A DNA stretch of 62,003 nucleotides, counting the filler, from Basidiobolus ranarum (Eukaryota), in assembly GCA_040143965.1 (NCBI GenBank). It is 2 parts of 2 records of this genome, joined end to end, with 100 filler letters (N's around TTAATTAATTAA, not from the genome) between each part and the next. Parts side by side here need not be neighbours in the genome. Positions count along the whole stretch, not along the records: positions 1 to 30,958 come from JASJQH010006969.1; 1 more part is not named here. The stretch is one strand, 5' to 3'. Numbering within the stretch: position 1 is the stretch's first letter; every line of letters starts with the position of its first letter. Of the stretch, positions 1-62,003 are shown one piece after another. The notes beneath the pieces are model-generated. The model worked only from the letters and a program-made list of their open reading frames with translations, was not told where the DNA came from and did no database searches. The position numbers and the translations under genes are program-made.

Positions 1-292
1 ATATTCGTGTGAATCTCATGGAAACAAACAATTTAATTTCTTTAGATCATTCCATTCCCATTCTGTAAGTAAGCCAAGTTGAACGAATATAAACACAAGT
101 TAAAGTGACAGTATTTGAGGTAGATTTCGACTGTTCCGAAGATATCTTAGATAACACGCTTCAAAGGAAAGGTATTGATGATACCTTGAAGAAAGGAATT
201 AATCTAATATGTAATGTAAGTGGAGTTCGCATCACATTAATCTTGTACTTGCTTGGTATGGTGTAACTCTCCATGAAAATCACCGGGATCAT

Positions 293-917
293 TTACAATA
301 GCTCGTATTCGTCTAATTTATCATTATACTTCAGAATCTTGTGCCTAATCTTGGAGGTGTCTACCATGTTATGAAATCTTCTAGATTGTGAGTTACTGAA
401 TATACCGGATCAGTGACGGGCCAACATGAATGTATCCTTATTCAACAAATGTGACATCTTTTACAGCCTCGGTCATTTTCAAGCGACACATCATGATTGG
501 TAATCTACGTCTAGTTCAACAATTGTTGGTGAATAAGATTAAAATATAGAGTTTCAAAGGAATGTATACATACCTGCAGAAAACAGACACCGTATTTTTG
601 TAGTATATAAGCCTCTTCTTTTAAACTACAAAATGGATCTCTAGGATCTAACAGTGATTCGACTGGTCAATTTCTTTACTTGTTCACCTAATTTATTATA
701 TTTGAATGAAACCCAAATTCCTTTGTTAATTTAAAAATATTCGAATGAAATAAAGTAATAAAAGGAATTTCTTAGAATATAGCCTACTTTACTTAATCCT
801 CACGCTCTTGTAAGTGATAACGACCTGTAGCTTGAATCTCATTTGCATTATCAACTGACTTCCATTGCATCAAGTTCACTTTAGGTAATAATTTCTCATG
901 ATATTTCAACGAACCAT
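293..917 (-). pseudogene. IMP3: IMP3 (U3 snoRNP protein, S4 domain) pseudogene, near full length, introns retained
   Basis: Minus-strand fragments read MVR.LKYHEK..KVNLMQWKSVDNANEIQATGRYHLQERED*, YNKLGEQVRKLTSRI.LLDPRDPF, TVSVFCR|RRLPIMMCRLKMTEAVKDVTFVE*GYIHVGP.VTDPVYSVTHNLEDFITW(fs)DTSKIRHKILKYNDKLDEYELL*. This is colinear with Imp3 but carries stops, frameshifts and a deletion. Intron 511-573 is GTATGT..TAG; the acceptor of intron ~702-787 has decayed to CAA. Confidence 0.88.
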
Positions 918-1282
918 ATTGACGAAACATCAATATTTAAAAAGAAAGGAATATTAGTATATATAGTTAAGAGTCCATGTGAATTAAACCAGTTCAAAAG
1001 ATACACTAGTTAGAAATTTTGTTTTGAATATGAGCTATATGAAAGTTAATCCATATATGAAAAGATAAACAAGAAATTGAAAATACCCATTGAAATCACA
1101 ATAATTATCGAGAGTTTTCAATAGATATGTAATATTCAATTACTTGTATAACCTAATCCATATTGGCTATTAAAATTCTTTCAAAAGGTTAGTTGGTCCG
1201 TAGTTTTCCTTACGCAAGTGAGAGATTGAACTTTATAGACTTATTTCAATAGTGACAAACATTTAGTGAGAGGAACCATAAA

Positions 1283-2074
1283 ATGGATACCGTTAAGATT
1301 CTCTCGTTATTAATTAGAACGATAGCCAAACCAGGTACTTGAAAGCGTTCTACTTTTTCATCTTACGAAGTTGTGAAATTTATTCATTTGATATTCACCT
1401 TTCTCGGGATATTTAGTGGCCAACACCATTAAAAACCGAACCAAATCTAATCCTAAATTTCGTACCATGTGTATCTCGGTTGCTCAGGTACTTATTCCAT
1501 TTAATTATGTGGATAAAAATTGACCATTTATACATTATTACTAAACGATTTTCTTCAGTTAACACACAAGGCGGAAATGAACCTAAAAATGAAGTTCCTT
1601 GGTTATAACAAGGAGAAAATTAGACCCTTGAATGATGCAAAGTAAGTAGGATCTATTTGTACTGAAAATATTATATTAGTAATTAACAATGACCAAAAGA
1701 GCTATTGAAGCGGGGGCCAATTTTCTAGGTGAGTCTATAATTTTTACTATTGCTGGGTCGTTGATAGTTTTTGAAACTTTAAGGTAGTCTATTATATCGA
1801 TTGACCGTATTACATGTTCAAATTCTCAAGAATTTTCACAATCAGAACACGTCGAAACAAAGCGAATGAACGAAACGAGATGTCGGATAATATTACCATG
1901 TTACTGTCAGACCGTATGCGATTAGAGAATTTGGTAGTTAAACAACAAGAGGTTCTTGATGAACTACGTGAAGAAGTAACTGAATTGAAGGAACATCATG
2001 AAGCAGTTACCAAAATGTTGGATGAGATACTCACTGTGTCCATGAGAGATTTTATGAGACGAGGCCAATTTTGA
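1283..2074 (+). CDS. OPA3: OPA3-like mitochondrial protein (5 exons)
   Basis: Spliced translation MDTVKILSLLIRTIAKP|VANTIKNRTKSNPKFRTMCISVAQ|LTHKAEMNLKMKFLGYNKEKIRPLNDAK|AIEAGANFLGESIIFTIAGSLIVFETLR|TRRNK... followed by a coiled coil. IRPLNxxKAIExGANFLGE is the OPA3 signature. Introns are GT-AG; ORF 1814-2074 is the last exon. Confidence 0.9.
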
Positions 2075-3949
2075 TCATATTCATTCATTCATATGCTCTC
2101 TCACTTCACAATATCTTTAATCGCTTCTTTTACTTCTCCATAACATATTTTTGCATTCACAATCCACAATGGACAGTTCTGTTGTCCCTTCCCTCAAATC
2201 AGAAATCCAAAATCACATATGGAACATGCTCACACCAGAGCCATCACAATTAAATTATGCTTGTATGTTCCTAAACCAGTTGCAATTAATATACCTGGAA
2301 ATGGTCGACTTACCACCTCGAAATCGATCTATTTCTTTGGGCTTTGTTTACATTCATTCAAGGCGTAATGGACGGCCAGGTAAATCCGAATTTAACATAC
2401 AAATGAGGACCCAAGAAAAAAAATACCTTTTAAGAACATTGAATGTGGTTCACTTGTAATGAGTGGATTGGATCGCCCCCAAATGGAAGAGTTCTTCCGC
2501 TTCCGAGAATTTATACATGTATAAAGTTGGTATATCATTTGTTGAATGCACCAATTCGAATAATCCTTGCAAACAATCACCGCATGTCAATTTCTGATAG
2601 CCTTTTGCATGGTTACCTGGTCGAAAATTCAAATCATCTCCATAACTAAGACTGATAACAACGAGTCCCATCTAAGTCCAACTTGCACGCGTGCTTGTCC
2701 GCATCTTTATTACTCCAGTTATGGGATCTCTTTTCATCAGCATCAATGAATGCATCATCATGTGTGTTCCCTACCATCTGTGAACCTAGCGTTGTGCTAG
2801 AAAGACTAGTAGGCGAGTGTACGGCGAGTGTACTGTATCCAAAGCCAACACCTATGGTAATTGAAGTGAGGTTTGAGTGCAAACCCTCCCTCACCAAGTA
2901 GATGTGTGAATCGATCGAAAGCCGATCTGACGTGCACATGACCAGAGGAAAACCAAAACAGAGTAAAAAGATCACCGTAAATAGACAGTGTGACTTCCTC
3001 AAAGCTATAGATTCAATTAGAAAATGGGGTTCGCAAGAGTACTTTCTGCTATGGTAGTAAGATTCTATGGATATTGAAGAAGCATCGACTGGGACTGGAG
3101 TCACATGCTATTGGTATTAACAAACGCCTCAATCACTCCTTATTGCAATGATTTCATAAGGATCAAAACCAAGCATCTTTTGCTCGGATTGACAGATCGC
3201 GTGATTAGTTAGGAAGTTTAATCGTATGTTTACATGAACTGCTAACAAAAGAGACAAAAAAGGCAACCGTGTGGTACAAAAGCTATTGGAGCATATCTAC
3301 CGCCACGATACCGTCTCACGGTGTCACTTGAAATCTCCGCATCGTTTCTTTGATTTAGCGAGGTCTCTCATAGCTCGACTGTGGTCAAGGATGTCATGCA
3401 CGGGCCTGTTGCCATTCTCTTTTCTTCACCTTCGAATATCCTTCTAGAATCTTAATGATCGAACATTCAATGATTGGCTCTAGAACCGGACTAGAAACCG
3501 GAGCCTAGAATGGCAAGATGCCCTATCTCGGTGAATCAAAAGAACAAGCATTGTTGTAGCCACTTGAGCATTTCCAGCCAATGGGAAGCTGGTTGCTAGA
3601 TTTCCAATCTCGATCTGTTCCAGTATTCTTGTGAATACCCAGTTATGTATCACAATTCACAAGGATGGCTATTTGCTATCAGATCTGGCCATCTTCTACC
3701 AAGATCAACGATTACAGATGAAACCTAATGGATACTTAGTCCATTATTGGGCAATGCAAGTTTGAATCGTGGAAATCGGATATAACTCGATGTTATTTAA
3801 GACTTGAACCGCGCAAGTTTTATGGATTTTTATTCCCTTTGCTCTTTCGCTTTCGCTTCCATTTTTGTTCCTTATCTACACTCCAAGAACTTGGGTGTCT
3901 TTTATTATAATACCAATAGTACATCAGTAGTTTGAAACTTCTTGGCTAT

Positions 3950-4916
3950 ATGGCGAAATCCTCATTCATCTCTATTGCAAATACTGACAACACTGAAATG
4001 ATTTATTTATCGCGAAGTTTTGAGGATGTATTGGGATTCTCGAGGAGAAACTGGGTAGGTAGAGCTCCCATAGATTTATGTCACCCCAAAGACCGTGAAG
4101 GGGTTTCCACCGTTCTTGATACTTGTATCAAGCTTCAGAAGTTGGCTACCTTGATCTACACTCGAATTGTTTCGGCAACTGGCTATCAAATACTTGAAGT
4201 TTGCGTGAATTATTGTAGTGATATAGTAGTCTGTTCAAATAAGTTGCTTCAAGAAAAAGACTTACCCGGAATATTTGGTATGTTACAAAACAAAACATTA
4301 TGCTTTAGTCATTTCAAAAAGTTAAGTAAACGTAACAATCTGTGTAAAACCAAGCAAGAACATCTCTATCTGATAACATCGTAACTGTAACCGATAATCA
4401 CAACATCAGCGTGCTGGTAAGAGGGTAGAGTTCATTCTATGTATTGAGGATATTCACCGATATTTTTCTTCCAAACAAAAGGGCAGCCCTGGAGTATTCC
4501 AGACAAAAGGAAAGTTAGGTCAGGTATTATCGCAAACCGATACAGGTCCAATTAGCATAGATCCTGAGGAGCGCATATGTCTGCTGCTCGACCACCTGAA
4601 TTCTTTCCAGATCAAATATTGTTCAAGCCTCGCGATTCCAATTTTTGGATGTTCTTCCAAGGAGTTGGAGGAGAACTCGCTATTGGATTACATTGACCAT
4701 GATGATTTATATGACGTTCAAGAAGAGCTCAACGAAGTTATAAAAGACCAGGCGGTTAGTAATCGGATAGACTTTGCCTTTGTCTCACTTTCTGGGTACA
4801 AAACCGAACTTCAAGCATTTGTCAGCTACACAGATGATGGGCTCATTCTAATAGCAAAGCGCAATCCAGAAGATATACTGCCAACAACAATGAAAAACGA
4901 CTTTTTAATTTGTTAA
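3950..4916 (+). CDS. Tandem PAS-domain protein (3 exons)
   Basis: PAS-like motifs IYLSRSFEDVLGFSRRNWVGRAPIDLCHPKD and IKYCSSLAIPIFGCSSKELEENSLLDYIDHDD. Introns starting GTATGT (4278) and GTAAGA join the pieces in frame. Confidence 0.75.
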
Positions 4917-5071
4917 GTAAAGTTACCATGAACATAGAATCCATCGACCAAAAAGTTGACCAACTCCGTTGTTACATGATGAACCATTTGATAAACAAGA
5001 ACAAGCTCAAGTGTATTATACTATCGTAACAATGCAAGAGCACGAATATTTTCTTCTCGTTGTCTAAAGAT

Positions 5072-5581
5072 TTATTTCAAAAAAAGTATTATTAGATTAG
5101 TTAGTAGTATTAGTGATACATTTGAAGGGAATTGCATTTGACTGGAACTCGTAGATGGTAATGAGGTGAATTTGCTTAAGTTAATGGTCGGACTAGGTGG
5201 AAGTGGAGCATTCAATGCGAGTATGCAGAAATGTTGAGAGTGTCTAGTGAAATCTTGATTATTACTTATTTCAATATAGTAGTCGTCACCAGGTGGTATC
5301 TGACTTGGAATTAGCCAAGTGAATGTTCCATTGCTAGGTGGTTGTTTAGTAATCTCTCCTGTTAAAATAGGACCAATGGGATCAGACCCTGATTTGTACA
5401 ATGTTAAGGTAAAACCAACTAATTTAGTCGATAGTGCCCCAGAGATTCTGTAGCTTATCGTGACCAAATCACCTCGTGCCCATATGGTGCGAGAGTTCGG
5501 TTCATTGAACTTAAAATTTAAAGATTGCCCAGATGCTAGCTTTAAAGCGAAGATACTAAGGATTAGAAAGTCACCTTTCAT
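5072..5581 (-). CDS. Secreted Ser/Thr-rich GPI-anchored protein, Kre9/Knh1-like N-terminal domain
   Basis: Signal peptide, P.....W..G..VTI.Y and GTFTWLIPSQIPPGDDYYIEI..HSQHFCI motifs, S/T/P stalk, hydrophobic C-terminus. Confidence 0.75.
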   Translation of the reverse strand: MKGDFLILSIFALKLASGQSLNFKFNEPNSRTIWARGDLVTISYRISGALSTKLVGFTLTLYKSGSDPIGPILTGEITKQPPSNGTFTWLIPSQIPPGDDYYIEISNNQDFTRHSQHFCILALNAPLPPSPTINLSKFTSLPSTSSSQMQFPSNVSLILLTNLIILFLK

Positions 5582-6303
5582 TATTTTTCAAGAGTGTTAG
5601 GGTTAATAGTTGTGGAATTAGTGTTCTATAATTTAGTGCGGGTTGAGTGAAGATTAGGTGCTAATTAAATACCCATTTTGCTAGATCGATTTCTGACTGG
5701 TGATTGTGGCGATTAAAATAATGTGAAGCGTTTTTACATGTATTTATATGTATACAATTGGTAAATCAGTCTATGAATCCAATGAGCATTTACGTTCCAT
5801 CATCGTAAGACAATCAGTGAGTGCTCACGAGATAGTGGACCAACAATCACTCATTACTCGCAAGATAATGAGCCAACAATCAATGGCAATCAAATGATAT
5901 CACATCTCCTCTCCTTTTAATGCTAACAAAACCTTAATTTTGCAGTTGCAATCCATGTGCCTTTGTCCAGCTCACTTTGGATGTTATTAGTCTCATTTGA
6001 ATCTGGTTTGTCTCAACTGTAGTCTATTGTTGGCCATTCAATACTGACAATACAGCTGCCGTGGCTGCTCAGGTTGATTCATAACTCAACCTTGATGTTA
6101 ATAAATGAGTCTGAGACATCTTTGAAATGATTCTAAATTTGGCAAAGAAGTTCCTATACTAATGACTGTTGAACTGGTCATCCATTGTACAAAGGTCTAG
6201 TGGCTCAAACAGATCAAAACTATATAAATTATCATGAAGTCATCATTGTTTTCTTCACTTGGAACGTTTGAAACGTCTGGTATTATCTGAATCCTCAAAG
6301 CAA

Positions 6304-6634
6304 ATGAAATTCACGCCAGTCGTGGGGTTTCTCCTCTTCATCTTACTTGGTGTTTCCACGTCGGAAGTTAAACGTCGACCTAGACGCGGTATTAAAGATA
6401 TTTATGGAAATACCTTGAGCTATATTCTGATTACTCTAACACCAAGTAAGAAATCTTTTATGTTGTTTATTCCTACTATCATGTTTTTAATGTAGATTTG
6501 GAATACAGCACCTACCTTAAGGCCCAAAGTATCCAAAAATATATCCAGTACGCAGACTATATCTTCTCGTACCCCCATTGCAAAGCATTTATAATCACAT
6601 TCAACCCGATAATCCTATTTGGGCAAAGTTTATA
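6304..6634 (+). CDS. Possible small secreted peptide (2 exons, uncertain)
   Basis: TATATAAA at ~6221, signal-peptide-like MKFTPVVGFLLFILLGVSTS followed by KRRPRR, and a putative intron GTATTA..TGTAG. No homology recognised. Confidence 0.3.
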
Positions 6635-6768
6635 ATGGTTTGAGGCAGTTACTAGAGTAAAGATTCATGCCACTCTTGATACATGAATAAACATTTGACA
6701 TGCTTATAAATATAGCTAATCTGACGGGTCTCCAATATATATATGTACACGTACATTTGATTAGAAAT

Positions 6769-7824
6769 TCATATATTGGATTCTGTGTATTGACCAACTG
6801 TGTTCCCGGATAACAATCCATCTTGCTCGCCGTTCAGGGATCTAGATGGCTTTGGCCTGGTGCTCAAGTTCTTTTGTCTGCTTTGAAACAAGGATGGGTT
6901 TGATCTAGTATCAAATGGACGTTCGGAATGCGCAAATTTAAGTGATGGATAGTATTGGTGATAAGAGAAATAAGCGGCCGTAAAACCTTTTAAACCATTC
7001 AAATCATTAAAGATCATAAACATTCTCTATACATGTCAATCATAGCTAACCTATTAGTCCACCTGCGACCACATCAGACCAGTGGTGTCTATAATCAGTA
7101 ATTCTAGATATTCCGACTAAACTTGCGCCAAGTAGAGGTGCTAAGATTAGGAAGCATTTATAAGTGTGTCCACGTTCGTCGAATAAATGTAGTTTTCCAG
7201 CGAGATAGAAGCTGAAGAAACCTAATCCTGAAAATGCCACTGGAGGATCTGTTTAGTTTGATTCACTTCAATGATATAGAAAAATCACTAACTTGTAGTA
7301 TGACCACTTGGAAAGCTCTTCAACCCATCATTAAAGATATATTGGTCTGCCTGGGTACATATCTTTGTTGAACTTAATCGCAAGGGGGGATCAATTGGTG
7401 GTACTCCGTTTTCAAATTGTGGTCTGCACCTATCAATAAAATCAGGCCTATGTCTTCCCACAGATGACTTGAGGATCCCAGTGATCAGGAATGATAAAGA
7501 TACAGCCAAAAACAAACCCAACAAACCGTTGTGGTAATCAAGGGCACTCTGTTTACTCAAATAGGAGATACCAATAATTAAAAGTGCTGGTAGGAAAATG
7601 GACAGCATCATATCCATACCGATACTTAATCTTTCATGTGACTGGAATGGGTAGCTGATACTCTTATCCGTCAAAGAGAATTCCTTCTCAAATGGTACCA
7701 TCTGATCGATCCAAAAAAACCCGATGGTAAGTACGCTTACAATCACCCAATCCCATACATAAGTTGATAGTAACGCTTTGAGCGTTATCGCGTTGTTCTC
7801 GAATTGTATAGCTCGGTTCACCAT
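6769..7824 (-). CDS. DPP1: PAP2-family lipid phosphate / diacylglycerol pyrophosphate phosphatase (3 exons)
   Basis: Catalytic motifs [15 protein letters not shown] and [13 protein letters not shown], with multiple TM helices. Confidence 0.9.
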
Positions 7825-7930
7825 GCAAAGAGAGTCTAGAAAAGCGTCTAAAGAAATCCTCCATTATATATATATTCCTTGGTGAGTATGAAGTCCAATC
7901 GGTTGGCTACTTGACCTTCCCATGAGCGAG

Positions 7931-7945
7931 CGTGTGTGTGTGTGT
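7931..7945. repeat. (GT)n microsatellite
   Basis: cgtgtgtgtgtgtgt upstream of the PAP2 gene. Confidence 0.6.
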
Positions 7946-8339
7946 TTACGTGTTCAAATAGCTAATGACATTGGATAGTTCTTTCACTACTCAACCATTC
8001 AACGAGCTAGCTGATTGAGCACTTGGCTCCATCATTGGCGAGGAATGAGAAATGTTCATCATGACGTATAACGGAAATGGTGATGTATATATTCGATAAT
8101 GTTGAGGATGTACTTCTGGACACATGGGTCAATTGCTAAATGACATAAACCTTATTTCACTTGGTTAAATGTATATATAATAAATGAGCAATCTCATTTT
8201 TTTCTAGATCCAACGTCACAAAATTCTTTTTTATGGATTCTTACATCATAGATGATTTTCCAATTAGTACTTGATTTATTTTTCTCGTTTAACGTAGTGT
8301 AAGCTTCATCTAGTCCTTCATAAACCAACCGTCACTATC

Positions 8340-10192
8340 ATGAGCTTAGAAGAAGAGTGTCCCAATCTTATCGAGTAAGCTTAGTTTTAGTGTAGTATGT
8401 GTGCTCCAGTTAACTAAGGCATGTTTTATCTGTCTTCTTTCTAGCGCTGAAGAAATTCCTGATCTAGTTCAGGCTCCAACTGTTAAAAAGTAAATACTCT
8501 GGCCACTTTCAGTCCACTCATTTTTATATCTTATTGATGGTTTACTCCAAACAAAATAGATTTCTAGAAGAGAGCGACATAGAAAAAAAGATACCCATTA
8601 CTATTGTAACTGGTTTTCTTGGCTCGGGAAAGACCACTTTACTGAATTATATACTTACAGAGCAACATAACAAACGTGTAGCTGTGATATTGAATGAGTT
8701 TGGTGAAAGTAATTATGACTTTATTTAAAAATATCTTGTGGTTTATTTATTAACATTTCTACCTTTTAGGCAGTGATATCGAAAAATCTCTCTCCGTTAA
8801 TCAAGATGGAGAGTTATATGAAGAATGGCTGGAATTAAGAAACGGCTGTTTGTGTTGCTCAGTAAAGTAAGTTTTGATGCAAATATATCTATTAATTGAT
8901 ACTTGAGAGTATCTGTGGTAACACGTCTTAGGGATTCAGGGGTTAAGGCCATTGAGAATCTAATGACCAAGAAGGGCAAATTTGATTATATATTGCTAGA
9001 AACTACAGGTAGATTTGAACATTTTAGTTGAACGTGAGAAATTTGAAGTAATATTTTTATTGATACTTGACTTTAGGTCTTGCTGATCCAGGTGCGTGTA
9101 TTGATGTTATGAAAAAGAGGGAATTGTAAAGATTACTCAATACTTCGAATATTTAGGCCCCATTGCTTCAATCTTCTGGTTAGATGATCAGCTATGCAGT
9201 GAAATCTTTTTGGATGGAATTATTACTGTTGTGGATGCTAAGCATGTGGAACAGGTAATGAGATAGCACGAAAGTTATGGTAGCTGAAATCACTCTTATA
9301 ATTGGTTTAATTCAGCATCTTCAAGAGAAAAAAGCCAACAACGAAGTAAACGAAGCAGTCAAGTCAGTAACAGAATCATCTTGAGATATTTTCGGAATGT
9401 TCACTTAAATGATGTACATTTTCTGTTATAGACAAATCGCACTTGCCGACAGACTCATACTCAATAAGGTTGATCTTGTTAATGAATCTGATTTGGAAAG
9501 ATTAGAGTCATCCATCAGGTATATGGCATTCATGTTTGGTAATATGGAATTGAAAGTAACTTAACGAAAACAACTGAAATATACTCCATCAGATCCATCA
9601 ACTCCGAGGCTAGCTTGATTAAAACCGAGAAGGCCAGGTAATACCTGATTTCTAACATTTGGTGATTCATCCCCGTAAGCTGACGTCTAACGTTGTTTAG
9701 AGTATCAATGGACTTCATTCTTGATATCGGAGCTTACGATGTCAGTACCACCAAAGGTGCCCCGGACTTTGTAAACTCAGCAAGCAGCAATCATCTAGAT
9801 CAGGTACATTAGTTCTTTACTGATACCAATAGCATCCCTTACTCAAACCATTACTGTTTCAGGGTGTTACTACCGTCTGTATCAGATTTGAAAACGATTG
9901 CGAAGACGTTAAGAAGGTAGAAAAATGGATTCAAGAGTTGTTATGGGAAGGAAAGATCCCAGGTTGTGACGTTGGTGAAGACGAAATTGCTGTTCTCAGG
10001 TTAAAAGGTATCTTGACACCTCGAAACCAACCCAACACCAGGGTAGTCATTCAAGGAGTGCATGAAATATACGACATGCAAGAAATACCTATTACTTCCG
10101 AAACCACCAAAGAGAGCAAAATTGTATTGATTGGTAAGGGATTGAAACAATCTCAGTTGGAAGAATCACTACGAGATTTCCTTCGTCAATAA
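8340..10192 (+). CDS. ZNG1: COG0523/CobW-family Zn-regulated GTPase metallochaperone (multi-exon)
   Basis: GFLGSGKT Walker A, NEFGE, NGCLCC metal motif, ETTGLADP, NKVD, and CobW_C (LRLKG..QGVHEIY..IVLIGK). The N-terminal exons give [20 protein letters not shown]. Confidence 0.93.
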
Positions 10193-10758
10193 TAATTGTT
10201 CTATATTTTCCGCATTCAGAGTTAATGGATCCAGAAAATGTTATTCATCAGAATTAAACTTTCAAGATCTTCAAAACCTAAAAGTAACGTGTATTTTAGT
10301 TCAATATGGCTGCTATTTGCAGTGGCAGTGATGGAATCGATATTAATATGATCCAAATTCACTCAGTCCTAAAGTGATTTAGTCATTTATTCTTCAACAT
10401 TTTCGGTATCTTGTTCCAAGTTCTTAGAGCCAGGTACCACGATATTGATACCAATTTGTACAGGCACTTAGTGATAGGTGCTGGTGATAGATTCTTAATG
10501 GAACAAAGCGTGAAATTATTGATTTATACTTGAGAACAAGGGGAAAACCCTGTTTTAATGAGGACATCGTTGTTGAGGTCATCACTTTCCTATTTTCTCT
10601 CCAAAGCTTCGATGATTGAACACATATGCTGCTACTTCTACTGCTTCAATGATATCACGTCAAGTAGTAGCATTAAAATGACATCATAAGAACACCACTG
10701 AGGTACTTTTAAAGCGAATTTATTTAGTGGCGATACATTCAACACACACATCAACTGA

Positions 10759-12028
10759 TCAGCAAGGTGGATTAAATATATGAATATGTTCATCCCAGGC
10801 GCAAGTAGCTACCTGACCTTCGCGATAAAGATTGAAATCAACTCCGAGGACAAATTCAGTGTGAAGATCATGTACGTGGAGTAGCTGTGATTTTGTAATA
10901 TCCCAGAACCTTGTGGTCATATCGTAGGATGTAGTGGCAATTAAGTCGCTATGATGTGGTGAACATTTCACATTACGAATAGCGAATTCATGCCCACGAA
11001 GTATAGTTACCGGGCGATCTGGGAATCGGATATCCCATACCTTAGCAGTGTTGTCTACCGATCCCGTGACAATCATGCCTTCTCGATACTTATTCCAATC
11101 CAAGGATAGAACTTCATTCGCGTGGGCTCTGATGGTTTGCACACTGTTAGGCATCTTAGTATCCCACAACTTGACCGTTTGATCACCTGACGCAGAGGCA
11201 AACATATCAGGGTTTGTTGGAGACCAAGAGGCGTTGTACACACAATGAGAATGCTCGGCAAATGTCATCAGCGAAGTAGGGCTTTGTGGTGACCACTACA
11301 ATGGTAAAATCGATTAAGAAAATCTGAACTCTACGTAAATATAATCTGAATTGTTTCTATACCAATTTGATAGTATGATCCCAAGAGCTGGTTATGAAGG
11401 TGTCTTTTTTGATAAAGTTCCAATTAACTGAGAACACTTCTCTTTGATGTTCTTGCCAGTTTTTGATAGGAAATTGCTGTATATCAATAATTAGCATATC
11501 AGATATATATCCCATTTCTTATGTTAGTCACGAGGTAGCTTACAGGTGCATTCACATCCCACAATTTAACAGAACCGTCCCCACTAGAGGTAGCCAATTG
11601 GTTTTCGTTTTGTTCACTCCAGGCAACATCATACAGTCCATCTTGAGTATCGTACCTATATAGTAAGCCCTATTAAACTCAAGGAAACATAAACAAATTC
11701 TATGACATAGTACACACATATTAGAGACTGCTATCCCAGCTGGACCAACTCCGGTATCTAGCACGTAAAGTCTACCATTTCCAACTAAACCGAAATTAGC
11801 AGAAGCCGCGCAGGCTAGTTTATTTTCAAAAAAGGGACTGAATTGGACCTATCAAAGGGATATTTATTTAGTATACTTCAGTTTTGCAATTATATCTGTG
11901 AATTTAAAGGAAAGGTGGTCGAGGTGAAAGTGTTAAAAGCAGGTCCCGACCTTTTCCTCCATTTACAAAAATTACAAAGGAGAACTTACCGAATAACCGT
12001 TATACCCTTCGGTACGAAATTTAAGCAT
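10759..12028 (-). CDS. PEX7: Peroxisomal PTS2 receptor, WD40 (4 exons)
   Basis: MLKFRTEGYNGYS|VQFSPFFENKLACAASANFGLVGNGRLYVL, YDTQDGLYDVAWSE, HTEFVLGVDFNL..QVATCAWD. Confidence 0.95.
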
Positions 12029-12490
12029 ATTGCAATGGTTTATTGGAAGTGTAGAAACTAAACAAGAAAAAGAAAGATATTTGAACTAGATAACTTTCCA
12101 GTTGTTCTACGTGGGACTTCAATTACAACTGTACTTTTAAAAAGATAAAACCCAAATAGAAACACTCACTTTGGTTTTCGTAACGATACAGTGGAAAATA
12201 TAGATTTGCTAAGTAAAATACTTGCGCTTCTATGACCTCGATATGTTCTATTTACACGTGATCCGATATTTGACCAGATTATCATTGATGTGGCTGTGAC
12301 AAATAGATTTGTCATGCTATATCCTTGCCAGCCATTAATGTGAGAATATACTTGATTTACTACCTTAGTAGCACAATATAACGTGAAAGCATGGATTATC
12401 ACAGATAGCTTGGTTTATACACAGTTATCGTGCCAATTTATTACCAGTGATGGACATAAAACAAATAAATAACAATTGGAGATATTGAAC

Positions 12491-14491
12491 CTAACGACGA
12501 TAGAAATGTCTTCTGAAATGAAAGTGAAGTTGAAGAACACCACGGTCGAAGCTGCTGCGGAATCCTTTCTTGTGTGAATACTCCCATTCTCTGTTGACTA
12601 TACGGAAGGCAATATCCTCATATGGTGGGCCAGCGACGAACCGGATGAAGACCGTCTCTCCATTTACTGCTTCTGGGTCCTTCTCAATCTTATACGTAGG
12701 CGCTTGAGATTTGTCGATTAGATCAGGATAGAAGATGTTGAACTTGTAGCCTTGAACAACTTTAGGTGGTGGGTTATCAACGTCATAATGGGTCTGGTTG
12801 TATTTGTTCCATTCGTAACCAGTATGTACACGATTAAAGAAACGAGGCTTGCGAGGTCGATATTTGTCCTCCCAAAAGTACGTTGTCTTACCTAGGGAAG
12901 CCTCAATGTTGAAGAAGTCTTCATCTGCATCCAGATCTTGTGCTGCCTCCTTTTCATATAATATCCGAGATATCTCAGAGTCAAGGTCAGTTTGCACTGC
13001 CTCAATAGGCTTCCGGATTTTTTCCATCTTACGAGGAAAGAAGTGATTCTTTTGAACTTCCTGGCGTGCTTGACGCAGTTTTTCAAGATCTTCTTCGGGG
13101 TCCAAGATGGGCAATTCACGGTCGTCACGGGGGATATTAATGAATGGCACAGGGCTCATTGCTCTATCATATGGTATTCCTTGCTCCACTTCTACAGCCG
13201 TGACCACAACAGCCTCATCAACTTTCGGTAGCTCTTGCAGTGTCTCTTCAAGCTCATGCTGAACCTTCAAGGCATCCTCTCGCTGCTTATTCCGAAGCTG
13301 CTCAAGTCTCTTTTGGATGATAATTGTGTGCATATTTCTAAGCTTAACCTTGGCTTTCCATACTACTAAGGCCTTAAGGAGCTGCTCCCAGTATTCAGTA
13401 TCTATAGGTTCGTTACTAGAGAGTTTTCGGTTGATCTGTTCTTCGAGAATAGTGAGCTGCTCATAGGTCTTATTAGATAGTAGGTTTGTAATATCATCAG
13501 CTACTGCGTCGGCAATTCCGCTCGAATTGATGGCTTGAGCCCTTAAAGTAGAGAGTTTGTCTTCACAAACAACACTCATTGCCTCCCAAAATTCTATATT
13601 TTTCGGCTTCTTCTCAAGCGTTAAATATAATTGCAAATCATTTTTAAGTTCGACAACGTCCTCGTATTCCAGATCTTCGAAAATCGCATATGGCTCGTCC
13701 ATGCTTATTTCTAAACCAAGGTCTCCGGCTTTATCTCCTTCATCAGCAAGTCGAATATTTATGGCAAGGATATCGATGGGCTTTGCTCTATTTTCTTTGA
13801 TACGAATTTCGGCGCGTAACTTGGCTTGTTCCAAGTGGAACTCGTCTTCTTTGGACTTCCAATCACCCAGAGCTGCTAAATCAGCCTCTCTTTGCAACCT
13901 ATTCTTCTCCTCTTCTCTTAGTTGCATTTCAATCTCTCTCTCAGCACGTCTCTTGTTTAACTTTTCGATTTCGATCTTGGCCTCTTCTTGGCGTTCCCTC
14001 TCACGTCTCTTTATTTCACTCTCTGACAAGCCTAATTTCGAGTCTTTCTCCTTCTTCTTACGCCAAACGAATTTCTGGCCCAGATTGGAATCACCAAAAG
14101 GATTATCCACCTCAGAATACCCGAAATTCTCCGCTATAGCCAAGATTTCACTACGTTTTTCTCTTCTCTTTTTTTCTTTTCTATCTTTTCTTTCTTCTGA
14201 AGTCTCCCTTCTCTTTGATTTTTTTTCCTTGTTTTTTTTGGATTTTTTGGAGCGTTCATCATTTACTGTTGAAGATTTATGTGCTCTTGAACTTCTAGGA
14301 CTTGAAGAGCGACGATCTCTATCACTTGACACCGATCGACTTCTACGACTTCGGCGTGGTGATCGTGACCGTGACCGTGTGGGTGAACGTGTTGTGGAAG
14401 GTTTATTTCTACGATAATCGTCAGGTGAAATATCTCTATCACGTCTTCTTGATTTCCGTACTTGCTCTGGACTAACAGAGCGACGAGGCAT
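12491..14491 (-). CDS. CACTIN: Cactin splicing factor (single exon)
   Basis: RS-rich N-terminus, Cactin_mid (EDEFHLEQAKLRAEIRIKENRAKPIDIL), C-terminal KYRPRKPRFFNRVHTGYEWNKYNQTHYD..AGPPYEDIAFRIV. Confidence 0.96.
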   Translation of the reverse strand: MPRRSVSPEQVRKSRRRDRDISPDDYRRNKPSTTRSPTRSRSRSPRRSRRSRSVSSDRDRRSSSPRSSRAHKSSTVNDERSKKSKKNKEKKSKRRETSEERKDRKEKKRREKRSEILAIAENFGYSEVDNPFGDSNLGQKFVWRKKKEKDSKLGLSESEIKRRERERQEEAKIEIEKLNKRRAEREIEMQLREEEKNRLQREADLAALGDWKSKEDEFHLEQAKLRAEIRIKENRAKPIDILAINIRLADEGDKAGDLGLEISMDEPYAIFEDLEYEDVVELKNDLQLYLTLEKKPKNIEFWEAMSVVCEDKLSTLRAQAINSSGIADAVADDITNLLSNKTYEQLTILEEQINRKLSSNEPIDTEYWEQLLKALVVWKAKVKLRNMHTIIIQKRLEQLRNKQREDALKVQHELEETLQELPKVDEAVVVTAVEVEQGIPYDRAMSPVPFINIPRDDRELPILDPEEDLEKLRQARQEVQKNHFFPRKMEKIRKPIEAVQTDLDSEISRILYEKEAAQDLDADEDFFNIEASLGKTTYFWEDKYRPRKPRFFNRVHTGYEWNKYNQTHYDVDNPPPKVVQGYKFNIFYPDLIDKSQAPTYKIEKDPEAVNGETVFIRFVAGPPYEDIAFRIVNREWEYSHKKGFRSSFDRGVLQLHFHFRRHFYRR

Positions 14492-14926
14492 GGTATATAG
14501 TTTATCTAAAGAGAGTTGAAAGGAGTCAAAGTGAATAGGGAACGAATTTTAGCTTGATTTGATTGAATTTGAATTGAATAAATTTAAATATCATTTCAAT
14601 TTTATTCAATTATTGGATGGGTTCAATGGAAATTTTCGTCGAGTTATTACAATAAATGGATTTATTGTATATTTGAAATCGTATGATGCTTAGAAAATAA
14701 TCATTGCTTTTAAAAACTTCACTCTTTATATCACGAAATATTCGAAATGTAGTGACATTTAAAATGACTTTTAAAGTTTGAGAATTTTTATTTCCATTCT
14801 ATCAGCTGAAGTATAGTTGATGAAAGTTTGAAGATTATTTATTATTGAAGTTTATAGTTTCCATCCTTATACTTTACTATCTCAACAAAATTTTAACATA
14901 TTTAATATATATATGCTAGTGGTTAT

Positions 14927-15252
14927 TGTTGAAATATATTGGGAGTTTGTTGGAAGTGCTTTTTTGAACTAGAAGAATTGGTGGCTTTCACTTATTGATT
15001 TATTGAATAGAAAGTAGACATTTATAGTTTTGTAAGAAGTAGACAAACAAACATGTAGAATGTGTTAAAGAAGGTCCCCGGTACATGTGTTCAAGTTGGG
15101 CTTCTATAATAAGTTCTCAAAATGTATATATCTTCAAACTTCTAAGTAAATTCCTCTTGAGAATAGTGGATGATACCTTAAGGAAATATGGGATAACTAA
15201 ATACTAAGCTATATATGACTATATAAGTGTTTAGGCTATGCTAATTTCAACA
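14927..15252 (-). mobile_element. Solo copia LTR (family of 29339-29686)
   Basis: Reverse complement starts TGTTGAAATTAGCATAGCCTAAACAC and aligns along its length to the LTR at 29339. Termini are TG..CA. Confidence 0.8.
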
Positions 15253-15390
15253 AAAAGCATATTGTCAAAAATTTGGATCTTGTATAAAATAGTAAAGTTT
15301 CCAACAACATAGTATTGCAGTGCAAAAACATATTAGACTCAAAACTGATTAGTAGTAATAAACATAAATATATGTAGTGTTGGCAATAGT

Positions 15391-15716
15391 TTTTAAAGTA
15401 TTTGGGAGCCTGTTGGAAGTGGTTTGGAGAATTAGAGAAATCGGTGGTTTTCACTGATTGATTTATTGAGTATGAAGTTAAAATTTATAGTTTGGTCAAG
15501 ATGTAAGTAAACTAACGTGTAAAATATGCTAAGAACAATTCCAGGAACATATGTGCAAAGTCTGGGGCTTCTAGCACTAGTTGGAAAATTTATATATCTT
15601 CAAACCTCTTAGTAAATTCCTTATGAGAATAATGGGTAATATCTTAGTTCAATATAGGATAACCTAGTACTAAGCTCTGTGTGACTATATAGATGTTTAG
15701 GCAATGCTAATTTCCC
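15391..15716 (-). mobile_element. Second solo copia LTR, ends decayed
   Basis: aaagtatttgggagcctgttggaagtggtttggagaattagagaa is the reverse complement of the 3' end of LTR 29339-29686, and similarity runs to gcaatgctaatttc. Confidence 0.8.
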
Positions 15717-17460
15717 TAATAGTAATGGAATCATCTTCATAATATCCAAGTTGCTATTTGGGCTCTAGTTGAGCTATGTGACAATAGCAAGTTGAAGTGA
15801 ATGAGAAGCTAACATTTGGTGAAGATATTATATGCTTTGACTATTTTAACTTTGATTATTCTATTTTCATATTGAACCAATCCGAGTGTAGAGTTCATTT
15901 TATAAGGTGTGATTCATTAAACTCAAAGCATACAAACATTTTTTCTTAGAAAATTGAATGGAAAGTGTATATGCATGTTGGTAAAATATTTGAGTACCAT
16001 AACATTAATGTGTATTGCTGAAGTAAACAATGCCCAGCAAATATAGGACATATCTGGCATATGCTATGAAAACAGAATTACTGATCATATCCAAAGTTTT
16101 CTATTTCCGATATGTCCAAATCAAATCTACCAAGGATAAATATTTTTCAACTACTCCAGGCACTTCCGGTTGATCTCAAATTCAGAACAATCAGGTTAGA
16201 ATAATCATCTCTCTGGTATAGTGTATCATTGATGTATTGAATATTCTTCAAACATAACAAAGGCCAAATGGGAACATTGGTATTGAAGCTTCATATTTGG
16301 ATGGGATTTTTTTTAAAAAAACAGAAAGAATATATACTCCATACTCCATACTGTATTCTGATATTTCTATGTTTGTAGGGAAGTGTAGTGACGTATATAT
16401 ACTTATAATCAAGCTGTATTAACCTTTGTGTAATTTTAGGGTTAGGGTTAGATATTCAACCGCCTCTGATCATCTCTGACTTGTTTAAATACACTTTATT
16501 AAACTTATCATAATATGAACTTGTTTGAATCTCAGTTCAGTAATCGTTATTGAACAGATGCGAGGTTTAATAGAGAAGTTTATCAGAGAATTCGTTATTT
16601 TTGATAGACCGGAAGTTTCCAGCCAATAAAATTCCATAGAAAGGAATAATATCAGTCAGGAGCATAATCTTTGATGAGATGTGAAATTGATAAGGGACCG
16701 TTACCTATTTCCTCTATTTCAAGTTTCTAATCCTGATTGTCATATTAGTGAGTTTTTTCCTCGATCAATTCTGTGGAGATGATATCATTGATCGTATCAC
16801 CGACTAACCCCCGAAAGCGATCAAAGTATTATCCGCCTTCGGAAATGCAGATATGGTGGCTTAGATTGAAATATATACACCGCTCGTAGCTTGCTATTAT
16901 AGTTGTTCCTTATACGCGGAATTGGCATTTGAAGTGTGACTAAACAACATTTAATCCTGAATTGTTTCATTCTGAAAATACACGTATCTCTCTCTATGCA
17001 CAAGGCGATTCGACTTGATAGAAGGGGCTCACCAACAGAAGATATATGCGCTAAGCCACTGATAAAACGAAGTATATTCACAAGCTTTCATATGAAAGAG
17101 TAGCAGGGTTAGATGAAATTGTAAATACTCCGCTACAAAGACGAGCGCATTTGCTATCAAGCAAAGCATCTAATAGCTTATTGATGCAGCAATGCAGTAC
17201 GCCTTCACATATTTTAAACCAGTACTTGTGACAATTTGGTAACGGTGGCTTAGGAAAAATCTCTAAAAATAACTACCGTCTTTCTTGACAATGTATCAGA
17301 AGCCAAGCAGATCCATCAAATGTTTCATGGTTATCAGTTCGGGTCACTCGGCAAATTTAAAGGTGATCAATAGCAATAGTATCGAGAATGCACAAATCGA
17401 TATTTAGCATTCTGTATTCTGGCAAAAATGGAAGAAATTTGCTTAATTTGTTGTCATATG

Positions 17461-17896
17461 GGAGTCAACTTGAGTCATCTGCTTCAGATCAACTCTGGTT
17501 GGGGCCAAAAAAGAAAAACCTGCATCATACTCGTATTCCAAATAGGCCTATTTAGGAAGGTAAAATCGATTTTTATCCATCATGTGTGTCTATAGATTCA
17601 ACAAATTGGATATATCCGGCCAACCATTCTCTATTTAGTCATCTTAACTCTCGCTTTCACCCCGATCCCTCACCCTCGTGGTCATACGGAGTCAATTGCT
17701 GTTTACTGTTTTCTGTGAGTGGCTAGCGAATTTTCCTTATCACCTTATTATGCTATCTCACATCAATAGATGCTAGCTGTTGTACTTATATATGTATGAC
17801 ATTGGGTTATTCTAACTGCCGTAAGCAAAAGACCCAATCATGTTGAATTCCAATTGGTCATAGTTATAGAAGATGATTCAGTTTTCTATATATAAA
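17461..17896 (+). promoter_or_regulatory. CPA1 promoter with Gcn4/Cpc1 (AP-1) type sites and TATA box
   Basis: TGAGTCAT at 17471, GAGTCA at 17462 and ~17689, TTAGTCAT at ~17635, ATGATTCA at ~17873, TATATATAAA at 17887. Confidence 0.6.
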
Positions 17897-18013
17897 CCCA
17901 GCATTCAAGTGCCATGTAGATTGTCTTTCTCTGAAAACTTCTGATCTTACCAATTCCCTTTAGTCGCAAATTGCGACCGTAAAGAAACAAGCTACTCGAC
18001 CTCTAAGGTTTAT

Positions 18014-18180
18014 ATGTACTGTCACGCCCAGGAAAAAAACTCATCCGATTATATCTCCGACCAAAGTACGTATACATTTCATTTCTTTGTCTACATCCTA
18101 TGGGATGGTAAAGAGTAATTAACTAACAATACTATCGCTTCACCTTTATAGTTTGGAAAGCTCTCGCTCAGACCTGCTAA
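18014..18180 (+). CDS. Arginine attenuator peptide uORF (exons 18014-18065 and 18152-18180), MYCHAQEKNSSDYISDQIWKALAQTC
   Basis: Intron GTACGT..CTAAC..TAG. The spliced peptide matches the N. crassa arg-2 (DYLSDHLWRAL) and yeast CPA1 (DYISDHIWK) attenuators, with D12, Y13 and W19 in register. It ends 128 nt before the CPA1 ATG. Confidence 0.93.
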
Positions 18181-18308
18181 ATTCAATCTAAACTCAAAGA
18201 ACACTGATAATTAACAAGATTTTCCTTCCGTCTAATTTCAACTTTTCAACGTCTAAGAAACTTATCTCTCAACCAAGCAATATAACAATTATTCATTCTA
18301 TCAAAAAA

Positions 18309-19637
18309 ATGTCATTCCTCATTTTTTCCAAGTCTTCTTCCGCTCTCTTTGGTGGACCCAAGATTGCCAGAAACCTATTTGCCATCCGCAAGCTCGCAAC
18401 CGTCTCCGACTCTCCCGTCCATTCTTCTCCATTTGTTCCTCCTGTCACTTCTTCAACTTCATCTCTTGCCGCTTTGAAGTTGAAGTCTGGTCAGATCTTT
18501 AAGGGTACATCATTTGGCGCCTCCAAATCAGCTATTGGGGAAGCAGTTTTTACTACCTCATTAGTTGGTTATCCAGAATCCATGACTGACCCATCATACC
18601 GTGGCCAACTTCTTGTATTTACACAGCCATTGATCGGAAATTACGGTGTTCCCGGTATGGCCAAAGATAAATACGGTCTTCTTAAATACTTTGAATCCGA
18701 GGCAATCCACTGCCGAGGTATTATAGTAAGTGACTATGCTACCAAGTATTCGCACTGGAATGCCGTGGAGTCTCTTGGTGAATGGTGTACTCGCTATAAT
18801 ATTCCAGCTATTAGTGGTGTTGATACCCGTGCCATAGTCCACGTTCTTCGTGACCAAGGTTCTACTTTGGGTCAACTGGCCATTGGGTCTCAGGATATCG
18901 AAGCGCCTGTAACTCAATTCGAGGATCCAAATCAGAGTAATCTCGTTGCGGAAGTTTCCACCAAGGTTCCCATCGAGTTTAATCCAGAGGGCAATCTCAA
19001 GATTGCAGTAGTCGATTGTGGTATTAAGCAAAATATTATCCGTTGTCTGGTTTCTCGTGGTGCACATGTTACCCTTTTGCCTTGGGATTATGATTATAAC
19101 AAGGAGGCCCATAAGTATGATGGTCTATTCATCTCCAATGGCCCCGGGTCACCCACCGCTCTTGGTGCAACTGTAAATCATCTTCGTAATGCCATCAACA
19201 CCTTCAACAAGCCTATCTTTGGTATTTGCATGGGCAATCTGGTTCTGGGACTTGCTGCAGGATTGGATTCATACAAGCTACGATTTGGAAATCGTGGACA
19301 CAACCAGCCCGCTGTGAACGTGGTTAATGGCCAATGTGTGATCACTTCTCAGAATCATGGCTATGCTCTTAAGGATGATAACTTGCCTTTAGGTTGGGAA
19401 AAATATTTCATCAACGCCAATGATGGCTCTAATGAAGGTATCCGTCATTTGACCAAGCCAATTCGTTCAGTACAATTCCATCCTGAAGCTAAGGGTGGAC
19501 CACAAGATACTGAGTACTTGTTCAATGAATTCCTCGATGAGGTTCGTGCTGACAAAATTAAGAGACATGGAGCTGATTACATTGTCGAAGAAACAATCCC
19601 TACCCAAAGAGAAAGAATCGCAGTGGCAGTCGCTTAA
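18309..19637 (+). CDS. CPA1: Arginine-specific carbamoyl-phosphate synthase small (glutaminase) subunit
   Basis: Mitochondrial presequence, GEAVFTTSLVGYPESMTDPSY, SNGPG, GICMG catalytic Cys, SQNHGY, QFHPE. Confidence 0.97.
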   Translation: MSFLIFSKSSSALFGGPKIARNLFAIRKLATVSDSPVHSSPFVPPVTSSTSSLAALKLKSGQIFKGTSFGASKSAIGEAVFTTSLVGYPESMTDPSYRGQLLVFTQPLIGNYGVPGMAKDKYGLLKYFESEAIHCRGIIVSDYATKYSHWNAVESLGEWCTRYNIPAISGVDTRAIVHVLRDQGSTLGQLAIGSQDIEAPVTQFEDPNQSNLVAEVSTKVPIEFNPEGNLKIAVVDCGIKQNIIRCLVSRGAHVTLLPWDYDYNKEAHKYDGLFISNGPGSPTALGATVNHLRNAINTFNKPIFGICMGNLVLGLAAGLDSYKLRFGNRGHNQPAVNVVNGQCVITSQNHGYALKDDNLPLGWEKYFINANDGSNEGIRHLTKPIRSVQFHPEAKGGPQDTEYLFNEFLDEVRADKIKRHGADYIVEETIPTQRERIAVAVA

Positions 19638-20093
19638 AAGTGATGGAACCCTTTATTTGTCTTCAGAAAATGACTAATATTATCTGCTTGCTATTTACTC
19701 AACCATCTCATAATAATTTGTATATTTGTTAAAACAATTTATATTATCCAAGGAAATCTTATCTCAAAAGCCAAGAAACATCATCAATAAATATCGTTGA
19801 AAGTTGAAACAGTTCTCCGTTGATAAGTTGCATTTAGCTTGGTGACAAAATCATAAATTCAGTTGTACTTACCTTCCAAACGTCACCTTGACACCATTCA
19901 TTCTTATCTAGATAGACACGCACACCCACAGAATACCCAATAAACACACGTTTAAATAAATAGTCAGAGTCGGTTCAATATATTCATTTATTTTTATATA
20001 TATATATTTGGTTGGGGTGACCTCTTAAATTTAATTATCGATAGAGTAAATATGTAGCGATGTTAAAACATCGAAGATGAGAATTCCACTTGA

Positions 20094-23001
20094 TTATAAT
20101 TCATCATGATCTGGAGATTCTGTTTCCACTACAGGTTCGGAGGATTCCGTATTTGTTGGAGACTCGGAAGCCGATGGGGCATCGGTATTAATTGAGGGAG
20201 TGGTATACGAAGCAGATTCTTCAGTGGAGTTAGATGCAGCAGTTGAAGTAGTAGTGGCAGTGGCAGTGGTGGTAGTAGCAGACTTTTGAGCTTGCTTCTT
20301 GGCGATTTCTACTTTGTGAACAAGTCCAATTAAATCCAAATGGAACTTTTGATTTCTAGCCTCTAGATCCTTTGAAAGCACTACAGGGGTTTCATAAAGT
20401 GGAACCTTGGATTGGATTTCGATTTGTTCATCTAACCATTTCTTAGTTTCCGAACTCTTTTCCAAGACTTCGTTCAGTAATTTCTCAAGTACTGGAGATT
20501 CGATCTCGGTGAAATTGGCACGAGTACCTTCGGCATAATCGATAGCGTATTGTAGCGAATCTTGGATGGTTTGGAATAAATCTCCACGTTTACTAAATTC
20601 CTTTTGTCTATCATGAATTGGCAGATAAAGGATCTCAAGCTCTTGGTATTTCTTTTGGAAGTTTTCGGTTGTACCATCTTCCTCGTTTTCCCAGAGCCAC
20701 TCAGAAGCTTCACTAACGGTACTTTGGAGATTATTACGTTGCTCTTCAGTGCTGACCTTCACGACCAATTCCTTCTCAAGGAAATCGGGAACTGAGTAGA
20801 TAAATGACTCGAGTTTGTTCCTGGATTCTTCGCGTTCTCTTCTAATAGCATCTTCACCATCCATCACCTTGATTCTTGCGATAGCTTCTCTCTTGGAGTC
20901 AATATCCATGGGTTTAATGCTCAGGTGTTCAATTTTCATATCGAGTTTGATAGTTTCAGTTTTAAGGCCATCAGTAGCGCCATCAGTAGCGGTGCTGTTG
21001 AATTGAGTTCCATTATCTTTGGAAGCAATACCATCAGAATCTACGGTTTTGGTATCCGCTTCAGATTTCTCGTCAGACTCTTGGGCTGCTTCTCCTTTGA
21101 TGAATGAAAGCATACGATCTTTTAAAGATGCCTTCTTTTGCTCCTCTGACAAATTGGTGCTAGTTTCTACGGTGGCGATAGCATCGGTGATAGTCAAAAT
21201 ACCGGACTTGTTTAATCTCAAAGAGACTTGTACCTTTGGCTTACTGACCGAAGTTTCTTCAAGAGCTTTGAGACCCTTGGTTAATCCTCCAACATGAACT
21301 TTGACCATCTCTTTAGGCCCAAAGCCTTGTTCGTAATTTTCCTTCAATTTACCATATTGTACTTCAAATTGGAAATCGCTATTACGATTGAAGTTCATGA
21401 TCTTCTTTACGTTAAGGGGGGAGAATTCCTTGAATAAAGTGGTTCGGATTTGTTTGGTGGCTTGTTTGCTATCTTTAGGCTCGGAAGAGTAAGTGACATC
21501 CACTGGGAAAGTGGTGATATCTTTTAGTTGGATATCTCTAACTTTAAATTGGCGACTCATTCCAGCTCCACGGAAAGCAGCTCCCAAAACAGCTGCCTCA
21601 TCACCATTTACATTTTTGGCGATTTTGTTATCACCAATATAATCCTTCAAGATGGATTGGATTTTAGGTATACGAACACTACCTCCAACAAGGACCAAGG
21701 AACTGATATCGGATTTAGAGAGACCAGCTTGAGTTAACACAGATGCGATGGGATTAGTGACACGATCAAAGAGATCCAATGAGATGGTTTCGAATTTAGA
21801 ACGAGCAACATGAGTACGGAAATCATGTTCTTCGAAAAGGTTTTCAACCGAAGCGATAGTCTCGGTATTAGCACTAAGGATTTGTTTTACACGAGCTGCT
21901 TCTTTCATCAATCTAGCCATGGCTTTACCAGAATCCTGAATATTATTCTTCACTTTAGAGCCCATCTTTTCGGTAAATTCATGAACCAAATGTTGTTGAA
22001 GTCTATAATCGAATTGATGTCCACCAAGGGTACGATCATAACCGACTGCCTTGACTTCAACTTGGGTAATGGATTTGTTATATTTTCCGACATCTTTAAC
22101 CGATACGGTTCTGAACTCCATAAGACTAGCAACTGTACTTCCAGCACCCATATCGTAAAAGATATGATATTGTGGTTCTTCGGTGAAGGATCTAGACATG
22201 GCATAATTAAGTGCGACTAAAGAAAATAGATGTGAATACAAGTACAAACTAAAATCAAAAGAATCAATGACATACCAGCACTCTCATCATTAATAATTTC
22301 CAAGACATTTAAACCGGCAATATCTGCTGCGTCTAATAATGCTTGTCTTTCAAAACTATTGAAAAATGGGGGGACCTATAAATTAAAAGATATTTAAATT
22401 CCATTGGAATTTTGGAAATTTTAAATTCATTCTGGTAAATACCGTGAGAATTGTATCCTTAATCTTCTCTTGTGCCGTATCTTCGGCAAGTTCTTTGGCA
22501 TGCTTCAGTTGCATACCAATCAATTCCTCTACTGAGTAAATGGTTCCATCCTCGTGCTTAAAGGCAACTGTTCCTCTAAGAGGATTCTTGACCATGGTGC
22601 TCATAAAAGTGTTACGGTAATCTTGGCATATTTCATCTTCGTACACACGACCAACTAGGTTCTTAAGAGCAGGGTAAGTAAGCTTGGGGAAACGTGTACC
22701 CTACATGAACCAAGTTAGTAAAAAAGTATAAAATGAAGGGGATAAAATAACAGTTTCAAAGTACCAAGTTAAGACCATCTACACCATAAATTCTTTCATT
22801 ATTTCTAATGGCAACGACGGATTGAACTTTTCTCTTAGAGTCTCTTCCAAGAACAACATCAATAGGTGTACCGGTTTTCACCAAACCAACTTTGAACCAT
22901 TCTGTTCCATAATCGATGGAGATGACAGTAGCGGTAATCAACTGAGTGAACACGACCAGTGCCAATAAGAAGGTTGTGAATGTGATACGTCTTGAACACA
23001 T
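20094..23001 (-). CDS. LHS1: ER Hsp70-family nucleotide exchange factor GRP170/HYOU1 (4 exons)
   Basis: Signal peptide, SIDYGTEWFKVGLVK, YDMGAGST, LVGGSVRIPKIQ, NGDEAAVLGA, C-terminal HDEL. Confidence 0.95.
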
Positions 23002-23461
23002 TTCCAATATCGCCAACTAGAAAATGAAGGAGAAATAGGTATGCTTTCCAATTCCTTGGCTTTTTGGAAGTATAGAAAACTCGGTTATGCAAAGAGTTTT
23101 TGTTAAATGAAAAGGGATTTTCTAGTTAATAAAGGTAATATATCTTCCCTACAATGTCATTGAGAAACAGTTCGCCTATTAATGCCTCAAGAATGGACCA
23201 GTCATAGATCGACAAATCACAGAATTTCCTAGAAATCCAAATGCCAGTAGTTAATTTGAAAATTGCCTTAACAGGAACCAATTGATTCTAGTAAATTCTT
23301 GCATGCAACTTCGAATGACTAACCATAATGTCAAATCATCTTGCAACACATCGATTTTTAAATCAAAAGTCGATGTGCTATTTCATCATCGACTTTCGTT
23401 GTGAACTAGAAATTTAAATCCTATTTCTTAATGGCTTTATTTGATCTGACAATACGATGCT

Positions 23462-25160
23462 CTAAGAAATAGATTGAGAACCAGCAGTTTTAGACACGTG
23501 GATCTCTGGTATATCAAGGTTTAGCTTATCGATAGAGAAAGGTAGACCATCAGAACTGCCATTTGATGGTGAACTGGAGGAATGGTCTTCTTCCGCTATA
23601 TCAGGGATAGTCGGTATAAATTCTGACGGGTTACCAGGACTAGAACTTTGGCTTCCATCTCTACTTTCGAGGCTCATCGTGTCCGATGAACGACTCCAGC
23701 GTTTACTCATTCTGTTGACAATAGCTATGACTTCCACAGCCTTACGTAGCGTGCGACGGGGGTCGAAGTTTTCACGTACATTGCTCAAAAGATCGACTTC
23801 GCGAGCAGTTTGGCCAGCTAACCATCTATGGCACAATGCCTGGTCTGCAGTTAGGCGTGTGTCCGGATTAGGATCCAGGAGATGTCTAATAAAATCCTTA
23901 GCTTATGATGAATAGAATTAGTAACTGATCAATGTTGGCTAAAAATCCATTCTAAAACTACCATCTTCTGATATATTGCACCAGTATTTTTCATCGAATT
24001 TGTATTTTGCTTTGCTCAAAGCCTTCACGTATTCCGGATGGCCCTCCCAACGTTGAAAGGGCAAGTATCCACAAAGTCTAAAGCAAACATATTAGCGCCT
24101 GCCTAACCCTAAGACAGTAATTATGGTTGCTTACAGGATGTACGTAGTAACCCTAATTAAGAAAAATAAATTTGATGGAATTAGTTAAATGTTAGTTATC
24201 TACCCATTTAATTTTCAACTACAAACCCTACACTCCACATGTCAACCGGCTTTCCATATCCTCTTTTCCAAAAGATTTCAGGCGCTAGATGAGTGGATAT
24301 CATTAGCTTGAGATAAGGTTATAGAAATGGCCCATTCACAATACCTGTATAACCCCGGGACCCACAAACACTTTTTAATACATCCTGATCGTCTTCTACT
24401 GATCTCGACACACTAAAGAACCGCCAGGTCAAACAACTGCAAAGCTGGTATTCTATATTGTTTTCTTACCCAAAATCTACAACCATTAGAGGTGCCTCAG
24501 GACTAGGATCTTTGAATAGGAGATTCTCGGGCTTAATGTCTACAATCAACAAATTATTAGCATATTGAGACACACTGGATGGATATTTCAAGGTCACCTC
24601 TATGCACCACATTGTTTTCATGTAAGTAAGCCACCGTTTCTATCAGAGTTCGTATGACTTTCACTGCATCTTTCTCAGTGAACTTTCCTTGCTCAATCAT
24701 TCGTTCGAAAAGTTCTCCACCTCTAGCACTAAGAAAAATTTTTCAACAAAAATCCTTATAGCGGTCTTACTGAAATTTGCTTACAGTTCAAATACGAGAT
24801 AGAACTTGGTTTTTGACTCGAACCAGTCGATAAGACTTATAACATTAGGATGCTTCAACTTTCCAACTGTCTCGAGTTCTCTATAGACCAAGTGCATTCC
24901 TTCGCCTAACCGTTCTTTCAAAATTATCTTTATGGCTACTAATTGGCCCGTCTTTACAACTTGAGCCTCTTTTACTGTACCATAACTACCGGAGCCTGAA
25001 ATACAAATAGTTTTAGAATACTCTTCTTGAAGTAAATGGAAGACGGAGTGTAGAGTTTTCTTTTGGTGATTGTGATTCTGTTACCTAAGGTTTTTCCAAT
25101 CCTATATCGACGTTTCTTTTCGTGACTGGCTGGTTGTAAAAGTCTATTGATGAAGTTCAT
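23462..25160 (-). CDS. Ca2+/calmodulin-dependent protein kinase, CaMK1 type (multi-exon)
   Basis: KTLG|SGSYG, VAIK, HRDIKPEN, DFG, CGSPGYT|APE, DMWSVG, and a CaM-binding-like helix [17 protein letters not shown]. Confidence 0.9.
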
Positions 25161-25934
25161 ATTCCCCTTCTATGTGTTTCAACTCTTCTCTTTATCTACG
25201 TTGACAATAGAGCGTGGTGATCAATGTTATGATGCAGATACGAGTCAAGCAGTTATGCGCAGTGTGACTGTAAGTAATCATTTCAGCACTAGTCTAGATA
25301 GATTATGGAATCCAGTATCTAGAAGTAAGCACCCAAAAACTCATTAACGAATCGAAGTTCTTTCGAAGATTCCTGTTTATATATTTCAGCAAAAGATACA
25401 TGATGATTGGTCTATTGTCAGGATCAATTTTATCGCAACTGTAAGCCTCATTATGATCTTACCAACTCTGTACGCATTCTCCTGACTAATGTGTCTCTAA
25501 ATCTCGGTATTTGAAGTAGGAAGATTTACTTACACTCATAGAATATTCACTAGAACAGCGGTACATTCTTCAATTGCTGATTTAACACTAGTTTGGATTC
25601 AAATGATTCGGATAAGTGTGCAGATTGATCAGTGGATTAAGATAACCCATTTTGTACGACAAACAACTGATGTTAAGTCATATTTGAATTTATTGCCTCG
25701 AATGTTAATTTACAAAATCGAAATATGGACATATAACCGCTGAGATCACGACGACGACAACCACAACCTTGAGAAAGAAAAATAAACACACAAGTTCTTG
25801 AAATTGGGATAAAAAAAATACGATAATAATGGATATCTTGAATTTGGGTATAAGTTCGAATTCCAAAAAAAATACACAGAAGAGAAAAAATGTAATTCTA
25901 AATTTTATACAGAGTACGGAATGAAGCAAAACCC

Positions 25935-27360
25935 CTAGAGATCTTCGGAAAAACACTGAAAGAATCCGTTTTTTCCAGACTCGACCATATCCAAATGATC
26001 AACAATTGGCAGACTGTAGGCACTAGATTGCGATAGGCAATTCTCAGAGGCTGAATCGTTGTAGTAAATATTCATCTCTGGCTCACTGTTGAATCCGGAG
26101 TTGAGTTGATAATTTGGAAATTGATCGCTTCCAAACATCATGTCTGTGTTGTTGGATTTGGATGGCGTCCAATTTGCCATGTTATTATCGCAAAACAATG
26201 GATCAATCATGTTAGATGCGCATGGTGTACCCAACCCATAGTTATTTTGCATGCCATTGCCCAAAAGATCAAGGATAGCGTTGGGGTCACAACCCGAGTA
26301 GAATGTACCATCAGTTTCGATGAACGAGTTTGTGGGCGTCAATAAATTCTCATTGTAGAGTGATTGAGGGGTGTTCACTAGTTCGGGTGTGAACATAGTC
26401 GACTCCGACGGAAGGTTCATTGGAGGAGTAGTGTTATTAGTTCCAGAGGGATCCATGATGAAGAAATTGCTCTTCTGGTTTGGAGTTCTGGATTGTCCAC
26501 CTGTTTGGATAGGAGTGTGGGGTAGCTGAACTATCCGAGTATAAGGCATGACCTTGGAACGGGAAGCGCTATTGTGACCGATGCTTTTCTTTTTAGCTGA
26601 GACACGATATGATGATTTTTGATTTTTAAAGGCTTCTGCTTCTTTAGTTGCTTTGTTGCTACCATTTTTCTCAAGGGAACTCTTGGGAGTTTCATCGGTA
26701 CCTTTCTTACCGACATCATCCGAGTCTTTAGTTAGATTCTCCCCCTTTGAGCTGCCTTCCTTGGATTCTAGTTGTTGCTCTTTGTCTTGTTTCTTTTCAA
26801 GATCGTATCCTTTTGGGATATCCAGTTGACCATTCTTAAAGAACTGTTTGTAGTCCTCTTTAACGACCCAATAGCTTCCTTTTCCTGGGGTTCCTTTCTC
26901 CTTAGGCAACTGATCAAATGCTCGATGTAACGAAAGATTGTGACGAATGGAATTCTAATAGAAATAATTCCGGTTAGTGGATGGGAAAATCACAATTTCT
27001 ATTTAAATTTTATCTTACCTGCCATTGTTTACTACAAAATTGATAGTATGTATAGTGTTTCTTGATATAGGCGTATATATCTTGAAGTAGTAAACGTTGT
27101 TCTGGTGAGCTCAGTATAGCTTGGGCTATAAGTGACGCGTAGGTAAAATCAGGTTCGAGAACCAACCCCTTGGGCGTAAAGGCGTAGTTACCTTGAGGAT
27201 TGTGAGTATGAAATGGGGCTTCATAAGAACGGATATTGGTAATAGGAGTGGAGGGGAGACTGGAAAATGAGCAATCAGAAGCAACTGATGATTCTCTCGA
27301 ATAACTTGGTAAAGACATTACTTCGTGTGCAAAACCGACATATTCCGGAAACTGCTGCAT
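25935..27360 (-). CDS. Forkhead (winged-helix) transcription factor (2 exons)
   Basis: PDFTYASLIAQAILSSPEQRLLLQDIY..WQ|NSIRHNLSLHRAF..PGKGSYW, with an intron at ~26955-27018. Confidence 0.92.
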
Positions 27361-29208
27361 CTTTAAAACTTGGATAAAAAGCGGAACAAAGACGAAATGT
27401 GAAACGGTAAAGGATTTGGGTTGAGGATGGGCAAAGGAGACACAAGCCAGCTAAGTCTTAACTATTTTGTAAACAGAGGAATCACCAGGACTAAACAAAC
27501 GTAACGTAGGTTGTATTTGTGATAACAACACTTATATACGATCCGAGTTTATCACTGGTTCACCACAGGGGGATCCCCTGGTTGAATTGCTGATAGTATA
27601 TAGGTAAGACAGGAAATTGTCTGGAAGTCACCCAGAGATTGTGAATTCATAACAATTTTACCATCATAAAACCACTAAAGCGAGAGCGATTCCCGCATCA
27701 GTTGGCCAATCAGTGTCAGTGATATTGTGATGAATTTTAGCCATATGGCAGTGTCTCAGTCGAAGGTATCACTTGTTTATATATAACCATTAATTTTAAA
27801 AATATGTACAGCGATTGATACGCTTGATGGACCACTTGCATACTACCGCCCCGCCATCTTCAGCAGCTTTGTGAGAAATATGATGTCCAACTCGTTAGTC
27901 ATCAAACTGGCTTCCTTCTCACAATATTGGGGGATATGAACCAAACGGGGTCTGCTCCTGAAAAGTTGCATTAAGAAATCATCCTAATCTGCGTAAATTG
28001 AAAGCAAATAGTAAACAAACCTAGTCCAATCAAATCAATGTCAACAATGGCCAAGGGGTGAAGGTGACGTTTTATTGGATGATTTTTATCTGGCAGAAGC
28101 GATTGGAGCATTATTCATTTGACCTCGACTAACATGTTCCAATCAATCATCATAATCTTGGGTTAGGTGATGTTGAGATGAGGCTACAGAAAATATTACC
28201 TAGTCTCTTCATTCGTATCGGGAGTTTTAATATACCAGGAATCATTACGTCTCCTTCGACTGACACATGATTCATCAATCTCATAAACTTTATACCTTGC
28301 TGCCTTATTTGATAGTCTCAGCCACTAATCAGAGATACACAATCAAATTCTACTAGCCCATCCATAATCAGTACTTGCAAAATCAGCTGGATCTATTGTC
28401 TTGTCAAGTATAATAAGTCATCGTGATTTGGTAATTAGAAGCGATGAAATGAGTCAACAAACCGTTACAGGTTTTCTTTCAATATTGTTGCTGTACATTC
28501 TCTAAATAATATTCCGCCATAATTCTCCCTTTCACATTAACATTTCATATTATTTTATTAGAGGTAACTATGCTTTTGAAGTAACTATAGCATACGTAGC
28601 CTATTCCATATACATACATGGTTAATTCCTCTGGCCAAGTATGCTACGGTGTTCGAGCGAATCTGTAAACAGCACATATATAACATATTCGCAACTTAAA
28701 TCTGAGTACTGATCTTATATAGATTTAGCAAATACCGCGAGTGCTCAAAGCATTCAGGGCATATTTGAACTCTCAATTTCGAGGCAGTAAACTTCATTGC
28801 CTTCGTGCATATTCATGATATTCATGTCTATATTTCTATTATTCACTGTTCAAATTATGGTGCATTAGCCATTACTGCGTTATATATCTCATATGGTTGA
28901 ATTCGTTATTCAAATGCCACTTGCTTTATATCCAGACAATTAAACTGCTACATGATTTGTCATTTTGAAAAACATATCGCTAATATGGAATATTCTCAAA
29001 ACCAAAAATAGCTCGAATTCTTTCAAATCTACACAGGCCAGTGATGCTTTACATTTACCATGCAGGGACTTGGTATCATGACTAATAAAAATTAAACACA
29101 ATCTTAGACTAAAAGAAAAATGATGCTGACTTTCAAGTGAAGCTCAAAGGTCATTATTGCAGAGATATTGGAGTTAGGCACTTCAAAATTAATATGCCTA
29201 GTATGCCA

Positions 29209-29337
29209 ATTGAGATCTGGACTACTTGAAAGCTAGTCCAGGATTTCTAAATCTAGCCATCTGAGAGTTTCCAGGGCCTTCTTAGATATATGCTTGGGAT
29301 CTCCATCTTCCTGATAAATGATGTCTTCTGGTTCAAA
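29209..29337 (-). mobile_element. Tc1/mariner DDE transposase relic
   Basis: Translates FEPEDIIYQEDGDPKHISKKALETLRWLDLEILD*LSSSPDLN, matching the Tc1 pattern QQDNDPKH...DWPSQSPDLN. It is cut at 29338 by the copia LTR. Confidence 0.8.
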
Positions 29338-29338
29338 T

Positions 29339-30785
29339 TGTTGAAATTAGCATTGCCTAAACACCTATATAGTCATATATAGCTTAGTACTTAGTTATTT
29401 TATAATTCACTAAGATATTATCCATTATTCTCAATTGGAATATACTTGGAATATTTTTACCAACTTAGAAGTTCTCAAATATATAGATTTTTCAAACTTG
29501 TGCTAGAAGCCAAAAGCTTTGCATACATGTTCCTAAGACCTTCCTTAACTGATTCTGCATGTTAGTATGTATACATCTTGACAAAACTACAAATGTCAAC
29601 CAAATACTCAAAAAATCACTAATTGAAAACCACCAAATTCTCTAATTCTCCAAACCACTTCCAACAGGCTCCCAAATACTTTAACAGGTTATGAGCCCTG
29701 AGCTTGCACTCTCTGTAATGCCTACTTCTCAAATTTATGGAACTTTTCCCTCTTCTGAAAAATTGGATGGAACCAATTATCAAGTTTGGAAAATTAAAAT
29801 GAAAATGCTGCTACAAGAAAAAGGACTATAGGACACTGCTGTAGACAAAGAAAACAATGCAAAACAATCTGAAACCAAAGTTTTACTCCAGGTTAAATAA
29901 GAACAAAGTGCCTTTAACACAACTTGTGTTAATGTCTAAAACATATTGGTAATTCAATGTTCAAGAGCTAAGGCTTCCAAGACAGTATTGAAAGCCTTGG
30001 AAGACACCTACTAAGCAAGTTATGCAGCCAACAAGATGTTTCTAAGAAAACAATTCTTTAAATTAAAGATGAAGCCAGGAAAAGACATTAAATCAATGAT
30101 TAATAGAGTCACTATTTTAGTAGATGAAATGGAATACATTGCAATACCTACCACCAGTCAAGATATCATTGTCACAGTCCTGAATAGCCTGCTACACAAG
30201 TTTCTGAGCCTAGTAATGGCTCTAGAATCAAAAACTGAAAATCTGACCTTAAATTATGTATATGGCAGACTTCTGGGTGAAGATTTACACAAGTTGGGAT
30301 CCAACCAAAAGAATGAAGAAAATGCTTTAATAGGCTATGAGAAACCTTCCTATAATGGTCAAAGGCACTTTAAGAAGAAAAGTAACACATTCTGTGATTA
30401 ATGCAAGCAAACTGGCCATTGAAGCAAAGATTACTTTAAAAGATTGGCAAAAGAAGAAAAACATACTGAATCTGGAAATGTAGTCATAACAGAAGATCAC
30501 TTGTTAATATCTGCTCTATCTATGACTACCAACAAGGATTCTCAGATATGGTATATTGATTCTGAAGCCTCCCAACCTTTCACAAATGAAAAACAGTGAT
30601 GTGTGCATTATGAACAAATCCCAATTAGAAAGGTCTTCATGGGAGATGACTGCACATTGGATGCTATTAGAATGGGAACAATTCAAGTCAATTTAACTGG
30701 AGCTTCTGAAGAGAAAGTGTATACTTTTAAGGATGTACTACATGTTCCAAATATTGCCAAAAATGTAATATCTGTATGCAAGGCT
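29339..30785 (+). mobile_element. Degenerate Ty1/copia retrotransposon 5' part: LTR 29339-29686, PBS 29687-29700, broken gag-protease
   Basis: LTR TGTTGAA..TTTAACA and PBS GGTTATGAGCCC. Gag reads KLDGTNYQVWKIKMKMLLQEKGL*; ORF 30036-30401 is gag-like; broken CCHC knuckle CD*CKQTGH; protease WYIDSEAS; DVLHVPNIAKNVISV. Confidence 0.92.
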
Positions 30786-30958
30786 GTTGGATAATTAATC
30801 TTTATTCAACATCATAGTTAACTTTAGTTATGATACATATATCAGACACAGAAAGCAACATATCTATAGCCCCTATATTCTAAATAGGAATATCTCTATA
30901 TCTATATAACAAGTATGTCTTATTACCCCCACTTATCTATTATATCTTATTACACAAA
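30786..30958 (+). mobile_element. Probable second LTR start inserted in copia pol
   Basis: Pol similarity stops at TGTTGGATAA, followed by AT-rich CpG-free sequence up to the gap. Confidence 0.45.
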
Positions 30959-31058
30959 NNNNNNNNNNNNNNNNNNNNNNNNNNNNNNNNNNNNNNNNNN
31001 NNTTAATTAATTAANNNNNNNNNNNNNNNNNNNNNNNNNNNNNNNNNNNNNNNNNNNN
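30959..31058. other. Assembly gap spacer (44 N + TTAATTAATTAA + 44 N)
   Basis: Exactly 100 nt with a six-frame stop linker. This is artificial. Confidence 0.97.
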
Positions 31059-31067
31059 ACTAACATT

Positions 31068-31313
31068 AGGGGTGTGTTCAGAACATTTGTGGGAGTAAAA
31101 TCAGCTATATTTGGGGCAATTTAGACAAGTTTGAATTTCCAATATGGCATTGCTAATTCTCATATTATTCTCATATATATATAATATATGTTCTGATTTG
31201 CAGTCAAGTGATATTTGACTAAATAATGTTAACTAACTTATTTGTGATATATGAAATAGTTAGGTGTTTAAGTATAGAGATAACAAATATGATAAAGACA
31301 ATAAACTTCAACA
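31068..31313 (+). mobile_element. Polypurine tract plus LTR of a second LTR family
   Basis: AGGGGTG|TGTTCAG...AATAAACTTCAACA; the last ~100 nt match 31875-31975. Confidence 0.6.
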
Positions 31314-31488
31314 GTTAATGGAATGAAATGAGAGTGTAGTAAAATATTTGAAATTGAAGAGAACTTAGTTGAGCCAGAAGTTCATATTAATATATCTGTA
31401 ATTATGGAAACTTAAGAAGAAGAGTTCAGAATGTGTAAGAATACTGAATCTGAAGTTTAGCCTAATGTTCACATAAGTAATAATGATA

Positions 31489-31975
31489 TGTTGGAAACTC
31501 AATATTTAGTATCATGTATCAGTGGTTGTCTTGTACCTTACTGTACTCTAACACGCTAAATACAATCTGTCTGAGATCTTCTATTGAATAAAGCTGTCTA
31601 GGATGCATATATATGCAGCTATAAGAGAACCGAATATGGCCTTGTCAGCTTTTATCACACTACGCTGAATCTTAGTGTGTATAAGATCATCAAGATTAGT
31701 GAGATCACCTTCATAGCATAAAGAACTGCCATTTGGGCTCTGCTTAAGCAGCGTGACAAATAGCATGTAAAACATAGAGTAAATAACAAGAAATGATCAT
31801 TTGAAATAATGCATGCAACAAAATGAATAAACTGTGAGCAGTAGTGTATATGTTCTGCTTTTGAGCAAAGTGATACCTGACTAAACGATGTCAACTAACT
31901 TAGATGTGATGTATGGAATAGTTAGGTGGATGAAGATAGAGATAAGAAGTATGATAAAGAAAATAAACTTCAACA
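31489..31975 (+). mobile_element. Solo LTR-like element, second family
   Basis: TGTTGG...TTCAACA inverted termini and a 3' end shared with 31210-31313. No clear TSD. Confidence 0.6.
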
Positions 31976-32484
31976 TCTTGGATAATTTGGTAGTTACTGG
32001 AAATGATTAAATACATAGTTGGCGCATTTTGATGTGAGAACATTGTAGTCATCATGTGAATAAACTACCCATCTGATACCTTTGAGTAAGTATTAACCCA
32101 TAGACATCGCAAGTAGAGTTATTTTCAATATCCAATTGAATTTTATTTTACAAATTATTTTATGAGGAAAATATTGAACACGATCAAGAAGAAAGAATTG
32201 GCATACAAAAAGTGGATGTGGTAATTACATGGTAGAGTGATTTCTATGTTGGAAGGATGTGGTAAAAGGTATTGAAAACTTCATCATACAGGCGATCGGG
32301 TGAATGTAACTTCAAAATTATTTGGTCACTGGAAGAATAATGACCGGGTGAAAAAAATTGGTAACTCTCTCGGGTAGAAATGAATCAGGACAGCTCGTAC
32401 TTTTCAAGGGTATGTTGAAGAAAGCTGACTACCTTCTTACTCTAGTGTATATGATAAGGTTAATGTGGATTGGATCATTATACT

Positions 32485-33759
32485 CTATTTCTTAAGTTCG
32501 TTGTGGTCGGAATGGTCTGCTGTCATACTGTCTCTTTCCATTTGATCGCTATTTACCACCACAATCGCCGGTGAGGTAGATACATTCTTTACGCCTCTTC
32601 CTTCGGCAGCCAGTTCTCTTCTTAGCAATTCGTCACTGTAAAGGCTACGCTGATTGTTTTGAGCGGTTTCTTCTCCATTTAGACTATTATTACTAAGCAT
32701 GGCACGATATGTATGTGACAGAAGCCGGGCATCTTTGACTGTAAGTCGTAAGGAACTACGTCTATTGACTGAATCTGACGAAGATAAAGGAGTGCCAAAA
32801 TCCACTTCACTCATAGAACTATCACTTTGTAGAGTACTGGATGTGAGTGGACGTATTATAGGCTCTCTAATAGACGGTGGATTATGAATGGCTCGACTTT
32901 GATTGGCTTCCAACATCTCTTTCGCTTTAGACTTTTTTCTACGATGAATAAGTAATAGAACACATGCTACAAGGGTTACCAAACCAATCGAACCTAGAAT
33001 GATACCAATAATTGCTCCAGTTGATAGACTCGGCTTTGATGAATCATTGTAATTCTCTTGGGGAGAACCGTTGGTATTAGTGCTTTTCGATAGCCCAGTG
33101 GATGTAGGAGGACCCTTCGTAGGAGTCGGACTGGAACTATTGGCGGGTGGGTTATAATCTAATGTAGGTGTAAGTATTACACTTCATTCGGATAGTTTAC
33201 CATAAATTGCATACCATCAATGAAAAAGTTGTCTCCTTTACCCGCAATACTCTCATCCGATCCAGGTGCCAATATTACGAAATAACATTCTCGAGTGACT
33301 GTCGTATTAGGTCTAGTTGGATCGGGAGGGAAAATGGGGAACTGTGGTGGATAATTCTTCACCGTATAAAATCCCTGGTCATTGGTTATATCCAACCATT
33401 GTTTGACAAGGGTCGGTGGGGAAGTTGCTTCGTATAATTTGATATTAACATAGCCACCAAGTAAAAAAGTGGGATATTTGTTCCACCATCTTACAAAATA
33501 TTCCTTATTTACCACCCATCTGTCCCCTTTCTCTGGTAAGCAGTAGACAGTTGGTCCACAGGGTTTTGTCAGTTTACTTACTGAAAAATAACAAAAATAT
33601 TAGAATTCTGTCACGGTTGAAGGTGAATAGCTTGGTGGAAATAATACCATCATCAGGTCCAACGGTAATATTGGCAGGTGAACTCGTGGTTTGGGAGAAG
33701 ATGGGAGTCACCTGGTACAGTATTAGAAATAGCCCTCCAGAAAGGCATTTCAAACGCAT
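32485..33759 (-). CDS. Type I single-pass membrane protein, Mid2/Skg6-like architecture (3 exons)
   Basis: Signal peptide, ectodomain (CGPTVYCLPEKGDRWVVNKEYFVRWWN), S/T/P stalk, TM LSTGAIIGIILGSIGLVTLVACVLLLIHRRKK, cytoplasmic tail. Confidence 0.75.
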
Positions 33760-34182
33760 ATTGAATCAAAGTTCTTTACTGGACAAGGTTAGGCTTAGCG
33801 AAAGTAAGTTATGAACCAAAAGGAAGTGTCAATATGAGAACAGGAACAAAGTAGTACAGGTTAAAGATAAGCTAACCAAGTCTAAAACGGACGAGTTTGT
33901 GGCTATCTAAGCATAATCGAGGTATTTTTACTACTAACAATGTCATAGTTTATTAGCTAATATGTCTATTTTGAGCGCAAGCATTTGTTTGATAAAATAA
34001 TAGAAGTCGTTCGAGTGCCCACTAAGCCATCTGAATGCGAATGGCTACAATCGGTCACATGAACACTATGGGGGGATCCGGATCATAACGCCTTGACTAC
34101 GTGCTCATAATATAATAATCCTAATTGCATAGACCACAGATACGCCAACATAGTAACTTTCATTACGCACACGGTCTGAAAC

Positions 34183-34257
34183 AGCGCATAATAAGAGGAA
34201 TTCGAGAAAAGAGCGCATAATAAGAGGAATTCGAGAAAAAAGCGCATAATATTCGAT
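34183..34257. repeat. 29-bp tandem repeat, about 2.5 copies
   Basis: agcgcataataagaggaattcgagaaaa at 34183 and 34212, partial at 34241. Confidence 0.85.
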
Positions 34258-35798
34258 ATAACGGCGTTCAATAAAAAGAATTGGAGGAAATAATTTCAAC
34301 GTGAAAAATGTGAAACGAATATACGCTAGTTTTGAAAGCAAGCGAGGATAAATCAGGATTTTAGTAAAGTTACACTGTAGCTAGATGGATCTAGTCTTCA
34401 CTTTTGAAGTCCCCGATTGTGACTTAATTAAGGAGGTGGATTGAATTCATAATAGATTTAGTGCTAGCTCAACCATTCAACCCTATTCATTAAGGGGCGA
34501 CCAAAACTAAATTAATATGGAGTAATGAAAGTTGTAGGAACCAGCACCAGCACCAATACGCGTACAAGCCCAAGGAGCAGATTGATTTACATCGAAATCG
34601 AGCAATCTTACTCAAATGCCCGATAACTCTGTTGGGCCAATTTGTAATCAGTATTAAGGACAATTGTTATAGAAGATACTTTAAACACAACTCAGCCACA
34701 TCATTGCTTGAATCAGCACAACTCCCGTATGGTAGATACATTGAGCACAGTTCCAGTCTAGAGATCTGATGAGTGCTAGGGCTGGTTGCTAGGTTGGATT
34801 GTGTTTGATTCAATACCAAGCGTCATTATTCAAGTGTTGCTATTAGGTAACCGGAATTAGCCTTTACAATTATCTCTCCTAACCCCCATATTTGAGGTAT
34901 TTCGGTCACATTTTGTACATCGAATCAAGACCAATAGATTGGTGCAATGAAAAAGACCAGTCTACTGATTTTCCCAACCACCCCTAGTAGTGAGAAAGCC
35001 AGTGCTACATCTCGTAACGTGCTGACTTTTCCCAGCAAGTCGGAGATTAAGACAATATTGAGTGGGAATCGGAATAATGGTAGCATCAAGAGCGATAGTG
35101 GTCAGAAAACTTTTAAATTCTAGGCATCTAATAAGGCTCGTTGCTGCTTTCTACATTCAGTATTGTGCTGGCATTAGGCATCGTTCAACCGTGCGTCAAA
35201 GAGCATTGGCTTTTAAAGATTGTATAGTCAAGCGTGATCCAATGAATCCAGCCCCCAGGTTTTGAAACAATGTTATAGCCATATATGTTTCTACTAATAG
35301 GATTTGTATTTGTTTACTAAAGTAAATGAGATCTGGTCAGTTCGAGCGTGGGGTATGCTTGACGTTGAGACATCCAGAAACTGGATTTAGTTGGAGTCTC
35401 TCATCAGTCCACTACACAGCATAGTACACTCAGATCGTGAAGTTATGTGGACAATCTTCGATATCCAGACCACCTCCTATGTAGGACCTCTTTTAACTTA
35501 ACAGTGCGAATTGACCATCTCTCACGCTAGATATGGCGAATATAAAGGCGAATGGGTCACCATTCATATCTAACCAACAATCTACTTTCGGATCTCCTCA
35601 GACCACCATTGCAATCCACCCCAAATACATAGCTATACAAGGTCATCGTCGCTCAGACCAGTAACACACACAAATTAGATCTTTTTCAGCCCAGTAGCCA
35701 GCTTCCATTGATACCGTCTTTCGAGATAATATACATTCCTGTATCTAAGCTAGTCAACTTCAAGTATATCTAGTACACACAACAAAATATATCAACCA

Positions 35799-36338
35799 AT
35801 GGATCTTTGCTTCATCCTCAACGTTGACCACAACGAACCAATCCAGCGTCTACGAGATGACTCTTCTGAATCAGACATGGGCTCTGTTGGAGACATCGTA
35901 TGCAGTTGGGAACGCTGCAAAAAAGAGTTCGTAAGAAACTCGGACATGATCAGACATCTACGGACTCATACAGGTGAGAGACCATACAAATGCGAGACTT
36001 GTGGAAAAGGGTTCGTACAGCGCTCAGCACTTCGAGTTCACATTCGCACGCATACCGGTGAGAAGCCCCACCACTGCAAGTACCCTGGATGTGGAAAAAT
36101 GTTCAGTGACAGTTCTTCCTTTGCTCGCCATAGACGCACTCACACTGGCGAGAGGCCATACGTCTGTATGCATCCGCATTGTGGCAAGAGCTACACTAGA
36201 CGGGTTGCATTACTCAAACATCAGAAAAAACACTGTCTAGATACTACTTTCTCTATGAATCTTATGGCTGAAGCGCAAATGTACTCACAAAGATATCATA
36301 AGGATCTAGGACTATACAACGGATACCAGAAATATTAA
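35799..36338 (+). CDS. Four-finger C2H2 zinc-finger transcription factor, copy A
   Basis: Four C2H2 fingers with TGERP/TGEKP linkers, intronless, TATAAAGG at 35541. Confidence 0.9.
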
Positions 36339-37236
36339 TAGAGAATCTTCGTAGATTTTGTACATATTTTAATCGAAAGTCCAAAATAGTCCTGTTAACT
36401 ATATCTCGATTAGTGGCAGAAACTGATGTCAGCATTTTTTCTTAGCTAAACATTGAGTTGGTTTTTGGAAATTGGTGTATATAGCTAGTTTATGATTAGT
36501 CAGCAAAACATAATAAAATATCTCTATATGTTGTAATGATATTTTCTAGACCCCTCTACTATCATTGGTGGACAATCATCTGTATTACTAATAACTGGTA
36601 GTTTTCCGATATTATCTATCAGCATGTAGATTAAGGGAGAGTAAATCTCAGGTTAAGCAATGACTCTGCCTGGTAGTTTCGATGTGCTGGGTTGATTCGA
36701 CTATCGGGAAATAGTCTTGTTTTCCCAGATCTAGAACTCTCAGGAGTTTTTTCATTTACCTTTTACCTACTATTCATTTACGCATTGGTTTTCAGGCAAT
36801 CCAAGTTAATCCAACAACCCAGAATCCAGTTACGATCTGTGTAAATTATATAGCAAATATTTTTAGCTTACTACGCACAGAGTGCATGTCCAAAATCTTC
36901 ACTTAAAATCCCTTGAGTGGGTTGTGATTAGGAGAGTTACACACTCAGATCGAGGATTTGTGTGGACAAACTTCGATATCCAGACCGCCTCCTATGTAGG
37001 GCCACTTTTATCTTAATATTATGTAGGGCCACTTTTTTCTGGAGAGTGCGGATTGACCACTGCCTATGTATAAAGGTGGATGGGCCACCCATCATTTCCA
37101 AGCTATCGTTTGCTTTCGACTTATTTGTCAAACCATTTCATTTCACCAAATATCTAGTAACCACTCACTACAGCTTGATATTCAATACACCACACTTGAT
37201 ATTCAATACGATATTCAATACACCAGCAATTAGACC

Positions 37237-37722
37237 ATGAATCTTTGCTTCATCCTCAACGTTGATCACTACGAACCAATCAAGTATTTGCGAAATGATT
37301 CGGAGGAATCAGACTTGGGTTCGGTTGGAGAAGAGGGCCATCTAGTATGTAACTGGGAACATTGCAAAAAAGAGTTCGTAAGAAACTCGGACATGATCAG
37401 ACATCTACGCATCCATACAGGTGAGAGGCCATACAAATGTGAGACTTGTGGAAAAGGGTTCGTACAGCGCTCAGCACTTCGAGTTCACATTCGCACGCAT
37501 ACCGGTGAGAAGCCCCACCACTGCAAATACCCTGGATGTGAAAAAATGTTCAGTGACAGTTCTTCCTTTGCTCGCCATAGACGCACTCACACTGGCGAGA
37601 GGCCGTACGCCTGTATGCATCCCCATTGTGGCAAGAGCTACACTAGACGAGTTGCATTACTCAAACATCAGAAGAAGCACAGCCTGGATAGTGTGTTACA
37701 ATTTTGGTATGTACATGTTTAA
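37237..37722 (+). CDS. Four-finger C2H2 zinc-finger transcription factor, copy B (tandem paralog)
   Basis: Fingers nearly identical to copy A, shared M[DN][10 protein letters not shown]-terminus. Confidence 0.88.
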   Translation: MNLCFILNVDHYEPIKYLRNDSEESDLGSVGEEGHLVCNWEHCKKEFVRNSDMIRHLRIHTGERPYKCETCGKGFVQRSALRVHIRTHTGEKPHHCKYPGCEKMFSDSSSFARHRRTHTGERPYACMHPHCGKSYTRRVALLKHQKKHSLDSVLQFWYVHV

Positions 37723-38464
37723 TATTTGATTTATCTTACATGGTAATTAACAATTTTGTTTAAATAGTAACCTCGCATCCAATACAGTAAACAAGCCAGA
37801 ACCATCACTGAAATCTTATTGGAACCCTCATCCATATTTATAAGCAGCCATTATTATTATTATTGATACTATTTAATGTAATATACGGTTTATTTATGCT
37901 AGTTTTTGTAATATACTACACTTGTATATCCACTAGATAAAAAATCCAAACTCAATTTAGTGTAACTCGTTTTTGACCGACATGTTCAGTCTGTAGACTA
38001 ACTGAGCTTGAGTCTTAGCTATAGCCATAGCCTTAAATACCAATCCATCAATCATTTCCACGAGATTGACGAGAATTCCTAGAAAACTACTCCTCATTAG
38101 AACTTGAAACAGAACTGAATATCTTCAAAGGCAGATCATTCAAATAAACCAAGAATTTCCAATGATCGTCATGTTAGTCGGAAACATTGATTACATAATC
38201 CAAGTCGAATTATTGATGAGCATTTTTAACTAAAATATTATGCATGTTGATTGACTTAATTGGAATATCCTATATCATATACCCTAATCCTAACCCTAAC
38301 TAAATCCTTATCCCCTAACCCTTTCATCTATCTTCAACTTAGAAAACACCACTTTTCTTCTTCACTTCCTTTCCCTAGGATTTTGTAACCGATTTGGGGA
38401 TTTTTGTTTAGAAAGATTTTCAAAGTAGATTTGGAGCTTATTTTTGAGAATACTAAAATAGAAT

Positions 38465-39327
38465 ATGTCGGAATTTGAAGAGGAAATTAAAGGTACCCAA
38501 CTCCATTCCTTGGAAACGTTTACTTTTTTTATGAGAGTTCTTAGTTACGAAGAAGGGCTTTCACTTTAAAAGAAATATTTCCTCATACAATATTCTTAGT
38601 TAACCTTTAATATTTTTCTCGTTGTAGAGATCTTAAACCAATCTGATATCAATACAATAAGCGCTAAAAAGGTTCGTACCAAGCTTGAAGAACGTCACGG
38701 TATCAGTTTAAAAGAACGTAAAGGAGAGATTGATAAATTAATTTTGCAATGTTTCGACGCTTTACAAGAAGTCGAAGAAGAACCTCCTACTCCTCAAAAA
38801 CGCGTAAACGAAACCAACTCTGCTGAAGATTCATTATCTGAAGTAGAGGATACTCCCAAAAAAAAACCACGTAAAAATGCTGCCAAAACTCCCACTAAAA
38901 AACGTAGTAAAAAAGAAGAGAAAGGAGAGAAGGAGAAAAAACCTCGCGCTTCTAACCCTAATAGTGGTTTTAATAAACCTTACCTTCTTTCACCTTTATT
39001 ATCTGAAATTGTGGGTGCGCAAGAGGTTAGTAAATTTATTTCTATTAGGTTTATTTAGTTCAGTAAAAGTATGCTTTCTTATACTTTCTTCGCTTTTGGT
39101 AACAGTTACCACGCCCTGAAGTCACAAAACGGATATGGCAATATATCAAAGAACGCGATTTACAGGACCCTGAAGATAAACGTTATATCGCATGTGATGA
39201 TAAATTAAAGGAAACTTTTGGAACCGATCGAGTACATATGTTCACCATGAATAAGCTCCTTAGCCAACATTTGACAGATAAAGGGAGTGCTGTTCCACCA
39301 AAGGAAGAAGAAGCACCAGCCATATAG
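38465..39327 (+). CDS. DEK-C plus SWIB domain protein, Uaf30/Tri1/Spp27-like (3 exons)
   Basis: EILNQSDINTISAKKVRTKLEE (DEK-C) and GFNKPYLLSPLLSEIVG..|LPRPEVTKRIWQYIKERDLQDPEDKRYIACDDKL..MFTMNKLLSQHL (SWIB). Confidence 0.9.
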
Positions 39328-40420
39328 ACACGTAGAATACACACCACCTCAGAGTCCCCTTTGTTAACGGGATACTAAGAACATAGGAATTTGGCTTTAT
39401 TTCATTGGAGAGAGGGGTTTCAATTCGATACATGGATGAAGCTTTTCGTTGTGTTATCACTGGTCTTTTCTACTTGATCTTTGTATATTTCCCTCTTCTT
39501 ACGGAATAAATTGATTTTCATTTGAGTGTATATGTGACCACCATTTAGTCTAATTCAGGAGGAAAGCCGGGTTTACATTGAAAGCATAACAAAACAATTC
39601 AAGGTGGGAAATTTACCAACTTACTGCGAAGGATACATGTGCTCCGGATTGACTTGATGTGGTAAAAATTGCAATGCATATCTAGAATTTCTTGTATTCA
39701 AAAAAAGCCTCCCCATTGTCACATATCTCTGACTTTCCAAATTCAACTATATTATCGGGAGCGCTTGAAAAGAGTCGCCATTATTTACTGAAACGGAGCT
39801 TTCTAACGATAGAACAAAGAGGCCATATGTACAGATGCCATATGGTGATGATGTCAACATGCGTAAACCAGCTATCAGGCTTGGTGGAAGTATTAACGAA
39901 CATGTGAACATTATCATGGTGAATTTGGATTACACCACTAGTAATTTAGGACAATATGTTGAAATATGATGGGATTTCAGCAGTAGATAGAAGAGGAAAG
40001 TTTTTGGGGCATATGATCGATTCCCTTCATTCTTAATTCTCCTTGACCAATGATCATTGGCACACTACTTGGTTTGTTTCATTTCTTGGAAGTTTAGTAA
40101 ATAGCACATGGTGTTTAGCAGTGTTGATTCTTCCACGAGCCTTCATATTCCAATCGATTTATGATCAGCATTCACCCGCTTCCATTCCCGCACTCCTCTC
40201 ACGTTCTATAAAAGTGATACCTTCATTGACCTGAGCATTCAATTCACTTCTGCAGCAATCATTCTTTAAAGTCAAAACTCCCGCCACTTTCTTTAATGAA
40301 CTGCTAACCCAGTGGATATACTTAATCAATAATCATCACCAATTTCTATTCTCCCAGGCAACTCGTGCTTTCTTCTGACAGAGTAAAATTAGTCTAGTCT
40401 TGGTAAATTGATCCTTCACT

Positions 40421-41966
40421 ATGATCCCTACACCAAGTCTCAGGGCTTTACCAAAGGATGTCATCCTAAAGTTGGCTTGCAGTAAAACTACTCCGTTATC
40501 GGTAAGTTAGGCTACCAGACATCTTTAATGGCCCACATATTCATGGATATTGATTTTCGTCTAATAGTTGAAGCAAATATTTACTATCGGAAGGTCAGTT
40601 AGATTACCAATTATCCTCTAGATTGAGTCTTAAGAGCTAATCACATATCAATCTATAGACATGTACTGGAACATAAAGATAGGAAGGCACTGCTGATTCC
40701 CGCCCAATTCCTTCACTCCGAATTACCTATACGATTGAGTCAAAGTGTTAAAATGATCAATTCTGATGAAATGCCATGTGGTATGGGATCTTTACCATCA
40801 TTTCGAAGAATTAGTAATCGAATTTTAGAAGATATAAGGTAAATTTCACACTTGCTGAATCTTGATATCTCTTATTAAATTTCTTCTCTTGCCCCCTAAT
40901 GTTATAGCGTATTAACACAAATCTCGAAACCAAATAATTTATCCCAAGAAGAGAATTTCACCGCTAGTCTTAGAATACTCTTAAAGAGACATAGATATAA
41001 TATGTTGTCGGTTGGACAAGGCTTCAAGGAATTGTTGGAGTCCACTGGGAAGAGAACCACCGATTTCTGTGGAGAGGAATTTCAGAATTTTTTTGATAAA
41101 TTTTACACCATGAATTTGGGTACCAGACTCTTGATTGGTAAGTAAATTCTTGAGAGAATTGATTGATATTAAGACTAAACATTGATCGATCTTCAGGGGA
41201 GCATCTAAGTTTACATGATGAAGGTCGTAATTTGGTACAAAGAATATCCCCACTCTTGGTGGCGGAAAAGGCAGCTAAAGATGCCAAATATATATTTGAA
41301 AAGCATTATGCATGTAAAGCACCGGATATTAACATATGGACTCAGAAAAAAAGAATCCATACTCTTTACGTGGAAGAGAATTTACATCGAACTATTTTTG
41401 AAGTTTTGAAAAATTCCCTTCGTGCTACATACGAGTTTCATCACCAAAATAAGGGGCCCTTACCACCGGTGAAATTGATCATGGCAGATGGTGATGAGGA
41501 TGTTACCTTCAAGGTGTCTGATCAGGGTGGTGGTATATCTACCTCAGAGATGCCTAAGATTTGGAGTTACGTTCATTCTTCATCACACCATTCTCCAGAT
41601 ATCCAATTGAAAGAGGATGTTGGCCATTATATGGAGTTGCCACTGCATGGCTTTGGCCATGGTCTACCATTTGCCAGACTCACCGCTAGATGTAAGTTCT
41701 CTATCATTGCTTACAAAAATATCAAGTAAATATTGATTTTTCCTGATTTAGATTTTGGCGGGGATTTGTCGGTGCTGTCCATGGAAGGTTATGGGACTGA
41801 TACATATATCCACTTGTTTAGAGAGGATTCGTGCCCAGAAAACCTACCCAAAGTAAGTAAGTTAAATGAAGAGTTTGAGGAATTTGTACATCAATTGGGC
41901 TCGTCACAACATGAATGTAACGATGAGGATGTTGATAAGTACCCAGCAGTCAGAGCTATTCTTTGA
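40421..41966 (+). CDS. Mitochondrial pyruvate / branched-chain ketoacid dehydrogenase kinase family protein (multi-exon)
   Basis: FLHSELPIRL, FEVLKNSLRA (N box), VSDQGGG (D box), GFGHGLP, DFGGDL..MEGYGTD. Confidence 0.88.
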
Positions 41967-42183
41967 ATTGCCAACTTATGTACCGTTTAATAATACCCCG
42001 ATTGTTTGATAGTAGTGATCGTTGATGAAAGCATCTTCGCTCTATTAATGAGAAATAATAAATTCATTTAACTGTGGACATCCTAATCTACTAGTAGTAA
42101 AGATCGCTTTATTGTTTTAATATGTACTGGCAATGAAGAATGAAATGTATGTACTTGTAATGAGTTGAAATGTACATGTGTGT

Positions 42184-42987
42184 CTATGAAGGTCCCATCG
42201 GATCATCTATGCGTTTGGTTGCTTTTTCAAATAAAAAGCCTGGATCCGATACAACTCCACATCTGCCCCAGCTTCTAGTCACTTTTCCGTCCATTATTTT
42301 AATGAATTCCAACCAATCGACTTTAGTAACACATAGTTCATACTTTAACAGATCCAATAATTCCCGCTCCATTTGGTTGATTTCATTTAAGGAATAAACC
42401 CCTTCGATCACTTTGTACCATGTCTTATTGTGGTAAGCGCCATCTTGTAAATACTTGTTCGCTAGTATTAATGCGGCAAGAAATAGTCGATGTCCTGAGC
42501 CGTAGCTACCTTTACATGTTGGTCGAAGTTCTTTAAGTCGGATAAGGTACAGAAGGGCGGTAAGAAGGTTTACAAAGGTGAGGTTTCCCCGTCGGTGAAT
42601 TCTACTGATGAAATCATCCAACTTTGGTAGATATTTGGGTGCATTGATCGAGGTGCTGGGAGATTGATCACCACACTCAAAGAGGTGATTGATGGTTTTG
42701 CTTAGAATATTGACTAGGTGAAGCTTCAGTTGTTCATCCAGATCTTGAGTAGGTAACTCAGTAATGGAGGTGGCACTGGTGGTGCTACTACTGGTGCTGA
42801 TGGTTCGTTGTGAACGTCGGGTGAATGAAATTCTTACTCTACTTTTAGATTTTAAAGAATTCTCGTTTTCTTTCTCTACTTTCGTTCCTTCTTTCTCTAT
42901 CTTCACTCCTTCCTTTTGGGTACTGTTGCGGAAGTATTTTCCAATTGCGTTGTGGGCAGAGGTGACTATATTATTGGACTCTATCAT
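42184..42987 (-). CDS. Pcl/Pho80-family cyclin
   Basis: LLTALLYLIRLK..HRLFLAALILANKYLQD..YHNKTW..EINQMERELLDLLKYEL. Confidence 0.9.
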   Translation of the reverse strand: MIESNNIVTSAHNAIGKYFRNSTQKEGVKIEKEGTKVEKENENSLKSKSRVRISFTRRSQRTISTSSSTTSATSITELPTQDLDEQLKLHLVNILSKTINHLFECGDQSPSTSINAPKYLPKLDDFISRIHRRGNLTFVNLLTALLYLIRLKELRPTCKGSYGSGHRLFLAALILANKYLQDGAYHNKTWYKVIEGVYSLNEINQMERELLDLLKYELCVTKVDWLEFIKIMDGKVTRSWGRCGVVSDPGFLFEKATKRIDDPMGPS

Positions 42988-43802
42988 GTTTAAAGAGCTC
43001 TAAGTGTTAAGACTGGCTGGTTATATAGAGGTAAGTATGTAGGTATCTGTCAAGTATGTAGGGTTGTATGTATTTGTTTGTGAGAAATAGAAAGAAAGGT
43101 CGAAAGTGTTAATCCACACCAGCTGAATGACAACAGCAACGATCTCATTGATATTAAATATATAGTATGATATGGTGCATCTCGTGACTAAGTCCAAGAA
43201 TATAATATAATAAACCTCGAAACACTCATACAACACTCATTCAACACTAATTAATATATTCTTCTAAATCAATAATCTTAGTGGAGATGCCTCGTGGAAG
43301 AAACCTCATATCGGAATTTTGCTTTTAAAGTTCCTCCACAGTCGTTGCATTATGGATTTGTTTGATCGACATTTGGAGCATTGGGAGCATAGAGAGCATA
43401 ATCGCATTGCTAACATTAATACACTACAAATGTGGATCATCATCACTATCATACACTATAATTGTGGATCAAGGGGGAGATGGGAAAGTATCAGAATCTC
43501 ATTTAAGCGGGAAATTCACCTCTCGCCTTGAAGAAATCAGTAGATGTTAGCAGTATTTCGGACAGGTATTGTCGATGTCGTTGGGTATTTGTAAATATAC
43601 ACAGATGCCAATTCTGTTCATGGTTTGCATCCAAGAGCAGATATTAATGTTGATGGCTACAAATGCACGAATACACAAATGCTCAAATGCTCAAATCCAC
43701 AATCAAACCACAATGAAGCTTGAAAGACGGTTTATTGATTGTTGCTTGGAAGGTGATTTGTGGATGACGAACATCAATTCTAAACTACTCTAATTCACTC
43801 CA

Positions 43803-46800
43803 TTATATTACCTTGACTGGATACGATAGATCTGGTCCAGTATACCACGTCTCTCCACGCTTATCCGTGATCGCACACTGGATATTCACATAAAAGGTAT
43901 TCTTTCCACTTTCGAGATGTGGCACGGGAATCGCCGCACTACAAGTGAAATATGTCCCTGAGACCTGCACGTGATGCACCATTCTTGAATTGCCAATTCG
44001 TTGGGCAGCTTTGTTCGGAGTAATATACTAGATGTTGAATGTTACATACAATAGTAGCAGTAGGTTAGAACACTGAGAATAGAACCAAATCTAGGGGCTG
44101 AGAAGAATCTGGGGATCGAAGGTGACATGGTGAAGAATCCAAATAACTTACATTGTTCAACGGTTGAGAGTGAGAAGAGTACATTAACATCTTTTGTTCG
44201 AAATGATCCTTTCCAAAATCGATCTCCTGGAGGGAAGTGAAAACGGTGATCTGAATACTAGACACAGTACGGTTGAACTTCTCTTCTGCGTGAATAAAGA
44301 GGAGCTTGCATTAGTATACGGGGATACCTGATAAATAAGAGTAAACTGAAAATTGAACCTAATTTTTTCTCTACATTGGTAAATCCTTCGATATCCAAGA
44401 TTAACATGTTCCCTTTTTTGATCATATATGGGTCACTGACGCTCAACGAAGGAGTAGTGCTGATCTGAATAAATCCACTAATGTTAAAATTTACTATGGA
44501 GGCAAGGGAAACAAAGTAAACTCAACCTGAATGTCAATCTGGCTTTTGCTGCGGAAGAAATATGCTGGCAGTGGCATGGGCGTATTTAGTAGTATCAATA
44601 GACATTCCAGAGTCGTCTCTATATTCTAGTGAAGAAAAGAGTGTTACTAAGGGGTGGCCGTCGTAAGGAAGATTCCTTAACACCTACCATCTCATCGTCT
44701 TCTCCATTCTTGACCAGATTAGGGTGCGACATAGTAAGCGCGTGAACACAGGATTTGAAGAGGTGTTTGGCCGATGAAAATTGAAGCTCTGCATTTTCTG
44801 GATGATGGATTTGGTTGATTAAAGGTATTAAGCGTGCCTCCAACTCGATGTCTCTACAACAGGGTTTCAATACAGCTTCTATTGATCTTGAATGAACAGT
44901 CGGAACATACCTGGAGGTTCCAGTCAGCTTACTCAAGCAAAGGGATAGGATGGCACAGCATATACAATACGTAGACATCTAAGCAGTTAAGGATAGGAAT
45001 GAAAGTAGAATCAGTAAACGCATTGGGAAGGTACAACACAAAAGGATATATCTCCAAGATAGAAAAGCTTTCTGGATCTATGTCGAAATAGCAATGCATC
45101 AGGAACTGGTAAGAATGGGACAGCTGCTTCATGGTAGAGGCCATTTGAACGAGCTATAGAGATAAAGTATCGAAAGTAAGCAAGGAATGCAATGGGGTGG
45201 GGTAGGCTAGTCTTACATTTCTTTTGTACAAGGGATTTTCAGGATTTTGTTGAAGAAGCTGTAAATACATCATGATATCCTCTGCCCATTCTAGGAAAGT
45301 AAGTCGCATGTGGATGATCCATATTTGGAAACTATGGGAATTGTCAATGGAGTTCAACGCCTTCAAGTAATATGATGGGCGATTTAGTCATGGCTTCACA
45401 TCCTGGTCAACAAAACTAAACGCTACCTTCAGATTGGATTGGCCTTTGTATAGCCAGTTCAGCATCTCCGGTAAATCCGAACACTGCTTGATCGAATGGC
45501 ACCTGCATTCAGCGGTAGCAATGTAGTATAAAGACTCAAGCCATAGTCTAGAGCTTTCACTCTCAACCTTAATGTGTAACAATGTTAGTTTAGAGGCCAA
45601 TGCACAACAGAGAGCAATACACCAAACCTTTAGAATAAGGAACTGGCAAAGCTCAGACACTCCCTCGAAATACCCATTCTTCGCAGCCTCCTTGGAGATT
45701 AGATAGAGAGCCCACGAGATTTCCGGGCAATTGGGGAATTCTTTCTCGTAGTTGATACACATCTTTACGAAGGCTGATAGCTGAACAGATATAAAGTCGT
45801 TGTAGTCCACTCCACCACCTGCTTGAATCAAAGTTTTCGACAGGAGAAGCTGTCGTCGAAAACCCACGAAAAGAGTCAGCAACGCCAAAAATTCAAATAA
45901 ACCGCGAGATTACTTACAAATTTGTAGGGGCTTTCTCGCACTTTCAGAGACATTTCCAAGAGTGCCAAGATTTGCTCATATCTATTAAGGATGTTTTGGG
46001 GGAATGTGGCTGCTAGTGTACTGAAGCTTGATTGACAGAGTTTCAGCAGATTCTCTTTTGACAAAGAAAGATGTTCAGCATAATGATCATGTTCAATAAA
46101 CTATTGGTGATTACCATTGGCCTCGGGAGCAATACTGAGCACGGTGTCAATGACCTGGTCCACAAATTCGTGGTTCAATTGGATTAAATTAATCAAGCAC
46201 TTCAATAAAATATTGAGTTTTTTGGTCTAAATATTAGAGTAGAGAGAGCAAATGATGAGTAAATTAGCCAGCGATATGACCCGTCTTTCCCGAAACTAAC
46301 CAATCCAGGTAATAGCACTCTTTCGTTTTCCGAATTGATGGTCAGCGAGAACTCCTTCAAGAGAGCACATAATGAATTTATGGCTTTTGAAGCTAACAAC
46401 GAGGCTACAGAAATAGAATCAGTAACAGGGCTTCAACACCAGAGACTCGGTGGATATACCTTCATCAGTTTCCATGTGAGCACCATCGCTTCCTGAATCC
46501 TTAGACATGAGATCCGAAATAATCTGGGCCGCACGAAGTCTTATTTCACTGGCTTGATGATCAAGAAACCCCCCTACAAAATTTCGCATCAAAGAGATGG
46601 ACTCCGATACGATGGAATGCCGACTTTTGGTGGACTCTAATTGAAAGATTGTAAGATATGTCCTTTGAAGATGCTCATCCTCTGTGCGTTGGCCTAAAAC
46701 TATTAATCTCTGTGAATGCAAGGATGGTGGCTAAGAATGGTGAACTACGATCGTGAATGAGGTCAATAGCACTAATACCTCGATGTGTTGGTACTTGGGC

Positions 46801-48106
46801 CTCCAGTTATTCTTCATAAGATGGATTATCTCGTGTAGAGCATACCGCTTGAAGATTTTCCGAGGACTATTGTCCACAAATTCAAACAGCATATTGACCT
46901 GAAGATAATGAACAAAGTTGAGTTGCCATTCTATTTACATATATGTGTTCTCAACTAACGTGATTTTCCAGATACAAAGGGGCCTGAATAGCGAGGTTAG
47001 TCAGGGTTTGCAGTAAAACCGAAATAAGCTTAGGCTCCGTATGCTCCTTGAGCATCGCTTCACATGTGCTTGTTGTCTAGGTATTTCAAAGGTCGTGATG
47101 GTTGTGAGAAAGGGAAAGTGGTCAGATTCAACCCATAATAATACTGACTTGAACGACTAGATCATTACTGTGGTGCATATGTCGAAGTACTCGTAAAATA
47201 TGTACTTTGATACTTAAAGGTTTCTTCGAATCTATCGTACACACGAATGGTTTAAATTAATTTCAATACTACAGTCGTATTCGAATGTCAAGTCTCTACC
47301 TTGCAGAAGAATCGCAAGCTTATTGCAAACTAGCTTTGGGAATGTTTTCGAAACTGCGCAAAATTTATCTGAGGCAAAAATCGCCGCTTCTAATTCCATT
47401 CGATCCTCAGAGTTCAAACACTCCAGAATTCTAGTGAATCCATTATCAGAAAACAATGCATGCTGGCATCCACATATTATATTCCACTTTACCCATGCTG
47501 GACATCTAGACGTTCACTAGCGATAGTGGAGATGCATCCTAGGGCTCTATAATTCTAATATGAGACACTTATTCATTCATACATGCTAGAACCAATGCTC
47601 GCCTACCGTGCAGTAAGTGAACGGGCTACGGGGTCGTTACTTTGAAGGACCGGGATTAATCTTCGGATAAGCTCTACTACGTTGAGAATCTTCTTATGGT
47701 GATGTTCACTTTTTCGGAAAACCTTTACTATGAAGAAACGTACGCTATTGTGGCTGTTAACAGTAGAACCCCGTATAGTCAGCACAAGTAAGATAAGAAA
47801 GTTAAAAAACAATGTTCATGTTGAAAATTGGGCTAATATCGAGTTCCGATAAACTCTAGTGAAATATTTGCCACCCGACCTATTTCTAAAGAAATCCGCT
47901 AGTTTGAGTACACCAGAATTGATGATCACTGGAAATGGATGTTCGTCAAATAGTTGTGGGAACAGGGAGATAGCTTGTAGTTGAGTTCCTAATCGTTGTG
48001 ACCGAAACTTGGAATCTAATTCTATCAACTTTTTGAATGCTTGGTCCGCAGAATCTTGGTGAGTCGAATGCTTCACTTGAATTTGGCTCTTGGAGTTTTG
48101 AAGCAT
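43803..48106 (-). CDS. INTS7: Integrator complex subunit 7 (about 20 exons)
   Basis: LIELDSKFRSQRLGTQLQAISLFPQLFDEHPFPVIINSGVLKLADFFR, KILNVVELIRRLIPVLQSNDPVARSLTAR, EAAIFASDKFCAVSKTFPKLVCNKL and C-terminal DKRGETWYTGP parallel animal INTS7. Confidence 0.88.
44971..45049 (-). other. U12-type (minor spliceosome) AT-AC intron in INTS7
   Basis: 5' splice site ATATCCTTTT, branch site TCCTTAAC (44993-44986), 3' end CTAC. The AC acceptor keeps the frame (ILEM|YCICCAIL); the nearer AG does not. Confidence 0.9.
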
Positions 48107-48397
48107 GTTCCTGTGATCTCCTTTCCAAAGCTAGCGATTCAATAGTTTCCCATAAACCTTGAAGGGAGTTACTTGGTTTGTTAAGTACTAATCTAGATAG
48201 AACGAAAAATTGATTAATTTTTTGTAGTTTATGCAATCAAGTTTATGCTAATTAACTAGTTCAAAAACTAATTGGTAGATGAATCGAAATTTGACTTGAA
48301 TTATTTAGTAATCAATGAGTGTATAGTGCTTGGTTTTTTTTCTTCGATACATACTTCTTTCAAACTTTACTCTCTGTAAGTTTCCATTCTAGTCAAC

Positions 48398-49081
48398 ATG
48401 TCTTCTACAGAGACCGAACCCATTCAAGATACTCTAGAAAGATATGAAAAGTTTGTCAACGATAGACTTAAGATAGATCTCAAGGATACGTTGGATTTGC
48501 GGGATCAAGTATATGAGAAGATGTCTGAATAGTAAATGAATTTCTACCTATTATGATACTTCTCGAAGAAAATCTTAACTTTCTCATGTATATAGCTTAA
48601 AGTTGAGGTCCCAAGTGGAGACATTGAAAGAAAATAACGTTAAAGAAATGAAATCTATGGTTGACTTGGGGTCTAACTTTTATGCTCAAGCCAAAATGTA
48701 TTTATCTTTCGATTCCGGATTTTAGATTACCACTTTTCTTGATAATCAATCGTACTTAGCTTATTTTCCTTTTCTTTCCTTCATATCTAGCCCAGATACT
48801 ACTTACATTTATCTCAATGTTGGATACGGTTTTCACGTGCAATTAACACTGCAAGAGGCTTTAGATTTTATAGAGAAGAAAGAAAAAAATCTGCAAAAGT
48901 GAGTCTCGATTTCCCATATATTTATCCCCTTCTTTTGGTATTTACTTTTTTCAATAGGGTTGCCGATCAGTACACCACAGAAGCCAGTAAGATCAAGGCT
49001 CATATTAAGATGGTTTTGGAGGCCATTGCAGAGGTCTTACAGATAGAACAGCAAGAGGCACAAATACGTCGAGAGCTGTAA
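48398..49081 (+). CDS. UXT: Prefoldin-alpha-like protein UXT (4 exons)
   Basis: RYEKFVNDRLKIDL..RDQVYEKMSEY|LKLR..MVDLGSNFY..|PDTTYIYLNVGYGF..LQEALDFI..|KIKAHIKMVLEAI, matching UXT. Confidence 0.9.
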
Positions 49082-49483
49082 TTTTCCCCTCCAAATATTT
49101 AGAGTTACAGTAGCTTCAATTTTATTGTATCATAAAAGCATCGGTTACTAGGTGGACAAATAGTGGTATTTGTGTATCCCTACATGTGTTGTAATAGAGA
49201 AAAAGTATACATCACAATAAAGATATTAATACTTAAAGAATAAAATTAATGACTGCAAACAATCATACACTGACTTTATAATCTTACCCAGCTTCATCTC
49301 TCAAAAGACATCATAATACTGTAGAAATGTGGATTTATTAAACCATGACTGGTAGAAATATATGAATTTACGAAACAATATTCTTTCTCTCTAGATAAAT
49401 GGTATTTTGATATTCAAACATCTGTGATGACCCTAACCCTAATTCGTTCCTGAAAAGTGACTTGCGATTCAGAATATTGGTAG

Positions 49484-49693
49484 TTAATAGTCACAATTGA
49501 CATGGTCACCTTCGTCATCCAACACACATTGGGTTCCTGTACCGCATCGCTTCTCCATCCATCCATCTCTTGTGCAGGTGTAAAACAAACCAGAGTCCTC
49601 GGAATCGCACATCATTTGACCTTCAGTGCATTCGCCAAGTGCAAAGTTGAAGGAAAGAGCTAGGAGCAGAACGATGAAGAAAAGGCCTCTCAT
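49484..49693 (-). CDS. Small secreted Cys-rich protein, CBM19-like
   Basis: Signal peptide followed by CTEGQMMC..FYTCTRDGWMEKRCGTGTQC, with TATA-like sequence upstream. Confidence 0.75.
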   Translation of the reverse strand: MRGLFFIVLLLALSFNFALGECTEGQMMCDSEDSGLFYTCTRDGWMEKRCGTGTQCVLDDEGDHVNCDY

Positions 49694-50192
49694 TTTTGTT
49701 AGTCTGGTTTATTTGTTTAAGAGAGGACATACTGAGGCTTTATATCGAGGTGTGAAGCTTCGGAAATCCGTAGTAAGAACTTTATGCAAGCAATGTACTT
49801 GTCGGACTTTTTCCACTGCGTTATCTATTATCTTAGTATAAATATGGCTAATAGTAGTTTATATTCTCATTTATCATCTTACAGACTGCATACGCCATGA
49901 TGTAGGAGAGCACTAAATTCACAATTGTAGTTAAAAATTTAGCTCATTTTGGTTAACTGTGATCTACTATAATGCCAGCCAAAACCAATTACTCAAACAA
50001 AATGCAACATCTACCTATATTTATGTACTTTTCTAGAGCATCAACAAGACGACCAAGAGTGCACTGATATCCCTCAATAAAGAGGCTATTATGATTTAGG
50101 GCTATTTATTGACTGCTTAAACATGAGAAATAATTAAGGGAATACTAATAAGGGTATCAGGATATTAAACCAGAAGAATCGATATTTACTCA

Positions 50193-51259
50193 TCAAATAA
50201 GCAACATTGCCCAAAACCAACCTAAACCAACCAACTCTAAAACGAAGGATTTCCATGTGGAAGCCTGGCTTTGTATTTTAACTCGATTCGATTTCGTTCG
50301 AGAAGTAATAGCCAGTTCGGTACCATTGACTAACAAAACATCTGGGTGTATACCGGTAACTTCTAATAAATAGTCTATATGCGTTGATACCCTGGTGTAG
50401 AAACCCAAACTTTCAAAACTACCACATTCAACGTTCTTTCTCTGCAGCATACTTACCCCAAAACTGGTTATTCCGTATAAGCTAGGGACTGTAGCTTTGG
50501 CATCGGTCATATAATTTTGAATCAAGGGCCCACCCGAGTCGCCCGCACAGGTATCTTTACCGGGAGTAAACCCTGTACAGATAAAGTCGTCATTATGGTC
50601 CTCAAAGTCAGGAATTATAGACTGGCAGGGGAATATAGGAGAAGTCGTTATATTGACCGATAAAAGTACTGTAGAGGAATCCGCCCATTCAGTTTGACCC
50701 CAACCCAAAGCCAAAAATGTCTGAAAGTTACGCACAGGACTTGGGTTTATTTGGATTGGTTGGACGGAGGAATTGTAACCTAATGGAGTATCTAGTCGAA
50801 GGATGGCGATGTCATTCTATTTCGTAATAAAGCAAGTATTAGAAAGATATATCGTTCGGATACGTGGCTGATGCATGGACTTACAAGATATGTCTCCGGT
50901 TGATACTTTGGGTGAACGAATGCTTGACTCACTCCAACAGAGTTGCTAGAATCTCCATTGGCTGTTCCAACCACAACTTTGATCTGTTCAGTTGGAAATG
51001 TGGGTAGTTTGGGTGGTAAGAATATACCGTTCTGGAAATCTATTAAACAGTGAGCCGCTGTGAGGATCCATTCGTGATGAAGGATACTGCCACCACAGGA
51101 AGGGACTCCATGAATAAATAAATGAGCTAGGAATGGAAATTCTCCCGCATAGGCGGCAGCGCCACCTCTGATGCTACTTTTTCTTGGTTCTGGTATTACT
51201 TCCGAATCGCCCATTATCATTGGTAGTGATGAGAGTAATAAGAGGATAAGCCTTCGCAT
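50193..51259 (-). CDS. Trypsin-like S1 serine protease with hydrophobic C-terminal anchor (2 exons)
   Basis: Signal peptide, IRGG activation site, CGGSI, TAAHC, DIAILRL, KDTCAGDSGGP (Asp in the S1 pocket). Confidence 0.92.
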
Positions 51260-51796
51260 TCGAAAGGTGTCACCAAATATGGTTGGCATTAAAAGAATGA
51301 GGCAGAAGTGAGTTTTGGTAGTGGAATTGGCACCTGTCGAATATATAAATGAATTTTCTTGGAACACAGCGACGAACAGAAGTATATCCAAGGAAAATGT
51401 TCCGATTCTCGCAATTGTCTCGTCATTGTCAAGGAATCTAGAGAAGACTTCGTTAATCTTACAAGTTTTCTGTGCAGCCAAGTTCATCCCGTATCCGTAC
51501 ATGTGTTCACAATTTGAATGGCTGTACATTCAAGAATAGCGTGATGAGCCTATCCATTCATAATAGCTCCAAATATAGTGCGATAAGCCGACGTTATCGA
51601 AAGAGCTGAAATTGAGGCAGAAAAATGCTTATCAGATGTGATACCATGCAGCCATGCATGTAACAGGCTTTCAAGTGACTGGTAAGTAAGTTCTCAGGTG
51701 GATTTAATTTTATACTTGAGCTAAATAGTCGTAGTACGACCAGAAGAGATGTGATGTGTGACTAAAATCTAATCTATGACTAAAGAAATAAATATC

Positions 51797-52189
51797 TTAA
51801 CTATCAATCGTCATTAGACTACTAGTGGGACTAGATTTTTCTTTCTCGACAACTCTGTTCATAAAGGGCCCTGGCTTAGTTGTTTCGATGAAGAAAGTCT
51901 CTTCAAGTTGAGAACCCACTTCCTCTTGTAAAAGTTTATCTATAAAGGCTTGAGAGACGATCTGATCAGTTACAGCCTTTATCTCTTCAACTACTTGAGT
52001 TTGAGATGTTTGGGGGTCATTAGAAATTCCAGCAATAGTGAAGAGACGTGGAGGCGTTCCTGTATATTCCTTGTTTAGAGAAAACTCTACAGGAGTTCTC
52101 AGGAGATGTAGTCCTTGAATTTTTCTCCCATATTGTAGTACTATCAAACCAATCAACAAACCTCTGTTAAGAATATTCATCGAGTTCAT
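51797..52189 (-). CDS. Hypothetical protein, possibly secreted
   Basis: 130-aa ATG ORF with an N-terminal hydrophobic stretch. No homology recognised. Confidence 0.45.
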   Translation of the reverse strand: MNSMNILNRGLLIGLIVLQYGRKIQGLHLLRTPVEFSLNKEYTGTPPRLFTIAGISNDPQTSQTQVVEEIKAVTDQIVSQAFIDKLLQEEVGSQLEETFFIETTKPGPFMNRVVEKEKSSPTSSLMTIDS

Positions 52190-53119
52190 TGTGTACTAAA
52201 TCCTTTTAATGTGTTGGTTTGAGTGGAAATAGACTTAATTCACAATGGTCTAACTTTCAAGGGAGATTGCAAGCGAAGTTTTACACATTTCTACTGCGCA
52301 ATATATATTCTACAACGGTTCAGTAAGGTCCTGAAACATTGTGTAAACTAGTAAAGAGCATTCTCCAAACATGGTGTCACACATCTAACTTCGTGTATGA
52401 GCTATGTTACTATAGTGAAGTCATTTAGTGCTACATCAACAGTTTATGCTGACAAGTTGTGGTAATAGAAGTAACAGAACGGATAAATCAACTTGAATAA
52501 AGGTAAGGTTAAAATAGCTCATGTGGCTATTTTAAATGTCACGCTTGTTCAGTAGTGATTGCGAAATTCGGCTTACACGTGCAGCTGAGAACAAAGTGAA
52601 TCTTGTCAGGATCTCACATTGGACATCGTATACCGTAATTACCCACGAGGATTAGTGTTGCAAAATTCAGCATGCTTCAAAACTACACTACTAGCACTAG
52701 TAAAGAGATCATCTGATTAGAGTAAAGAGACCATATTAATCTGAATTATGGGTCAAATCAACAGTGGACTTCTATTTGCAACTGGCTGGAAGCGTAGCCT
52801 CTAGGATCAGCTCCAGTAAGCTAGTGTTGGACAAATTACGTGTAACAATCCCTCGTATTACTGAAGGTCTCAGATGTCTGCCTACGAACCAATGCTAGTT
52901 CGGTAGACTAAGCTTTGTCTCACCTGTGTCGTTGCCTTTCAGGTGATGTATGTTTCTTCATTTCCTGGAAGCTACCAAATACCCCTTATAGCATAGACCC
53001 CATGTCTTCACGGAGAGTTGGTCATATAAATGCCAACCATAACCGCTTAGCGCTCTTTACTCGTCCTTTGTTTAATTCCTTTCCTACTTCCAATCAAAGC
53101 TTAGTCTTCTTCAGGAACA

Positions 53120-54742
53120 ATGATTCACACATCTACAATGCCGCCAGTTGAAATTCCCGCAGTGGATATTTTTACTTACTTATTTGAACTCCCTACTGAG
53201 AAATCCCCCGACGCTACAGTTATCGTTAATGGTTCTACTGGAAAGACTTACACTTTTACAGACATCAAGAATAATTCGTTGGCCTTTGCTGCTGGAATCA
53301 CCAACAAGTACAATTTCAAGAGAGGTGATATTTTAGGAATATTTGCACCAAACGCTGCCGAGTACTCTACCATTTGCTTTGGGACTCTCGCTGCTGGTGG
53401 CGCAGTAACCACCGGCAATCCCGCATATACTCCCGAGGAATTTGCTCATCAATTAAAACAAACAAAACCCAAGATCATTGTCACGATTTCGGCATTAATC
53501 CCGGTCGTAGCGAAAGCCATCAAATTATCGGGATCAAATAGCTCGATAATTACCATCGATTCCTCGGATGAAAAGAAAATCCCTTCCATTCATCAAGTCA
53601 TGTCTGATTCCAAGGCATTTAAACGTGTCGTCATTGAGCCAAAGGACTTGAGTACCACTGTTGCTTACATATGCTACTCATCTGGAACATCCGGAAATCC
53701 CAAGGGAGTCTTACTTTCGCATAGAAACATCATATCTAACATACAACAACAGAAAGATGTAGCATTTGGACCAGAGGCGGAGACTATCATTGGAGTTCTG
53801 CCATTCTATCACATCTATGGACTTAGTTGCATCATGCATACCCCATTACTGAGACACGATAAGGTTGTGGTCGTCCCAAAGTTTGATTTTATTGAATTCT
53901 TAACCTTGATTCAAAAGTATAAAATCACCACAGCAATCATTGTGCCCCCAATCGCTTTAGCATTGGCGAAGCATCCTATTGTAAAGCAATTTGACGTTTC
54001 GTCTATTCGTAACTTCACTTCTGGTGCTGCACCATTAGATAAAAACCTTAGTAAAGCCCTGTCGGTTGCTATAAACAATGCCGCTATCAAACAAGGGTAT
54101 GGAATGACAGAGACATCCCCGGTATCCACCATGAGCCCCGCACACAACCTTGTCCACGGTTCAATTGGAATGTTGGTTCCTAATCAAGAGGCCAAGATTG
54201 TTAGTCCTGATGGTAAGGAACTTGGCGTGAATGAGGAAGGAGAGTTGTGGGTACGTGGCCCAAATGTCATGATTGGATACCTTCAAAACCCTGAAGCAAC
54301 TAAAGAGACCATCGACAGTGATGGCTTCTTACACACAGGCGATATTGCCAAGGTAGATGAGCATGGAAATTTCTATATCACTGACAGGATCAAAGAGTTG
54401 ATCAAATATAAAGGCTTCCAAGTTGCGCCAGCTGAATTGGAGGCTATCCTAATCGGGCATCCTTCTGTACTTGATGCTGGTGTGATTCCAAGAGAAGATC
54501 CTGAACGCGCTACAGAGGTGCCCAAAGCGTATGTAGTATTGAACCCGGAAGTGAAAGCCACTGATGAGTTAAAGAAGGAGTTGATCACATATGTGGATTC
54601 CCAAGTTTCTAATCACAAGAAGCTCCGGGGAGGAATTGATTTTATTGAAGAGATTCCCAAGAGTGCTGCAGGTAAAATTCAACGCAGGGTCATGAAAGAG
54701 TGGCAACGTGCCAAGGACGCTGAGCTGAAGGCTAAACTTTAG
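53120..54742 (+). CDS. 4-coumarate-CoA ligase-like peroxisomal acyl-CoA synthetase (ANL family)
   Basis: YSSGTSGNPKG, QGYGMTE, GELWVRGPNVM, LHTGD, PKSAAGKI, PTS1 -AKL. Intronless. Confidence 0.93.
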   Translation: MIHTSTMPPVEIPAVDIFTYLFELPTEKSPDATVIVNGSTGKTYTFTDIKNNSLAFAAGITNKYNFKRGDILGIFAPNAAEYSTICFGTLAAGGAVTTGNPAYTPEEFAHQLKQTKPKIIVTISALIPVVAKAIKLSGSNSSIITIDSSDEKKIPSIHQVMSDSKAFKRVVIEPKDLSTTVAYICYSSGTSGNPKGVLLSHRNIISNIQQQKDVAFGPEAETIIGVLPFYHIYGLSCIMHTPLLRHDKVVVVPKFDFIEFLTLIQKYKITTAIIVPPIALALAKHPIVKQFDVSSIRNFTSGAAPLDKNLSKALSVAINNAAIKQGYGMTETSPVSTMSPAHNLVHGSIGMLVPNQEAKIVSPDGKELGVNEEGELWVRGPNVMIGYLQNPEATKETIDSDGFLHTGDIAKVDEHGNFYITDRIKELIKYKGFQVAPAELEAILIGHPSVLDAGVIPREDPERATEVPKAYVVLNPEVKATDELKKELITYVDSQVSNHKKLRGGIDFIEEIPKSAAGKIQRRVMKEWQRAKDAELKAKL

Positions 54743-55660
54743 TGCTCGAGTGTATTTATTAATGATTGTTAAAATAAAAGTAGCATTAAAAATATATAAG
54801 CAAGTGGTACTAATGCTATAACACTACACGTTTTACAGACCATGTTGCTCACTAGCAATGCTCACTAACAATAGTCATGTTTTACTTTTATCGATTTTCT
54901 TATTATCATATCGTAATCTAGTGTTTATATCTGGTACGAAAAGCTTTATTACGATTGATATCTAATCCTAAGCTTTACCTGGGGTATATGTTTATGTATT
55001 GCGGTTAAATACACATACAAAGTTACTTCCTTAGTTTGCTACGATTACGATCTGTGAATTCTAGACCATTCGAGATTTTCTATTTGGTTGATCTTGTACT
55101 AGAATATGTATATCTAAATACAAAATCTATTTTAAAATAATTTATTCGGGTTATGATCCAGGCCAGTCTCCACTTTTTTTGCCAATAGATAGATGTTGAC
55201 TCTTTGACCATCGTGTCTTACTGAAATACTGTAGATATTGAACTCAATGATACGTGGTATGTTGAGAAGTTATATATATGCGCTTTACTTGCTGTCATTT
55301 CTCCAGAATATACTACGTGCTAGTTCAAAATTGAACAGTCGTTCTTTTCTTGCCTTTTTAAACGGATCCATATCGTTTTTGTGACTAAATATATTTATCA
55401 AAATATCCTAAAACAGCCACGATTTGGCATTCCAAGTATTTGTCTTGATTTGACAAAACCTTTTGATAGCTTCGATCTTTGATACCTAAAGCAAAAACAA
55501 CCTTTAAGAAAACATGGAATTCCATTTTCCACGAAAAAAATCCCAAATTCTCATTTATATATAACATGTGCTCAAGTAGCAGAAACGACTACTATTCATC
55601 TCCACAAAATCCCTCCCCTTTATTTTAATCTACCGTGACTGTCTCTAGAGTATTCGTGAC

Positions 55661-57201
55661 ATGTCTGCGCTACATGTTGCCTGTTACGCTGCTAGCATTA
55701 TTTCTTGTATTATATTTGGCTTAATCGCGTTATTCTTAAGTCATAAACTCAAAGAGAGGAACAAAGATTCGGAGTTTTTCATTACAGCCAGAGGTTCTCA
55801 AACGGCACTTCAAGTCGCGTGCACTTTCTATGCAGCCAATATGGGTGCCTGGTACTTGGACTTCGAGCATATATATTATATTTTCATTCCAGCCTAATGT
55901 GACAATTTTTATTATTCCATTGGTACATTAGGACCATGTTCAGTATTCCAAGTTATGCTACCACCGCAGGGCTTCTGGGAACAGTTTTTTATTGCGTATC
56001 CTGTAGTCTTCCCATTGTTTTTATAGCATTCGTGGGAGGAAAAATTCAAAGGCAGTTTCCTAGGGTGCTGTCTCTTTCCCATTTTGCATATTTGCGCTTT
56101 GGTCCTGTAATCCAAGGCTTTGTAGGGATACTTATGCTCTTCAATATGGGCGTAAATCTATCAGTATGCTACACCTCTATTGGAGACTTCTTTGAAAACG
56201 TACTGGGCTCCTCTAGAATTGTTATTATTCTCGTCATCGCATGCTCTACATTGGCTTACACTGCTACTGGTGGCTTGATCGTCTCTTTGATTACAGACCA
56301 GATTCAAGCTATCTGTAGCATTGTATTTGTAATTACCATGGCTGCCTATGTTGGAGTCACCTTCCCTCGTCATGTAGTAGATACTCCATTTCCCGAGTCA
56401 CTCAAGCCAGATCCTTTTGGGTACGGGTCTATTGGGGTCATGCCTATTTCAATGGTTGCTTGGGCCATTTTCTACGAAGGAATGTGGCAACGCGTTTGGG
56501 CTTCTGCTAACGACAAATCTCTAAAACATGGTGTTGTTATATCAGGGCTGACTACGATTGTCGTTCTGTTCTTTTTCGGATTTTGTGCTTGTTTAGTAAT
56601 ATGGGCAAAATGGTTTCCAGAAGATAACAGTGATGCAAATACCATTCTTTTTCTCGTTCTTTCACATGGTATGAAACAAGCGCCTATTTGGATTCTCACT
56701 TTTGTTGCCCTTTTAGCCTCAACTATGTGTCAATCAGCTGTTGATGGTTACCAGAATGCGTTGGTTGATTGTGTTTCAACAACTCTTCTCAAAGGAAAGA
56801 GTATGTGGTGGGCACGCTTGGCCGTATTGACCATCAATATTCCTATCATTATTGTTGCCTTGGGAGGTTACCCAGTGTTGAATCTTTATCTACTCGCAAA
56901 TCTAGTTGCTACCTGTTGCGCTCTTCCCGTTCTATTAGGAGTGTCACGACGAGTTAAAGATTATGTCACCCCGGGGTCAGTTCTCTTTGGGTGTTTAACG
57001 GGATTTTTCTCAATTTTGGTGTATGGATATTTCAAAATGGACCATCAAGTTCTTCAAGGTTTACACTTTTGTTTCTTTGTATCATATAACTACCCACAGT
57101 TCGTTATCGCACTTTGCTTCTCGGTACTAGGGGTCTTTGCCTGGGGTGTCCCTGCCAAATTGATCTTTGGTGCACCCGTATGTACAGTTTTCGATAAATA
57201 A
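55661..57201 (+). CDS. Sodium:solute symporter family transporter, Dur3-like (2 exons)
   Basis: FFITARGSQ..MGAW|TMF, YTATGGLIVSLITDQIQ, WQRVWAS, many TM helices, intron ~55852-55931. Confidence 0.85.
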
Positions 57202-58088
57202 ATGGTGGCAGAGATCAAAGAAAAAGCCTGCATCTATGTATATTTACTACCACCTCCCATAACGCAGTCCAGAATACCATATTGTTCATGTCATAACGGA
57301 GAAATATTTAAGCGGAAGGGAATTACTTCTATGCGTTCAATTCAGATTTATTACCGGGAAAAGAATGCTCACCAATCGCCCAGTCAAGCTCTGAATCCCT
57401 TCAGTTCTTAGATTGATCTCTCATTATCATTGCCCTATTGGTGAGGCTTTGATTACCTAATAAAATGGATTAGACATATTTGGAAAATTCCAAGAAATAT
57501 ATCTGGAAGTTATTCCGTACAGCATTTTAATCTAAAATGAGATGAATTAAAAAAATCAATCTTGGTAATAGTATTGACCTAGAAGTTAAAACATAGACAA
57601 TGGCTGGTAACGAGGGTAGGCCACACACACAAGACAATTCACATCAACTGAGATTGTTGCTGCATTTAAAGAATAAGTGTTTATCTAACATTACGATATC
57701 CTTTTACGATATCCTCTAACTCTATTAATAATATCATCATAATATGGAAATCAAACTTGAACTTGTAAACTGAGGTATATGGACTTCTAGTGATAATCCT
57801 AATAGGTACTGGGAAATTAGGAATGTATAATTGCTCAGGATTTATACTTAAAATACACTTTCCAGTCTTAGTCGTGAAATTGAATTTATAGGTGGAATAT
57901 TTTCGATAAATAGTGAGATCCGAAATAGGTCCTATAATCTAAGGGTGTTTGTTCATGTACCCAAAGCTGTATAGGCAATTAGCATGCTTATGTTGGAGAA
58001 AGGTCCATTTCTCACTAAATGGAAAGTCATCTACAAACCTTTGAGGTATAATCGGATCAAGCCCGAATACTATATACCAACGTAAAAC

Positions 58089-58120
58089 CTGCATTAGACT
58101 GCATTAGACTGCATTAGACT
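58089..58120. repeat. 10-bp tandem repeat x3
   Basis: ctgcattaga repeated three times. Confidence 0.8.
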
Positions 58121-58566
58121 AATCAATCCTACAATTACTTCAGTTCGCATATTGTCGGTCGGTTCATATTGTGAGGGAGATATCTCCTGAATTATTAGCA
58201 TCCTATCTTATAGACCCAGCTTAATATTATACAGCTGAATTATTAGGGTATAGATCCAGCTATCAAGGGCCTGAATGGCTCGTTCTAAGGCAAGTGCTAA
58301 GGAATATGCATTAGACGAAGCCAATGCTGGTCTTTGAGTGAGCCACTAGTAAAGCAAAAGTATGATCATTGACTGTAACATTCATATTGTATATAATTAC
58401 TGATACTTCTGATTGGTACAGATGAAGGTCAGGTTGAGAGTTCAATGGTTGATAATAAAGCAAAAGAAAGTATTTAAAAGACTCTGTGGCTTATAGGTAT
58501 GCTGAGCCATTATGCTGTCATAGTGGACCACTAGTTATTACTCCGATTTTGGCTTCATTTGTCTTC

Positions 58567-58647
58567 AGTTTGTTACCTTAGATGGAGCCTTTAAAAACTA
58601 ATTTGTAGTTTGTTACCTTAAATGGAGCCTTTAAAAACTAGTTTGTA
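58567..58647. repeat. 40-bp tandem duplication
   Basis: agtttgttacctta(g/a)atggagcctttaaaaacta(a/g)tttgt occurs twice. Confidence 0.85.
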
Positions 58648-59238
58648 AGATGCAGTGTATCAACGTTTCCACTTGATTATTCGTCATAATATAAACCTTG
58701 TGATACTACAACAGGCTATAATAATGTACAATCTCTTGGGTGTCAGTCAATGAGCTGACCTCTCTCCCCGTAGTTTACGGTACTAAAACCAAATGCGTTC
58801 CAATGCCCATGATATATGCTGTCAATATACTCACACTTTATAAATTAAAAACACTTGGTTTACAAAGGTAACGCCAATGTGATATGCAAGCTAAGTAGTT
58901 CATTTTTGTATTTCTTGTTGCGTGGTATTGGAGTCGATGATATACCATGATGTACTGCAATACTTGATCAAGAAGTAAAGTAAATATGCTGAGAGCACAA
59001 ATGTTACTGTGATATCATAAATAATGGCCACAACACAGGAAAAAGGATATTTGAATGGTATCCAAAACTTGAAGAATTTTATCCCATTTGTTCACAATAT
59101 ACCAGACAACGACTTTTCTAAGGAAGATTATCATCCTGATATTCATAAACAGCTAAATACTTGGGTTAGACTTATATCACTCATGTAACCCATATTTGTG
59201 ATTTTCATATCTCCCATTTTATTAAATTACTAATATAT

Positions 59239-59703
59239 TCAAGCTAGTAAAATGGCGGCAAGAGCGGCGATGGTCACCATTCCAAAGCTGAGTAAATATT
59301 TAGACGATGACCCATTGGTGCTGGAGCTAGGTAATGAGCTAGCAGTATTAGAACTTGGTGTGGAGCTAGTGGTATTAGGGCTAGAGGAAGGCAATGAAGT
59401 GGCACAATCCTTCTTGAAATCAGCAAGTGTAGGCTCGGGACCATCTTGCTTAAGTAAAGGGCATTTTGAACAATCGCTCTCAAAAACAGCGAAGACACTC
59501 TCTTGGCAGACGCACTGATATAGCTCAATTTCATCTTCAGGCATATTGCCTCCTACTGATACATTTTTCATACAAGGCATTGCACCAAAGCATTTGACGC
59601 AATGGGGGTCGGTATCCAATTTCTCTAGATCAACTTCCGACTGAGCAAGGGTTGAACTAGCAAGAGAGGCAATGAGAAGGAGAGATGAGTGACTAAATCT
59701 CAT
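59239..59703 (-). CDS. Secreted Cys-rich GPI-anchored protein
   Basis: MRFSHSSLLLIASLASSTLAQ signal, an 8-Cys domain (..CVC..CSKC..C), Ser/Thr stalk, hydrophobic tail. Confidence 0.8.
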   Translation of the reverse strand: MRFSHSSLLLIASLASSTLAQSEVDLEKLDTDPHCVKCFGAMPCMKNVSVGGNMPEDEIELYQCVCQESVFAVFESDCSKCPLLKQDGPEPTLADFKKDCATSLPSSSPNTTSSTPSSNTASSLPSSSTNGSSSKYLLSFGMVTIAALAAILLA

Positions 59704-60692
59704 ATTAATGATAGAATCAAAGGGAGGCTGATGAAGAGATGGACAGAAAGCATCATTAAGTATCGATTTTTTGTCATTATTTCTTGGATAGTTTCTATAC
59801 AAATTTGGGTGGTTGTATTTAATGCTGTGCTTTGTTACATTCCATTGGAAACCTTCTTCAAGGTTTATTGATGGTATAGTTTATTCTATTGATGCAATTT
59901 TATTGTACATTTCGGGTTACCAAGTAACACAACAATCTCTTATAAAATATCATCGGTGATGCTTCCTTAAAAATGGGAAATTATGTTGATTTCAATATTC
60001 CCAGAGGATTGTAATAAGAGTAGAGCATCGTCTTATTCAAACCATCAATTTTGATAGCTTTTGTTAAAATATAGTTGATATATCTTATCATATTCCTAAC
60101 CGCTAACACGAGTAAATGGCTTCCATGTGAATAAGAGTTAGCTTACATTTACTAGGTGAAAACAATATGAGTTCAGGACTTCAACTACCAATATGCCATA
60201 CACTCAGTTATGATATCCATGGTAAACTATGTAATTAATCTATGTGCTATTCTAATCTTAGCGTTATATTAGTCCAGTTCACCTGTCCTATTATGGCAAA
60301 CAAAAAACACCGCAGTACAAAATTCTTGCAAGAACTGTATACTAGATATTTAATTCCCTAGAACAGTGAGATATTTCCATAGCTTTTTTTCTTCTTAACA
60401 GAAGTTAAATTTAGTATCAATCTTGTTCGAATTACCATTGATATCAATATTGTTAGCCGGCGGTAACCCTAAGCTGGCTCATTAGTTAGTTGATCCTTAC
60501 CTTAATCATAATACTTAACCCTAAGGAAGTTTATCATTGTGTCAGCTATATTGTTAATACCAAAAATGGGGTACTAATAATATCCAAATCGTGCATCAAT
60601 GAGGAATAATGTCCTTTTAATTTTATTGCCGGCATTTGGCCATATATATATAGCCAAAGTTGACATTTTTCATTCAGGCAACTAAAATCAAA

Positions 60693-60864
60693 ATGCGCTC
60701 CTTCAATGCAGTCTGCAGTATGGTTCTCACTGTACTATTGACAACATTGGTTACTGCCGAGGTATCCATTACACATCCCGTTGCATCTTCACAATGGGGC
60801 TGAGGAGAGGATGCTACCATTGAGTGGGCCATCGATGCTGCTGACCTTGCGGAGACCAGGGTTA
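60693..60864 (+). pseudogene. Kre9/Knh1-like secreted protein gene broken by a premature stop and an insertion
   Basis: TATA at ~60643; MRSFNAVCSMVLTVLLTTLVTAEVSITHPVASSQWG*GEDATIEW with TGA at 60801; truncated at element end 60865. Confidence 0.65.
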
Positions 60865-61290
60865 GGGGGATGATAAGCACCGGAAGGTGTAATATTTATT
60901 TATCAATTTAAACAAAGTCAATAAATAAATAAGCCAAGTTAGAATATAATATTCAAAGATAAAGTCAAGATGTTGACAAAGCTAAGTTTCCTAGTAAGCT
61001 AGGCCTAAGAGTATTCCAGATAGGATGGAGCCAAGAGTGAAGTATTCCAGAAGGGATGGGGCCTGAGTAGAATTTTCCAGAAGGGATGGAGCCAAAAGTA
61101 GAGAGTTCCTAGTGAGCTAGGCCTGAGAGTTGCTGATAGTCATAAGTTGCTGTAAGCTGAGAAGTAAGAGCTGGGAAGGTGCCTTTAGTTCCTTCCCAAG
61201 TAAGCATAGAGAGAGTGAGAGTAGTATAGAGGTTGAGAGAGAAGATGGGGAATCAGAGAGAGAGAGTAAAGGAAGGAACATCCATCCTTA
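60865..61290. mobile_element. Unclassified repeat element, copy 1 (diverged), with internal ttccagaagggatgg repeats
   Basis: Starts TTA|GGGGGATGATAAGCACC and shares ~65 nt with copies 2 and 3. Almost CpG-free. Confidence 0.55.
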
Positions 61291-61640
61291 GGGGGGATGA
61301 AAAGCATCATATGGTATGTACTTTATTTAGCATAAATACTAATCTAAACAAAGTGACAATCATGACATTAATCTTCTAAGATATTGTGACAATACTGGAT
61401 CATATCCATACTCAACTTGGTGACCAACATAATCAAGTTCAGAGGATGTAAATATTGTGTTAAGGGCCAGAGGTGGTAACCAGAAAGGAAGGTACTCAGT
61501 ACAAACTAGATGGACAATAGGACAAAAACCTGGAATAATGGGAATCAAGAAAGATGTCTCAGAGGCAAGGTATTGCTTCCAAAGGTCTAGCTAGAAGTCT
61601 ATAGCAATAATTTTAGGCTACTGTGTTTCATGCAGCTGTA
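61291..61640 (-). mobile_element. Unclassified element, copy 2 (ORF end plus terminus)
   Basis: TTA|GGGGGGATGAAAAGCA terminus; a minus-strand ORF ends at 61360; high identity to 61786-62003. Confidence 0.7.
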
Positions 61641-61785
61641 TGTTGAAATTTGCATTGCTTAAGCACCTATATAGTCATATATAGCTTAGTACTTAGTTAT
61701 CTTATAATTCACTAAGATATTATCAATTATTCTCAATTAGAACTTACTTAGAATATTTTTACCAACTTAGAAGTTCTCAGATATA
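61641..61785 (+). mobile_element. 5' part of copia LTR (family of 29339), interrupted
   Basis: TGTTGAAATTTGCATTGC..cacctatatagtcatatatagcttagtacttag matches 29339-29483. Confidence 0.85.
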
Positions 61786-62003
61786 GGGGGGGGATGAAAA
61801 GCACCAGATGGTATGGACTTTATTTAGCTTAAATACTAATCTAAACAAAGTGACAATCAAGATATCAATCTTTTAAGATATTATGACAATATTGGATCAT
61901 ATCCATACTTAACCTGATGACCAATGTAATCAAGCTCAGAGGATGTAAATATAGTGTTAAGGGGCAAAGGTGGTAAGCAGAAAGGAAGGTACTCAGTACA
62001 AAC
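61786..62003 (-). mobile_element. Unclassified element, copy 3 (runs off window)
   Basis: ATA|GGGGGGGGATGAAAAGCACC terminus and the same ORF tail as copy 2. Confidence 0.7.

Follow-up and report, generated by a model that had tools for sequence, protein, structure and literature searches.

The arginine attenuator peptide (AAP) of Neurospora crassa arg-2 is a 24-residue product (PDB 2xl1_A; Pfam PF08252, Leader_CPA1) of an upstream open reading frame (uORF) that precedes the small subunit of the arginine-pathway carbamoyl-phosphate synthetase (CPS), and its Saccharomyces cerevisiae counterpart, the CPA1 uORF, encodes 25 residues. The yeast uORF is not known to contain an intron, and Y13 was reportedly found to be important for the AAP in the work of Hood 2007 and Spevak 2010. 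Excerpts from the experimental literature state that arrest is abolished by D12N and that D12 contacts uL4 (PMC7038982), that D12 and W19 are important for the peptide (PMC3299997), and that the yeast CPA1 system, for which D13N is also described, has a poor uORF start context and leaky scanning (PMC7969011). Nonsense-mediated decay (NMD) is tied to the AAP uORF in a section of PMC11550727, and uORF-dependent NMD is described for yeast, Neurospora and Cryptococcus in a section of PMC7049704. AAP uORFs have been described from Ascomycota and Basidiomycota, and also from Coprinopsis (excerpt of PMC12230235).

The DNA analysed here, referred to as the window, is a stretch of 62,003 nucleotides, filler included, from Basidiobolus ranarum (GCA_040143965.1), made of contigs joined across an N run (88 N in all), with the uORF-CPA1 locus wholly within positions 1-30958. 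Upstream of a CPA1 gene we found a short, intron-split uORF that very probably (at a probability of roughly 0.88) serves as a working, cis-acting AAP of the usual kind, exerting feedback on CPA1 synthesis; conservation and homology argue strongly that ribosomes would stall on it when arginine is high. Two sources of comparison recur below: X1, the only sequencing run that a search returned (no run type, RNA or other, is recorded for it), derived from an organism about 97% alike (about 3% different), and a paralogous locus, L002, in the same genome. The features are listed in order.

17889-17896, plus strand: TATA-like box (TATATAAA), recognised from sequence, the likely promoter of the uORF-CPA1 transcript
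17927-18013, plus strand: transcribed 5' leader, from the X1 piece 17927-18065, at least 87 nt
17962-17978, plus strand: inverted repeat or small hairpin of the leader; the paralog shares its arms but has another loop
17998-18010, plus strand: second small hairpin, predicted in both leaders and ending 4 nt upstream of the uORF start codon; here too the arms are shared and the loops differ
18014-18065, plus strand: uORF exon 1, 17 codons and 1 nt of codon 18 (sequence, X1 contig, paralog)
18066-18151, plus strand: spliceosomal intron, 86 nt, phase 1 in codon 18 (X1 contig, paralog L002)
18152-18180, plus strand: uORF exon 2, the rest of I18, W19 to residue 26, and the TAA stop (sequence, X1 contig, paralog)
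18181-18308, plus strand: ATG-free spacer of 128 nt from the uORF stop to the CPA1 start (132 nt in the paralog)
18309-19637, plus strand: CPA1/arg-2, intronless, a stand-alone CPS small subunit of 442 aa (PF00988 and PF00117 over cut-off)

Removal of 18066-18151 yields a uORF of 26 codons that runs from the ATG at 18014 to a TAA ending at 18180. The intron has a GTACGT donor at 18066, a branch-like CTAAC at 18123-18127 and a TAG acceptor ending at 18151, and it interrupts codon 18 behind its first base, separating the DYISDQ half of the peptide from the I-W-K half, such that exon 1 encodes D12, Y13, S15, D16 and Q17. Eighteen alternative donor/acceptor pairs were counted at the locus, and 17 of these were rejected on the grounds that they lose W19 and are absent from the X1 contig. 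The stretch 17927-18013 is free of ATGs and the uORF ATG is the only one in the spliced 296-nt leader; an ATG-TAG at 17914 was set aside, since it precedes the stretch covered by the contig and has no counterpart in the paralog. Position -3 is T for the uORF ATG, a weak context, and A for the CPA1 ATG at 18309, a strong one, a pattern repeated in both paralogs; of 14 long ORFs, 7 carry A at this position, vs 798 of 2401 for all ATGs, a thin background for the organism, given 14 ORFs. Such a poor uORF context would allow leaky scanning. If the intron were retained, the frame would stop at 34 codons and lack W19, and ATGs at 18100 and 18105 would be added to the leader; hypothetically, retention could switch the sensor off.

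Transcript evidence came from the alignment of X1 to 17500-23400, which returned three records at 95-99% likeness. One of these, a contig of 1788 nt at a depth of 47.9, spans 17927-19773, covering 17927-18065 and 18152-19773 with a joint from 18065 to 18152 that is GT..AG, free of ambiguity and exactly the predicted junction; the uORF and the whole CPA1 frame lie on this single contig, and CPA1 is covered without a joint. In the minus-strand gene next to CPA1, X1 also lacks three segments of 64-67 nt, and two of them have the GT..AG form of introns; it has no cover beyond genes, and because of these two properties we consider that it behaves as an RNA assembly. At contig level, then, in a close relative, one transcript carries both the uORF and CPA1 with the intron removed. 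This RNA support is one assembled contig from one run of a relative about 3% different; start site, strand and splicing efficiency are beyond what contigs record, and the alignment as given covers the contig after its first 26 letters. The 5' piece has three differences from the window, of which the two that could be located, at 17978 and 18004, are both upstream of the uORF. The earlier note on this DNA had called the splice sites from the sequence, and its coordinates and 26-residue product proved exact; the junction 18065/18152 that it asked to see in RNA is present in the contig, the contig extends 87 nt or more 5' of the uORF start codon, where the note would have taken a transcription start downstream of 18014 as refuting, and the contrast that it drew between a weak uORF ATG and a strong CPA1 ATG holds at -3. 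The neighbouring gene (20043-23096, minus strand) is multi-exon and convergent with CPA1, is covered by X1 contigs with its introns removed, and by eye looks like an ER Hsp70-family chaperone of the Lhs1/Grp170 type.

Features further upstream are partly shared by the two paralogous loci. The TATATAA of the promoter is kept in L002, and X1 cover starts 38 nt past the first base of TATATAAA. A block of 13 bases (AATTGGTCATAGT) at 17852-17864, which lies about 25 nt 5' of the TATA box, recurs unchanged in L002 at about 1038-1050 and is a candidate transcription-factor site common to both CPA1 promoters, and TGAGTCA-like sites, which we take to be putative motifs of the Gcn4/CPC-1 type, occur upstream of the promoter at 17471-17479 and 17689-17694. 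The paralog counterparts of the leader hairpins are at 1157-1173 and about 1192-1204. Folding z scores for the first hairpin were -3.7 and -3.6 in 27-nt pieces chosen after inspection, and only -1.5 and -1.3, not significant, for the whole leader. Both located X1 differences fit the hairpins, with 17978 C>T restoring the pair found in the paralog and 18004 falling in a loop; no compensatory double change was found among window, paralog and X1, and the structures could instead be DNA inverted repeats. In the paralog leader, a canonical-looking branch site and CAG acceptor (L002, about 1188-1201) stand just 5' of the uORF ATG; the window copy is continuous in X1 at the matching position, and the paralog signals may be due to chance or possibly mark a 5' UTR intron specific to that copy.

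The gene downstream of the uORF is the CPA1/arg-2 type of Basidiobolus, and probably specific to the arginine pathway, because of its domains, catalytic triad, relatives, position in a tree and matches in its own genome. Its frame ends at a stop of its own, PF00988 and PF00117 are its only Pfam domains, and the triad residues C307, H391 and E393 are present. Its first 32 residues include 0 acidic, 5 basic and 6 S/T residues, which is presequence-like, as a mitochondrial presequence would be. Among the best 120 of 7067 matches, the nearest named proteins were a pair of small subunits from B. meristosporus (86% and 84%), followed by others at about 65-70%. A tree of 25 rows placed both B. meristosporus proteins in one clade with the window protein and its paralog (99/100). 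Four CPA1 matches were found in the B. ranarum genome: the window gene, the paralog L002 (87%), L003 (53%) and L004 (50%). L003 continues in an open frame of 951 aa, as would a fused pyrimidine-pathway enzyme, which it putatively is. Both CPA1 copies seem to have been retained from about the time of the split from B. meristosporus or earlier. An own-genome DNA search with 17950-18070 matched only itself and missed the known paralog, and is uninformative about further copies.

The likeness of the spliced product to known AAPs was assessed with a home-made profile built from three peptides of metagenome origin, none from Basidiobolus. These came from a scan in which 80 loci, mostly 40-55% identical, were kept among at least 594, with no Mucoromycota or Zoopagomycota locus among those kept; three (L009, L014 and L020) had a convincing AAP motif upstream, and three more with weak motif matches were dropped, their frames being broken by stops. 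L020 passes PF08252 (28.9 bits, cut-off 18.5) and matches PDB 2xl1_A, and it is included in the profile. When all possible small ATG-peptides of the window, spliced or unspliced, were ranked, the predicted splice form was first of 22,848 candidates at 34.7 bits; the runner-up, at 21.9 bits, was another splice form of the uORF locus, as were all the top matches. A profile made from the two H-bearing peptides alone still placed the same form first (23.8 vs 11.7), and a six-frame scan of the 62 kb gave a single occurrence of the motif DY[ILVM][SA]D. Standard searches were blind to the uORF. Pfam assigned no family to the unspliced frame or to exon 1 alone, a PDB search with exon 1 gave 0 matches, and a six-frame search of the genome with PF08252 gave 4 matches at E<=10, of which 0 were over cut-off and 0 at either CPA1. 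Six-frame family searches miss an element of this kind because the intron cuts the core of the peptide, and we read the PF08252 result as a limit of the method; the expectation that gene callers would overlook the uORF is borne out to the extent that exon 1 alone is invisible to Pfam and PDB searches.

Comparison of the two paralogs points to purifying selection at the peptide level, for this one pair. The L002 uORF also has 26 codons, T at -3 and an intron, of 80 nt, at the same position. Between the copies 14 codons are the same, 7 differ synonymously and 5 are changed (residues 3, 5, 23, 24 and 26); residues 6-22 are identical, and all 7 base changes within them are synonymous third-position changes. 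When 15 base differences were scattered at random over the whole uORF, five or fewer residue changes resulted in 308 of 200,000 trials, and residues 9-20, reportedly the minimal domain in Spevak 2010, were left intact in 82 of 200,000. This whole-uORF test replaced a simulation on codons 6-22 (25 and 1 of 200,000), a region that had been chosen post hoc. The other two frames of the uORF gave 10 changes of 25. For scale, the 440 CPA1 codons compared comprise 210 that are the same, 174 with silent changes and 56 that are changed. Identity to the paralog is 83% and 79% in the exons, 51% in the intron and 64-67% in the flanking leader; part of the DNA conservation is not specific to the peptide, because the flanking leader is itself conserved.

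Several other explanations of the locus can be weighed against a working AAP. Short peptides are easily built by choosing among splice sites, of which this locus offers 18 pairs, and the lack of a Pfam match in the unspliced frame is also what a chance look-alike spliced together from non-coding DNA would give, but the exact junction in the X1 contig refutes that explanation unless the contig is misassembled, and the paralog with the same intron position and peptide, together with the first rank among 22,848 candidates, leaves chance with next to no probability. It is very unlikely, too, that what matters here is not the peptide, as it would not be if the uORF gave sequence-independent dampening, as a generic uORF or NMD trigger, or if selection had kept an RNA or DNA element such as the leader hairpins. 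The two leader hairpins 5' of the ATG are retained in both paralogs and the flanking leader is 64-67% identical, which would suit such an element, but the finding that 7 of 7 base changes in codons 6-22 are synonymous indicates selection on amino acids and not on bases, and distant fungi with dissimilar DNA have AAPs that match the peptide.

We think it unlikely that the uORF, although an AAP by descent and translated, has been retuned by Q17 and its longer tail, so as to give a weaker or shifted arginine response or to sense another ligand, with the paralogs set differently. Q replaces H at position 17, 7 residues and not 5 follow W19, the paralogs differ at five residues, and both CPA1 copies have been retained, all of which would suit such a change. 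Against it, D12 and W19, which the excerpts cited above report as critical, are both kept, the position of conserved residues is reported in part of PMC11550727 not to affect function, and the paralog differences sit in parts that vary among all AAPs compared. Q17 also recurs in L009: it is found in 3 of 7 peptides, from two lineages (both Basidiobolus copies and L009), and H in the other four (N. crassa, S. cerevisiae, L014 and L020). The earlier note had described an unusual H17Q substitution; Q17 is real, and its presence in both Basidiobolus copies and L009 makes the word unusual an overstatement. The tail was correctly said to be two residues longer than in N. crassa (7 vs 5 after W), but it is the least conserved part of the AAP, with 6 residues after W in L009 and 5 in L014, L020 and S. 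cerevisiae, and the paralog departs from it at 3 of the last 4 positions. As predicted from DNA, introns interrupt the AAP frame in 3 of 3 AAP-bearing metagenome loci (codon 12 in L020, codon 16 in L014, between codons 17 and 18 in L009), suggesting that introns in this frame are not special. The L009 uORF (924-1135; 30 residues from its ATG, A at -3) has Q at the position equivalent to 17, followed by I-W-K, and its predicted splice form places a phase 0 intron of 119 nt immediately behind this codon, 1 nt 5' of the intron position in Basidiobolus, an offset for which an intron slide or an independent gain are both possible. L009 is from an apparently deep-branching metagenome eukaryote with 68% GC whose closest named relative is at most about 59% identical; its CPA1 is 54% identical to that of the window, and its CPS protein joins unnamed proteins, apart from the named fungi, in a tree whose midpoint root leaves the depth unproven. 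It is possible, if rather doubtful, that Q17 with an intron right after it is an old state outside Dikarya, H17 being a later change in Dikarya, and that the two Basidiobolus CPA1 copies are differently tuned sensors by virtue of their tails and hairpins. If true, this would provide a natural experiment on the residues that set the arginine threshold and the stall site.

For an AAP of the usual kind, the reading that we favour, control would begin with a single transcript carrying the uORF and CPA1, from which removal of the 86-nt intron joins the DYISDQ half to the I-W-K half. Judging from the start contexts and from yeast, most scanning 43S complexes would bypass the uORF ATG with its weak context and initiate at the strong CPA1 ATG, and by homology a ribosome that does translate the uORF would have the nascent peptide within its exit tunnel. 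When arginine is abundant, D12/Y13 together with W19 would engage the tunnel wall, peptidyl transfer would be inhibited, and the ribosome would stall at or just before the uORF stop. The stalled ribosome would block scanning to CPA1 and may trigger NMD, so that less arginine is made. With two residues more in the tail than N. crassa has, ribosomes may already arrest during the final rounds of elongation and not just at termination. Inhibition by the AAP reportedly extends over some four residues (Wei 2012), a span that would include residue 26. A section of PMC13183943 calls the stall site flexible.

Among the papers that the literature search listed, none described a Basidiobolus AAP uORF, although primary surveys and their supplements may well list related AAPs from early-diverging fungi. 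Because surveys of fungal AAPs exist, those of Hood 2007 and Spevak 2010 reportedly with zygomycetes included, a specialist would expect such a peptide, and the known mechanism is unchanged. What is added is an extension of a textbook nascent-peptide sensor to Basidiobolus, with RNA support at the level of the junction and a selection test between paralogs. Q17, the 7-residue tail and the two paralogous tails are also natural variants that could be used in stalling assays. Taken as a whole, the X1 junction, the paralog, homology, the profile and the identity of CPA1 support the proposal that an early-diverging fungus has an intron-split AAP uORF at CPA1.

The peptide stands close to both model AAPs. 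Over residues 8-21, the part of the N. crassa AAP covered in PDB 2xl1_A, 7 of 14 residues are identical and bear the same numbers (S10, D12, Y13, S15, D16, W19 and A21), confirming the earlier placement of D12, Y13 and W19 at their N. crassa positions and with the correct spacing; L14I, L18I and R20K are conservative, and residues 8, 9 and 11 differ. N. crassa has H17 and 24 residues, whereas the window peptide has Q17 and 26, the extra two following W19. The S. cerevisiae sequence was read by eye from a coding block of synthetic cDNA type in a supplement table of PMC8370653, and its core D13-K21 equals D12-K20 of the window at 8 of 9 positions, with H in place of Q as the single mismatch. Yeast has 5 residues after W, vs 7 here, and its CPA1 uORF has the weak start context and leaky scanning described in the excerpt of PMC7969011, to which the T at -3 in Basidiobolus would correspond.
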